A DNA stretch of 64,000 nt from contig CANPZY010000004.1 in assembly GCA_947588945.1 (NCBI GenBank), forward strand, positions 2,174 through 66,173, read 5' to 3'. How positions within the stretch are numbered: position 1 is the stretch's first letter; the number at the start of each line of letters is the position of its first letter. The stretch is from an uncultured Clostridia bacterium (GTDB lineage Bacteria > Bacillota > Clostridia > TANB77 > CAG-508). The translations under genes were made by a program, and so were the position numbers. Below the pieces are notes generated by a model. That model worked only from the letters and a program-made list of their open reading frames with translations. It made no database searches and was not told the origin of the DNA. Shown piece by piece: positions 1 through 64,000 of the stretch.

Positions 1-883
1 AAATTGCTATTCCTACATACGAAACATTTCCTATCAAATTCATTATTGGATGCATCATACCTGATATAAATTGTGATTTCCAAGCTGATACATATAATCT
101 TTCATTTTGTTTTTCAAATTCTTTTATTGTTTTTTCTTCGCAATTAAATGCTTTTATTATAGTATGACCTCCGTAAGATTCTTCAACTGTACCATTTACA
201 TGTCCTATATAGTTTTGTTGTTCAACAAAGTATTTTTGTGATTTTTTTACAATAATTCCTACTAGTAACATTGTAAATGGTAAAACAACTAATGCTACCA
301 ATGTCATTTGAAAGCTTATTGAAAGCATCATTATTAATATTCCAATTACTGTACATATCGAAGAAATTATTTGTGTTATACTTTGATTTAAATTCATAGA
401 TAAAGTATCTATATCGTTTGTAATTATTGATAATATTTCACCATTTGTCCTTTTATCAAAATATTTCATTGGAAGTCTATTTATTTTTTTTGCTAAATCA
501 TTTCTCATTTGAAATGTTAATCTTTGTGCAATTCTTGTCATTAAAAAACCTTGTATTGTTGAAAATGCCATGCTTAAAACATATATTGATAAAAGCATTA
601 AAAGAATATGTGCAATTTTTTCAAAATTAATTCCATTTCCTCCTGAAAGTTTGCTTGTTAATCCAACATATATTTCAGTTGTAGCATTTCCCAAAATTTT
701 AGGTCCAACTATAGTAAAAATCGTTCCTGCAGCAGCAAATACCATTACTAAAATTAGCAACCACTTATATTTTTTTAAATAATAACTAAATAATTTTGAC
801 ATTGAGCCCTTAAAGTCTTTTGCTCTTTCAATTTTACCCTGTCTTCTTGGTCCTCGCATTGGGCCTCCCATTGGTCCTGGCAT
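1..883 (-). CDS. ABC exporter permease/ATP-binding protein, N-terminal membrane domain only (3' part runs off the window)
   Basis: Absent from the ORF track because the window edge truncates it. My own minus-strand translation from ATG 883..881 gives MPGPMGGPMRGPRRQGKIERAKDFKGSMSKLFSYYLKKYKWLLILVMVFAAAGT...RLPMKYFDKRTNGEILSIITNDIDTL..., typical of a type I ABC exporter TMD. It starts 7 nt after the stop of the upstream half-transporter, which suggests a heterodimer pair. Confidence 0.8.
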   Translation of the reverse strand, partial: MPGPMGGPMRGPRRQGKIERAKDFKGSMSKLFSYYLKKYKWLLILVMVFAAAGTIFTIVGPKILGNATTEIYVGLTSKLSGGNGINFEKIAHILLMLLSIYVLSMAFSTIQGFLMTRIAQRLTFQMRNDLAKKINRLPMKYFDKRTNGEILSIITNDIDTLSMNLNQSITQIISSICTVIGILIMMLSISFQMTLVALVVLPFTMLLVGIIVKKSQKYFVEQQNYIGHVNGTVEESYGGHTIIKAFNCEEKTIKEFEKQNERLYVSAWKSQFISGMMHPIMNLIGNVSYVGIAI

Positions 884-889
884 AGCTAC

Positions 890-3148
890 TTACATCTCCT
901 TCCTTTTTAGTTCTTCTTCTGATAATTGTGAAGTTGCTATTTGCTTATATGTTTCACAACTTTCTAAAAGTTCATCATGTGTTCCAATTCCTACTATTTT
1001 TCCTTCTTCTAGAACTATTATTTGCTCTGCATTAAGTATTGTGCTAACTCTCTGAGCAACTATAATTACTGTCTTTCCTTCTGTTTTTTCCTTTAAAGCT
1101 TCTCTTAAATTTCTATCAGTTTTCAAATCTAATGCCGAAAAACTGTCATCAAATATAAATATTTCTGGATCTATTGCTAAAGCTCTTGCGATTGATAAAC
1201 GTTGTTTTTGTCCTCCTGATACATTATTTCCACCTTGCGCTATCTCCGACTTAAATTTATCTTCTTTATTATTAATAAATTCTGTTGCTTGTGCAATATC
1301 TGCTGCTTTTTCCATTTCTTCATCTGATATATCTTTTCCGTATTTTATGTTTGATTCAATTGTTCCTGAGAAAAGCATTCCTTTTTGTGGTACAAAACCA
1401 ATTCTTTTTCTTAAATCTTTTTGTGCTACATCTTTTATATTTGCACCATCTACTAAAATTTCTCCACTTGTTACATCATAAAATCTAGGAATCAAATTTA
1501 CTATCGTAGATTTTCCACTTCCTGTACTTCCTATAATTGCAGTAGTTTCTCCAGCCTTTGCTGTAAAAGTTATGTTTTTTAACACTTCTGTATCAGCCTC
1601 TGGATACTTAAATGATACATCTTTAAATTCTACTATTCCTTTTTTACTTTCATCAAATTTAGCTTGTTCTTTTTCTGGTTTATCTTTAATTTCTGGTTCT
1701 TTTTCAATTATTTCATTTATACGGTTAGCAGAAACAGCCGCTCTTGGAAGAATTATTGATATCATTGAAATCATCAAGAAACTCATGATAATTTGCATTG
1801 CATATTGTAAAAATGCCATCATATCTCCAACCTGCATTACACCACTATTAATATTGTGTCCTCCTACCCAGATTATAAGTAAAATAATACTCTGCATTAT
1901 TAATGTCATAATTGGCATCATTAAACTCATTACTCTATTTACAAATATACTATTTTTCATTAAATCTTGATTGGCTATTTCAAAACGTTTTTCTTCTCTT
2001 TTTTGTGTATTAAATGCTCTTATTACTGGTATTCCTGTTAATATTTCTCTCGAAACTAAGTTAAGTTTATCAATTAATTTTTGCATTAATTTGAATCTTG
2101 GCATAGTTGTTCCAAATAATGTACCTACTACTATAATTATTAAGACTACTGCTAATCCTATAATCCATGCCATCGACAGATTACTTGTTGATATTACTGT
2201 GATTAGCCCACCTATTGCAATAATTGGTCCATAAACTACTACTCTAAATAAAATTGCAAGAAGATCTTGTATTCTTTGAATATCATTTGTATTTCTTGTA
2301 ATAAGAGATGCTGCTCCAAACTCACTGAATTCTTTAGTTGAAAAACTTAATGTTTTCTTAAATACTTTATCTCTTAAATCTTTTCCAAATTGAGCAGCTA
2401 CTCTTGATGAGTAATACATAATAAGTATTGCGCACACCATACTAACTAACGCAACACCCAACATTTGTGCTCCAGTTTTTAATATATACATGTTTGAAAT
2501 ATTAGTTGTATTTATTCCTATAGCTTCATATTCTGTTTTTATAAAAGCTATAGCCGACTGCTCTTTTATAGATTCTGGCATTGTGTCTATTTGTTTATTT
2601 ATTCCATTTAAAAGATTGCTAATCACTTTTTCTGGAAGCAATTTTAAAATTTGAAATATATCACTTGATTCAATAAACTGTTCATTAATGCTACTTATAT
2701 TGTTACTACTAAGTAGCGAATTTTTTATAGATTGTTTAATTTGCTCTTTGTATTCTTCATTTTCAAGAATATTCATTACCATTAATGGAGTAGATAAACT
2801 TTTTTCAAGTTCTTCTTTTTCTTGTTTTGTAAGATCTTTTAATTTATAAATATCTTCACTTTCTATATTAGGATATTTTGCAATATTTTCTTCATTTTTT
2901 TCTATTTTTTCATAAGATGATAAAATTTTATTATAATCAACAGAAAAATTTTTAATATTATCTAAAGTAGATTTTCTTATAGCTTCTGGTAATGGATTTT
3001 CAATTCCACCTTGTTGAATTCCAACATTTACAATTTGCGACGTAAAATTTGGAAGTTTCAAGTCTGCTCCTGCTTGTATACACAAAAGTATAAAAATTAT
3101 CAATAATGATTTCCACGACCTTTTTAGGTTTTTTAATATTTTTAGCAT
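890..3148 (-). CDS. ABC exporter permease/ATP-binding protein (fused TMD-NBD) with a long insertion after TM1
   Basis: Walker A GSTGSGKST, ABC signature VSGGQKQRLSIARAL and Walker B IFIFDDSFSALD are present. The N-terminal half is a multi-TM domain. About 190 aa of low-complexity loop lie between the first TM and the rest. Confidence 0.9.
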   Translation of the reverse strand: MLKILKNLKRSWKSLLIIFILLCIQAGADLKLPNFTSQIVNVGIQQGGIENPLPEAIRKSTLDNIKNFSVDYNKILSSYEKIEKNEENIAKYPNIESEDIYKLKDLTKQEKEELEKSLSTPLMVMNILENEEYKEQIKQSIKNSLLSSNNISSINEQFIESSDIFQILKLLPEKVISNLLNGINKQIDTMPESIKEQSAIAFIKTEYEAIGINTTNISNMYILKTGAQMLGVALVSMVCAILIMYYSSRVAAQFGKDLRDKVFKKTLSFSTKEFSEFGAASLITRNTNDIQRIQDLLAILFRVVVYGPIIAIGGLITVISTSNLSMAWIIGLAVVLIIIVVGTLFGTTMPRFKLMQKLIDKLNLVSREILTGIPVIRAFNTQKREEKRFEIANQDLMKNSIFVNRVMSLMMPIMTLIMQSIILLIIWVGGHNINSGVMQVGDMMAFLQYAMQIIMSFLMISMISIILPRAAVSANRINEIIEKEPEIKDKPEKEQAKFDESKKGIVEFKDVSFKYPEADTEVLKNITFTAKAGETTAIIGSTGSGKSTIVNLIPRFYDVTSGEILVDGANIKDVAQKDLRKRIGFVPQKGMLFSGTIESNIKYGKDISDEEMEKAADIAQATEFINNKEDKFKSEIAQGGNNVSGGQKQRLSIARALAIDPEIFIFDDSFSALDLKTDRNLREALKEKTEGKTVIIVAQRVSTILNAEQIIVLEEGKIVGIGTHDELLESCETYKQIATSQLSEEELKRKEM

Positions 3149-3487
3149 TTTTATTTATATAACTAAAATTATAGATTTATAATATTTAGATTCTATATAT
3201 TTAATTTTTGTATACTTAATTTTTATATATTTATATTTATATTTATATACTTAAATACAAAACTATAATTTTAATCATACTCTCCTTGTATAATTTATTT
3301 AGGTTTTTAAGGATTTACCTATAAACCATATATTCAATAATATTAAATTATAAATAACTTATTTATTTTTGTCAAATAAAAATTTGTCCTATTTGAACTA
3401 TATTTAAAAATATGATTATAATTCAAATAGGACTTACTTTTAAGTATTTTCTTATTTTACATAATTTTTTCAAACTTATGTCTTACC

Positions 3488-3697
3488 TTATTTAGACTTT
3501 TTATAATATATGATATACTCTGAATCATCACAATTCATAACTATTTCATATTCAACTTTTTTGTTATTTTTTTCGTTAGTTGTTAAAAAATCATTATTGC
3601 TATATTCATCTATATTTACATCTTTTCCAAGACTATTAATGATTTCATCAATAATACTTCTTTCATTTTCGTTTGATTCATCTTCACCATATTTCAA
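3488..3697 (-). CDS. small acidic hypothetical protein (69 aa)
   Basis: ORF with a TTG start preceded by GAGG about 8 nt upstream. I recognise no family. Confidence 0.35.
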   Translation of the reverse strand: MKYGEDESNENERSIIDEIINSLGKDVNIDEYSNNDFLTTNEKNNKKVEYEIVMNCDDSEYIIYYKKSK

Positions 3698-3782
3698 TAT
3701 TATGCCTCGTTTCTATTTATTTAAAAATTTTCCAAAAATATATGCCATATAATTTTACATACCGATATAAAGTTTAATATTT

Positions 3783-3841
3783 ATCATTTATCATTTATCA
3801 TTTATCTTTTATCTTTTATATTTTATATTTTATATTTTATA
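3783..3841. repeat. drifting heptamer tandem repeat (ATCATTT)3(ATCTTTT)2(ATATTTT)3
   Basis: Read directly from the sequence. Period is 7 with about 8 units, abutting the stop codon (3842..3844) of the surface-protein gene. Confidence 0.9.
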
Positions 3842-4666
3842 TTAAATTTTAGAATATTTATATTTAACATTTACAGATTCTCTTTTGAATTTTCCTGTTA
3901 AGTTACCTTCTGTCTCTAAAAGATTATAACCAGATAACTTTTTTTCTAAACTACTTACATTATATTGTTCATTAATCATTCCTAATATTTTTTCTGAAGA
4001 TGCAATTATTTTATTTGTTTCGGCTTCCATATATTCAACATTTATTCCTTTAGAAGGAAAATCAATTTTTAATGTTGTACTTTCTGAACAATTTTTATTA
4101 TTATCACTTGTTCTTATATGTAAATAATAGTCTTTATCCCAATCAATATTTTCTAAAATAATTGGTTCATTATCGAATTTATTTACATCTTCATTAACTG
4201 TATCTTTTTCAATATTATTTATTTTATAACAATATCCTTGAATTCCTGATTCTGAATAAAACTCTAAAATTTTGTTTTTGTCTTTATTTCTTATTATATA
4301 TTCATATTTATTACCATTGTCTTTTGGCTTATAAAAACTTATATAGGCACTATTATTGGTATTATTTATTTTGACATCTATATTTTTAATATTATCAGGT
4401 GCGTTAACATCCTTTGTAATTAAATTAATACTTTTATTTGACTTAAATAAAATCTGGGGTTCAATTGATTTAATTAAATTTAGCCCATTTATTGTATTTT
4501 CATATACATTGCTTCCTGCTTCAACTTTTACTATCGCAGTTTCATTCGTTTTTTCTTGTATAGTAGCTAAATCTATATTTGAATTAATTTTTATTAATAT
4601 TATTGATAAAATTATGGTGACTACAGCAATATAACCTTTTATCTTTCGTTTAAAAGAAACTTTCAT
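3842..4666 (-). CDS. membrane-anchored surface protein with a C-terminal MucBP-like domain
   Basis: The track ORF is 3842..4690. The second ATG (4666) has AAAGGAG 7 nt upstream and gives MKVSFKRKIKGYIAVVTIILSIILI (N-terminal anchor). The C-terminus GINVEYMEAETNKII...LSGYNLLETEGNLTGKFKRESVNVKYKY resembles the MucBP pattern. Confidence 0.6.
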   Translation of the reverse strand: MKVSFKRKIKGYIAVVTIILSIILIKINSNIDLATIQEKTNETAIVKVEAGSNVYENTINGLNLIKSIEPQILFKSNKSINLITKDVNAPDNIKNIDVKINNTNNSAYISFYKPKDNGNKYEYIIRNKDKNKILEFYSESGIQGYCYKINNIEKDTVNEDVNKFDNEPIILENIDWDKDYYLHIRTSDNNKNCSESTTLKIDFPSKGINVEYMEAETNKIIASSEKILGMINEQYNVSSLEKKLSGYNLLETEGNLTGKFKRESVNVKYKYSKI

Positions 4667-4711
4667 AATATTCTCCTTTCTTTTAAACATTTATTATTCT
4701 TGACAAGAAAT

Positions 4712-4739
4712 AACCAGAATTTGTTGCCAAATTCTGGTT
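4712..4739 (-). other. 11-bp stem hairpin (AACCAGAATTT/AAATTCTGGTT), either a 5' leader of the surface-protein transcript or the mcrC terminator
   Basis: Perfect inverted repeat with a 6-nt loop. It lies 3 nt downstream of the -10 box of the promoter below and about 145 nt after the mcrC stop. Confidence 0.5.
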
Positions 4740-4741
4740 AT

Positions 4742-4770
4742 ATTATATTTTTATTTTTTATATTTGTCAA
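4742..4770 (-). promoter_or_regulatory. consensus sigmaA-type promoter TTGACA-17-TATAAT
   Basis: The minus strand reads TTGACAaatataaaaaataaaaaTATAAT. The -35 box is 4770..4765 and the -10 box is 4747..4742, about 75 nt upstream of the 4666 start. Confidence 0.6.
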
Positions 4771-4882
4771 TACTTTTTTGTTAAATTTTAACATTTTTTG
4801 TAATTAAATATTATTATATCTTTTGATATGTAAAAGTTTTAGTAACTGAACAATTTATCCTTCTATTTTTGTTTAATAATTT

Positions 4883-6052
4883 TTATTTTAATTCAGTATA
4901 TATTTGTTCTGCTAACATTTTCATTTGACCTGCAATTGTTTGCTCCCCTTCTTTAGCAATTTCTGGATTTCCAAATTCTTGAGAAAAATCAATAGTTTTT
5001 ACTTCCATTTCATTGTCATGTATAGAAACTTTTACTTGTAAATTATTAAATTCTTTCCCTGTACTAGCATATAAAAGCATTCCACAAACTTTTGCATTTT
5101 CACCTTTTTTTTCTATTTCCCATTTTTTATTCATAATATAAGAAAATAGCTGATACCAATTATCTCTATTAGTACTAACTGTATCTGAACCATTAAATCC
5201 TTTATTATTTAAAATATGTGAATAAAATTTTGCATCAATTATTTTTACTTTATTATTTTTAGATATAGTAATATCTGTGTGCATTGTTGGAATATATTTT
5301 TCATTTATTTTATTTTTTTCATCTACATCCCACTTTATTAATTCACTTTTTATATCTAATTGAATAGGCTGTTCTCTATATTCTAAAAAATACTTTTTTA
5401 AGTAATTTCTTATAAATTTTTCAAATAATGTATGATATGGCTGATTATCATCAATTTTTGAAAAACTTTCACTTTCATCTTTCTTTTTTATTATTAAATC
5501 ATTAAGAATATATTTACACATATTTATAATCACTTTATATTTTCTATTTAAGTTATTAAATTTAATATCTTCCCAAATAATTTTGTTAGGATCATTCATA
5601 ATCTCTATATTTTCATATACATGATATAATTTTCTTAGTTTGATTCTATTATCGTTCATAATATTACAATTTAATAAAAATTGTATTGTAGTTTTTATAA
5701 TTTTATTAATTAAATTATTTTGCGAATATTCTTCATAATTACAAATAACTCTATTTTTTATTTTTAGTACATTAGTCTGAATAGTATTTAATATATCTAT
5801 TCTTCCTTTTATGTATGGTAAGTCTTCACTATATTCTACATATTCATTATAAGTTCCTTCTTGTAATAATTCTTTCAATCTAATATATAAAACTATAGAA
5901 AATAAATCATAAATATTATTCATTTTTTCAAAGCCAAACATTTCATTATCTTCAAAATGAATTTTTTCATCATCAAAAGCATATGCAAGTAAATAATAAA
6001 AATTTCTAACTTTTATTTCATTGAATCTATCATTCATTATTATGTTCCTCAT
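4883..6052 (-). CDS. mcrC: McrBC 5-methylcytosine restriction system, endonuclease subunit McrC
   Basis: The start overlaps the mcrB stop by 23 nt. It has a PD-(D/E)xK-type motif ...TMHTDITISKNNKVKIIDAKFY... near the C-terminus, and a size and architecture typical of McrC. Confidence 0.8.
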   Translation of the reverse strand: MRNIIMNDRFNEIKVRNFYYLLAYAFDDEKIHFEDNEMFGFEKMNNIYDLFSIVLYIRLKELLQEGTYNEYVEYSEDLPYIKGRIDILNTIQTNVLKIKNRVICNYEEYSQNNLINKIIKTTIQFLLNCNIMNDNRIKLRKLYHVYENIEIMNDPNKIIWEDIKFNNLNRKYKVIINMCKYILNDLIIKKKDESESFSKIDDNQPYHTLFEKFIRNYLKKYFLEYREQPIQLDIKSELIKWDVDEKNKINEKYIPTMHTDITISKNNKVKIIDAKFYSHILNNKGFNGSDTVSTNRDNWYQLFSYIMNKKWEIEKKGENAKVCGMLLYASTGKEFNNLQVKVSIHDNEMEVKTIDFSQEFGNPEIAKEGEQTIAGQMKMLAEQIYTELK

Positions 6053-7799
6053 TTTTATTATTATTTAAAAAATTATCAATAGATGTTACATCATTACTAA
6101 TACTCAAAAAGCTCTTTATTTTTTCAATTTTTGAATTATCTCCTATTAAATACTCTTTTAATTGTGGATATATTTCATAATTTATAATAAAATCTAATCT
6201 AGTATCTAAATTTTCACAATTATTTAGACCACAAAAATAACTATGTCCAAATTTTATACCATCTAATTTTTTACTATTATTTATTGACTTAATTTTTTCT
6301 ACTAAAATATTTAAATTTGTATTATTAATATCATTTAAGTAATCTTTAAAATTGCTTTCTCCTTCTTGATCCTCAAAACATGGTTTAACTTCATACATAG
6401 CAAATCTTCTTCTTAAGGCAAAATCCATTGATGCTATTGATTTATCCATAGTATTCATTGTACCAATAAAATACACATTTTCAGGAATGTCAAATTTTTC
6501 TTCTTTATTTTCTGAATATGGTAATGTAACAGCATACTTACTATTTATATTTGCTTTTACTTGTTCTGCAGTGATTCTTTTATCTTTTTCTATAAGCATA
6601 AATGTTTCTCCAAATATTTTGCTTATATTTCCTCTATTAATTTCATCTATAATAATTACATAACAATTTTGTATATCTTTTCTGGCATTATCACAAACAA
6701 CTTTTAGAATACCATCTATTGGTTTAAATGTTCCATCATTTTGTGGTCTTAGACCTTGAATAAAATCTTCATATGCATAGCTTTGATGAAACTGGATTAT
6801 CTTTATATTATCTTCTCTATTGTTTGTTATTTTACTTGCAATCTTTCTTGCAATATATGTTTTACCAACTCCTGGTACACCTTCTAAAATAATATTTTTC
6901 TTATATTCTAATAATTTTACAATTCTATTAAATTCATTTTCACTCATAAAATTATATTCTTTAGGTTTTTTCATCACTTTTTCTGGATTTTCTAATTTTA
7001 ATTCATCGTCCTGTTCAATACTTTTATCTTCTTTATATCCGAAAAAATGGTAAGTTCTATTTATTGCATTAAATAAAATAATTGGATCATATTCTTTATT
7101 GTTTATTTCTGGTATATTGTCCCTTATATATTTATTTATTAAAAAAGATTTATGTATACAATTTAATTTTATATTTTTATCATATTCTATTCCAAGTGTT
7201 TGTATTAATTGGTTTAAAATTGAAATAGATTTTATACCAATAAATTTATCTGGATATAATTGTGTTGCCATATACAATAGCACTCCTGGAACTTGTGAAA
7301 AATATGTATTAAAATTTTTATCATTTTTAAAATAATCTGCTTTTAATAGTTCTTTCATTTTTTCTCTATTAAATGTTTCAAAATATTTTATTTCATTATA
7401 ATTGTTTGCATCTTTAATACTATCTAAAAAATCAGCTATATAATTTCTTAATTTTTTCCAAATTTCTTTTGCTTCATCATCACTTAAATTAGAATTTGCA
7501 ATTGCATATTTTTTATTATCTTGATTTCTATATATTATAAGTTTATATACAGGTCCATTAAGTTTTGGATTTTGTATTCTTACATATTCACCAAATTCAA
7601 TTTTATAACCAAAATAATTTGTAGAAATAGCTTTTACATTACTATACTCCTCTAATTTTAATTTTCTAAAATTATTTGTATTATACTCTTCTACATATTT
7701 ATCTCTTATTTCTTTATAATCTTTAGATGTTTTTATTTCTTCTTCATCTTGTATTAAAACATTAAAATTTTCTTTTATTTGTTGTATTTTTTCGTTCAT
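6030..7799 (-). CDS. mcrB: McrB-family AAA+ GTPase subunit with an unrecognised ~285-aa N-terminal domain
   Basis: Walker A is LEGVPGVGKTY. The McrB signature IIIDEINRGNISKIFGE and FIGTMNTMDKSIASMDFALRRRF are present in the C-terminal half. Confidence 0.85.
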   Translation of the reverse strand: MNEKIQQIKENFNVLIQDEEEIKTSKDYKEIRDKYVEEYNTNNFRKLKLEEYSNVKAISTNYFGYKIEFGEYVRIQNPKLNGPVYKLIIYRNQDNKKYAIANSNLSDDEAKEIWKKLRNYIADFLDSIKDANNYNEIKYFETFNREKMKELLKADYFKNDKNFNTYFSQVPGVLLYMATQLYPDKFIGIKSISILNQLIQTLGIEYDKNIKLNCIHKSFLINKYIRDNIPEINNKEYDPIILFNAINRTYHFFGYKEDKSIEQDDELKLENPEKVMKKPKEYNFMSENEFNRIVKLLEYKKNIILEGVPGVGKTYIARKIASKITNNREDNIKIIQFHQSYAYEDFIQGLRPQNDGTFKPIDGILKVVCDNARKDIQNCYVIIIDEINRGNISKIFGETFMLIEKDKRITAEQVKANINSKYAVTLPYSENKEEKFDIPENVYFIGTMNTMDKSIASMDFALRRRFAMYEVKPCFEDQEGESNFKDYLNDINNTNLNILVEKIKSINNSKKLDGIKFGHSYFCGLNNCENLDTRLDFIINYEIYPQLKEYLIGDNSKIEKIKSFLSISNDVTSIDNFLNNNKNEEHNNE

Positions 7800-7810
7800 T
7801 AATAACCTCC

Positions 7811-7836
7811 AAAATTTGATAAATTTTTAAAACTTA
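7811..7836 (-). repeat. junction motif copy (AAGTTTTAAAAATTTATCAAATTTT), partial
   Basis: Lies directly after the rhuM-family stop. It is similar to the 5' part of the motif at 9961..10000 (AAGTTTTAACAAATTCAATCAC). Confidence 0.45.
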
Positions 7837-7842
7837 TTGCAC

Positions 7843-8847
7843 TTATTTTAATTTTTTCGTTTCAATCAATAGCTTATCAAAATCAGATATAATCTTCTGT
7901 TTTTTATTAAATTTGTCATATTCTCTTTCTGCCTTTTCTTCTGCTTCCTTTCTAGAAATTTTCCCATTATCTTGTAATATATCATATTTTCTAAATTCTA
8001 AAAAAGCATTTATACTTTCTGCAAATTCCTCCATTGTAAATGTATTTTCTCTTTCGACTAAATCTTCAATATAATCAAAATATCCAGATACAGTCCTTTC
8101 TAACCTCTTTATCTGCTTTTCATCTAAATAATTTTTTGCAATTAATACATCTGATTTTAATATTCTACCATCTGGTGAATGTTTCCATGTTGTTAATCCC
8201 ATATTTTCTTTTTGGCTATTTGCTTTATTATATATAATTTCTGCTGCTGTATTTCCAGTAATTGCATAATGAAACTTATTTTGAACAGTCGCATAAAATT
8301 GTTTTGTTATATCTGAATTTTTATCATAATCTATGCTACATTCTGCAAAAATATCAGTTATCTGTTGCCATATTCTACGTTCGCTCGCTCTAATTGAGCG
8401 AATTCGTTCCAAAAGTTCTTTAAAGTAATCTTTTCCAAAAAAGTTCTCTACATTTTTTAATCTTTCATCATCTAAAGCAAAACCTTTTGTTATATATTCC
8501 TTTAAAACTTTTGTTGCCCAAATTCTAAATTGTGTTGCCTTTTTTGAATTTACTCTATATCCTACTGCTATTATAACATTTAGATTATAAATTTTTACAG
8601 GTTTATCTGAATTTGCAAAGTGCATTTTTTGCACATTGCTTTTTTCGTCTAATTCTTGTTCTTTAAATATGTTATTGATATGTTTTGTAACAACAGTTCT
8701 ATCTTTACCAAACAATTCTGCTATTAAGTCTTGTGTTAGCCATAAATCGTCATTAATAAGTAGAACATTTACTTTCACATCTCCATTTTCATCTGTATAA
8801 ATTAAAAAGTCTTTTTTTATTAAATTTTTATCATTTTTTTGCAACAA
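7843..8847 (-). CDS. RhuM-family protein
   Basis: N-terminal region ...DENGDVKVNVLLINDDLWLTQDLIAELFGKDRTVVTKHINNIFKEQEL...VGYRVNSKKATQFRIWATKVLKEYITKGFALDDERLK matches the RhuM family pattern. TTG start with AAAGGAAAG upstream. Confidence 0.8.
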   Translation of the reverse strand: MLQKNDKNLIKKDFLIYTDENGDVKVNVLLINDDLWLTQDLIAELFGKDRTVVTKHINNIFKEQELDEKSNVQKMHFANSDKPVKIYNLNVIIAVGYRVNSKKATQFRIWATKVLKEYITKGFALDDERLKNVENFFGKDYFKELLERIRSIRASERRIWQQITDIFAECSIDYDKNSDITKQFYATVQNKFHYAITGNTAAEIIYNKANSQKENMGLTTWKHSPDGRILKSDVLIAKNYLDEKQIKRLERTVSGYFDYIEDLVERENTFTMEEFAESINAFLEFRKYDILQDNGKISRKEAEEKAEREYDKFNKKQKIISDFDKLLIETKKLK

Positions 8848-8949
8848 ATTGCTTTCCTTTCTTTAAAAATTTTAATTTTCCATTGACTTTTTATAGCTTG
8901 TATTTATATTAAAATTTTGTTGTATCAATGGTCTGAAAGTGGTTTCATA

Positions 8950-8977
8950 GAACAAATATGTAGATTTGTTAAACTTA
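8950..8977 (-). repeat. junction motif copy, partial (AAGTTTAACAAATCTACATATTTGTTC)
   Basis: Shares AAGTTTAACAAAT with the other copies. It contains a 7-bp hairpin AACAAAT/ATTTGTT. Confidence 0.4.
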
Positions 8978-9020
8978 GCTTTACAACTACTGTTAAGAGC
9001 ATTTTTTCAACATTCAAAAA

Positions 9021-9058
9021 TGCTATTTTAATGCTACGCCATTAAGTTTATTAAACTT
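9021..9058 (-). repeat. junction motif copy (minus strand AAGTTTAATAAACTTAATGGCGTAGCATTAAAATAGCA)
   Basis: Starts 3 nt after the fic stop. Near-identical in layout to 9961..10000 and contains a TAAAAT -10-like box. Confidence 0.7.
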
Positions 9059-9060
9059 CT

Positions 9061-9909
9061 TTAACATTTATAAAATAATCTAAGTTCTGTATTATCTAAT
9101 TTATTATTTTTATTAAATAGCAAATTTTCAAAAAACATTATTAAATATTTGTTATCTCCTTCAATTCCATTTGAAATGTTGCTATAATTTGCTCTAACCA
9201 AAGCATTTCTAAAATATAATGAATTATCTTTGAATAGTTCGTTATTAACATTAAAACCTTTGCTATTCAAATATTTTTGTATAAATAGAGCAGTAGTTCT
9301 TGTATTTCCTTCTCCAAAAGGGTGTACTTGCCAAATGTGTGCTGTGAATTTGCATAATCTTTCTAATTTTTCTCTTTCTGTTTTTTCTGTGTATCTTTGA
9401 TTTGCTTCTTCTTCAAAATCATATTTTAAAGTTTCTTCAATCATAGAATAATCTGCATATTGTACTGATTCTCCATTTAAAATTGACTCTTTTTTTGTAA
9501 TGTTATAATCTCTAAATTCTCCAATGTATTTTTCATTGATTCCTATATCTATGTTTTCAAATAACTTTTTATGATATTGTTTCAATGTTAAATAATTAAA
9601 TGTAAAAGCTTTATCATTTAATATTTTTACTATCCTTATTGATACTTCATCAGCTTGCTTTTCACTTTTATTTACTCTTTCTTTATCAACGTTTTCATAA
9701 TATTCCTTTACTTCTTTTTCAACTATTTCATAACTTTTGTTTCCAATAATATTTTCTGTTGCTAAGTCTACCATATATTTAGAAGGAGTAAGATTATCCA
9801 CTGCTTGAAGTCCAAATGCAATATTCCAATTTAATTGGCGTTCTTTAGAATCGTTAGTTTCACCAATTTTTTCATATTTAATTTTATCTAAATATTTTTC
9901 TTCTATCAT
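9061..9909 (-). CDS. Fic/DOC-family protein with a non-canonical active-site motif
   Basis: The Fic motif region reads HPFGEGNTRTTA (9324..9289), against canonical HxFx(D/E)GNGRxxR. AGAGGT RBS 6 nt upstream of the ATG. Confidence 0.8.
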   Translation of the reverse strand: MIEEKYLDKIKYEKIGETNDSKERQLNWNIAFGLQAVDNLTPSKYMVDLATENIIGNKSYEIVEKEVKEYYENVDKERVNKSEKQADEVSIRIVKILNDKAFTFNYLTLKQYHKKLFENIDIGINEKYIGEFRDYNITKKESILNGESVQYADYSMIEETLKYDFEEEANQRYTEKTEREKLERLCKFTAHIWQVHPFGEGNTRTTALFIQKYLNSKGFNVNNELFKDNSLYFRNALVRANYSNISNGIEGDNKYLIMFFENLLFNKNNKLDNTELRLFYKC

Positions 9910-9960
9910 ACATTACCTCTATAATTTTCATATATTACTTTTGTATCATTATCATAAAAA

Positions 9961-10000
9961 TTGCTATTTTACGGCTACGTGATTGAATTTGTTAAAACTT
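9961..10000 (-). repeat. junction motif copy (minus strand AAGTTTTAACAAATTCAATCACGTAGCCGTAAAATAGCAA) with promoter-like TTAACA-18-TAAAAT
   Basis: Starts 1 nt after the stop of the 74/79-aa ORF and ends about 50 nt upstream of the fic start. Confidence 0.7.
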
Positions 10001-10001
10001 A

Positions 10002-10226
10002 TTAATCATTATTGCTTTTTAAATTATCATAAAAATTTTTCTTATATTCTTCTATTTTCTCTTTATCAACTTTTCCAATCTTGAACAATTGTTCTTTTAT
10101 CCAATTTTCTGCATTTCCTTTATGCCATTCTTCTTCAACTGGATATTCTTCAAATGCTTCTTTTACATCTTTAACTTTGCCATATTTATATGCAGTTTTT
10201 AAGAAATCACTTAATTCTTCTTTCAT
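10002..10226 (-). CDS. small hypothetical protein (74 aa from the RBS-supported ATG; 79 aa in the track)
   Basis: The track ORF is 10002..10241. The second ATG (10226) has GGAG about 10 nt upstream. It lies immediately upstream of fic on the same strand. No family recognised. Confidence 0.5.
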   Translation of the reverse strand: MKEELSDFLKTAYKYGKVKDVKEAFEEYPVEEEWHKGNAENWIKEQLFKIGKVDKEKIEEYKKNFYDNLKSNND

Positions 10227-10255
10227 TATTATATTCTCCATATTTTATAAATTTA

Positions 10256-10285
10256 CAGCAATTTTACGGCTAATAGCTAAAATTT
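10256..10285 (-). repeat. junction motif copy, partial (TTAGCCGTAAAATTGCTG)
   Basis: Shares GCCGTAAAAT(T/A)GC with 9961..10000. It lies 15-45 nt upstream of the small ORF. Confidence 0.5.
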
Positions 10286-10319
10286 TATATAATTTCTAAT
10301 TTTTTCAAAATTAAAAATT

Positions 10320-10354
10320 CTCATTTTTAGCACTTTTAGAGTTTATTAAAATAT
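10320..10354 (-). repeat. junction motif copy next to the lysS stop (TTTTAATAAACTCTAAAAGTGCTAAAAATGAG)
   Basis: Shares the 11-mer TTTAATAAACT and a G(T)GCTAAAAAT segment with the copy at 9021..9058. It begins 7 nt after the lysS stop. Confidence 0.5.
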
Positions 10355-10360
10355 ATTAAA

Positions 10361-11905
10361 CTAATTTAGTGTTTTCATAGTTGGGAATAGTAATACATCT
10401 CTTATTGAAGCTGAATCAGTTAAAAGCATAACTAATCTATCAATTCCCATTCCCATTCCTCCTGTTGGTGGAAGTCCAATTTCTAGGGCATTGATATAAT
10501 CTTCATCCATCATTCCTGCTTCTTCATCACCGTTTTCTCTATTTTTAATTTCATTCAAAAATCTTTCATATTGATCTATTGGATCATTTAATTCTGAAAA
10601 GGCATTAGCATACTCTCTGCCAGCTATAAATAATTCAAATCTTTGAGTCATTTCTGGATTTCCTTTTACTTTTTTAGCAAGAGGTGAATTTTCTATTGGA
10701 TATTCATATACAAATGTTGGTTGAATTAAAGTTTCTTCTACTTTTTCATCAAATACTTGCGCAATTATATCTCCCCTTGTTTTTTTGATTGGATCTAATT
10801 CAATATTAAGCTCTTTTAATACTTTTTGTGCTTCTTCATCTGTTTTAATTGTATTGAAATCAACTCCTGTAACTTCTTTGATTGCATCTATCATAGTTAT
10901 TCTTTTCCATGATGGTGTAAGGTCTAAATCTACTCCTTGATAGCTAATTTTTAAAGTTCCTAAAACTTTCATTGCAATTTTTGTAATTAATTCCTCTGTT
11001 AATTCCATCATATCTGATAAATCTTGATATGCAGAATAAAGTTCTATACTTGTGAATTCTGGATTGTGTTTTATATCCATTCCTTCATTTCTAAATATTC
11101 TTCCTATTTCATATACTTTATCAAATCCACCGACAATTAATCTTTTTAAGTTAAGCTCTGTAGCAATTCTTAAGTACATATCTATATCTAATGTATTATG
11201 ATGTGTGATAAAAGGTTTTGCAGTAGCTCCTCCTGAAATTGTATTTAGTACTGGAGTTTCAACTTCTAAGTATCCTTTCTCATCAAGAATATTTTTCATT
11301 TCTTTAATTATTTGAGTTCTTTTAATAAAGGCATCTTTTACTTCCGGATTTACTATTAAATCAACATATCTTTGTCTATATCTTAAGTCTGTATCTTTTA
11401 ATCCATGAAATTTTTCTGGAAGTGGTTTTAAAGATTTTGAAAGAAGTTCTACTTTTTTAGCATGAACAGATATTTCCTCTGTTCTTGTTTTAAATACAAA
11501 TCCAGTAAGACCAATAATATCTCCTATATCAAATTCTTTAAAGTCTTTATAAGCTTCTTCTCCTAAATCATTTATGCTTACATAACTTTGTATTTTTCCT
11601 TCAGAATCCTGAATATGGCAAAATGATGCTTTTCCCATTATTCTTTTTGCCATTAGTCTTCCTGCTATTGTTACATCTTTTCCTTCTAATTCTGCATAGT
11701 TATCCACAATTTGTTTACTTGTGTGAGTTCTTTCAAATCTTGTAATTTCAAATGGGTCTTTATTAGCTTCTCTTAATTTTTCTAATTTTTCCTTTCTAAC
11801 TTGCATTAGATGGTTCATATCTAATTCTTCTACATTTTCGCTTGCATTCTTATTTTCACTTAAGCTTTCCTTTACATTTTGGTTATTAACATTATTCTCT
11901 TGCAT
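10361..11905 (-). CDS. lysS: lysine--tRNA ligase (class II)
   Basis: Full-length LysRS pattern. It includes an OB anticodon-binding domain, [20 protein letters not shown] (motif 2 region) and [15 protein letters not shown] (motif 3 region). There is a roughly 30-aa N-rich N-terminal extension. Confidence 0.95.
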
Positions 11906-11983
11906 TTTTCTATTCCTTTCTTGCTAGGTATCTCAATTTTTACTATTTTATTATAGCCGAAAAATACCAATTTGTAAACAATT

Positions 11984-13603
11984 TTACGCTGATTTTCTAA
12001 GTTCTATTGCATGTTTTCTAGCAATGTCTGTAATATCACCATTAGAAATTCTAGCAATTTCATTTATAATCTCGTCTTCTTCTAATTTTTTTATCTCAGT
12101 ATAAGTTCTATCATTATTTGCTTTTTTACTAATAAAATAATTGTAGTCACCTTTTGCTGCAATGCTTGGTTGATGGGTAATACAAACTACTTGATGATTT
12201 TTTCCAATTAATTTTAATTTTTTTCCAACTGATTTTGCTGCCTTTCCACTAATTCCTGTATCTATTTCATCGAATATCAATATAGGCGTTTTATCTGTAT
12301 TAGCCAAAACAGTCTTTATTGCTAACATTATCCTAGACATTTCTCCACCTGATGCAATTTTTCCAAGTTCTTTTGAATCCTCTCCTAAATTAGTAGAAAT
12401 AAAGAATTCTACTTCATCCAATCCTCTTTTATTAAATTCTACATTCTTATTTATTTCTATTTTAAATTTTGCATTTGGCATTTCCAAATCTGTTAATTCT
12501 TCATTTATTTTCTCACTCAAAATATTTGATGTTTTAACTCTTAAATCATGCATAAGTTCAGCTTTTTGGTTCATTTTATTAGTTATTAATTTTATTTCTT
12601 CTCTTATTTTTTTATTTACTTCTTCTAAGTTATTTATTCTATTAATTTCCCCTTCAATTTTATCTTTATATTCTAATATTTCCTCAATACTGTTGCCATA
12701 TTTCCTTTTTAGATTAAATATCATATCAAGTCTTTCTTCTACTTCATTTTGACTATTCTCATCAAAATATATTTCTGTATCTAATCCTGACATATCTCTC
12801 GATAATTCTTCTAATTCATAATATATATTTTTAAGTTCTGTAAGTTTTTCTTCATATTGTTTATCTAACCCCTCAATCTTTTCCATTGATTTTATTGCAT
12901 CATTTACATTTTCTATAGAATTATCTAAGCAAGCATTTGTATTGCTTACACTTTTAGATATTTTTTCATAATTCATATATAAATTTCTTTTTTCATTTAG
13001 TGTATCTTCTTCTCCTACTTTTAAATCTGCTTTTTGTATTTCTTCAAATTCGTATTGAAGCAAATCTAACTTGCGCTTTTTTTCTTTTTCATCTCCAAGA
13101 TTTTCTTTAAGCTCTTTTTGTAAACTATTATATTTATAAAATAAATCTTTATATTCATTATAAACATTTAATAACTCTTCACCACAAAAATCATCTAAAT
13201 ATTTAATATGTGCTTTTGGATCTAATATTTTTTGATTATCATTTTGTCCATGAATATCTATAACAGAATTCATAAATTCCTTTAATTCTGCAACAGTAAC
13301 TAATCTTCCATTAATTTTACATGAATTTCTTCCATTTAAATGAATTTCTCTACTAACTATTACATTTCCATCAATTGCATTTTTGTTTTCAGGTAAATAT
13401 AAATTAAGCTCAACAAATGAATAATCTTCCCCTTTTCTAATCATATCTTTAGAAAACCTTCCACCTGAAATAATATTTATAGCATCAATTATAAGCGTTT
13501 TTCCAGCACCAGTTTCTCCTGTAAAAACATTAAAACCTGAATTAAGCTCAATATTTAAATCATCAATTATTCCAATATTTTTTATATGTAAAGTAGTTAT
13601 CAT
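11984..13603 (-). CDS. recN: DNA repair protein RecN
   Basis: Walker A FTGETGAGKT, a long coiled-coil middle region, SMC-type signature ASGGEMSRIMLAIK and Walker B ILIFDEIDTGISG. Confidence 0.93.
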   Translation of the reverse strand: MITTLHIKNIGIIDDLNIELNSGFNVFTGETGAGKTLIIDAINIISGGRFSKDMIRKGEDYSFVELNLYLPENKNAIDGNVIVSREIHLNGRNSCKINGRLVTVAELKEFMNSVIDIHGQNDNQKILDPKAHIKYLDDFCGEELLNVYNEYKDLFYKYNSLQKELKENLGDEKEKKRKLDLLQYEFEEIQKADLKVGEEDTLNEKRNLYMNYEKISKSVSNTNACLDNSIENVNDAIKSMEKIEGLDKQYEEKLTELKNIYYELEELSRDMSGLDTEIYFDENSQNEVEERLDMIFNLKRKYGNSIEEILEYKDKIEGEINRINNLEEVNKKIREEIKLITNKMNQKAELMHDLRVKTSNILSEKINEELTDLEMPNAKFKIEINKNVEFNKRGLDEVEFFISTNLGEDSKELGKIASGGEMSRIMLAIKTVLANTDKTPILIFDEIDTGISGKAAKSVGKKLKLIGKNHQVVCITHQPSIAAKGDYNYFISKKANNDRTYTEIKKLEEDEIINEIARISNGDITDIARKHAIELRKSA

Positions 13604-13710
13604 AAAAATTCATTCCTTTCTTATTCTTCCTCTAAAATCATAGACTTCGTATTTTTCATAGTTATTACTCAATAACTAATTTTATATGTAATTATGTAAA
13701 TTTCTAATTA

Positions 13711-13756
13711 ATAGAGAACCTTTGTTTGTTATATTATACAAACAAAGGTTCTCTAT
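13711..13756 (-). terminator. 19-bp perfect-stem hairpin between the pilin-like gene and recN
   Basis: ATAGAGAACCTTTGTTTGT / ACAAACAAAGGTTCTCTAT with an 8-nt loop. The flanking T-run is weak, so terminator function is inferred from position only. Confidence 0.5.
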
Positions 13757-13806
13757 GTCAAGAATAAAATTAAATTTTTTTAAAACTTATTTATTTTATA
13801 TCTACC

Positions 13807-13935
13807 TTATCCATTTACCAATTTAAAACTTATTTTATTATCTTCTCCTACTTGTTTTTCTAAACTGTATCCACCGGATTTTAGATTAATAGAAACTATG
13901 GGGCGAAGACCATAACTAGGACCGTAAGTTTTACC
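13807..13935 (-). other. out-of-frame C-terminal continuation of the pilin-like gene (44 codons, +1 frame)
   Basis: My translation of the +1 frame gives GKTYGPSYGLRPIVSINLKSGGYSLEKQVGEDNKISFKLVNG*. It runs on seamlessly from ...GGSYLYNSD if one nucleotide (C13936) is skipped. Confidence 0.7.
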
Positions 13936-15019
13936 GATCAGAGTTATACAAGTAGCTGCCGCCCACGTGGCAAAAGCTACTATTAGCGTTCACACACTGC
14001 AGCCCGAAATCGCAATCGCTCTCATACAAATGCACATAACGGCCAGCAAGCCAGTAAATCTTATTTAAAAAATCACTACCATCTTCAGTTTTAAATAATA
14101 AGTTATAATATTCTTCATTTATAAACTGATCTTTATGGTTTATATAATCATGACAATAATATGATTGTTTGAAAGTCGGACTAGTAATTCCTGTACCTAA
14201 TCCAGTCATTATACCATCTCCATATTCTCTTTCCCACATTTCACATTCTTTATCACTTCCTGTTTCTTGACTTCCATCATATCCATATGTCCAGTGTGAA
14301 TCATAGTCTCCCCATATTTTTGGATATTTCGGATCACTATATGTTGTTTTGCTACTTCCAAAATATACTGTTCCGTTTGTTTGATCTTCTTGCCATTCAG
14401 TCTCTTTATGTTTATAATTTTTGTAATCATATGTGCTTACCTTTTGTATATCTGTTCTTCTTAAGTTTGCCACTGTTATTCCGTTTTTTTCACTTCCATA
14501 ACATTCTCTACATATTTCATTTACCGCCCACACTCCATTATTATAGCCGGACGTATTTGATAGAGTTAACTTAGCAGTTGTTGGCTTACTTGATATTAAC
14601 CTTATTGTTTTCGTTGTTTTATCATAATCCCAGATTCTCCATTGCATTTCTTCTTCCGTTTTAAAATTTTGAAGTTGTGTATATCCTGATGTTGTGGTTC
14701 CTATTGCACATTCTCCGGTTTTAGGAGTATATCCCGTTACATATGCTCCTACATAATCATTATAGTCTATTGATATTTTTTCCATCTCTTTTGCTATATC
14801 TTCCATTGCTTCTTGTTCTTGTTTTTCTGACTTTTGATACTCGTTTACTGCCTTTTTTGCCATTTTAAACAAGCCGTTTTCACTTAAAGCTGTATTTAAT
14901 GTTACCCCTGCTAATATTAATAAAATTATTATTGTTATTACCAATGCTACTAATGTGATTCCTTTTTCTTTATAGTTTATTCTTTTTTTCATTCTCTTTT
15001 TTCTCCTCGTTTTTATCAT
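13931..15019 (-). CDS. prepilin-like N-terminus protein, large secreted domain, apparently frame-broken at its 3' end
   Basis: N-terminus ...MKKRINYKEKG|ITLVALVITIIILLILAGVTLNTALSENGLF. The likely true start is ATG 14992, with AGGAG about 10 nt upstream. The C-terminal region is YWLAGRYVHLYESDCDFGLQCVNANSSF... See the feature at 13807..13935. Confidence 0.7.
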   Translation of the reverse strand: MIKTRRKKRMKKRINYKEKGITLVALVITIIILLILAGVTLNTALSENGLFKMAKKAVNEYQKSEKQEQEAMEDIAKEMEKISIDYNDYVGAYVTGYTPKTGECAIGTTTSGYTQLQNFKTEEEMQWRIWDYDKTTKTIRLISSKPTTAKLTLSNTSGYNNGVWAVNEICRECYGSEKNGITVANLRRTDIQKVSTYDYKNYKHKETEWQEDQTNGTVYFGSSKTTYSDPKYPKIWGDYDSHWTYGYDGSQETGSDKECEMWEREYGDGIMTGLGTGITSPTFKQSYYCHDYINHKDQFINEEYYNLLFKTEDGSDFLNKIYWLAGRYVHLYESDCDFGLQCVNANSSFCHVGGSYLYNSDR

Positions 15020-15029
15020 CTTGATTTTT

Positions 15030-15217
15030 ATTAAGTAGAAAACTTAATAAAAAAACTATAAATCTTATAACTCATGTATATCAATGAGTTTATAAAATTT
15101 ATAGTTTTTTATAGTTTACTAAATTGTAATAATTTTTTTTCAAAAGAATCTTGTTAAAATGCTTTTATTATAATAAGATTCATTTATATTAATTTTTTAT
15201 TAAGTTTTCTACTTAAT
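15030..15217. repeat. nested palindromic AT-rich element (25-bp terminal inverted repeats enclosing a 61-nt hairpin)
   Basis: ATTAAGTAGAAAACTTAATAAAAAA (15030..15054) is the exact reverse complement of 15193..15217. The inner hairpin spans 15050..15110 (AAAAAACTATAAAT / ATTTATAGTTTTTT, with TTATAACTCAT / ATGAGTTTATAA inside). Confidence 0.8.
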
Positions 15218-15239
15218 TAATTTTTATTATATTTTATTT

Positions 15240-17204
15240 TTATATATCAATAAATAGTTTATACTGCATTCTTTCTTTATGCTCATAAATTATTTTCATT
15301 TGTTCACTCATATCAGTCAAATTATACTTATTTCCATCTCTATCTAATACAACATATTTATTTACTGCAGGCAACAAATTAATAGTTGAGTATAAATATT
15401 TATAATATTTATCAACATCTATGTCCATTTGATTTATAATGTATGTAATTAGCAAATCATCACTTAAATATTTAGGCATATTTTTATAATCAATATCATA
15501 ATTTGCAACAATAAATGCTTCTGTATTATATTTTCTATAAATATTTTCTATTTCATTATTTGTATTGAAGTATTTTAAATAATTAATTGCATTCTCTCCT
15601 TCATTTGTATATAAATAAGGTAAGTGATCTCCTAAAAAAATTATCATAGTTGGTTCATCATAATTTTTTATATACTGATACAATCTATTTATCTGTTTAC
15701 TTGCATCATATATTCCTTGTGCATATGATAAAATAGTCTCACTTATATCATCATTTAAAGTGCTATTTTCTATTTCTATATCATATTTTTCATATCTATC
15801 TTTTTTATATGGCATATGACTTTGAATAGTTTCTGCCATAAAGAATAGCTTTTTATCTTTTTCTTTTGATTTTAGTTCTTCTATTATCTTATCTGTAATA
15901 AATTCATCTGAAATATAATCACCTTTTTTATTTTCATCTGTTTCTTCATATTCTATATATTCATCAAATCCCATTTTTCTTAATTGTAATCCAGATTGAT
16001 AGTAATCTTTTCCAAAAACAATTTTAGAGTAATAACCATTTTGCTTTAAATTTTTTACAATTGATGGTGCATTTTCTATATTTTTTCTTCTATACAATGA
16101 AACAATTGGAATATATGAGTTTGAAAAATAATTCATACTTGCACCAGTTAATAATTCAAATGCTACGTTTTCAGAAAGACCACCATAAGTACATGTTAAC
16201 AATTTAACATTAGCTCCATTTTGTTTTATTTCATCTAAATCTGCTGTTACTTTTTTATTAAATTTTATCTCATCAATTTTATCTACATCCCAAAATGATT
16301 CTGAAAATAATAATATAATATTAGGTTTACCCCATTCTTTATTATTTTCTATAGCTTGATTTACTTTTTCTAATTGTAAGTTTAATTCATCTTTATTATA
16401 ACCATCTGGCTCAGAAAATATATTATTTAAAGAAACTCCCCACATACCTGCTAAAAATGTAAAATTATTATAATATGATAAATTTGTTGTATAAGCATTA
16501 TAGTCTTTTCTTTCATCAATATCAAAAATATTTTTTAAATAAAAATCTTTCATATCTTTATTTGGAAAAAATAATACTATAATCATTACTATTCCTAAGA
16601 TACAACAACCTAGTCTTTTTCCTAATCCATTTATTTCTTTATTGTATTTCTTTGCTAATATCATAATTACAAAGAAACAAATTCCTAATTCAATAAATAC
16701 TAATATATATTCCCAACTCTTTACAAGTAAAGTTGTAGATGTGAGTTCTGCAATATCACCTAATCTAAATAGAAAGTTAATATCTGAAAGTATAATTGGT
16801 TCTCCTGTATATACAATCTTTATTTGATTTATTATCAAAATTATATATGTCATCACTAAAATAATATTTGTAGTTCTTGATGTTTTTTTAGTTATTCCTA
16901 ATAAAATTATATAAATAATATAAACTAATAAAACCGAAAAAGCAAAAGCTTTACGGTTTATAACATCTGGTAAAAAATTTCCTGTATTAACTGCTAAATA
17001 AAAACATTCAATAAATATTGCAATAATTAAAGGTATAATTGCTACTACAACTTTTCCTATTATTGGATTTATCTTTTCCCATATATCTTTGATTTTTTTA
17101 TAATTTAGTCTTTTTTCTTTAACATTTGTTTCTTCATTTTTATTAATTTGATTTTCTTCTATCTGATTGATATTTGCATTATTTTGCTCCAACTTTTGTT
17201 TCAT
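15240..17204 (-). CDS. LTA synthase (LtaS)/sulfatase-family membrane protein
   Basis: N-terminal polytopic membrane region followed by an extracytoplasmic sulfatase-like domain (NIILLFSESFWD..., ...IIFLGDHLPYL). Confidence 0.75.
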   Translation of the reverse strand: MKQKLEQNNANINQIEENQINKNEETNVKEKRLNYKKIKDIWEKINPIIGKVVVAIIPLIIAIFIECFYLAVNTGNFLPDVINRKAFAFSVLLVYIIYIILLGITKKTSRTTNIILVMTYIILIINQIKIVYTGEPIILSDINFLFRLGDIAELTSTTLLVKSWEYILVFIELGICFFVIMILAKKYNKEINGLGKRLGCCILGIVMIIVLFFPNKDMKDFYLKNIFDIDERKDYNAYTTNLSYYNNFTFLAGMWGVSLNNIFSEPDGYNKDELNLQLEKVNQAIENNKEWGKPNIILLFSESFWDVDKIDEIKFNKKVTADLDEIKQNGANVKLLTCTYGGLSENVAFELLTGASMNYFSNSYIPIVSLYRRKNIENAPSIVKNLKQNGYYSKIVFGKDYYQSGLQLRKMGFDEYIEYEETDENKKGDYISDEFITDKIIEELKSKEKDKKLFFMAETIQSHMPYKKDRYEKYDIEIENSTLNDDISETILSYAQGIYDASKQINRLYQYIKNYDEPTMIIFLGDHLPYLYTNEGENAINYLKYFNTNNEIENIYRKYNTEAFIVANYDIDYKNMPKYLSDDLLITYIINQMDIDVDKYYKYLYSTINLLPAVNKYVVLDRDGNKYNLTDMSEQMKIIYEHKERMQYKLFIDI

Positions 17205-28012: not shown

Positions 28013-29941
28013 CTAATCTTCTGCCAACTTAAAATCAATTCTTCTTGTATCTTTATCTGCTGAAAGTACTTCTATTTTTATTTTGTCTCCTAGCTTATAA
28101 ATTTTTCCTGTGTGTTCTCCAATTAAAGATTTATTATTTTCATTATAAATATAATAATCATCATCTAAATCATCAAATCTTATTAATCCTTCAATCGTAT
28201 TTTCAAGTTCTACGAACATTCCAAAGTTAGTTACACTTGAGATTATTCCATTATGAACTTCACCAATTTTATCTTCCATAAATTCAGCTTTTTTCATATC
28301 TTCACTTTCTCTCTCAGCCTTTGTTGCAACTTGTTCACACTCTGATGAGCTTTCAGCATATTTTATTGCTTGAACATTATATTTTTCTTTTAATTCTTCA
28401 TCAACATTATAATCAGATTCTAAATACTTACTTATTATTCTATGAATAAAAAGATCTGGATATCTTCTAATTGGAGATGTAAAATGGCAGTAATATTTAC
28501 TAGCTATTCCAAAATGGCCCTTATTTTCTGCTTCATATCTTGCTACTTTTAAGGTTCTAAGTAAAAGATTAGATACAACTTTTTCTTCGTCTTTTCCCTT
28601 AACATCTTCTAAAACAGCTTGAAATGCTTTTGGCTTTATATCATCCTTTTTGCCTTTAATTCTATATCCAAAATTATATAAATATTTATTTAAATCTGCA
28701 ATTTTTTCTTCTTCTGGTTTTTCGTGAACTCTATATATAAAAGGAGCCTCAAGCCAATAAAATCTTTCTGCTACTGTTTCATTTGCAAGTAACATAAATT
28801 GTTCAATGATTTCATTTGCAAAATTTGTATCATAAGCTCTTATATCTATTGGATGTCCATATTTATCAAGAGTTATTTTACTTTCTGGAATATCTAATGA
28901 TAAGTAACCATCTTTATTTCTTTTGTTTTTTAATATAATGGCTAATTCCTTCATTCTGTCAAAATGATCAATATATTTTTCATATTTTTTTAATGTTTTA
29001 TCATTTCTTCTTTCGATTATGTCAAATACATCGTGATAATTCATCCTCTCAGTTACTCTAATTATGCTCTTTTTTATATCTGAATCAATTACATTTCCCT
29101 CTTTATCTATTGTCATTATGCAAGATAAACAATATCTGTCTTTACCTTGATTTAAACTACATATATCATTTGAAAGTTCTTTTGGAAGCATTGGTATAAC
29201 TCTATCTAACATATACACACTTGTACCTCTTAATATTGCTTCTTTATCAAGCTTACTTCCTTCTTTTACATAGTGGCTAACATCAGCTATATTTACTCCT
29301 AAAAGATATGTTCCATTTTCATTTTTTTCCACAAATACTGCATCGTCTAAATCTTTTGCATCTTCTCCATCTATTGTAAACATTTCTTTATTTCGTAAAT
29401 CTAATCTGCCTTTAGGAGTTATTTCCTCATTTAACTTCCCCTTTGCTTCATCTATAACATCTTGTGGAAATTCGTTTGGAAGCTTAAAAGCTTTTACAAT
29501 CGAAAGCATATCTATTCCTGCTTCATCTTTATTTCCTAAAACTTCAATTATTTGCCCTTCTGCTTTTCTATTTCTTTCTGGATATTTTGTAATTTCGGCA
29601 ACAACTTTCTCATTGTTTTTAGCTTTTCCCCATTTTGACTTTGATACAAAAATATCTCCTACTATTTTTTTGTCATCAGGAATAATAAATCCAAAGTTTT
29701 TACTTTTCTTGAAAGTACCTACAACTTGGACTATATTTCTTTCTAAAACTTTTATAATTTTTCCTTCTAAATGGTCCCCTCTTTTTTTGCCTTCTATCAA
29801 AGCAAGTGATACTTTATCGCCATCCATTGCAGAATTAGAGTTTTCTTTTGCAATAAAAATATCAGATGAATTTTCTCCTATTTTTACAAAACCAAATCCT
29901 CTTTCGTTTGAATTGTATATTCCTTGAAGTAATTCTTTCAT
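28013..29941 (-). CDS. rnr: ribonuclease R (RNase II/R family)
   Basis: N-terminal cold-shock/OB region, RNB motif FTIDGEDAKDLDDAV and C-terminal S1 domain GIISSVTNFGMFVEL. Confidence 0.9.
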   Translation of the reverse strand: MKELLQGIYNSNERGFGFVKIGENSSDIFIAKENSNSAMDGDKVSLALIEGKKRGDHLEGKIIKVLERNIVQVVGTFKKSKNFGFIIPDDKKIVGDIFVSKSKWGKAKNNEKVVAEITKYPERNRKAEGQIIEVLGNKDEAGIDMLSIVKAFKLPNEFPQDVIDEAKGKLNEEITPKGRLDLRNKEMFTIDGEDAKDLDDAVFVEKNENGTYLLGVNIADVSHYVKEGSKLDKEAILRGTSVYMLDRVIPMLPKELSNDICSLNQGKDRYCLSCIMTIDKEGNVIDSDIKKSIIRVTERMNYHDVFDIIERRNDKTLKKYEKYIDHFDRMKELAIILKNKRNKDGYLSLDIPESKITLDKYGHPIDIRAYDTNFANEIIEQFMLLANETVAERFYWLEAPFIYRVHEKPEEEKIADLNKYLYNFGYRIKGKKDDIKPKAFQAVLEDVKGKDEEKVVSNLLLRTLKVARYEAENKGHFGIASKYYCHFTSPIRRYPDLFIHRIISKYLESDYNVDEELKEKYNVQAIKYAESSSECEQVATKAERESEDMKKAEFMEDKIGEVHNGIISSVTNFGMFVELENTIEGLIRFDDLDDDYYIYNENNKSLIGEHTGKIYKLGDKIKIEVLSADKDTRRIDFKLAED

Positions 29942-30099
29942 TTATATTTTTCGAATAATTTTTATTAATTTCTACTTTTTAATAAATATTATTCGATTCT
30001 CCTTTCTTTATTTTCTATATTACTAAACTCTTTTATTAATTATTTTATCTAATAATCTAACATTTTATATAATTTTTAAATAAATCTTAGTCCTTTTAA

Positions 30100-30132
30100 A
30101 ACGCAAAAAATGCATATATTTCTATATGCATT
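30100..30132 (-). terminator. Rho-independent terminator after secG
   Basis: 10-bp stem AATGCATATA/TATATGCATT with a 4-nt loop, followed on the minus strand by TTTTTTGCG. Confidence 0.75.
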
Positions 30133-30143
30133 TCATTATCTTA

Positions 30144-30407
30144 TTATAAAACAAATACAATCGCTGTAACTACACTAAGTATTGCAAATGTAACTCCCAA
30201 CACTATTGTATTACGTTGTACTTTTCCTGTTTTTGTTCTTCCTTTATTTCTTTGATAATATTTATTCGTGCTAGGATTCTCATAAGTATCTTCTGCAGAA
30301 TTATTATTATCTTTTGATTGAAATGTTGTAATTAAAATTAATGCAATGCATACTACAATATAAATTGCTAATAAGATGTATTTTACTACTGTCATTTTAT
30401 GTATCAT
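30144..30407 (-). CDS. secG: probable preprotein translocase subunit SecG
   Basis: Two-TM small protein (TM1 ...LILITTFQSKD, TM2 at the C-terminus). It sits immediately upstream of rnr, as in many Firmicutes. The start may be the internal ATG at 30395. Confidence 0.6.
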   Translation of the reverse strand: MIHKMTVVKYILLAIYIVVCIALILITTFQSKDNNNSAEDTYENPSTNKYYQRNKGRTKTGKVQRNTIVLGVTFAILSVVTAIVFVL

Positions 30408-30597
30408 TCCTTTCTTTTAAGAGATGTATTTATTTATAGTTCTCTTTATTTCTTAAATTAGTATTAGTTTTAACTATTACTTTATTTTTATAACATATAA
30501 TAGTTTATCACATATTTTAATAAAAATCAAGTATGCTTGTTTAGGACTTTTTAAACTCCTATTTTTCCCATGAATATATCCTATATCTAAAACCCTT

Positions 30598-31902
30598 TTA
30601 CACGTTTTCATAGCCTGGCTTTTTTAAAAGTTTGAACATATTAGTCTTATATTTTTCAACCCCTGGTTGATTAAATGGATTAACTTCTAGAAGCTCTGCA
30701 GAAACACCGCAAGCTTTTTCAAAAAAGTAAATCAATTCTCCTAATGACTCTTCATCTAATTTTTTTATGTTTATTAATATATTAGGAACTCCTCCATCTA
30801 CATGAGCTTTAATAGTTCCTTCCATCGCTTTTTTATTTATATATGATAATTTTTTTCCTTGCAAATAATTTAAATTATCTAGATTATCTTCATCAAAATT
30901 TATTACAATATCTGATTCACTCTTCTCAATGTTTAGTACTGTTTCAAACATTAATCTTCTTCCCTCTTGTATGTATTGCCCTAAAGAGTGTAAATCTGTT
31001 GTGTAATCTGCTCCAGAAGGGAACAACCCCTTACCATCTTTTCCTTCACTTTCTCCAAATAATTGTTTCCACCATTCAATGAAATAATGCATCTTTGGTT
31101 CGTAATTAATAAGCATTTCTACTGATTTATTTTTTTCATATAACATATTCCTAACTACTGCATATTTATAACATTCATTATATTTTAAAGATTTATCTAA
31201 ATATTTGTCTTCTGCTATAGCTGCCCCTTCAATAAGTTTATCTATATTTAACCCACTTGCTGCAATTGGTAATAAACCTACTGCAGTTAAAACTGAAAAT
31301 CTGCCTCCAACATTATCTGGGATTACAAATGTTTCATAACCTTCTGAATCTGCTAATGTTTTTAATGCTCCTTTTTTCTTGTCAGTTGTTACATATATTC
31401 TTTTTCTTGCCTCTTTTATGCCATATTTATTTTCTATAATTTCTCTAAAAATTCTAAAAGCTATTGCTGGCTCCGTTGTTGTTCCTGATTTAGATATAAC
31501 ATTAATGCTAAAATCTTTTCCTTGTAGCACTTCAATTACATCATTTATATAATTAGGGCTTAAATTATTTCCTACAAAAATTACTCTTGTCTTTTTTTTA
31601 TCTTCATCATAAATTGAGCTATGAAGAGATTCAATTACTGCTCTTGCTCCTAAATATGATCCACCTATTCCAATAACTAATAAAATATCTGAATCATTTT
31701 GTATTTTACTCGCTGATTTTTTTATTCTTGCAAATTCTTTTTTGTCATAATTAGTTGGCAAATGTAGCCAACCAACAAATTCTTTATTATCTTTGCTTTT
31801 TTCTTCTAATTCGTTATGTATTTCTTCAATTACATCAGCATGCTTTAATATATCTTTTTCTTTAATATCTGCAAATTTAAAATCAACTTTTATATTTGGC
31901 AT
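30598..31902 (-). CDS. pgi: glucose-6-phosphate isomerase
   Basis: [26 protein letters not shown] and [13 protein letters not shown] match the Firmicute-type PGI pattern. Confidence 0.93.
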
Positions 31903-31926
31903 CTTTTTCTCCTTTGTTTAAATATT

Positions 31927-32676
31927 TTATATAGCTCCTGTTTTATTTATTATTGAAACTATTGTTTTAAAGAAAATTTTTATATCTAACCATAAAGAAA
32001 TATTTGTTACATAATAATATTCCATTTTTACTCTTTCTTCATAAGAGATTTTACTTCTTCCATGTGAAGCCCAATAACCTGTTATACCTGGTTTAACTTT
32101 TAATATTTCATCTTTATATTTTCCAAACTTTTTTAATTCATCTGGAACAACTGCTCTTGGACCAATTAGACTCATTTTTCCTGTTATTACATCTATAAAA
32201 TTAGGAAACTCATCTAATGAACTTTTTCTTAAAAATCTACCTACTTTAGTAATCCTTGGATCTTTTGATAATTTTCTATTCTTTTCCCATTCTTTCTTTA
32301 AATTCTCATCTTCTGATAATATTTTTTCAAGTTTTTTATCTGCATCAACACACATTGTTCTATATTTATGCATTTTAAAAGGTTTTCCGTCTTTTCCTAT
32401 TCTAGTATGAGAATAAAAGATTGGCCCATTTTCTTTATTGATTTTGTTAATAATCCACACAATTAATGTTAAAGGTATTAATATAATTATTCCACAAATT
32501 CCTGCTATTATATCAAATACTCTTTTTACAACTAAATATATACTTTTACTGATATTTTCTATACTTTTTTTCTTTACTTTTTTATTGATATGTATTATTT
32601 CTTTGTTTTCGATTTTTTCAGTTACCTGCATATCAGTCAATTTTCTCACTCCTTTTTGCATGTATTTTTCATACAC
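31927..32676 (-). CDS. undecaprenyl-phosphate sugar phosphotransferase (bacterial sugar transferase family)
   Basis: One N-terminal TM segment (VKRVFDIIAGICGIIILIPL), then RIGKDGKPFKMHKYRTM and DEFPNFIDVITGKMSLIGPRA. Confidence 0.85.
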   Translation of the reverse strand: MYEKYMQKGVRKLTDMQVTEKIENKEIIHINKKVKKKSIENISKSIYLVVKRVFDIIAGICGIIILIPLTLIVWIINKINKENGPIFYSHTRIGKDGKPFKMHKYRTMCVDADKKLEKILSEDENLKKEWEKNRKLSKDPRITKVGRFLRKSSLDEFPNFIDVITGKMSLIGPRAVVPDELKKFGKYKDEILKVKPGITGYWASHGRSKISYEERVKMEYYYVTNISLWLDIKIFFKTIVSIINKTGAI

Positions 32677-32775
32677 CAGCTCAAGTAAATTATATAATAT
32701 TTCATTGACTTAGTAAATAGTTTACTACTTTTTATTTCTAGCAATTTTTTCAATTAATAATATTTTTATTTATAT

Positions 32776-33840
32776 TTATTCTTCCTTATAACCTGTTTTT
32801 GTAACAATTTGATTACTAATATTTTTTACTTCTTCAGAAATTTCATAGTCAGTTTCTTCAAATATTTCTTTATGTAACTTTATAACGTTGCTTTCCAACG
32901 TAGTTGGTACCCCATACCATCTATCAAAAGTTATACCCTTTGTTGTATATGGCCATCCCAAACTGTTTGAAAAATTAATGTTCATAAGATTTGGAACTAA
33001 TGATAAAATATCTCCTGATGACATATTAGTACTTATTTTAGGTAAAATTGTGTTTACAAAACTAGTAAGTTTTCCTATTCCTAAAGTTTTTGCCTTGTCT
33101 ACCATTGCCTCTATAACTGTTCTCATTCTTTCTGTTCTCTTATAATCACCACCATCAGTATACCTTATTCTAGAATATGCAACCGCTTGAACTCCATCTA
33201 AAACTTGCATTCCTGTAGTTGTAATATGTTTCGAAGATTTTCCTGATGATTTGATTAAAGCATCTATATAACTATTAATATAGCTTAGCTCTTGGCTATC
33301 TATATTAATAGATATACCACCCAATGCATCTACAGCAAGAATTACAGCATCAAAATTCACTGTTACATATTCTTTGATGTTTAAATCTAAGTTAGTGTTT
33401 AGTGCTAATAAGGTGTTTTGAGCACCACCATATGAATATGCATGAGTAACTTTATCTAGCTTTGTCATTCCATTTTCCTTAAGTTGTAAATATGTATCTC
33501 TATAAACAGATATTAATTTTACATCATTTGTACTTTGATTAATACTTGCTATTATTATACAATCACTTCTATTTCCCAATCCATAGTCATCTGCTCTACT
33601 ATCTATCCCAAGTAACGCAATATTTCTATATTCTTTTAAATTTTCTAAAGTATCTTCATTAATTCCTATTGCATTTTCATCAATTTCCTCTTGATTAACT
33701 GATCCTATCATTGAGTTTATATAAGTCCAACCACCAGCAATAACAGCACCTACACATATTATTAATATTATCAAAATTATTGTTATTACTTTTATAGCTT
33801 TTTGTACTTTAGTCTTCTTTTTTCTGTTTTTTCTACTCAT
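32776..33840 (-). CDS. LCP (LytR-CpsA-Psr) family protein
   Basis: N-terminal anchor, then NIALLGIDSR...RSDCIIIASIN and a DGVQAVAYSRIR block. Confidence 0.85.
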   Translation of the reverse strand: MSRKNRKKKTKVQKAIKVITIILIILIICVGAVIAGGWTYINSMIGSVNQEEIDENAIGINEDTLENLKEYRNIALLGIDSRADDYGLGNRSDCIIIASINQSTNDVKLISVYRDTYLQLKENGMTKLDKVTHAYSYGGAQNTLLALNTNLDLNIKEYVTVNFDAVILAVDALGGISINIDSQELSYINSYIDALIKSSGKSSKHITTTGMQVLDGVQAVAYSRIRYTDGGDYKRTERMRTVIEAMVDKAKTLGIGKLTSFVNTILPKISTNMSSGDILSLVPNLMNINFSNSLGWPYTTKGITFDRWYGVPTTLESNVIKLHKEIFEETDYEISEEVKNISNQIVTKTGYKEE

Positions 33841-34138
33841 TTTATTTTCTCTCCTTTGTTTTATTTTTTAATTATTTCTTATGATATATATGCTACTCCT
33901 TATACTGCTTTATTGGCATAATTAATGAAAATATTATTAAACAAAAGTCTTCTATTAACTTATCTAATAAATTATTAGGTTTATAAGATATTAATACTTA
34001 TATTAAACTGTCCACCTTTTTTTCTTATTTTTATATATTTATTATTACATATTTTAGTTTCTATGTAAATATTAATTTTTATATTTTTACATAATTAGAT
34101 TATACATATTAATTATTTTCAGTAAAAAAATATAACTA

Positions 34139-35266
34139 CTAATATTTTTCATTTTCTTCCATTTTCTCATATATTTTTTCTAATTTTTTAGCTGCATATT
34201 TAATATCATATTCTTTTGGGAAATTTTCCTCTATATTTTCATTGTTTTTATTATTAATATAATCTTTTATACTATCTGCCCATATTTTAGCATCATTTAT
34301 TGGTAAAAATTCTGTTTTATCTATCATTTTAGCTTTTTTTGTTATATTTTGTGATAAGAAACATTTCAAGTTTAAGGCCTGAGCTTCGATTCCAACAACC
34401 GGTAAGCCTTCAAATCTTGATGGCAAAACAAATAAATCCATTGCATTAAAATATTCATTTACTTTATCAGTAGTTCCTAAAAATATAACCTTATTATTAA
34501 TATTTAAATCATTTACTTTCTTTTTTATTTCTTCTTCAAGCTTTCCAGCACCTATTAAAATTAAAACAGCATTTTTAATTTCTTTTTGTACTTGATTAAA
34601 TACATCAATTAAAAATTCATGATTTTTTTGATAACAAAACCTTCCTACATGACCTATTACAAATTTGTCATCCACTTTCAATTCTTTTCTTATTTTTTCT
34701 CTTATATTAATACTAAATTTAAAATTTGTTAAATCAATAGCATTTTCTATTAATGTAAAATTTTGATTTTCAAACATCCATAATCCTGCTAAATCAGAAC
34801 ATGCAAATAAATCAGTTGCATATTTTAATACTACTTTTTTATTAACTTTATCTAATATTCTTCTAATAATTCCAGTAGGAATATTATTATTATGTGAATG
34901 TACTATTATATGTCTAACTTTACACTTTTTAGTCGCAATAACAGGCAATATATTAGCGGAAGATAGCATATTTATATGCACAATTTGATAATTATTTTCC
35001 TTAATTATCTTCTTTATTTTCCTATAGTACCCTATTGGATTTTTTTTGAAGTTTGGAATTTTATAAATTACTCCTCCTAATTCATTTATTTCATTTTCAA
35101 AACACAATTTATTATATGGATTTATAAAATCAAACTGAATTTTAGTTCTATCAATGTTTCGATAGTAATTCATTAAATATGTTTCAACTCCACCAATTTC
35201 ATCATGCATTCCAATTTGCAACACTCTAATTATATTTGATACATTATTCATATTATAAACTTCCAT
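34139..35266 (-). CDS. glycosyltransferase family 4 (GT-B, group 1)
   Basis: C-terminal E-x7-E region SRFEGLPVVGIEAQA and an N-terminal GGVETY block. Confidence 0.75.
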   Translation of the reverse strand: MEVYNMNNVSNIIRVLQIGMHDEIGGVETYLMNYYRNIDRTKIQFDFINPYNKLCFENEINELGGVIYKIPNFKKNPIGYYRKIKKIIKENNYQIVHINMLSSANILPVIATKKCKVRHIIVHSHNNNIPTGIIRRILDKVNKKVVLKYATDLFACSDLAGLWMFENQNFTLIENAIDLTNFKFSINIREKIRKELKVDDKFVIGHVGRFCYQKNHEFLIDVFNQVQKEIKNAVLILIGAGKLEEEIKKKVNDLNINNKVIFLGTTDKVNEYFNAMDLFVLPSRFEGLPVVGIEAQALNLKCFLSQNITKKAKMIDKTEFLPINDAKIWADSIKDYINNKNNENIEENFPKEYDIKYAAKKLEKIYEKMEENEKY

Positions 35267-35297
35267 TCTTTTGTAATACTTAAAAAAGTATATATTA

Positions 35298-35330
35298 AAA
35301 AATCTATTTAGTCAATCTAAATAGATTTTT
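35298..35330. terminator. terminator after dnaJ (bidirectional form)
   Basis: 14-bp stem AAAAATCTATTTAG/CTAAATAGATTTTT with a 5-nt loop. Confidence 0.7.
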
Positions 35331-35358
35331 GTAATTTTTGCCATTTTCTCATTTGCTT

Positions 35359-36525
35359 TTATCCAAATATTCCTTTTTTCTTTACTGGAGGCTGTTCATT
35401 CATTGACTTCGCCAGCTTCATAAATAATTCTCTCTGCTCTTTAGATAATCTCTTTGGCGTTTGAACTTGAACCGTAAAAATTAAATCTCCAGTTGAACCA
35501 CCTCTTTTAAATCCTTTTCCTTTAATAGTAAATTTACTTCCTGTTTGAGTTCCTTCTGATATATCATAATCCACATCTTTTCCACCAACTGTTGGAATCT
35601 TTAATTTAGCTCCTAAAGTTGCTTGCGTTATTGTAATTGGAATTATAATTTCTATATCATTCCCTACACGATTAAATATATTACTTTTCTTTACTCGTAT
35701 ATCTACATATATATCACCATTTGGTCCTCCGTTTTTTCCTGGTTCTCCCTTGCCTCTTAAAAGTAAAGTTTCGCCGTTTTGCGTTCCTTCTGGTATACTA
35801 AATTTAATTTTTACATTCTTTCTTACTGTACCTTTTCCCTTGCATGTATCACAAGGTTCTTTTATTACTTTTCCTGTTGCTCTACAATTTTCGCAAGGAC
35901 CTACTGTTTGAAATGTTGCAAATCCACCTATAGTTTGATTTTTCTTTACTTGTCCTGTACCATGACATATTGGACAAGTTTCTACACTTGTTCCTGGCTT
36001 TGCTCCAGAACCATCACAGTCATCACATTTTACATTTTTATTTACTGAAAATTCCTTTTCTGCTCCTGTAAAAGACTCTTCAAATGTAATATCTATACTA
36101 TATCTTAAGTCTTGACCTTTAGTTGGTGCATTAGCTGATTTTGTTTTCCTTCTTCCACCTCCAAAAAAAGATGAAACAAAGTCATCAACTATATCATCAA
36201 ATCCTCCAGTTGTATATGTATAAGAATTTCCAAAGCCTCCGAAACCATTTCCAAATCCACCAAATCCGCTACCAGCTCCTCCATATCCTGCTCCAAATGG
36301 TGAGCCTTCTGCTGAACCAAACTGATCATAATTTCTTCTTTTCTGCGGATCCGACAAAACCGAATAAGCTTCTCCTACTTCTTTAAATTTTTCTTCTGCT
36401 TCTTTTCTATTATCTGGATTTGCATCTGGATGCCATTTCTTTGCTAATCTTCTATATGCCTTTTTTATATCTTCATCTGATGCATTTTTGTCTAAACCTA
36501 AGACTTCATAATAATCCTTTGCCAT
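35359..36525 (-). CDS. dnaJ: chaperone DnaJ
   Basis: J-domain [10 protein letters not shown]...[10 protein letters not shown]-rich linker and four zinc-finger repeats ([32 protein letters not shown]). ATG 36525 has GGAGG 6 nt upstream. The track start at 36537 is a TTG inside the RBS. Confidence 0.95.
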
Positions 36526-36596
36526 TTTTTCCTCCAATTGAATTATTTTAGGCTATATTAATTCTTGAGGTTGGTTTAGTACTCCAACCTCATATT

Positions 36597-36959
36597 TTAT
36601 CTTTCTTGTTCTTCTTTTTCTAACATTTTATCGATTTTTTCTCCGTATTCTCGCCTTAAGTCTATTAATTTATATCCTTCCTCATGATAATATGCTAAAA
36701 TACCTTTTCTATCTTCTATAATAGGAGATAAATAAATAATTTCTCTATAAATATTTGTATCACTTCCTACAAAATATTTTTCAAATAATAATAAAAATAA
36801 TGTTTTATCATTAAGACCACTTTCAAGATATTTCTTTTTAAGATTTTCATCGCTTTCTAATATTTTTTTAGCTAATTCTTCATGATAATATATTTCATCA
36901 TCTGTTATTATATTGCCTTTTTTATCTATAAAAAAGATATTTTTTGTATCCATAATCAA
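36597..36959 (-). CDS. hypothetical protein (120 aa) inserted between dnaK and dnaJ
   Basis: Clean ORF on the same strand. It starts 15 nt after the dnaK stop and ends 71 nt before the dnaJ start. No family recognised. Confidence 0.5.
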   Translation of the reverse strand: MIMDTKNIFFIDKKGNIITDDEIYYHEELAKKILESDENLKKKYLESGLNDKTLFLLLFEKYFVGSDTNIYREIIYLSPIIEDRKGILAYYHEEGYKLIDLRREYGEKIDKMLEKEEQER

Positions 36960-36973
36960 AATTTCCTGTATTA

Positions 36974-38917
<1,944 letters not shown>

Positions 38918-38963
38918 TTAATATTTTTCTTTTGTTATATATAATTAAAAAATTAATAACTTT

Positions 38964-39542
38964 TTAATTGGCTACAACTACTAATGAGTGTCTTAATACT
39001 CTGTCTCCTATCATATAGCCCTTTCTGTATTCTTCTTTTACAATTTTTGCTCCAAGTGAACTATCTTCTACTAGACTTACTGCTTCATGAAGTGATGGAT
39101 CAAATGGTTGTCCTACTGCCTCTATTTCTTTTACTCCATTTGAACTAAGTACTTCTTTAAATTGCTTTAATACTAATTCAATTCCACTTTTATATTGTTC
39201 GTCCTGTGTAGTACTTTCTACTGCTTTTTCTAGATTATCTATGACTGGTAATAATTTCATTACCACATCTCCCATAACAGAATTATACATTCCTGTTCTT
39301 TCTTTATCGCTTCTCTTTTTAAAGTTTTCAAATTCTGCCATTAGTCTTTTTATTCTGTCTTCTTTTTCTTCTATATCTTGTTTTTGTTCTTCAATTTTTT
39401 CATTTAAAATATCTACTTCTGTTTTTTCTTTTTTTTCAAATTTCATATTTTCGTTTTCTATTTTTTTTTCATTCGTATTATTTTCCATTTGATTTTCGTT
39501 TTGTAAATTATCATTGTTCATATTATTTACATTTTCATCCAT
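38964..39542 (-). CDS. grpE: nucleotide exchange factor GrpE
   Basis: Coiled-coil RLMAEFENFKKR followed by a C-terminal beta domain ...GYMIGDRVLRHSLVVVA. There is an N-rich N-terminal extension. Confidence 0.93.
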   Translation of the reverse strand: MDENVNNMNNDNLQNENQMENNTNEKKIENENMKFEKKEKTEVDILNEKIEEQKQDIEEKEDRIKRLMAEFENFKKRSDKERTGMYNSVMGDVVMKLLPVIDNLEKAVESTTQDEQYKSGIELVLKQFKEVLSSNGVKEIEAVGQPFDPSLHEAVSLVEDSSLGAKIVKEEYRKGYMIGDRVLRHSLVVVAN

Positions 39543-39736
39543 TTTACTACTTTTTTGCGTATAATTTTTTTATACGATTTCTCCTTGCTTGTTATTTAGA
39601 TTTTTTAGGTTACATCTATAAACCTTACTTTAATTATATTAAATAAATTTTAATTGCAAATTATTAATAAATCTATCCTTACGCTTATTAGATTTACTGC
39701 AATTATTTTGTTCTTCTACTTATTAAATTTGCTTTA

Positions 39737-40765
39737 TTAGTCTGTTTTTCCACTTCCTAGTTCATTATTCATATTCTTATTAAGTTCTTTATTTATATAT
39801 TTAAGTACTGATATTACTTTTGAATAATCCATTCTTGTAGGTCCTATAATTCCTATTGTTCCTAAGTCTTTTCCTGCAACTATATTTCTAAAAGTTACTA
39901 TGCTTAAATCTTTTAAACCATTTTGCTCATTTCCTATATATACATTAAATTCTTCGTCATTTTCTAGTATATCTGATATAAAATCTTTTCTGTCTAATAA
40001 TCCTAGAAATCTCTTTGCTAAATCTCCACTCTTAAATTCAGGATTATCTAAGGCTCTATTTGCACCTTTTAAATATATTTTTGATTCTTCATTTAAAAGC
40101 TTTGTAATTTGATTTATTATTGGTTTTATTACATCTACTTTATATGACATTTCATTAATTATATATTTCTCCATTGGCACATCAATAATTGATAAATACT
40201 GTCCTCTTAATTTGTTATTAAATATTATGTTAAGTGTATCAACTTGTTCTTGACTAATATCTTCGTCAAATTTTATTATGGTTTCCTTTATCGTACCAGT
40301 TTCTGTGAGAATTACTGCCATAAGCATCCTTGTACCTATTAAAACAAATTTTATTTCTTGAATTCTTTGTTTTTTGGCATTTGGCTCTATTGAAACTGTT
40401 GTATAATGTGTTACATCTGAAATAGTATTTGTAGCTATCTTTGTAAGTTCTTCCATTTCATTTACTTTATTTTCTAATGCTTGATTTATATATCTTATTT
40501 CATTTAATGTTAAATTTTTTTCATTTAACAATTTATCAACATAAAATCTATATCCTTTTGTAGATGGTATTCTTCCACTTGATATATGAGTTTTTTCCAA
40601 AAAACCTTCTTTTTCAAGCTCTGCCATATCATTTCTAACTGTAGCACTACTACACTCAAGTCCATATTTATCTATCAAACTATTTGAACTTACTGGCTCT
40701 ACTGTATCAATATATTCATTTACTATTGCTTGTAATATTCTTTTCTTTCTATTATCTAATTCCAA
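39737..40765 (-). CDS. hrcA: heat-inducible transcription repressor HrcA
   Basis: The N-terminal winged helix is (M)ELDNRKKRILQAIVNEYIDTVEPVSS. TTG 40765 has GAGGTG 7 nt upstream. The track start at 40774 is a GTG inside the RBS. Confidence 0.93.
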   Translation of the reverse strand: MELDNRKKRILQAIVNEYIDTVEPVSSNSLIDKYGLECSSATVRNDMAELEKEGFLEKTHISSGRIPSTKGYRFYVDKLLNEKNLTLNEIRYINQALENKVNEMEELTKIATNTISDVTHYTTVSIEPNAKKQRIQEIKFVLIGTRMLMAVILTETGTIKETIIKFDEDISQEQVDTLNIIFNNKLRGQYLSIIDVPMEKYIINEMSYKVDVIKPIINQITKLLNEESKIYLKGANRALDNPEFKSGDLAKRFLGLLDRKDFISDILENDEEFNVYIGNEQNGLKDLSIVTFRNIVAGKDLGTIGIIGPTRMDYSKVISVLKYINKELNKNMNNELGSGKTD

Positions 40766-40895
40766 ATTTACCACCTCTTTATGATTCCTTTTTTACGTAA
40801 AAAAATTATGTTATCTAATTTACTAATTTAGATAAGCAATATTTATAGAATCATTAATTTACTTTTTTTTGATGTTTATTGTAATTAGTAACTTT

Positions 40896-40922
40896 TTAGC
40901 ACTCTTGTTTTTAGTCTGCTAA
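40896..40922. promoter_or_regulatory. CIRCE operator (TTAGCACTC-N9-GTCTGCTAA)
   Basis: Matches the consensus TTAGCACTC-N9-GAGTGCTAA with 2 mismatches in the right arm. It begins 2 nt downstream of the -10 box. Confidence 0.85.
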
Positions 40923-40923
40923 T

Positions 40924-40952
40924 ATTCTATATCCATTTTTAGCAAATGTCAA
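40924..40952 (-). promoter_or_regulatory. sigmaA-type promoter of the hrcA operon (TTGACA-17-TAGAAT)
   Basis: The minus strand reads TTGACAtttgctaaaaatggataTAGAAT. The -35 box is 40952..40947 and the -10 box is 40929..40924. Confidence 0.7.
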
Positions 40953-40965
40953 TATAGATTGCTAA
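40939..40965. promoter_or_regulatory. second, degenerate CIRCE-like palindrome (TTAGCA-N15-TGCTAA) overlapping the -35 box
   Basis: The outer hexamers and the exact 27-nt CIRCE spacing are retained. The inner CTC/GAG positions are not. Confidence 0.45.
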
Positions 40966-40985
40966 TTTATTTGTGAATTTTACGT

Positions 40986-41026
40986 GAAAAAAACAAGTCT
41001 CGGTGATTCACTTAAATCCGAGACTC
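40986..41026 (-). terminator. Rho-independent terminator after recG
   Basis: 8-bp GC-containing stem AGTCTCGG/CCGAGACT with a 14-nt loop, followed on the minus strand by TTGTTTTTTTC. Confidence 0.75.
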
Positions 41027-41040
41027 GTTATAGAGCACTA

Positions 41041-43101
41041 TTAAATTGTTATTTCCACATTTGAAGGAAATTTCTTTTCAACTAGTTTCTTTAAAGGTTT
41101 ATTTTCTTCTTTTTCCAGATTTTCATCTTGTCCAATTATATGTATTGCAAGTGATTGAACCTCTTTTAAAATTTCCATATCTTGAAATAAATTAGCAATT
41201 TTAAATTCCGGTATACCATGTTGTTTAGTTCCAAAAAAGTCTCCCGAACCTCTTAATTCTAAATCTTTTTCTGCTATTGTAAATCCATTATCAGTTTTTG
41301 TCATTATTTCCATTCTCTCTCTAACTATATCATTTACAGCATTGCACTTTAATATACAATAAGATTTGTATTCTCCCCTTCCTACTCTACCTCTTAATTG
41401 ATGTAATTGTGCTAGACCAAATCTTTCTGCATTTTCTATTATCATTAAACTTGCATTCGGAACATCAACGCCAACTTCAATTACAGTTGTTGAAACTAAT
41501 ATATCTATTTCTTTGTTCTTAAATTTTTCCATAATTTCATCTTTTTCTTTTGCTTTCATTTTTCCATGTAAACATTCTACTTTAAAGTTTGGAAAAATCT
41601 TAGTTTTATATTCTTCTGCAAGTTCTACTGCTGATTTTAATTTAGGTGCCTCTGGGTCTTCTGACTCTTCTACTAATGGGCATACTACATAACATTGTCT
41701 ACCTTTTTCTATTTCTTTTTTTACAAATTCATTTATTCTAGTTTCTAATTTTTTTGATACTGCAAATGTTTCTACATGCTTTCTATTCGGTGGTAATTCA
41801 TCAATTATTGAAATGTCCAAATCTCCATATAATATAAGTGCGAGTGTCCTAGGAATTGGAGTTGCAGTCATAACTAAAACATCTGGATTTTCTCCTTTAG
41901 CTATTATTTTACTTCTTTGTTTTACACCAAATCTGTGTTGCTCGTCTGTTACAACAAAACCTAATTTATTAAAGTTTACATTTTCCTCTAATAAAGCGTG
42001 TGTACCAATAACGATGTTAGCTTCTCCACTTTCGATTCTCTCTAAAGCTAGCCTTTTCTGTTTTGCAGTCATTCCTCCAACTAAGCCTTCACATTTAATT
42101 CCATATTTTCCTAATATTTTTTCAAAATTATCTAAATGTTGTTTTGCCAAAATCATCGTTGGTGCTAAAATTGCTACCTGATAACCACTTTTTACCGCCT
42201 TATAAGCTGCTATCATAGCTACTATTGTTTTTCCAGAGCCAACATCACCTTGAAGTAATCTGTTCATTGGTCTTTCTTTTTCCATATCAGAATTTATTTC
42301 TTCTAAAACATTTAGTTGTGCTTTTGTTAATTTAAAAGGTAAATCATTTATAACATCTGACATATTTACATTTTCATCATATTTTATTCCTTTTATTTCT
42401 TCATTATTTTCTGCTTTTAATTTAAGCAATCCTAATTGCATTGTAAAAAGCTCATCAAAAACTAATCTTCTTCTCGCTTTTCTAAAACTTTCAAAATCGA
42501 CTGGAAAATGGATTTGTTTTATTGCTTTATCATAATCAATTAGATTATATTTATCTAATATGTACCTTGGCATTACTTCTTCAAAATTACCGACTAAATC
42601 TAATCCATTTTGCATTATTTTTCTAATCTCATTTATTTTTACATCATAAGTTAGCGGATATACTGGTACAATTTTACCAGTTTTATTATTTTGAGAGATT
42701 GGTTCAAATACAGGAGAATTTAATTCTTTTACACCATTTTTTATACTCATCTTTCCAAAAAATCTGTATGTTTCTCCTTTTTTTATTTGAGTTTTTATAT
42801 ATGGCTGGTTAAACCATGTTACCATACAATTATCAGTTTCGTCTCTAATTATAACCTTTTCAATACTTTTATATCTGCCAAGCATTCTTACATTTAGGCT
42901 TGTTACAACTATTCCTTCAATTGAACATTTCTCTCCATCTTGCAATTCTGCAATTTTTTTGATTTTGCTTCTATCTTCGTAATCTCGTGGATAATATGTT
43001 ATCAAATCTTCTAATGTATATATTCCTAACTTGTTTAACTTCTTGGCTCTAGCTTCTCCAACACCTTTTACATATTGAATATTCTTTTTTAAATCTGCCA
43101 T
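41041..43101 (-). CDS. recG: ATP-dependent DNA helicase RecG
   Basis: Wedge/OB N-terminus, Walker A GDVGSGKT, DEQH box VVTDEQHRFG and helicase C motifs QLHQLRGRVGRG. The likely start is MADLKKNIQYVKGVG (ATG 43101). The track start is 43134. Confidence 0.93.
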   Translation of the reverse strand: MADLKKNIQYVKGVGEARAKKLNKLGIYTLEDLITYYPRDYEDRSKIKKIAELQDGEKCSIEGIVVTSLNVRMLGRYKSIEKVIIRDETDNCMVTWFNQPYIKTQIKKGETYRFFGKMSIKNGVKELNSPVFEPISQNNKTGKIVPVYPLTYDVKINEIRKIMQNGLDLVGNFEEVMPRYILDKYNLIDYDKAIKQIHFPVDFESFRKARRRLVFDELFTMQLGLLKLKAENNEEIKGIKYDENVNMSDVINDLPFKLTKAQLNVLEEINSDMEKERPMNRLLQGDVGSGKTIVAMIAAYKAVKSGYQVAILAPTMILAKQHLDNFEKILGKYGIKCEGLVGGMTAKQKRLALERIESGEANIVIGTHALLEENVNFNKLGFVVTDEQHRFGVKQRSKIIAKGENPDVLVMTATPIPRTLALILYGDLDISIIDELPPNRKHVETFAVSKKLETRINEFVKKEIEKGRQCYVVCPLVEESEDPEAPKLKSAVELAEEYKTKIFPNFKVECLHGKMKAKEKDEIMEKFKNKEIDILVSTTVIEVGVDVPNASLMIIENAERFGLAQLHQLRGRVGRGEYKSYCILKCNAVNDIVRERMEIMTKTDNGFTIAEKDLELRGSGDFFGTKQHGIPEFKIANLFQDMEILKEVQSLAIHIIGQDENLEKEENKPLKKLVEKKFPSNVEITI

Positions 43102-43410
43102 CAATATTAATATTCCTTTCTTCTTAAAGCACAAAATTTAAAAAATAATAATTAAATCTTTTATACTTTCATTTATTATATTATATATTTCTAAGGTTTA
43201 CAAGTAAAAAACAATCTTACTTTTTATAGTTTATTATTATAGAAAAATTTTTTCTCATACCCTTAAAAATAGGAACATTTAATTTTACATTTATTTTACA
43301 TTTTCTTATTTATATTGTATATTATTTAGTTTTCCTTTATAATATAGTTTGTATTTATGTTTGATTTTAAAGGCTTAAATGCCTAAAATTATATTTAAGG
43401 AGATAAAAAA

Positions 43411-45405
43411 ATGGACGAATTAAACAATTTAAATCCTAATGGGGCAAACAATAATCCTTATCAACCAAGTAATGTTCCAAATCCTAATGCTAGTCCCTAT
43501 CAAGCAAACAATAATCAAAATTCTGATGTTAATTCTTACGAAACAAGTAACGATCCTTATAGCAGTTTAAATCCGGATTATATTTCAAATACAGAAAGTC
43601 CTTATGATTCAATGAATTCTAATCCATATCAACCAATTAATAAAAATGATATGAATCCTGACTTTCCTCAACAAGATAATAATGATTATTCACCTAGCAA
43701 TAATCAACCTGTTTTAAATCCAATATTAAGTCAAAGCATACCTAATAACAATAATAATGCTGAACCAATCAATACAGATAACCAAAATGATAGCTTTGAT
43801 GTTTCTAGTTTAGATAATCAAGACAATAATACTAACAATATGGATTATCAGTATAATAATTATGACAATATGAATCCTCAAGAAAATAATTTTGATAACT
43901 CTTTTAACAATATGAATTATCAAAATAATGGTTTTGATAGCTCTAATAACATGAACTATCAAGATAACTCTTTTAACAATATGAATTATCAAAATAATGG
44001 TTTTGACAATTCTAACAATATGAACTATCAGCCTGAAAATTTTGATAATCCTGATGTTACATCTAATTTTTCTGATCCGAATTTAAACTATCAAGATAAT
44101 AATTATAACAATCAAAATTTTGTAAATAATGAATCAAATGATGATTACAATACAGAATTCATAAAAAGATGGATGGGAAATCTTTATGAAAAAGCACATT
44201 CAAAAAAATTTAATTGGTGCTCTGCATTATTTGGACCAGCATACTTTTTGTATAGAAAAATGTATGTTACAGGATTTTTACTTGTAATACTATCATTTTT
44301 AATTGCTATATTATCAACATTTTTAGTTACAAAACTAGGAGTAGTTTCATTTGCTATAGCTGGAGCTATATCAATTCTACTAATGATAATATATGGAGTT
44401 GCTTTTTATCCTTTATATAGAAACTTTGTAAAAGGAAAACTAAATAAATTTAAGCAAACAATTACAGATAATTCTCAATTATTGAATGAAGCTACTAAAA
44501 AAGGAAATACATCAGTTATCGCTGTAATTTTATACTTTATAATATCACCTATTTTACTTTCGTTGATTATTAGTTTATTTATTAGTGCTGGTATAATTGA
44601 TATAAAAAATGCTTTTACACCAGATGTACCTCTTAAAAATGAAACTGAAAATCAAGAAGTAGAAACAGATCTACAGCCTTTTAATTTTGTTGACGATTAT
44701 ACTGTTACTTATGATGCATTAAAATGGTTTTATGATGATACTGATAATTCTTTAAATAAAGGTGGATATATTCTAACATATACAGGACAATCATTATCAA
44801 ATGTATCAGAATCTTTTGGGGTTGATGTAACAACTCCTTCTGGACGTTCATCATTACTTCAAACTTTAGCATCAAGTTATGAAACTCAAGCAGCATCTTC
44901 AAACTTAACTGTTGACCTTGGATCAAGTAACTTTGTAAGACAAACAAATGCTTATTATGCATACCTTGACGTTACATCACCAGATTCAGTTGAAAGATAT
45001 TATTTAATACTTATTCCAGAAGATGATATTATCTTCCAATTTGTTTTAACAACTGCTGACACTGCTGTTGATTTTGAAACTAACTTAGAAGTAGTAAATA
45101 TTTTAACAAGTATAGAATCTGCTCTTCCTTCTGATGAGGATATACCTACTGATGAAAATGTAATAGATGATGAATCAGACGAGAATATAATCGATAATGA
45201 AACTTCTAATTCTACTGATTTAAATTCTGTAGATGATGAAGATACTGAAAATGCTATTGGAAATGATATTGCTAATGTTACTGATGATGTATCAAATAGT
45301 GTATCAACTACCGATGAAAACGCTACTTCAGATGAGGATACTGCTACAGAAAATACATCTGGAAGTAATAATAATGTCACACCTCTATCAGATATATTAT
45401 CATAA
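43411..45405 (+). CDS. membrane protein with an N/Q/P-rich N-terminal region, a DUF2628-like TM core and an acidic S/T/D-rich tail
   Basis: KKFNWCSALFGPAYFLYRKMYVTGFLLV matches the DUF2628-type pattern. About 250 aa of N-rich low complexity precede it. There are three or more TM segments. AGGAG RBS upstream. Confidence 0.7.
   Translation: MDELNNLNPNGANNNPYQPSNVPNPNASPYQANNNQNSDVNSYETSNDPYSSLNPDYISNTESPYDSMNSNPYQPINKNDMNPDFPQQDNNDYSPSNNQPVLNPILSQSIPNNNNNAEPINTDNQNDSFDVSSLDNQDNNTNNMDYQYNNYDNMNPQENNFDNSFNNMNYQNNGFDSSNNMNYQDNSFNNMNYQNNGFDNSNNMNYQPENFDNPDVTSNFSDPNLNYQDNNYNNQNFVNNESNDDYNTEFIKRWMGNLYEKAHSKKFNWCSALFGPAYFLYRKMYVTGFLLVILSFLIAILSTFLVTKLGVVSFAIAGAISILLMIIYGVAFYPLYRNFVKGKLNKFKQTITDNSQLLNEATKKGNTSVIAVILYFIISPILLSLIISLFISAGIIDIKNAFTPDVPLKNETENQEVETDLQPFNFVDDYTVTYDALKWFYDDTDNSLNKGGYILTYTGQSLSNVSESFGVDVTTPSGRSSLLQTLASSYETQAASSNLTVDLGSSNFVRQTNAYYAYLDVTSPDSVERYYLILIPEDDIIFQFVLTTADTAVDFETNLEVVNILTSIESALPSDEDIPTDENVIDDESDENIIDNETSNSTDLNSVDDEDTENAIGNDIANVTDDVSNSVSTTDENATSDEDTATENTSGSNNNVTPLSDILS
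43900..44037 (+). repeat. in-frame 69-bp tandem duplication (2 units) inside the N-rich region
   Basis: 43900..43968 and 43969..44037 are near-identical. They encode SFNNMNYQNNGFDSSNNMNYQDN and SFNNMNYQNNGFDNSNNMNYQPE. Confidence 0.9.
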
Positions 45406-45445
45406 ATGTAATTTATAAATATTTATAAAAAATATAATTTAATTT

Positions 45446-45494
45446 AACTCTCCTTGTTAGACAAAAAAGTTTAACAAGGAGAGTTATTTTTTTC
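45446..45494 (+). terminator. Rho-independent terminator of the 43411..45405 gene
   Basis: 14-bp stem AACTCTCCTTGTTA/TAACAAGGAGAGTT followed by ATTTTTTTC. Confidence 0.85.
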
Positions 45495-45614
45495 ATTAAA
45501 AACTTATTATTAATTATTGTTTATTTAAATAATTTGTTATATAATTGGTAATAACTTATATAGGTTTATAGATTTCCCACAAAATCTAAATATATTTATG
45601 CAAGGAATAAAATT

Positions 45615-47006
45615 ATGAATTATACTTTAGTAAAAGATTTATTTAGAAATACTGACAAATATATAGGACAAGATATAAAAGTTTCTGGATGGGTAAAAAC
45701 AATGCGTAATTCTAAAAATTTCGGTTTTATAGAATTAAATGATGGAACTTTTTTTAATAATGTCCAAATAGTATTTGATAATAATTTAAGTAATTTTGAA
45801 GATATATGCAAATTAACAATCAGCTCTTCAATTATTGTAGATGGAAAATTAGTAAAAACTGAAAATGCTAAACAACCTTTTGAAATCCATTCTACAAGTA
45901 TAGAAATATATAATTTATCAGACAATGATTATCCAATTCAAAAAAAGAATACAAGTTTTGAATTTTTAAGAACTATTGCTCACCTTCGTCCTAGAACTAA
46001 TACATTTAGTGCTGTTTTTAGAGTTCGTAGTATGCTTTCTTATGCTATCCACAAATTTTTTCAAGAAAAAGGTTTCGTATATGTAAATACTCCTCTTATA
46101 ACAGGAAGTGACTGTGAAGGTGCTGGCGAAATGTTTTCTGTATCAGCATTTGACTTTAATGATATACCAACTGATGACAAAAACAAAGTTGACTTTTCAA
46201 AAGATTTTTTTGGAAAAAATGCTCATCTTACAGTTAGTGGACAGCTTGAAGCTGAAACTTATGCAGAAGCATTTAGAAACGTTTATACATTTGGTCCAAC
46301 ATTTAGAGCCGAAAATTCTAACACTGTTAAACATGCTGCTGAATTTTGGATGGTAGAACCTGAAATTTGCTTTGCTGATTTAAGTGACTGTTTAGATTTA
46401 GAGGAAGCAATGGTAAAATATATTATTTCTTATGTTCTAGAAAATGCTCCAGAAGAAATGCAATTCTTTGAAAAACTTATTGCACCTGGACTACTTGAAA
46501 AACTTCATACTACAATTAATGAACCTTTTGGTAGAATTACTTATACAGATGCAATTAAAGAATTAGAAAAACATAATGATGAATTTGAGTTTAAAGTTTC
46601 ATGGGGAGCTGATATTCAAACTGAACATGAAAGATATTTAAGTGAAAAAATATTTAAAAGACCAGTTTTCGTTACTGATTATCCAAAAGAAATAAAAGCA
46701 TTTTATATGAAACAAAATTCTGACGGTAAAACAGTAGCAGCTGCTGACCTTCTAGTTCCTGGTATTGGAGAACTTATCGGGGGAAGTCAAAGAGAAGAAG
46801 ATATTTCTAAACTTACAAATAGAATGAAAGAATTAAACCTTAACGAACAAGATTATTGGTGGTATCTAGACCTTCGTAAATATGGTAGTGTTCCACACTC
46901 TGGTTTTGGTCTTGGTTTTGAAAGATTAATGATGTACACAACAGGAATGCAAAATATTCGTGATGTAATACCTTATCCTCGTACACCAAAAAATTGTGAA
47001 TTTTAA
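45615..47006 (+). CDS. asnS: asparagine--tRNA ligase
   Basis: Class IIb pattern with an N-terminal OB domain, [21 protein letters not shown] and [15 protein letters not shown]. Confidence 0.95.
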
Positions 47007-47013
47007 AAACGAA

Positions 47014-47053
47014 TTTTCTGCGACAGCAAGATACGGAAATATATTATTTTCTT
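47014..47053 (+). repeat. orphan right-half copy of the GC-rich element
   Basis: TTTTCTGCGACAGCAAGATACGGAAATATATTATTTTCTT compares with the right end of copy B, TTTTCTGCGACAGCAAGATACGAAAATTTATTATTTTTCTT. It begins 8 nt after the asnS stop. Confidence 0.8.
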
Positions 47054-47074
47054 ATTTTGTAATTTAATAAATAT

Positions 47075-47194
47075 AAAAAGAAAAATAATAAATTGGAAGT
47101 ATCGCGCAGCGACCAAGCGAAGCGCGAATGGAGCGAAAAGTGTTTATCACTTTTCTGCGACAGCAAGATACGAAAATTTATTATTTTTCTTTTT
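47075..47194 (+). repeat. GC-rich structured intergenic element, copy B (120 nt)
   Basis: The 20-bp perfect arms are 47075..47094 and 47175..47194. The closing helix is GTATC (47099..47103) / GATAC (47167..47171). The conserved core carries the internal hairpin GAAAAGTG-TTTAT-CACTTTTC. Confidence 0.9.
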
Positions 47195-47205
47195 TATTAT
47201 AAATA

Positions 47206-48372
47206 TTAATACCCTTTATATGCTTTCTCATAAAGCATTATAAAATCTTCTTTAGTTACATCTCTTGGATTTCCTGGCTTACAAGGATCCTCCATTGCTT
47301 TTTCTGCAAGCATCTCAAAATCTTCTCTCTTTGCACCTACATCTTTTATTGTTTGTGTTATACCTACATCTGCTGAAAGATTTTTTATACATTCACAAAA
47401 TGTTTTTATTACTTCCTCTTTTGTGAATTTTGTGGCATCAATATGAAAAGCATTAGTTAATATTTCTCTGAAATCTTCATAAACCACTTCTCCATTAAAT
47501 TCCATTACAGTTGGAAGTAAAATTGCATTTGCTAAACCATGTGGTGTATCATATACTGCACCTAATTGATGAGCCATTGAATGAACTATACCAAGTCCTA
47601 CATTTGAAAATGCCATTCCGGCTATATATTGACCTAATCCTACTTTATTAATTGCATCTTGATCAGTGTTATTTACTGCATCTGCTAAGTTATCATATAT
47701 AAGTTGAATTGCTTTCATAGAATACATTTGTGACATTATATTTTTTGATTTTGTAATATAACCTTCTATTGCATGTGTTAATGCATCCATACCTGTTGAA
47801 GATGCAACTGATTTTGGCATTGTTGCCATAAGTTCTGTATCTACAATAGACATTATTGGAATATCATGCTCATCTACACAAACCATTTTTATTTCTTTTT
47901 CTGGATCTGTTATTACATAATTAATCGTAACTTCTGCTGCCGTTCCAGCTGTTGTAGGAATTGCAATCATTGGAAGTCCTTTATTTTTAGTATTAGATAT
48001 TCCATTAAGTGAAACTATATCGCTCCTATCTGGATTTGTCATAACAATGCTTATTCCCTTTGCTGTATCAATACTTGAACCACCACCAACTGCAACTATT
48101 AAATCTGCTTTAAAATCTTTGCATACTTTTAATCCTTCTAATACATTTTCTACTGGTGGATTAGGCTTTACATCATGATAAACTGTATATTCAATGTTGT
48201 TTGCTTCTAATAAATCTGTTATTTTTCCACTAACTCCAGCTTCATATAAAGTTTTATCAGTTACAACAAGTACTTTCTTAAAACCTCTTTTTTTAATTTC
48301 TTCTGGTAAAACTTTTCTTGCTCCCTCTCCAAAATATGAGGTTTCATTTAAAACAAATTTTTGAATTTCCAT
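47206..48372 (-). CDS. iron-containing alcohol dehydrogenase (FucO/lactaldehyde reductase-like)
   Basis: VAVGGGSSIDTAKG, the metal-binding His cluster region ...GIVHSMAHQLG... and a size typical of group III ADH. ATG 48372 (MEIQKF) has AAAGGAAAG upstream. The track start is 48393. Confidence 0.85.
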   Translation of the reverse strand: MEIQKFVLNETSYFGEGARKVLPEEIKKRGFKKVLVVTDKTLYEAGVSGKITDLLEANNIEYTVYHDVKPNPPVENVLEGLKVCKDFKADLIVAVGGGSSIDTAKGISIVMTNPDRSDIVSLNGISNTKNKGLPMIAIPTTAGTAAEVTINYVITDPEKEIKMVCVDEHDIPIMSIVDTELMATMPKSVASSTGMDALTHAIEGYITKSKNIMSQMYSMKAIQLIYDNLADAVNNTDQDAINKVGLGQYIAGMAFSNVGLGIVHSMAHQLGAVYDTPHGLANAILLPTVMEFNGEVVYEDFREILTNAFHIDATKFTKEEVIKTFCECIKNLSADVGITQTIKDVGAKREDFEMLAEKAMEDPCKPGNPRDVTKEDFIMLYEKAYKGY

Positions 48373-48412
48373 AATTTTATACTTTCCTTTCATTTTTTAT
48401 GTAGACTCTTAA

Positions 48413-49621
48413 TTATATATCACAAAATGCTATCTCTGATAACATTAATCTTGAAAAATGATTTGAGGTATACAAGCCTTTCCCTGACTCTGAATTTGTA
48501 AAAGTCATCATAAAAGGTACATCTCCTACTTCTTTTTTTAACTTTTCTACCATTTTTTCAATATCTTGCTCTATAACCTTTTTTCTTGCAAAATTTTGAA
48601 AAATCAAATATGCTTTTATCTTTTTATCAATTTCGATTTCTTTGTAATTTAAATCTTTTTGTACAAAATTTTTAATCTTAATATTATTTTTTAATTTTCT
48701 TAATGAATATGTCGGTGCATTTATTAATTCTTGTTTTGTTATTTGCATTTGAATTATTGCGGTATTTGTATATATTTTATTTCCAACTTCAATCGAATAA
48801 TCATTTCTTCCAACTAAAGGTTGCTTTATAACAACTAAACCTTCATCACATGTTTTTACACCTAATGGTTTTAATATTGATTCTTCAAAAATCTTATTAT
48901 CTTTTACGTCTCTAACTTTTTTGTCAGTCCATTCGCAATATTTTTTTAAAGATTTAATTCCATTAATCTCATCAATAATATTATTCCCAGTTATCTTTGT
49001 AATTACTCCTGAATTTACTGTTTCATGATAATTATTTTCAAAAACGTTTTCAAATTTTTTATTTGTATAAACAAAAGCCACTGCTAGTCCATTTGTTACT
49101 ATTCCTTCTTCTGTAAATATCTTCATATTTTTTTGCGTAGGACTACATCCAAATATTGGAACATCTCCTATAACTTCTCTTATTCCCTCTACATATTCTT
49201 CTTCATCTTCACTATTTGCAATCATAAAAAAATAAGAAGGAGATGATTTTGTACCTAACTTATTCATTGCTCTCTTAGATACTAAGATTCCAGTTTCTTT
49301 TGCACTATTTATTTTCATAGAAATTGAAGTAGTAACTTCGGTTTCTCTATCTCCAATTGCCATTATTCCTGCATACAATGAATTTTCTGGATTTATATAT
49401 CCATCAGGTACAACTATTCCTTCACTTGTTGTACAACCAATTATAGGAGCAGTACCTAAAATAGACTTTGCTCCTATTAATAATTCTTCTTGATTATATT
49501 TTTCTGAATTAAACATTATTGCTAATTTAGTTTGCATTAAATCCAGTACAGCCTTTTTTGCACAATTCTTTCCAGCTTTACTAGCTTCTCCATCTGTACT
49601 CCATTCAACATTTATTTTCAT
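48413..49621 (-). CDS. probable FIST-domain protein
   Basis: The layout resembles FIST_N/FIST_C (...LAIMFNSEKYNQEELLIGAKSILGTAPIIGCTTSEGIV...). Strong RBS AGGAGG. Family recognition is tentative. Confidence 0.5.
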   Translation of the reverse strand: MKINVEWSTDGEASKAGKNCAKKAVLDLMQTKLAIMFNSEKYNQEELLIGAKSILGTAPIIGCTTSEGIVVPDGYINPENSLYAGIMAIGDRETEVTTSISMKINSAKETGILVSKRAMNKLGTKSSPSYFFMIANSEDEEEYVEGIREVIGDVPIFGCSPTQKNMKIFTEEGIVTNGLAVAFVYTNKKFENVFENNYHETVNSGVITKITGNNIIDEINGIKSLKKYCEWTDKKVRDVKDNKIFEESILKPLGVKTCDEGLVVIKQPLVGRNDYSIEVGNKIYTNTAIIQMQITKQELINAPTYSLRKLKNNIKIKNFVQKDLNYKEIEIDKKIKAYLIFQNFARKKVIEQDIEKMVEKLKKEVGDVPFMMTFTNSESGKGLYTSNHFSRLMLSEIAFCDI

Positions 49622-49639
49622 TAGTTTTCCTCCTGTAGT

Positions 49640-49852
49640 TTAAAATTCAATAACGCCTTTCCATTTTTCTCTTTCTGTCTTCATTTTATTTTCAGTATCT
49701 TGCATTGTATCATAAAAATCATTTTCTATTTTATCTTTTTTTTCTATAATATTATCATTTAAAGTAGCTTTTACTAATATTGCTGAAAGTATAGACATTA
49801 TTATTACAGTTATAACTAATGCAATAACGGTAATTCCATTCTCTCTTTTCAT
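49640..49852 (-). CDS. small protein (70 aa) with a prepilin-like N-terminus
   Basis: MKRENG|ITVIALVITVIIMSILSAIL. The stop is 18 nt upstream of the FIST-like gene start. The RBS is weak. Confidence 0.5.
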   Translation of the reverse strand: MKRENGITVIALVITVIIMSILSAILVKATLNDNIIEKKDKIENDFYDTMQDTENKMKTEREKWKGVIEF

Positions 49853-49942
49853 TAATTCACATATAACCTAATTTTTAATTAGTTTATTTCTCCTTAAATA
49901 TTTAGGTTTTTATAATATAAAACCTATAAACTATACAAAATA

Positions 49943-50287
49943 TTATATAACATCTTTTATTGCATCACCTATTATTTTATTTACATCTGCCATTAATCTA
50001 CTGAATTCTATTTCATAATCAAAATATTCTTTAATATCTTTATTTTCTATAAGAACATTATATAGTCTTGCAACTTTTACCTTCTTATCTTCTTCATCTA
50101 TTTCTGCATTGTTTTCTCTTTTTATTTCCATGATTTGAACTTCTTGTTTTAATTTTTCAAATTCTTCAATTAAGCTTTTTTTCTTTGGATCAGAAAATAA
50201 TTTATCTTTAGATTCTTTTAATTTTTTATATTGAACAGAATTTTTTATTTCCTCTGCTAACCTATTTGCAGTATCATAGATTTCCAT
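49943..50287 (-). CDS. YlbF/YmcA-family protein
   Basis: MEIYDTANRLAEEIKNSVQYKKLKESKDKLFSDPKKKSLIEEFEKLKQEVQ matches the YlbF-family helical pattern. Confidence 0.6.
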   Translation of the reverse strand: MEIYDTANRLAEEIKNSVQYKKLKESKDKLFSDPKKKSLIEEFEKLKQEVQIMEIKRENNAEIDEEDKKVKVARLYNVLIENKDIKEYFDYEIEFSRLMADVNKIIGDAIKDVI

Positions 50288-50345
50288 TAATGAATTATTC
50301 CTTTCTTTATAAAGCTTAAACTCTTAAATTATATTTTTCAATAAA

Positions 50346-51635
50346 TTAAGCGTAAGCACTTCTTTTCTTGAAGGATAACAAGTTCGTGATTTCTCCTGGA
50401 ACACTTTTTGATTTAGTTTTACGAGCTTTTTCCTGTTTTGATTTTTCTAATTGTCTTTGTGCTTCTGTCTGACAAATTGCCTGTTCATATACATAATGTG
50501 TATCTTGAGCAATTTTATTCCAACTATATAATTCTTTAATTCTTTTTACAGCATTTTTTGAAACTGTATCACATAATTTTTGATCAAATAATAATGTTAA
50601 AACAGAATCAGCAATTGAATTTGCATTTCCTGCATAGCTTTTCATTCCTGTATATCCATGTTCAACGATTTCATTCAAACCACCTACATCTGATACAACA
50701 GTTGGTACTCCTGCAAGCATTGCCTCTAATGCAACTATTCCAAATGGTTCATAAGTACTTGGAAATACTGCTATGTCAGCACATTTGTACATTTTTTGAA
50801 CTTTTTTAGAATCACAGTATCCTGCAAAATATACTTTATTATCTATTCCTAGATTATGAGCTTCCTGTCTTAATTCATCCATCATTCCACCACGTCCGCA
50901 AATAACTAGTTTAGCATCATGGTAATGTTCTAATATCTTAGGCATAGCTCCAATTAAGTGCTGTATGCCTTTTTCATATACTAATCTTCCAACATACAAG
51001 ATAATTTTTTCATTATCCATTGCATACTGTCTTCTAAAATCATAATCTCTATCAATACCAGTAAAATTGCTTAAATTTATTCCATTAGGTATAACATTTA
51101 TTTTTTCAAAAGGTAAGCCAAATAATCTTTGTAAATCATTTTTCATAAAATTACTATTAACTATAACTTCAGTTGATTCATAAGTTAGAAGCCATTCTGA
51201 ATCATTTATATATCTTTGTACTTCATCATGAATTCCACTATTTCTACCACTTTCGGTAGCATGAATTGTAGTTACTACTGGAATTTTAAATGCTTCTTTT
51301 AAAGATTTTGTAGCATAAGTTACAAGCCAATCATGTGCATGAATTACATCAAATTTTCCTTGTTCATTTATTATTTCTGATGCTTTTGCCACCATATTAA
51401 AATTCAATTGCATTATCCAATCAATAAAATTATTAGGATTAATCATATAGTTATCAACTCTATATACATTTACTCCTTTATCATTTTCTACATATGGAGT
51501 ATTACCATCCCTATAAGTAATTACTGTTACTTCATGACCATCTTTTACTAACCTATGTGACAAATCATAAACTACTCTAGCCATTCCTCCTACTATTCTT
51601 GGTGGATATTCCCACGATAGCATTAAAATTCTCAT
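50346..51635 (-). CDS. glycosyltransferase family 4 (glycogen-synthase-like)
   Basis: MRILMLSWEYPPRIVGGMARVV..., the C-terminal STYEPFGIVALEAM block and a basic tail. Confidence 0.8.
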   Translation of the reverse strand: MRILMLSWEYPPRIVGGMARVVYDLSHRLVKDGHEVTVITYRDGNTPYVENDKGVNVYRVDNYMINPNNFIDWIMQLNFNMVAKASEIINEQGKFDVIHAHDWLVTYATKSLKEAFKIPVVTTIHATESGRNSGIHDEVQRYINDSEWLLTYESTEVIVNSNFMKNDLQRLFGLPFEKINVIPNGINLSNFTGIDRDYDFRRQYAMDNEKIILYVGRLVYEKGIQHLIGAMPKILEHYHDAKLVICGRGGMMDELRQEAHNLGIDNKVYFAGYCDSKKVQKMYKCADIAVFPSTYEPFGIVALEAMLAGVPTVVSDVGGLNEIVEHGYTGMKSYAGNANSIADSVLTLLFDQKLCDTVSKNAVKRIKELYSWNKIAQDTHYVYEQAICQTEAQRQLEKSKQEKARKTKSKSVPGEITNLLSFKKRSAYA

Positions 51636-51981
51636 TATTTTTTTCCTTTCAGATATTTCTTTTGTAACTACATACCTTGCTAAATATAGCTCTATTTTTT
51701 ATTGTTATTTTTTGGCTTAGCTTAGTTAACCTTTATATTCATTATCTTATTTTATACATAATTTTATAAAATGTAAATATTAAAATCACAAAATATTTGC
51801 GTATTTTTATGTCTTTTAGTTTGCATTTATTTTACAATTTTGTTATATTAAAAAATTATATTTTTTATATATTTATATTTTGACAATATTTTTTATTTTT
51901 TTTTATTTTTCTATTGTAAAAAAAAAATCTTTGATATATTATATTGTATGAATGTTATGCATTTTTTCTAAGGAGGAAATA

Positions 51982-53070
51982 ATGGCTCGCAAAACTAAAG
52001 ATGAATTAACTAAAAAAACTATAGCTACTGAAGAAACTACTTCTCGTACTGTTAAAAAAACTTCTAAAACATCTAAAAAAGTAGCTTTAAAAAATGACTC
52101 AAAAGGTACTAAAACAAGAAGTTCTGCCTCAGCAAAAAAATCTACTACTAAGATTCCTAAAGCTGAGAAAAAAGTTTCTAAAAAAGAGCCTAAAACTATA
52201 AAGAAATCTACTTCTAAATCAGTTAAAGTAGATTCTATTAGTGATTCTAAAATTAATACAAAAAATCCTTCTATAAAAAAAGATAAAACTCAGAAAGCTG
52301 TTGCTAAAAAAACTACTGCAAAAAAAGTTGTTAATAATAAGGTTACTACTAAAACTGCTCCAAAGAAGTCTACTACTAAAAAGTCTAGTGCAAAAAATTC
52401 AACTACAAAAACTGGCGCTAAAAAAGCTAGTACAAAAAAGTCTTCAAAGGAAGTTGTATCTAGAAATATTAAGTCTAAAGCTAAAATCTTACCAATTAAT
52501 CCTTTAGAATATTATGATTTACCATATAGATATAATCAAACAGTAGTAAAAGTTTTAGCACAGAATCCTAATACATTATTTGTTTATTGGGACATCTCTG
52601 ATAGAGATAGAGAAAATTTAGAAAAAAAGTATGGTAAAATGTTCTTTTATAATACTAAACCTGTATTAGTAGTTCATAATTTAACAACTAACTATACTTT
52701 TGAAATAGATATAGATGACTTTGCAAACAATTGGTATGTACATGTAGATAATACAAAATGTAAATATGTTGTTGAACTTGGAAGAAGGCCTAAATACGAA
52801 GGTGCACAAGATATTCCTATTAATTACTTAAATGTTGCATTTTCAAATGTTATAGAAATTCCAAATGATCACATTCTATTCTTTAAAGAAAATGATAAAA
52901 TTTATTTTAAAAATATAAAAACTAATAAAATTACTGAGAAAATAATAAAGAAAAAACCACACTTAAACATAGTTAAAGATATTTATAAAAACTATAATCT
53001 TTCTGAAGATGAAAACAGATTCGATTTCAAAAATCCATCTTCTCAAAATCCGACATCAACTTTTTTATAA
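51982..53070 (+). CDS. DUF4912-like protein with a lysine/threonine/serine-rich N-terminal half
   Basis: The C-terminal region is YDLPYRYNQTVVKVLAQNPNTLFVYWDISD... ATG 51982 is preceded by AAGGAGG. The track start at 51952 lacks an RBS. Confidence 0.7.
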   Translation: MARKTKDELTKKTIATEETTSRTVKKTSKTSKKVALKNDSKGTKTRSSASAKKSTTKIPKAEKKVSKKEPKTIKKSTSKSVKVDSISDSKINTKNPSIKKDKTQKAVAKKTTAKKVVNNKVTTKTAPKKSTTKKSSAKNSTTKTGAKKASTKKSSKEVVSRNIKSKAKILPINPLEYYDLPYRYNQTVVKVLAQNPNTLFVYWDISDRDRENLEKKYGKMFFYNTKPVLVVHNLTTNYTFEIDIDDFANNWYVHVDNTKCKYVVELGRRPKYEGAQDIPINYLNVAFSNVIEIPNDHILFFKENDKIYFKNIKTNKITEKIIKKKPHLNIVKDIYKNYNLSEDENRFDFKNPSSQNPTSTFL

Positions 53071-53096
53071 TTTTCAAATAGAAAGGATTAAATCTT

Positions 53097-54722
53097 ATGA
53101 ATAAACAAACCAAAGGATATGTTAGTTTTGTTTTACATGCACATTTACCTTATGTTCATCATCCAGAAAGTGAAGATTATCTTGAAGAGCAATGGTTATA
53201 TGAAGCAATATCTGAATGTTATATTCCCCTTTTACAAAATTTTCAAAAACTTGTAGACGAGAATGTAAAATTCAGATTTACTATGTCTCTTACCCCACCT
53301 CTTCTTAACATGTTAGATAATAAATTGCTTCAAGAAAGATATATAAAATATTTAAAAAAACATATTGAATTAACAGAAAAAGAAATTGAAAGAACTAAGG
53401 ATAATCCTAGAATAAATAAATTATCACATTATTATTTTGAAAAATATTCTAATGACTTAGATTTTTTTCAAAATAAATATAATTGTAATCTTATTCAAGC
53501 CTTTAAAAAATTCAATGACCTTGGTGTTATTGAAATTATTGGTTGTGGAGCAACACATGGATATTTTCCTATTTTATATGTAAATGAGAAAACAGTTAGA
53601 GCGCAAATCGCTCTAGGAGTACAAACTTATAATAAATATTTTTCTAAACCTATAAAAGGTTTTTGGCTTCCTGAATGTGGTTATATACCTGAGGCTGATA
53701 AATATTTAAAAGAGTTTGGTATTGAATATGTATTAGTTGAAACTCATGGAATTTTATACGCTGACCCTACCCCATTATATGGAACTTATGCTCCTATTGT
53801 TTCTCCTGATGGTGTTGTTGCTTTTGGCAGAGATCTAGAATCATCAAGGCAAGTTTGGAGCTCAATAAATGGTTATCCCGGAGACTTTAATTATAGAGAA
53901 TTTTATAGAGACATTGGATATGATGCCCCTTATGATTACATAAAACCTTATATAGCTTCTAATGGTGCTCGCGTTTCTACTGGAATAAGATATCATAGAA
54001 TTACTGGTCCTACTGAACAAAAAGATATATATGACATTCAATGGGCTTGGGATAGTTTAGAAAAACAAGCTGGGCACTTTTTTGATTGTAGATGTAAACA
54101 AATTGAATATCTATCTGAAAAAACTGAAAATCCACCTATTGTTGTTTGCCCTTATGATGCTGAACTCTATGGACATTGGTGGTATGAAGGTCCTGATTGG
54201 CTTTATGTTCTTGCTAAAAAAATTTATTATGATGATTGTAATTTTGAATTAATTACTCCTAGTGAATATATTGATAAATATCCAAATATGCAAATCTCTA
54301 CTCCTTGTCGTTCAAGTTGGGGTGCTAAAGGATATAGTGAAGTTTGGTTAAATCCTTCAAATGATTATGTTCACAGACATTTACATGTTGCAGGTGATAG
54401 AATGTGTGAACTTGCATTCAAATATCCAAATGAATCTAATAATTCAATTAAACGAAGAATTTTAAATCAATGTGCTCGTGAATTGGTTTTAGCACAAAGT
54501 AGCGATTGGCTATTTATTATTACAAATGGAACTATGGTTGACTATGCTAAGAAGAGAATTAAAGACCATATTGGAAGATTCACTAAATTTTATTTATGGC
54601 TTACCAAGGATATAGATTTAATTGAAAATAATACACTTTCTGGTGAAAAGTTAAACTTCTTAGAAAGTATTGAAGAAAGTGACGCAATATTTCCTGAAAT
54701 AGATTATATGATTTATTATTAA
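53097..54722 (+). CDS. GH57-family 1,4-alpha-glucan branching enzyme-like protein (DUF1957 type)
   Basis: N-terminus GYVSFVLHAHLPYVHHPE...EQWLYEAISECYIPLL and the catalytic-region blocks WLPECGY and CPYDAELYGHWWYEG. Confidence 0.8.
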   Translation: MNKQTKGYVSFVLHAHLPYVHHPESEDYLEEQWLYEAISECYIPLLQNFQKLVDENVKFRFTMSLTPPLLNMLDNKLLQERYIKYLKKHIELTEKEIERTKDNPRINKLSHYYFEKYSNDLDFFQNKYNCNLIQAFKKFNDLGVIEIIGCGATHGYFPILYVNEKTVRAQIALGVQTYNKYFSKPIKGFWLPECGYIPEADKYLKEFGIEYVLVETHGILYADPTPLYGTYAPIVSPDGVVAFGRDLESSRQVWSSINGYPGDFNYREFYRDIGYDAPYDYIKPYIASNGARVSTGIRYHRITGPTEQKDIYDIQWAWDSLEKQAGHFFDCRCKQIEYLSEKTENPPIVVCPYDAELYGHWWYEGPDWLYVLAKKIYYDDCNFELITPSEYIDKYPNMQISTPCRSSWGAKGYSEVWLNPSNDYVHRHLHVAGDRMCELAFKYPNESNNSIKRRILNQCARELVLAQSSDWLFIITNGTMVDYAKKRIKDHIGRFTKFYLWLTKDIDLIENNTLSGEKLNFLESIEESDAIFPEIDYMIYY

Positions 54723-54725
54723 TGA

Positions 54726-54800
54726 AAAAAATATGCTTTTTATATAGAATATCATAAAGTTTGTATAAACTTTAAAATTCTTATAAAAAGCATATTTTTT
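54726..54800. terminator. bidirectional terminator between the GH57 gene and rplS
   Basis: 19-bp perfect arms AAAAAATATGCTTTTTATA / TATAAAAAGCATATTTTTT enclose a small inner hairpin AAAGTTT-GTAT-AAACTTT. Confidence 0.75.
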
Positions 54801-54865
54801 ATTTATTGATTATCATCTTATTTAATAGTTTTACTATTTAATAATTTTTAAATTTCTTTATTATC

Positions 54866-55453
54866 TTATTTATTTTCGTCTGCTGGTGCATCTTCTTTTA
54901 CAGGTTCTTCTACTTTTTCTGTAGCAACTTCTTTTTCATTTTTTGTTTCATTATTTTCTGTTGATACTTCTTCAGCTTCTGTAGATTCTTTTACTTCTGT
55001 ATTTGCTGTATTTTCTACATTCTCTACAGTTTCTACATTATCAGCTACTTCAGTTTCAGCTGTTTCTGGTATTTCCTCTTTTACAACTACATCATCTCTA
55101 TTTAGGTCTGCTCCAACATTTTCTTTTGTCTTAGCAGATTTACCTAATTTTTCTCTTAAATAATATAATTTAGCTCTTCTTACCTTTCCAACTCTTACTA
55201 GTTCAACTTTTTCAATTAATGGAGAATGTAGTAAAAATGTTTTTTCTACTCCTACTCCATAAGAAATTCTTCTAACTGTAAAAGTTTCATTTAATCCACC
55301 ATTTTGTTTCTTTATTACAATTCCTTCAAAGACTTGTATTCTTTGTCTATTTCCTTCTTTTATTCTTTGATGTACTTTTACAGTATCACCAACTTTTATA
55401 TCAGGAACTTTACTTTTTAACTGTTCATGTTCTATTGATTTTATAATGTCCAT
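54866..55453 (-). CDS. rplS: 50S ribosomal protein L19 with a ~80-aa acidic C-terminal extension
   Basis: The core [47 protein letters not shown]...[10 protein letters not shown] is canonical L19. ATG 55453 has AGGAG 8 nt upstream. Confidence 0.93.
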
Positions 55454-55472
55454 AATCAATCTCCTTTCATTA

Positions 55473-56201
55473 TTAATTTTTAATATTTTTAATTAAATTA
55501 TTATCTAATATTTTCTTTGCCAGACTTTTTTGTTCTTCATTTAAAAGCTCTGGTCTTTTTTTATAAGTTGTTATCAGTGCTTGTTCTTCTCTCCATCTAT
55601 TAATATTTTGATGATTTCCTGAAACAAGAACTTCCGGCACTTTTTTTCCTTTAAATTCTAATGGTCTTGTATATGCAGGATATTCTAATAAATTATTTTT
55701 TGAAAATGATTCCTCTTCTGTTGATTCATCACTCAAAACTCCATTTACATATCTACTAACAGCATCAATCAGAACCATCGCTGGTAATTCTCCACCTGTT
55801 AATACATAATCTCCTATTGAAATTTCTTCATCTACAATATCATCTAGAACCCTTTGATCAATTCCTTCATAATGTCCACATAATAAAATTAAATTTTTTT
55901 CTTTTGAAAGGCTTTTTACTTTTTCTTGATTAAGCACTCTTCCTTTAGGTGAAAGATATATTACTTTTGAATCATCATCTTTTACACTTTTATATGCATC
56001 ATATACTACATCAGGCATCATAACCATTCCGGCTCCTCCGCCATAAGGAGTATCATCAACTTTTTTATGCTTATCTTTTGAAAAATCTCTAATATTTATT
56101 AAATTAATATTTATTATCCCTTTTTCTTGTGCTCTTCCTATAATACTTTTTTTCATTATTTCAAACATTTCTGGAAATAATGTTAGCACATCGAATTTCA
56201 T
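55473..56201 (-). CDS. trmD: tRNA (guanine37-N1)-methyltransferase
   Basis: [24 protein letters not shown] and [16 protein letters not shown]. Confidence 0.95.
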
Positions 56202-56283
56202 TTTATTACCTTTCTTTTTACCTTTAATTATTATTTTTTAATATAATTACTAAACGTTAAATAAAAATTAATTATTATATTTT

Positions 56284-56811
56284 TTATATTAAACCTTTTA
56301 ATAAGTGGACTATTATTTTTTTATTATCTGTATCAATTTGTTTTACAACATCTTTTATGACTGGTATTAATATTTTTCCAACTTGGTATACATCATTTGC
56401 ACCTGTTTGCAATACATCATCTAATTTTCCTAAAAGTTTTTTCTCATCAGTATATACATCAAATCCTATTAAATCACTTACATAGTAAGTTCCTTTTGGA
56501 AGTTCTGGAGCATCTTTTCTATCCATTAATACTGTAGTATTTTTTAAATTTTCTGCTTCTTCTATTGTGTCAATTCCCTTTAATTTGATTACAAAAATAT
56601 TTTTTTGAATTCTTGCTCTTTCTATTTCCATTAAATTGTTATTTATATATACTTTTTTTACTTTTAAAATATAGTCGACATAAGGATATATTTTTAATTC
56701 TCCTTTTAGTCCAAATGTGTTTACTATAACACCAAGTTCCATTTTCTGATTTTCATTAAGACTATTTTCTAATTTTTTATTTTCGTCTTTATCAGTTTTA
56801 TTTTTTTCCAA
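56284..56811 (-). CDS. rimM: 16S rRNA processing protein RimM
   Basis: GVIVNTFGLKGELKIYP is followed by a PRC-barrel C-terminus. TTG start with GGAG upstream gives a 23-aa N-terminal extension. The alternative start is ATG 56742. Confidence 0.85.
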   Translation of the reverse strand: MEKNKTDKDENKKLENSLNENQKMELGVIVNTFGLKGELKIYPYVDYILKVKKVYINNNLMEIERARIQKNIFVIKLKGIDTIEEAENLKNTTVLMDRKDAPELPKGTYYVSDLIGFDVYTDEKKLLGKLDDVLQTGANDVYQVGKILIPVIKDVVKQIDTDNKKIIVHLLKGLI

Positions 56812-56826
56812 AATATATTCTCCAAT

Positions 56827-57060
56827 CTAATCGTCAACAAATTCTACTTCTACTCTTTTTTGTTCTTTTGCTCCAAGTGATTTTGCTATAGTTCTGATTG
56901 CTTGTGCAATTCTTCCCTGTTTTCCTATAACTTTTCCCATTTCTTCTTTGTTAACTTTTATTTTGTATATATCTTTATTTTCTTCTTGGGCTTTTTCTAT
57001 TGTAACTTCTTCTTTGTTATTAACAAGGTTTTCTATAATTGTTTTTAGTATTTCTTCCAT
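56827..57060 (-). CDS. KH-domain RNA-binding protein (YlqC/UPF0109)
   Basis: The GKVIGKQGRIAQAIRTI motif (GxxG KH loop), and conserved position between rpsP and rimM. Confidence 0.85.
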   Translation of the reverse strand: MEEILKTIIENLVNNKEEVTIEKAQEENKDIYKIKVNKEEMGKVIGKQGRIAQAIRTIAKSLGAKEQKRVEVEFVDD

Positions 57061-57073
57061 TTTCCTTGCCTCC

Positions 57074-57307
57074 TTATTTTGCCTTGTTTATTAAGGCTTT
57101 AACTGTATCTGTTGGTTGAGCTCCATTTTTTATCCAAGTAGCAACTTTTTCATTATCTAACTTAATTTCTGCAGGATTTTTCATTGGGTCATATGTTCCT
57201 ATTTGCTCGATAATTTTGCCATCTCTTGGTGATCTTGAATCAGCTACAACAATATGATAGAAAGGTGCTTTCTTTGCTCCTACTCTTTTTAATCTTATTT
57301 TTACCAT
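57074..57307 (-). CDS. rpsP: 30S ribosomal protein S16
   Basis: [41 protein letters not shown]. Confidence 0.97.
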
Positions 57308-57472
57308 ATTTTCACCTCCTAAAAAATATTATTTATATTAAATTTAAAAACTTAATAACTAAACCATTTTCAATTTTTTATTATTTTACTATATTTAAAG
57401 TAAGCCATTTTTTATTATTTCAATGAAATATCTAATAATTTGTTTTTATTTTTATATTGAAATAAATTGAAT

Positions 57473-58855
57473 TTACTTTAATTTATCTTCTAATTCTTTT
57501 AATTCTTCTTCTGACATTTTATCTAAATTCATTTTTCCCATTAGCTTTTTCATTCTAGGATCTAGATTTCCTGATTTCATCTTTTTCATCATACTTTGAG
57601 TCATTTCAAAAGATTTCATAAATTTGTTTATTTCTTGTACTGTCGTTCCACTACCATTTGCTATTCTAATTCTTCTTGATGCATTAAGTAGTTTTGGATT
57701 TTCTCTTTCTTTATTGGTCATTGAGCAAATCATTGCCTCTATTCTTTCAAATTCTTTATCATCTACTTGAATATTATATTTGCTCATTCCTGGTATCATT
57801 TTTAGTATTGATGAAAATGAGCCCATTTTTTTCACTTGTCTTAATTGAGCTAGATAATCATTTAAATCTAAATCTTTATTTTTTCTAAGCTTTTTTTCAA
57901 GCTTTTCAGCTTCTTCTATGCTAAACTTTTCTTCGGCTTGCTCTATAATTGATAGAACATCACCCATTCCAAGTATTCTTGATGCCATTCTATCAGGATG
58001 GAATTCTTCTACTTCGTTAAGTTTTTCACCTGTACCAATGAACTTTATAGGCTTTCCAGTAACTTTCTTTACCGAAATTGCTGCACCACCACGAGTATCA
58101 CCATCTAACTTGGTTAGTACAACTCCATCTATTCCTAAATCTTCATTAAATTTTGTTGCAATATTAACTGCTTCTTGACCTGTCATTGAATCGACTACTA
58201 ATAAAATTTCATGTGGTTTTACATTTAATTTTATATTTTTTAATTCTTGCATAAGTTCTTCATCTATTTGTAATCTTCCTGCTGTATCAAGAATTACAAC
58301 ATCATTTAACTTACTTATTGCAACTTCTTTAGCTTGTTTTGCTATTTTTACAACGTCTTTTTCGCCTTCATTTGCAAAAACAGGTACATTAAGCTGTGCG
58401 CCTACGACTTGTAATTGCTTTATTGCTGCTGGTCTATATACATCACAAGCAACTAATAATGGCTTTTTACCTTGTTTTCTAAGAAGATTTGCAAGCTTTC
58501 CTGCCATAGTAGTTTTTCCTGAACCTTGTAAACCTATAAGCATTACTATTGTTGGTGGATTTGGTGAAAAAGCTATCTTACTATCTGTTCCACCTAACAA
58601 TTCAACTAATTCATCTTTTACTATTTTTACAACTTGTTGTCCCGGAGTAAGAGATTTAAGTACATCACTTCCCAAGGCTTTATCATGTATATTGCTTACG
58701 AATTCTTTTACAACTTTATAGTTTACATCTGCCTCTAACAGTGCAAGCTTGACTTCTCTAAGCATTTCGTTTAAGTCAGATTCTGTTATTCTTGCTTTTC
58801 CTCTTAATTTTCTTGTAAAAGCTTGAAGCTTTTCTGATAAACCTTCAAAAGCCAT
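57473..58855 (-). CDS. ffh: signal recognition particle protein Ffh
   Basis: N domain, G domain (GLQGSGKTT, DTAGR, TKLDGD) and a methionine-rich M domain. Confidence 0.97.
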   Translation of the reverse strand: MAFEGLSEKLQAFTRKLRGKARITESDLNEMLREVKLALLEADVNYKVVKEFVSNIHDKALGSDVLKSLTPGQQVVKIVKDELVELLGGTDSKIAFSPNPPTIVMLIGLQGSGKTTMAGKLANLLRKQGKKPLLVACDVYRPAAIKQLQVVGAQLNVPVFANEGEKDVVKIAKQAKEVAISKLNDVVILDTAGRLQIDEELMQELKNIKLNVKPHEILLVVDSMTGQEAVNIATKFNEDLGIDGVVLTKLDGDTRGGAAISVKKVTGKPIKFIGTGEKLNEVEEFHPDRMASRILGMGDVLSIIEQAEEKFSIEEAEKLEKKLRKNKDLDLNDYLAQLRQVKKMGSFSSILKMIPGMSKYNIQVDDKEFERIEAMICSMTNKERENPKLLNASRRIRIANGSGTTVQEINKFMKSFEMTQSMMKKMKSGNLDPRMKKLMGKMNLDKMSEEELKELEDKLK

Positions 58856-58967
58856 TCTCTTATCTCCCTTCGAATAATATTTTTATTTCATATACGTTTA
58901 TATTAGTTCAAAAATATTATAAAATTAATGCTTTATCTAATTTTATTGTTTTATTTGATAAACTTTA

Positions 58968-59315
58968 TTAAACTAATACTCTAAGTTCTTTTTGTATATC
59001 ATTTAAAATCTTTTCTACTTTTTTATCTGATGAATTATCTCCAATTTTATTCAGTTGAGCTAATATTGTTTTTATTGTTTGCTCATTTTTTTTCATTTTT
59101 TTCATAATTTCAAGCTTTTCTTCGTATTCGAAAAGTTTATCTTCTCCCTTCTTTAGCAAGTCTCTTACGCCTTGTCTTGAAATATTATTATTTTCAGCAA
59201 TTTCTGATAGTGATAAATTATCATTATAATAGTTATCTAAAACATTTAATTGTTTTTTAGTTAATAACTTACCATAAATTTGTAGTAATATACTTATTTC
59301 TACATACTTATCCAT
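58968..59315 (-). CDS. ylxM: YlxM/UPF0122 HTH protein
   Basis: ...LTKKQLNVLDNYYNDNLSLSEIAENNNISRQGVRDLLKKGE (sigma70-r4-like HTH), immediately upstream of ffh. Confidence 0.85.
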   Translation of the reverse strand: MDKYVEISILLQIYGKLLTKKQLNVLDNYYNDNLSLSEIAENNNISRQGVRDLLKKGEDKLFEYEEKLEIMKKMKKNEQTIKTILAQLNKIGDNSSDKKVEKILNDIQKELRVLV

Positions 59316-59332
59316 TTTATCACTCCTATATA

Positions 59333-59356
59333 GTGTAAAGTATATATACTTTACAC
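59333..59356. other. perfect 24-bp palindrome GTGTAAAGTATA|TATACTTTACAC in the ylxM leader
   Basis: Read directly from the sequence. It lies 18 nt upstream of the ylxM start codon, adjacent to the RBS. Confidence 0.8.
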
Positions 59357-59364
59357 CTTTTTCT

Positions 59365-59406
59365 TAAAAAAGTCAAGTATTTTAGGCAAAATACTTGATT
59401 TTTTTC
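59365..59406. terminator. terminator after the pilin-like gene (bidirectional form)
   Basis: aaaaaagTCAAGTATTTTaggcAAAATACTTGAttttttt has an 11-bp stem flanked by A- and T-runs. Confidence 0.75.
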
Positions 59407-59467
59407 AAAAATTACATTTTCAATTTTAATTTATTGTTCTTTTATTTTACTTTATTATAGATTTAAT

Positions 59468-59992
59468 CTATGAATTATTTATTTGTGATAATTCTTCTGA
59501 TAATCTATAATAGGTATTTCCATTATATTGTACACCTTTTACATAGTATATAGTTCTGCTTTGTGCATTTATTATATATACATCATCTGAACCGGTATAC
59601 GTTGATTCATTTCCATTTAAATTATGATTTCCTGAACCATTATTTAATTCTGCCATGTCAGTTGCTAAATTTGAATTAACTTTTTTTATATTTATTACAT
59701 AATAAGTACTATTATCATTTGGATTTTTAATATCTTTACCATTCTGTTTACCTTCTAAAAAAGCAGTTGAACCACTATATCTAGGTCCTATATCTTTTAT
59801 ATCTTTATCAAAAAAAGCAACACTTACAGACTCTCTTAAATTATCTATATCTTCTTTAAATTTTGAATATTCATTAAATTGTACTATATTAGTTGTATTT
59901 ATAATAACTGGTATAGAGATTAATGATAAAATTACTATAATTATAACTAAAACAATTAATGTTATTCCTCTTTCATTTTTTAACTTTTGCAT
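59468..59992 (-). CDS. prepilin-like N-terminus protein (174 aa)
   Basis: MQKLKNERG|ITLIVLVIIIVILSLISIPV. GAAGGA RBS 8 nt upstream. The C-terminus is ...DDVYIINAQSRTIYYVKGVQYNGNTYYRL. Confidence 0.7.
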   Translation of the reverse strand: MQKLKNERGITLIVLVIIIVILSLISIPVIINTTNIVQFNEYSKFKEDIDNLRESVSVAFFDKDIKDIGPRYSGSTAFLEGKQNGKDIKNPNDNSTYYVINIKKVNSNLATDMAELNNGSGNHNLNGNESTYTGSDDVYIINAQSRTIYYVKGVQYNGNTYYRLSEELSQINNS

Positions 59993-60008
59993 AATTTATC
60001 CTTCTTTT

Positions 60009-60341
60009 TTATCTATCTAGTTCTTTTCCTCTTATTTGTTCAATTTCTTTTGTTTTTTCTACTCCATGATTAACTTCAGTTCTTTTTTCTAGGTTGTCTT
60101 GTTTTTTTACATTAATTTCTTTTTTTGCTTTTAATTTATAATTCGGATCTACACTATCTGAATACAAATTCATTGTATCATTTTGAGCCCTATTCAATTC
60201 ATCTAACATATTATCATTTATAGATTCTGCACTAGCAAAATTAGGGTTATTTATATCATATTCTGGTAAAACATCAGTTTCAGATATTTCTTTAAAAAAT
60301 CTTTTTGCAAAAGAATCTATTTTTTGCATTAATTTTTTCAT
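60009..60341 (-). CDS. hypothetical protein (110 aa)
   Basis: ORF ending 16 nt before the pilin-like gene start, so probably in the same operon. The RBS is weak and no family is recognised. Confidence 0.45.
   Translation of the reverse strand: MKKLMQKIDSFAKRFFKEISETDVLPEYDINNPNFASAESINDNMLDELNRAQNDTMNLYSDSVDPNYKLKAKKEINVKKQDNLEKRTEVNHGVEKTKEIEQIRGKELDR

Positions 60342-64000: not shown

What the first reader, a model, noticed from the sequence alone, without database searches (positions are those of the whole stretch)
3149..10360. Accessory (defence-type) island wedged between an ABC exporter operon and lysS
This roughly 7 kb stretch breaks the run of housekeeping genes. It holds a small acidic ORF, a surface protein, McrC, McrB, a RhuM-family gene, a Fic-family gene and a 74-aa ORF, all on the minus strand. 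McrBC is an established type IV restriction system. RhuM and Fic genes are known to ride in restriction/defence loci, usually inside type I R-M operons, but no hsd genes are present here. The RhuM / Fic / small-ORF trio next to McrBC therefore has no assigned role. It is the most plausible place in the window for an uncharacterised defence or toxin module. I saw no integrase or transposase, so the mechanism of acquisition is not evident.
Basis: partly seen in the sequence, partly recalled or inferred. Interest (0 to 1): 0.6.

Follow-up and report, generated by a model that had tools for sequence, protein, structure and literature searches.

The report
Patchwork defence island downstream of lysS
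Downstream of the lysine-tRNA synthetase gene of an uncultured gut Clostridia bacterium lie four separately acquired pieces (a dead toxin-gene relic, an orphan Fic enzyme, a RhuM anti-phage gene and a McrBC restriction system); they are ordinary defence cargo at an integration hotspot, not a new multi-gene system.

Summary
All seven ORFs exist and carry the stated domains, but the region is not one island and the "RhuM/Fic/small-ORF trio" is not a module.

- **Core genes, not island.** The "surface protein" and the "small acidic ORF" are two fragments of one core gene of about 500 aa that is intact in relatives.
- **True accessory stretch.** It runs from about 4877 to 10367 and has three independent parts.
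- **Part 1: orf79 plus Fic (1.43 kb).** It lies between attL- and attR-like ends of an element that integrates into the lysS 3' end. Relatives G014 and G009 carry the intact form: about 45 kb, with a tyrosine integrase. orf79 is an in-frame deletion relic of a 185-aa PemK/MazF-like gene. Fic belongs to PADLOC candidate PDC-S72 and has a deviant active-site motif.
- **Part 2: a solitary RhuM gene (PDC-S05).** One member of this family has published anti-phage activity.
- **Part 3: a 2.96-kb McrBC cassette.** It is 97% identical to one in another MAG, where it sits between lysS and the M50 peptidase gene. Its McrB N-terminal domain is rare and unassigned.

Co-occurrence of these genes elsewhere is negligible. 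An independent assembly confirms the gene order.

Verdict: new members of known kinds; modest interest.

The parts
10361..11905 (-). lysS (class II lysyl-tRNA synthetase). A core gene whose 3' end is the integration target. Its last codons (..MKTLN*) are of the element-supplied type.
   Evidence: Pfam tRNA-synt_2, 9e-91. The tail after 'FPTMK' varies between relatives. The attL alignment is A10.
10368..10380 (-). attL-side copy of the 13-bp core CTATGAAAACACT, inside the lysS 3' end.
   Evidence: Only two perfect copies exist in the window, here and at 8938-8950. Alignments A5 and A10.
10258..10273 (-). Junction motif copy 1 (TTAGCCGTAAAATTGC), on the attL arm and upstream of orf79. It is promoter-like.
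   Evidence: Three copies exist in the whole 1.4-Mb assembly, all in this stretch. The same motif follows lysS in G014, G049 and G009.
10002..10241 (-). orf79, a relic of a 185-aa PemK/MazF-like gene. It keeps the first 51 and last 28 residues of the G007 protein; about 93 codons (the toxin core) were lost by an in-frame deletion.
   Evidence: The G007 homologue L013:3405-3962 hits PF02452 at 4e-6. Alignment A2. tblastn gives 96% identity on both retained parts.
9963..9978 (-). Junction motif copy 2 (GTAGCCGTAAAATAGC). It begins about 22 bp after the orf79 stop and contains TTAACA-18-TAAAAT upstream of Fic.
9061..9909 (-). Fic-fold protein of PADLOC candidate family PDC-S72. The Fic motif is HPFGEGNTRTTA. 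In the N-terminal helix, AxxxQA stands where the inhibitory (S/T)xxxE(G/N) motif would be.
   Evidence: Invariant columns in A3. AF2 pLDDT 89.5. Foldseek matches Fic folds at TM about 0.5.
9022..9037 (-). Junction motif copy 3 (GTAGCATTAAAATAGC), on the attR arm. In G014 and G009 the same position follows the integrase gene.
   Evidence: Alignment A9.
8925..8952 (-). attR core CTATGAAACCACT plus the displaced original lysS tail (..MKPLSDH*).
   Evidence: It aligns to the lysS 3' ends of G004, L035 and G007. The same layout lies after the integrase in G014 and G009.
7843..8847 (-). RhuM-family gene (PDC-S05), intact at 334 aa. The N-terminal part is winged-helix/Rha-like; the C-terminal part is the helical RhuM core.
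   Evidence: PF13310 at 9e-105 and PDC-S05 at 4e-149. G004 has lysS followed directly by this gene, at 91% nt identity. The AF2 model is confident only for residues 20-110.
4877..7832 (-). McrBC cassette: McrB 6030-7799 and McrC 4883-6052, overlapping by 23 nt.
   Evidence: It is 97.3% nt identical over 2956 bp to L137, where it lies between lysS and M50; lysS itself is only 83% identical. The motif alignments to E. coli McrB and McrC are.
6951..7799 (-). McrB N-terminal domain (residues 1-283), the presumed DNA-modification reader. It is rare and unassigned.
   Evidence: Only 16 of 1.84 billion representatives match at E<=1e-3, and only 2 clusters in the 5.8-billion set. No Pfam or PDB match. 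None of the 5 genus McrB homologues shares it.
4818..4876 (.). Breakpoint between the McrBC cassette and the core MucBP promoter region. In relatives ppaC precedes the MucBP gene and M50 follows the lysS hotspot.
3488..4690 (-). One broken core surface-protein gene. The N-terminal 282 aa are at 3842-4690 and the C-terminal 69-aa fragment at 3488-3697. About 170 aa (two MucBP repeats) are missing, and a 7-bp tandem repeat marks the scar at about 3783-3841.
   Evidence: Alignment A6 with the 481-515-aa orthologues. Synteny.

Best explanation
The stretch is a mosaic built up at one chromosomal hotspot: the spacer between lysS and the M50-peptidase/tsaD genes of this Clostridia genus.

(a) orf79 plus Fic (about 10367-8938) is the integrase-less remnant of an element that integrates by tyrosine recombination into the last codons of lysS. 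The element replaces the lysS tail and leaves the original tail downstream, at attR. The reiterated ~45-bp junction motif behaves like the arm sequences of that att site (inferred). orf79 is a dead PemK/MazF-like toxin gene. Fic is intact and probably the only working cargo: a single-gene, Fic-fold protein modifier of the PDC-S72 candidate defence family, with chemistry likely other than canonical AMPylation (inferred).

(b) RhuM is a solitary single-gene anti-phage effector (PDC-S05). It sat directly after lysS before the Fic element arrived.

(c) McrBC is a separately acquired, intact type IV system. McrB is an AAA+ GTPase that reads modified DNA through its N-terminal domain, and McrC cuts with a PD-(D/E)xK nuclease. 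The specificity here is unknown because the reader domain is novel.

(d) A later rearrangement joined the distal edge of the hotspot to the MucBP-ABC region.

The genes act independently. Their adjacency reflects the hotspot, not an operon-level partnership.
For: Shown:
- Relatives have lysS followed by M50-tsaD-phosphoesterase. The cargo in between is variable or absent: nothing; orf79/PemK+Fic; Fic alone; RhuM; McrBC; GNAT; DUF402; a 45-kb element.
- G014 and G009 carry ParA/ParB ... tyrosine integrase (PF00589, 3e-26; 98.5% identical between the two species), then the junction motif, about 70 bp, a lysS-tail relic and M50. The same motif also follows lysS on the attL side.
- G000's two ends align to these attL and attR ends (A9, A10).
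- attL sequences go with the element type (G000 = L039; G014 = G009 = G049). The displaced tails differ by host.
- G004 has lysS directly followed by RhuM, at 91% nt identity.
- The McrBC cassette is 97.3% identical to L137 over exactly 2956 bp, with unrelated flanks and lysS at 83%.
- The catalytic motifs are intact: McrB GVPGVGKT, DEINR, MNTMDKS and RRRF; McrC D..DAK.
- Co-occurrence is low: orf79-N is found near Fic only in G007; RhuM loci carry no Fic or McrBC; the genes flanking Fic are heterogeneous.
- The independent contig ERZ27060145 NODE_993 is colinear, with 10 SNPs in 12.4 kb.
- PDC-S05 anti-phage activity is published in a preprint.
Against: - No cognate integrase is found in G000 (best hit 38% identity, on C11). 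Neither excision nor integration has been shown.
- The 13-bp core overlaps the last conserved lysS codons, so part of the 'direct repeat' could simply be conserved coding sequence.
- The motif also looks like a promoter (TTAACA-18-TAAAAT) for the conserved 45-aa N-terminal part of the PemK-like gene. Reiteration could therefore come from duplication of that promoter rather than from arm sites.
- RhuM stop and McrB start are only 43 bp apart, so co-transcription and functional coupling are not excluded.
- No function was tested for any of these alleles.
Confidence: 0.72

Rival explanations
1. The four accessory genes form one cooperating, layered defence unit. McrBC would attack modified DNA, and RhuM and Fic would act as back-up toxins, as proposed for R-M loci that embed RhuM or Doc genes.
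For: Anantharaman et al. 2013 (PMC3710099) describe RhuM-like and Fic/Doc toxins embedded in R-M loci, and RhuM-Doc fusions. All genes here share one strand with short gaps. About 18% of RhuM loci lie between hsdM and hsdS.
Against: Each piece occurs alone at the same hotspot in other genomes. An attR scar with a lysS-tail relic lies between Fic and RhuM. The McrBC cassette is 97% identical to one in another MAG that lacks RhuM and Fic beside it. 0 of 80 RhuM loci have McrBC or Fic.
Confidence: 0.1
2. There is no site-specific element. The variability comes from homologous or illegitimate recombination at a generic hotspot. The repeated motif would then be only the duplicated promoter region of the resident 45-aa/PemK-like gene.
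For: The N45/PemK-like gene is a long-standing resident of the lysS-M50 spacer in many assemblies. The motif is promoter-like and shows no hairpin. It is absent from viral contigs.
Against: In G014 and G009 the motif plus the lysS-tail relic lies directly after a tyrosine integrase, at the far end of a 45-kb ParAB-bearing insert, and the motif is repeated next to lysS. The lysS tails switch exactly at the core.
Confidence: 0.15
3. The gene order is an assembly (MAG) chimera that joins two strains.
For: G000 is a 42-contig, 90.6%-complete MAG. Its gene order lysS..McrBC..MucBP is unique among relatives, and ppaC is missing.
Against: An independent 16.4-kb contig from another assembly is colinear from recN to the ABC gene, with 10 SNPs and no gaps. 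A Logan contig spans RhuM-McrB.
Confidence: 0.03

Closest known systems
E. coli K-12 McrBC (type IV, modification-dependent restriction)
   Same: The AAA+ GTPase core matches (3e-60) with Walker A/B, MNTxDxS and RRRF motifs. McrC matches (6e-26) with the D..DAK nuclease motif. The two genes overlap, mcrB then mcrC.
   Different: The N-terminal 283 residues are unrelated to the E. coli reader domain and to anything in Pfam or the PDB. The domain is very rare. Target modification is unknown.
PADLOC PDC-S05 / Pfam Virulence_RhuM (Salmonella SPI-3 RhuM family)
   Same: Full-length HMM matches and the same single-gene format. One family member is reported to protect E. coli B against T7, T5 and T4.
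   Different: This copy is not inside an hsd operon and has no partner genes. The mechanism of the family is still unknown. My structure model was too poor to assign the C-terminal fold.
Class II Fic proteins (e.g. C. difficile Fic, SoFic) and PADLOC PDC-S72
   Same: Fic fold (Foldseek probability 1.0, TM about 0.5-0.56) with an N-terminal helix at the position of the inhibitory helix. PDC-S72 HMM match at 2e-81.
   Different: The motif is HPFxEGNTRTxA rather than HxFx(D/E)GNGRxxR. An invariant AxxxQ replaces (S/T)xxxE. The protein lacks the ~100-aa C-terminal part of the 377-position PDC-S72 profile. No member has been tested, as far as the library shows.
Integrative elements that target the 3' end of a housekeeping gene, and their integrase-less derivatives (CIME-type remnants of streptococcal ICEs; recalled from the literature, not checked here)
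   Same: Flanking att-like repeats, a replaced gene tail, a displaced original tail, loss of the recombination module, and intact relatives with a tyrosine integrase at the same site.
   Different: Only 1.43 kb is left. Mobility is untested. A third, internal copy of the motif is present.
PemK/MazF type II toxins
   Same: The intact G007 orthologue of orf79 carries a PemK_toxin domain.
   Different: In G000 the toxin core is deleted. The gene has a conserved 45-aa N-terminal extension instead of a separate antitoxin gene. It decays differently in each lineage.

Membership tests
McrBC type IV restriction | McrB AAA+ GTPase core with Walker A/B and McrB signature motifs | tested here: met
   PDB 6hz4_A at 2.7e-60, residues 284-561. 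GVPGVGKT, IIIDEINRGN, MNTMDKS and ALRRRF all align.
McrBC type IV restriction | McrC partner with a PD-(D/E)xK nuclease motif, encoded immediately downstream | tested here: met
   PF10117 at 5e-28. 6hz4_M at 6e-26. 'MHTDITI..KIIDAKFY' aligns to the E. coli 'METDITI..LIVDAKYY'. The genes overlap by 23 nt.
McrBC type IV restriction | N-terminal DNA-binding domain that reads a base modification | tested here: inconclusive
   A 283-aa domain is present but matches no known reader domain.
McrBC type IV restriction | GTP-dependent cleavage of modified DNA | not testable with these tools
   This needs biochemistry.
RhuM / PDC-S05 | Full-length match to the family profiles | tested here: met
   PF13310 at 9.4e-105 (profile positions 12-249 of 252). 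PDLC04868 at 4.5e-149.
RhuM / PDC-S05 | Confers phage resistance as a single gene | not testable with these tools
   Reported for one family member only.
Fic AMP-transferases (canonical) | Fic fold | tested here: met
   PF02661 at 5.6e-11. AF2 pLDDT 89.5. Foldseek probability 1.0 to Bep, VbhT, FICD and CdFic structures.
Fic AMP-transferases (canonical) | Active-site motif HxFx(D/E)GNGRxxR | tested here: not met
   The motif is HPFGEGNTRTTA. T203 and A207 are invariant and R204 is nearly invariant across the 23 aligned homologues.
Fic AMP-transferases (canonical) | Inhibitory helix motif (S/T)xxxE(G/N), in cis or on a small antitoxin | tested here: not met
   A31-F-G-L-Q35-A stands at the N-terminal helix, and Q35 is invariant. 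The upstream small ORF is a PemK relic, not a VbhA-type antitoxin.
PADLOC PDC-S72 | Match to the family profile over its length | tested here: inconclusive
   The match is strong (2e-81) but covers only profile positions 15-269 of 377. The C-terminal domain is absent.
PemK/MazF toxin (for orf79) | PemK SH3-like toxin core | tested here: not met
   The core is deleted in G000. It is present in the G007 orthologue (PF02452, 4e-6).
Site-specific integrative element | Flanking att repeats with a target-gene tail duplication | tested here: met
   The 13-bp core occurs at 10368-10380 and 8938-8950. The displaced lysS tail follows the second copy. The ends are homologous to the G014 and G009 element ends.
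Site-specific integrative element | Own integrase | tested here: not met
   None in the window or contig. The best G000 hit is 38% identical, on C11. Intact relatives have one.
Integron-type cassette array | attC-like folded recombination sites and IntI | tested here: not met
   The junction motifs do not fold better than shuffles (z from -1.6 to +0.65). No integrase is adjacent.
Type I R-M with embedded RhuM/Fic | hsdM/hsdS/hsdR flanking the gene | tested here: not met
   PF02384 finds nothing in the whole G000 assembly.

The most novel reading that the evidence does not exclude
The PDC-S72-type Fic family has more than 7,700 homologues across many phyla. It carries an invariant HPFxEGNTRTxA motif and a Gln in place of the inhibitory Glu. 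The novel reading is that it is a stand-alone anti-phage effector using chemistry other than AMPylation, for example a diphosphate-linked donor. The 1.4-kb attL-Fic-attR unit would then be a minimal cargo element still mobilisable in trans by the lysS-targeting integrase seen in G014 and G009. Alongside it sits a McrBC whose rare reader domain recognises an unusual DNA modification.
Probability: 0.2. Interest if true: 0.55.

Novelty: new member of a known kind. Interest (0 to 1): 0.3.

Why it matters
**What the finding becomes.** It turns a vague "island of unknown module" into a concrete map. There is one integration hotspot (the lysS 3' end and the lysS-M50 spacer) and one decayed integrative element with identifiable att ends. 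There are also three independent defence cargos.

**Two leads worth bench work:**
- A very widespread Fic subfamily with a non-canonical catalytic motif and no tested member.
- A McrB reader domain seen in only about 16 protein clusters out of 1.84 billion.

**A caution for annotation.** Small ORFs next to toxin-like genes can be gene wrecks rather than antitoxins.

**For annotation of uncultured gut Clostridia.** The lysS-M50 spacer is a good place to look for new cargo.

Tried and rejected
- **Code 4 (TGA=W).** ORFs are already intact under table 11.
- **orf79 as a VbhA-type antitoxin or general partner of Fic.** Rejected. Its HMM hits only G007 among 80 Fic loci, and it is a PemK relic.
- **Junction motif as an attC-like hairpin.** Rejected; it folds no better than shuffles.
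- **Junction motif as a phage attP.** No exact matches in viral contigs.
- **Rfam scan of 2800-10800.** No hits at E<=1.
- **Promoter scan.** Not above the shuffled background, apart from two perfect consensus promoters.
- **RhuM structure.** The AF2 model was poor (pLDDT 61.5). The Foldseek hits (DdrC, MarR) indicate at best an N-terminal winged helix. The C-terminal fold remains unassigned.
- **McrB N-domain.** The profile found nothing in the PDB or Pfam.
- **Literature search 'DinD + RhuM'.** It returned only irrelevant papers.
- **Read mapping to test contig continuity.** I used an independent assembly instead.
- **The G000 rearrangement.** The path that moved M50-tsaD behind trpS and lost ppaC was not resolved.


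Full report
**What is there.** The window is contig C4 of a 1.40-Mb, 42-contig, 90.6%-complete assembly with about 26% G+C. Titles of related records call these organisms uncultured Clostridia MAGs from rabbit, sheep and human guts. Table 11 applies. All genes of the region lie on the minus strand. In the direction of transcription they are:
- recN (13603-11984)
- lysS (11905-10361)
- orf79 (10241-10002)
- Fic (9909-9061)
- RhuM (8847-7843)
- McrB (7799-6030)
- McrC (6052-4883)
- a MucBP-domain ORF (4690-3842)
- a 69-aa acidic ORF (3697-3488)
- two ABC exporter genes (3148-...)

.
- RhuM: PF13310, 9e-105; PADLOC PDC-S05, 4e-149.
- Fic: PF02661, 6e-11; PDC-S72, 2e-81.
- McrB: AAA_5; NCBIfam McrB, 6e-63, over residues 283-560 only.
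- McrC: PF10117, 5e-28.
- MucBP: PF06458.

.

**Which genes are really accessory.** In genus relatives the order ABC_B, acidic ORF, MucBP gene is conserved. There the acidic ORF and the MucBP ORF form a single ORF of 481-546 aa. The alignment shows what G000 keeps:
- the first ~282 residues;
- the last ~62 residues;
- about 170 residues (two MucBP repeats) are missing;
- 7-bp tandem repeats sit at the scar.

Two of the seven "island" ORFs are therefore fragments of one broken core gene. The island's left edge lies between 4817 and 4877. Similarity to relatives' MucBP promoter region ends at 4817, and the McrBC cassette ends at 4877.

On the other side, lysS in relatives is followed by an M50 peptidase, tsaD and a metallophosphoesterase. 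In G000 that trio lies on contig C6, behind trpS. lysS and the ABC genes are thus not neighbours in any relative. G000 has a rearrangement whose breakpoint is the far edge of the lysS-downstream spacer. An independent 16.4-kb contig from another assembly is colinear from recN to the ABC gene, with 10 SNPs in 12,423 nt and no gaps. A Logan contig spans RhuM-McrB. The order is therefore real and not a binning artefact.

**The lysS-M50 spacer is a hotspot.** Its content differs in almost every genome examined:

| Genome or locus | Content between lysS and M50 |
|---|---|
| G024, G017, G011, G008 | nothing |
| L121 | a 45-aa ORF |
| L116 | GNAT plus the PemK-like gene |
| G012 | DUF402 plus a translocase-like gene |
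| G020 | a kinase-like gene |
| G016 | DUF1294 plus an acyltransferase |
| L035 | Fic alone |
| G007 | PemK-like gene plus Fic |
| L039 | a 140-aa ORF, a RhuM remnant and Fic |
| G004 | RhuM (contig ends there) |
| L137 | McrBC |
| G014 | a ~45-kb element |

Prevalence among the 44 genus genomes searched (G000 included) is patchy:
- McrB AAA+ part: 6 of 44, at 46% identity or less, and none shares the N-terminal domain.
- This Fic family: 12 of 44.
- RhuM: 31 of 44, often with several copies and fragments.

**orf79 is a gene wreck.** G007 has a 185-aa gene at the same place, with a PemK/MazF toxin domain (PF02452, 4e-6). G000's orf79 equals that protein's residues ~16-64 plus its last 28 residues, at 96% identity. 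About 93 codons, the toxin core, are removed in frame. Other lineages hold the same gene in other states of decay:
- an in-frame stop after the first ~54 codons (L116, seen on 22 contigs);
- truncation to 45 aa (L121);
- a frameshifted second copy (G007).

. The first 45 residues stay about 80% identical throughout, which I cannot explain. An HMM of this N-terminal part finds it next to Fic only in G007 among 80 Fic loci. It is not a Fic partner or antitoxin.

**The orf79-Fic unit sits between att-like ends.**
- A 13-bp sequence, CTATGAAA[A/C]CACT, occurs inside the lysS 3' end (10380-10368) and again between Fic and RhuM (8950-8938). These are the only perfect copies in the window.
- After the second copy comes TTCAGACCATTGA. 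Read in frame it gives ..MKPLSDH*, the LysS C-terminus of G004, L035 and G007. G000's own LysS ends ..MKTLN*.
- A ~45-bp motif (TAAGTTTTAAYAAATTCAAT-nnn-GTAGCnnTAAAATAGC) occurs three times in the entire assembly: after lysS, after orf79 and after Fic.
- In G014 and G009 a ~45-kb insert follows lysS. It begins with ParA, ParB, a SpaA-repeat surface protein and an LPD16 protein, and ends with a 402-aa tyrosine integrase (PF00589, 3e-26). The integrase is 98.5% identical between the two species. After it come the same motif, about 70 bp, a lysS-tail relic and M50. The motif is also present just after lysS.
- G000's two ends align with these attL and attR regions.
- The attL sequence goes with the element type (G000 = L039; G014 = G009 = G049). 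The displaced tails differ by host.

This is the classical signature of integration into the 3' end of a gene. orf79-Fic is what is left of such an element after loss of its integrase and body. G000's best integrase homologue is only 38% identical and lies on another contig. That the motif is an arm-type site is inference. It also resembles a promoter (TTAACA-18-TAAAAT). It does not fold as a hairpin and is absent from viral contigs.

**Fic.**
- The family is large: 7,712 of the 8,000 scored candidates are hits. It spans many phyla.
- In an alignment of 23 members at 56-88% identity, the motif HPFxEGNTRTxA is essentially fixed. H196, F198, G201, N202, T203, T205 and A207 are invariant, and R204 is nearly so.
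- The N-terminal segment WNxAFGLQxVD is equally conserved, with Q35 invariant.
- AF2 gives a confident model (pLDDT 89.5). Its best structural neighbours are Fic domains (Bep, VbhT, EcFicT, FICD, CdFic, SoFic; probability 1.0, TM 0.4-0.56).
- The canonical AMPylation motif HxFx(D/E)GNGRxxR is not met. The position of the class II inhibitory motif carries AxxxQA. For comparison, PDB entry 4x2d is titled as the S31A/E35A mutant of the C. difficile Fic protein.
- From established knowledge of Doc and AnkX, such departures go with different chemistry. That is inference here.
- G000's protein covers only positions 15-269 of the 377-position PDC-S72 profile. About half of the 80 relatives are 340-395 aa long.
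- The genes flanking Fic are very heterogeneous. Of 148 flanking genes, 4 are HsdM, 4 HsdR, 3 HsdS, 4 resolvases and 3 PemK. This is a free-standing single gene.
- No paper in the library mentions PDC-S72.

**RhuM.**
- The gene is intact.
- Its neighbours in the genus are housekeeping genes (CotJA/CotJB, an aminotransferase, an M20 peptidase).
- In 80 metagenome loci, 14 of 139 flanking genes are HsdM, 14 are HsdS, 5 are integrases and 5 are S24/HTH repressors. None is McrB, McrC, Fic or LysS.
- Anantharaman et al. 2013 predicted RhuM to be a toxin domain that takes the place of Doc in R-M loci and is often fused to Doc.
- A 2025 preprint reports that a PDC-S05 representative lowered plating of T7 and T5 about 1000-fold and of T4 about 10-fold in E. 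coli B.
- My model was confident only for residues 20-110 (a beta-hairpin/winged-helix region). Matches to DdrC and MarR are weak. The effector mechanism remains unknown.

**McrBC.**
- The core motifs align with the E. coli proteins.
- The cassette (7832-4877) is 97.3% identical over 2,956 bp to one in MAG GCA_947630255, where it lies directly between lysS and M50. The lysS genes are only 83% identical, and the flanks on both sides are unrelated. The identity begins 33 nt before the McrB start and ends 6 nt after the McrC stop, so the cassette moved recently as a tight unit. How it moved is not evident.
- The 283-aa N-terminal domain has only 16 representatives in 1.84 billion proteins. It has no Pfam or PDB relative.
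- G000 has no hsdM-type methylase.

**Verdict.** The "trio" is three unrelated items:
- a dead toxin gene;
- an orphan Fic inside a decayed integrative element;
- a solitary RhuM.

They sit next to a separately imported McrBC. Each belongs to a known or candidate family. What is new is the map of the hotspot and of the att ends. Two unexplored protein features also stand out: the deviant Fic motif and the rare McrB reader domain.

My tests agree with them. They add that the motif marks att ends and that the surface-protein gene is truncated.

Noticed in passing
window 3283-3375 (minus strand): A ~45-nt leader motif, GGTTTATAGGTAAAnCCTTAAAAACCTAAATAnATTATACAAGGAG, sits between a perfect TTGACA-17-TATAAT promoter and an RBS. 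It has at least 25 copies across G000 contigs, almost always just 5' of an AAGGAG-type RBS. It also occurs in genus relatives. There is no Rfam hit. It may be a lineage-specific 5'-UTR element.
   Followed up: partly
window 10104-10241; L116:2974-3498; L121:3001-3138; L013:4143-4285: The first 45 residues of the PemK-like gene (MKEELSDFLKxAYKYGKVKDxKEAFEEYPVEEEWHKG) stay about 80% identical in about 140 protein clusters. Meanwhile the toxin part is lost by nonsense mutation, deletion, truncation or frameshift. In L116 a single in-frame stop separates the two parts, on 22 contigs. Why the N-terminal peptide is kept is unexplained.
   Followed up: partly
G014:C1:123500-169000 (L022, L219); G009:C11 (L220): A ~45-kb integrative, probably conjugative, element sits in the lysS 3' end. 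It carries ParA, ParB, a 1,399-aa SpaA-repeat surface protein, an LPD16 polyvalent protein and a tyrosine integrase. The integrase is 98.5% identical in two species.
   Followed up: partly
G000 contig C6:48000-60387 (L033) versus relatives: In G000 the M50-tsaD-phosphoesterase block follows trpS instead of lysS. The family II pyrophosphatase gene (ppaC, DHH/DHHA2) precedes the MucBP gene in relatives but has no hit in the G000 assembly. The rearrangement path is unresolved.
   Followed up: partly
L014:7181-8551 (G004): thyA and folA are inserted between recN and lysS in G004 only. This is another variable junction in the neighbourhood.
   Followed up: no
L131:5868-7644, L132:4524-6300 (G010, G015): The closest RhuM homologues (82% identity) sit directly after cotJA-cotJB. 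From memory, that is where cotJC (Mn catalase) normally lies. Mn_catalase was also among the Fic neighbours.
   Followed up: no

Follow-up and report, generated by a model that had tools for sequence, protein, structure and literature searches.

A palindromic intergenic repeat family with a conserved three-way junction in low-GC gut Clostridia

Among the closest known counterparts of the intergenic repeat reported here are the REPINs, or REP-BIMEs, which RAYT (HUH Y1) transposases mobilise (PMC3116915, PMC3337134). Common to both are extragenic, non-coding long-hairpin repeats of ~100 nt that occur in dozens of copies per genome, keep their pairing through two-sided changes, persist vertically within a clade and have a single-stranded fold as their presumed substrate. 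REPINs, however, conserve the inverted REP arms, with a GTAG-type motif, around a variable middle, whereas our element has an invariant centre and variable arms; a three-way junction is undescribed for REPINs, and no RAYT gene lies in our window or beside the copies. The REP signature of a 20-40-nt palindrome with a 5' GTAG and an inverted doublet was not found, GTAG occurring only in the GTAGC variant of one helix. MITEs and other palindromic repeats, such as Correia, ERIC, RUP and BOX (PMC10969869, PMC2229807), resemble the element in size, intergenic location, presence or absence between strains or species, the ability to act as terminators or RNA hairpins, and terminal inverted repeats shared within subfamilies, which in our copies are the inner arms. 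Unlike MITEs, it has no target-site duplication, no related insertion sequence with the same ends was found, there is no sequence similarity, and its internal core is more constrained than its termini. The GC clusters of yeast mitochondrial DNA and the double-hairpin elements of fungal mitochondrial DNA are short GC-rich hairpin repeats in the AT-rich spacers of very AT-rich genomes, with mobility, of unknown mechanism, inferred from their distribution. Our element is likewise a GC-rich hairpin repeat scattered in AT-rich spacers with mobility inferred, but sequence and host are unrelated, and those mitochondrial elements are without long AT-rich arms or an invariant three-way junction. The inverted terminal repeats of parvoviruses such as AAV have a long stem whose tip is a three-way junction of two small hairpins with 3-nt loops; they form the termini of a linear ssDNA genome, alternate between flip and flop through hairpin transfer in replication, and are read as folded ssDNA by an HUH protein. 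The likeness to our element, a stem with a three-way junction tip in two orientations relative to that stem, is one of form only, as the element is chromosome-internal and no Rep-like gene is known for it. Integron attC sites share retained structure with varying stem sequence, folded ssDNA and a location 3' of genes, but our alignments contain no R''/R' core (RYYYAAC...GTTRRRY), there is no integrase gene, and the neighbours are housekeeping genes (obg, asnS, dnaJ) rather than cassettes. Finally, segments between short inverted repeats recurrently invert among relatives in plastid DNA (PMC6824564, PMC12371153), where the loops are arbitrary, while the segment inverted here is a conserved, structured, multi-copy core.

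The stretch of DNA that we analysed, a 64-kb window from an uncultured Clostridia bacterium, is the core chromosome of a spore former with nothing unusual in it (obg, spoIIP, a gerA operon, RNase R, hrcA-grpE-dnaK-dnaJ, recG, ffh, rimM-trmD-rplS, spoVT). An earlier note on this DNA had described three copies (A, B and C; Table 1) as a structured family with covarying helices, and this proved real: on re-reading the window all three are present with the coordinates and sequences given there, and both their folds and the covariation of the wider family agree. Chance would give 0.15 occurrences of the 11-mer GCGAATGGAGC, which the window contains exactly three times, and the full elements A, B and C fold better than shuffles as RNA (z of -7.3, -5.6 and -5.2) and as DNA (z of -7.2, -6.1 and -4.9), DNA folding beating the shuffles whichever strand is taken. 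By Pfam, the flanking genes encode Obg, a class-II aminoacyl-tRNA synthetase and a PGA_cap domain protein; the label asnS is that of the earlier note, the precomputed domains resolving only the D/K/N family. Two further claims about the copies stand in part. The arms were said to be perfectly complementary and different in sequence in each copy, which is true of copy B (20 nt, 100% complementary, 80 nt apart; repeat I11); those of copy A, however, are 23 nt long with 96% complementarity, copy C has a perfect 20-nt stretch within an imperfect 69-nt inverted repeat of 77% complementarity, and the inner ~15-20 nt follow a family consensus, AAAA-TAYAAT-N3-6-TTT. The variable hairpin P3 was said always to fold, but that of copy C, folded alone, has an MFE of 0.0, that is, no fold, because its 5' strand (TCTT) is mutated relative to the GCTG of its orthologue, locus L047. 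The truncated tandem remnant next to copy B begins directly past the asnS stop codon, and a shorter version of it is seen in the orthologue of this site, L029.

Table 1. Positions of the three copies in the window, of the parts of copy B and of associated repeats
Feature	Position	Strand	Remarks
Copy B, complete element	47075..47194	+	between convergent asnS and Fe-ADH genes; covariance model 105 bits
Copy B left arm, AAAAAGAAAAATAATAAATT	47075..47094	+	pairs with 47175-47194
Copy B closing helix P1b, 5' strand GTATC	47099..47103	+	partner GATAC at 47167-47171; five pairs covary family-wide
Junction strand 1, GCGC-AGCGACCAA	47104..47116	+	AGCGACCAA part forms invariant columns
P2 mini-hairpin GCGAAGC	47117..47123	+	closing pair covaries; fits GCGNAGC
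Junction strand 2, GCGAATGGAGC	47124..47134	+	invariant
P3 variable hairpin, GAAAAGTG-TTTAT-CACTTTTC	47135..47155	+	unrelated hairpin instead in orthologue L029
Junction strand 3, GCGACAGCAA	47157..47166	+	
Copy B right arm	47175..47194	+	12 nt short of the convergent Fe-ADH stop codon (47206)
5'-truncated tandem-copy remnant	47014..47058	+	P3 3' half, GCGACAGCAA, GATAC, right-arm-like tail
Copy A, complete element	20925..21053	-	12 nt past the obg stop codon; covariance model 108.8 bits
Copy A parts (repeat I7)	arms 21053-21031 and 20947-20925; core 21027-20950	-	
Copy C	63583..63700	+	3' of PGA_cap (CapA-like) gene; P3 5' strand mutated; 99.9 bits
A-rich/T-rich imperfect inverted repeat around copy C (repeat I1)	63534..63749	+	69-nt arms, 77% complementary

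The minimal unit is small, non-coding and palindromic, ~105-130 bp in length, with AT-rich arms that form a near-perfect inverted repeat of 15-52 bp around a 5-bp helix (P1b) and a GC-rich three-way junction, the latter carrying two small hairpins (P2 and P3) and about 26 invariant purine-rich nucleotides. Read 5' to 3' on the purine-rich strand, the parts follow one another as arm, internal loop, P1b, GCGY(A)-AGCGACCAA, P2, GCGAATGGAGC, P3 (10-44 nt), an optional T or TA, GCGACA-R-CAA, the partner strand of P1b, loop and second arm; in the internal loop TTTGCA or TTGAA faces AAA or GAAA. By alignment columns, the invariant junction strands are AGCGACCAA, GCGAATGGAGC and GCGACA, or GCGAC at minimum. 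P2 takes the form of a two-pair mini-hairpin (GCGAAGC, GCGTAGC or ACGAAGT), a GNRA-type hairpin (GCGCAAGC, GCGTAAGC or GCAC-GAAA-GTGC) or a six-pair stem with tandem G·A/A·G pairs or GUA/GAA internal loops. Pairing holds in 94% of cells of the model-fitted alignment, compared with 62.7% in shuffles, double-sided changes are present at all 23 of 23 pairs, and the covariation score of 0.72 exceeds both the 0.20 of shuffles and the 0.14 or less obtained with the partners slid; an independent MAFFT alignment gives the same picture. The claim that the closing helix changes from copy to copy yet stays complementary thus extends beyond the window, with both P1b and the small hairpin covarying across the wider family, the closing pair of P2 being AU in 21 copies and GC in 19. 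Additional pairing joins the G and Y of GCGY in strand 1 to the C and R of RCAA in strand 3. For the first of these pairs (G27-C) we count 36 GC, three GU and one AU; the second (Y28-R) is UA in 16 and CG in 14, and its nine unpaired cells (10 in the MAFFT version) fall mostly within the GCGTA/ACACCAA subfamily. RNAalifold offered an alternative helix between GCGY and the last bases of P2, which we reject, as P2 is itself a covarying hairpin and already uses those bases. Pairings inside AGCGACCAA, GCGAATGGAGC and GCGAC lie beyond the reach of covariation because these sequences do not vary, so that the junction pairs CCA/UGG and GC/GC, both invariant, are put forward as proposals. Other candidates were set aside: a small ORF from the ATG of GCGAATGGAGC meets a stop codon three codons on in copy A, and group II intron ends (GUGCG) and tRNA-like features, judged by eye, are not conserved across copies. 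The tandem G·A pairs and the GNA or GNRA loops occur in the purine-rich strand only, and this confinement of the G·A pairs and the purine-rich junction to one strand means that one particular strand folds.

The family comprises at least 50 copies in about 19 genomes of low-GC uncultured gut Clostridia and in gut metagenome contigs. A pattern built from two invariant strands and run against one-genome-per-species bacterial and archaeal contigs matched 52 places, 37 of them with the complete architecture, and these 37 loci belong to 18 MAGs labelled "uncultured Clostridia", of 23-32% GC, from the guts of rabbits, Hadza and Nepali humans. The remaining 15 matches fall in high-GC genomes and a further 21 in high-GC metagenome sequence; both sets lack the rest of the element and are treated as chance. 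A covariance model, the search that the earlier note had suggested, recovered 43 copies in the scanned material and nine in other loci, among them a few from gut metagenome contigs. Several metagenomic contigs terminate within the element. No curated Rfam model reached its gathering score anywhere in the window, and a permissive scan around copy B returned nothing beyond noise (E-values no better than 2.6), in keeping with the previous suggestion that this is not a named RNA family. The pattern matched nothing in viral contigs, and plasmid and phage records, queried with the core by BLAST, yielded only a chance match to hisD. The family is previously unnamed and, in the sequences searched, found only in low-GC gut Clostridia.

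Within these genomes the element occupies a consistent position without a consistent direction. Neighbouring long ORFs were called for 37 copies: 14 point opposite to both neighbours, 12 in the same direction as both, seven lie between convergent genes and two between divergent ones. In 33 of the 35 copies with two neighbours a gene 3' end faces the element, at a median gap of roughly 35 nt; it therefore occupies terminator territory in either orientation. The rule that a copy lies 3' of a gene and is co-oriented with it describes the three window copies (beside obg, asnS and the capA-like gene), but across the family the copies face their neighbouring genes in random orientation, and the folding strand bears no fixed relation to transcription. 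Furthermore, in four of eight orthologous pairs, as defined by comparison of their flanks, the core has opposite orientations with respect to both flanks (L003/L033, L012/L017, L025/L042 and window copy A/L044). The copy A/L044 flip was verified by alignment, so that co-orientation is not kept in the orthologue of this window copy. These flips are between genomes rather than inside one population, at a flank divergence of 2-10%, and in L012/L017 it is an outer 30-bp inverted repeat, not the inner arms, that marks the limits of the inverted segment.

Orthologous sites were compared as filled and empty, as proposed in the earlier note, and both the asnS and the dnaJ sites vary between species. 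In the asnS/Fe-ADH spacer, the window and L029 have a GTATC-type copy, while L086 and L087 have a degenerate copy of a different subfamily, the AGCC type, on the opposite strand; the site is empty in three related lineages (L053-55, L084-85 and L090-91), where only ordinary long-stem terminators are present. At dnaJ, L016 has the element in a spacer that in the window contains an ordinary terminator. This polymorphism was seen at the level of species, and there was no clean filled/empty pair with alignable flanks, each species with an empty site having an otherwise diverged spacer. Modules are also exchanged. Window copy B differs from L029 solely in an unrelated P3, which in L029 closely resembles that of L043 with one loop base fewer, and L003 and L033 have different P2 hairpins. 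Spread is seen in an identical core that sits within different arms in L030, L040 and window copy B, and in L086 and L011, from different genomes, which have identical 19-bp arms and one core subfamily at unrelated loci. The arms evolve in concert, with substitutions between orthologues mirrored in both; the paralogues L004 and L037 have perfect arms (at least 52 and at least 44 bp, respectively) that differ between the two at several positions, each difference being mirrored within its own copy. Decay is seen in the remnant beside copy B and in a second degenerate tandem copy in L040, while L019, L008, L048, L086 and window copy C are altered in the element or its junction. Repeats flanking 36 copies had lengths of 0 (13 copies), 1 (17), 2 (2) and 3 (4), which is chance level in AT-rich DNA and leaves no target-site duplication, and a 10-bp direct repeat around L017, ACTATTTAAT, is no insertion duplication, being common to the paralogue L027 as part of a larger repeated unit. 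We found no split or autonomous version with the junction halves separated by a gene, no transposase, recombinase, Y1 or HUH gene among the 46 ORFs of the window, no recurrent gene family adjoining the copies in about 330 kb, and no parent insertion sequence with the same ends and a transposase in plasmid and phage records, viral contigs or ~410 kb of loci.

We propose that the element is a clade-restricted selfish palindromic repeat of REPIN/MITE-like character that acts through folded ssDNA and doubles as a terminator hairpin, a reading to which we give about an even chance of being correct. The comparisons show that the family has multiplied to dispersed intergenic sites, almost always at gene 3' ends, where AT-rich terminator hairpins otherwise sit, and that its copies are gained and lost between species, swap hairpin modules and in some cases decay. 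The fold would act on one strand of single-stranded nucleic acid, most probably ssDNA exposed during replication, and the invariant junction would serve as the recognition module of a putative trans-acting copying enzyme. A DNA-level element is favoured by the independence from transcription direction and the inverted cores described above, and by two DNA-like traits set out below, the rarity of G·U pairs and the agreement of the short P2 forms with a mini-hairpin DNA consensus. That agent most likely works on folded ssDNA in the manner of HUH enzymes, which act on the folded ssDNA of IS200/IS605 elements and REPINs (PMC6006769, PMC3116915). The frequent inversion of the core between arms that stay almost perfectly complementary may then reflect recombination or replication template-switching between the arms, which would both flip the core and homogenise the arms, as template-switching is known to correct quasipalindromes (PMC7202029). 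Transcripts of either orientation would contain a long hairpin with an A-tract and a U-tract, that is, a candidate bidirectional terminator or 3'-end hairpin, and such a role would render the element tolerated or useful. Any such activity is a prediction: a scan of 46800-47400 for consensus intrinsic terminators, with a G+C-rich stem, a 3-8-nt loop and a U tract, found none, the element itself being a branched hairpin of ~110 nt whose basal arms are AT-rich and which carries A/T tracts. The clade's ordinary terminators are long perfect AT-rich hairpins (a 21-bp stem in L090). The earlier suggestion of a mobile element landing in terminator hairpins agrees with the empty or differently filled asnS site and with L016 and L017, in which terminator-like outer stems enclose the whole element and so support residence within such hairpins, but the arms are in part the element's own. 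Several points speak against a selfish repeat. Invariance of the 26-nt junction across many species could equally mean a host function, conservation of the centre instead of the termini is atypical for MITEs and REPINs, and the loci searched yielded neither enzyme, target-site duplication, autonomous copy nor alignable filled/empty pair. A stronger version, which we think rather improbable, holds that the junction and its DNA-type mini-hairpin are the recognition/nicking or priming site of an undiscovered ssDNA enzyme, for example an HUH endonuclease or a primase, with flip and flop mechanistically linked to replication in a parvovirus-like way rather than a passive by-product of the arms. If true, this would define a new class of ssDNA-structured mobile element.

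Four rivals to the selfish-repeat reading follow in descending order of probability: a functional RNA of the host, a priming signal on ssDNA, a programmed inverton and a new ribozyme. The first holds that host selection keeps the junction in a functional structured RNA, which could work as a 3'-UTR or terminator module, stabilise mRNA 3' ends, be targeted by an RNase or bind a protein. We consider this reading unlikely, if the best placed of the four. The element does lie just past stop codons, where it replaces ordinary terminators and is the only strong hairpin of the obg and asnS spacers, its arms have an A-tract/T-tract layout, and a junction that is invariant across species and surrounded by strongly covarying helices is what such an RNA would present. 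GNRA loops and tandem G·A pairs are moreover typical of RNA, and the P2 tetraloops and loop-E-like GUA/GAA internal loops are equally compatible with it, which also counts against the selfish repeat. However, the copies are oriented at random with respect to transcription and half of the orthologous pairs have a flipped core, therefore half of the read-through transcripts would carry the complement, without the G·A and purine features. The pairs themselves also look unlike RNA: G·U makes up eight of 878 cells of the family alignment, 17 of 1237 arm pairs and five of 218 P3 pairs, a scarcity that, from what is generally known of RNA under structural selection, would be unusual. Copies decay and are not kept at orthologous sites, and by scan and sequence inspection the flipping segment has no conserved promoter. 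No promoter-like site lies wholly within the core of copy B; one overlaps the copy (GCGACA, 16 nt, then TATTAT in the right arm) and points outward, and the idea that this or the TAYAAT-like hexamer of the inner arm is a promoter was dropped, the candidates being symmetric or weak and at shuffle level. The random orientation, the flips in four of eight pairs and the near absence of G·U likewise tell against the previous proposal of a 3'-UTR RNA tied to the upstream gene.

A very unlikely alternative, on our weighing, is that the junction is a replication signal on ssDNA, an ssi- or sso-like priming site for primase or RNA polymerase, which would have been domesticated or else belong to a selfish element as its origin-like module. 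This draws on P2, in which GCGAAGC was recognised by the earlier note as a known stable mini-hairpin. Judged by their sequences, the short-P2 copies (GCGAAGC, GCGTAGC, GCGCAAGC and GCGTAAGC) fit the mini-hairpin DNA consensus GCGNAGC/GCGNNAGC, which is made of two G-C pairs and a sheared G·A pair and is found at the complementary-strand origin of phage G4, at RSF1010 ssiA and in phage N4 promoters (PMC13037366). The stems, furthermore, are strictly Watson-Crick. Junction strand 1 contains YAGCGA, which we take to resemble the ssoA CS-6 motif TAGCG(T/A). Such signals, however, depend on orientation, which in the element is random, plasmid and phage records hold nothing similar in sequence, and to our knowledge ssi and sso signals do not exist as dispersed chromosomal copies.

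The flips invite the reading of a programmed inverton, in which a site-specific invertase turns the core between the arms and toggles a directional signal for the neighbouring genes. The segment is indeed present in both orientations between inverted repeats whose inner parts share a consensus, in half of the pairs at only 2-10% flank divergence, and none of four ordinary hairpin loops was flipped between the same two genomes. We nevertheless regard it as a long shot: no invertase or recombinase gene was found in the window or adjoining the copies, the core has no promoter to toggle, the outer repeat that bounds L012/L017 is better explained by general repeat-mediated recombination than by a fixed site, and enzyme-free inversion of hairpin loops is well known in plastid DNA (PMC6824564). 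That the junction is the catalytic or ligand-binding core of a new small ribozyme or riboswitch is barely credible, since three covarying helices around about 26 invariant nucleotides and the absence of a match to any known family are set against an element that is multi-copy, independent of orientation, tied to no gene class, placed at 3' rather than 5' ends, poor in G·U and tolerant of decayed copies.

On present evidence we place the element as a new variant within the palindromic intergenic repeats, and not as a new category. It is a variant because of its inverted layout, with an invariant structured centre and variable, co-evolving arms, and because of its frequent flip/flop. It adds a well-defined repeat family to a poorly studied branch of uncultured gut Clostridia, in which the flipping of cores, the mirrored changes in arms and the exchange of modules provide a natural record of how hairpin DNA evolves in bacteria. 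The family also illustrates a hazard for annotation, as covariation alone would suggest a structured RNA where the orientation data point to an element that acts at the level of DNA. Finally, the 26 invariant nucleotides are a precise bait for an enzyme that reads the junction, and if a dedicated enzyme does so, this would amount to a new mobile-DNA mechanism.

Besides its intact copies, the element, a small palindromic repeat in which AT-rich complementary arms enclose a GC-rich three-way junction, is found in partial and decayed form. At L040, one of the loci compared from other genomes and metagenome contigs, an intact copy (1376-1481) adjoins a second copy that has the same arms and a degenerate core, with ACCAA changed to ATCAA and the P3 hairpin gone. 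L040 thus demonstrates that tandem duplication of the entire unit can occur, with decay to follow. The window itself holds a 5'-truncated remnant, which retains the 3' half of P3, GCGACAGCAA, GATAC and a tail resembling the right arm, and a shorter version of this remnant is still present in L029, the orthologue of the asnS/Fe-ADH locus.

Partial and tandem element copies and other nested structures
Feature	Location	Setting
Second element copy, 5'-truncated remnant	window 47014-47058	directly 3' of asnS stop codon
Tandem second copy	L040 1508-1593	adjoins intact copy
Nested hairpin	window 54726-54800	convergent GH57/rplS terminator
Nested palindromes	window 15025-15220	intergenic, one gene on either side

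Comparison with L029 also covers ordinary terminators. The hairpin at window 45445-45486 differs between the two genomes by a compensatory double substitution (CTCTCC/GGAGAG against CACTCC/GGAGTG), and no inversion relative to the flanks was seen in its loop or in three other ordinary hairpin loops. In a related species the asnS/Fe-ADH spacer (L053 1700-1900) is an empty site carrying an ordinary terminator, after which lie about six tandem copies of a T-rich unit of about 33 nt (ttattttcttagtttgcttctctgtttt...).

The GH57/rplS terminator has a perfect AT-rich stem of 18-19 bp, and its loop of 37-39 nt holds a small hairpin of its own, AAAGTTT-GTAT-AAACTTT; in general layout it is like the element, but it is without the GC-rich core. 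The nested palindromes have outer arms of 28 nt, 138 nt apart and with 96% complementarity, both of which are themselves small hairpins, and a further 21-nt inverted repeat lies inside. Copy C lies between stretches of low complexity, A-rich on its upstream side (window 63500-63580) and T-rich on its downstream side (63700-63790; a TTTATATTTTTA-type repeat), which together make up its 69-nt imperfect inverted repeat.

The surroundings are core chromosome apart from a small defence/accessory islet (window 4886-9909) coding for a McrBC component, an AAA_5 ATPase (McrB-like), a RhuM-family protein and a Fic/DOC protein. Window ORFs 43411-45405, 13934-15019, 36600-36959, 59471-59992 and 61449-61937, one of which lies immediately before asnS and encodes 664 aa, gave no Pfam match at E <= 1e-8.

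Four metagenomic contigs (L009, L048, L057 and L059) terminate within the element, and two more (L088 and L089) reach only as far as the asnS stop, a little short of the element. Such ends are consistent with assembly breaks arising from the repeated core or from heterogeneity in its orientation.
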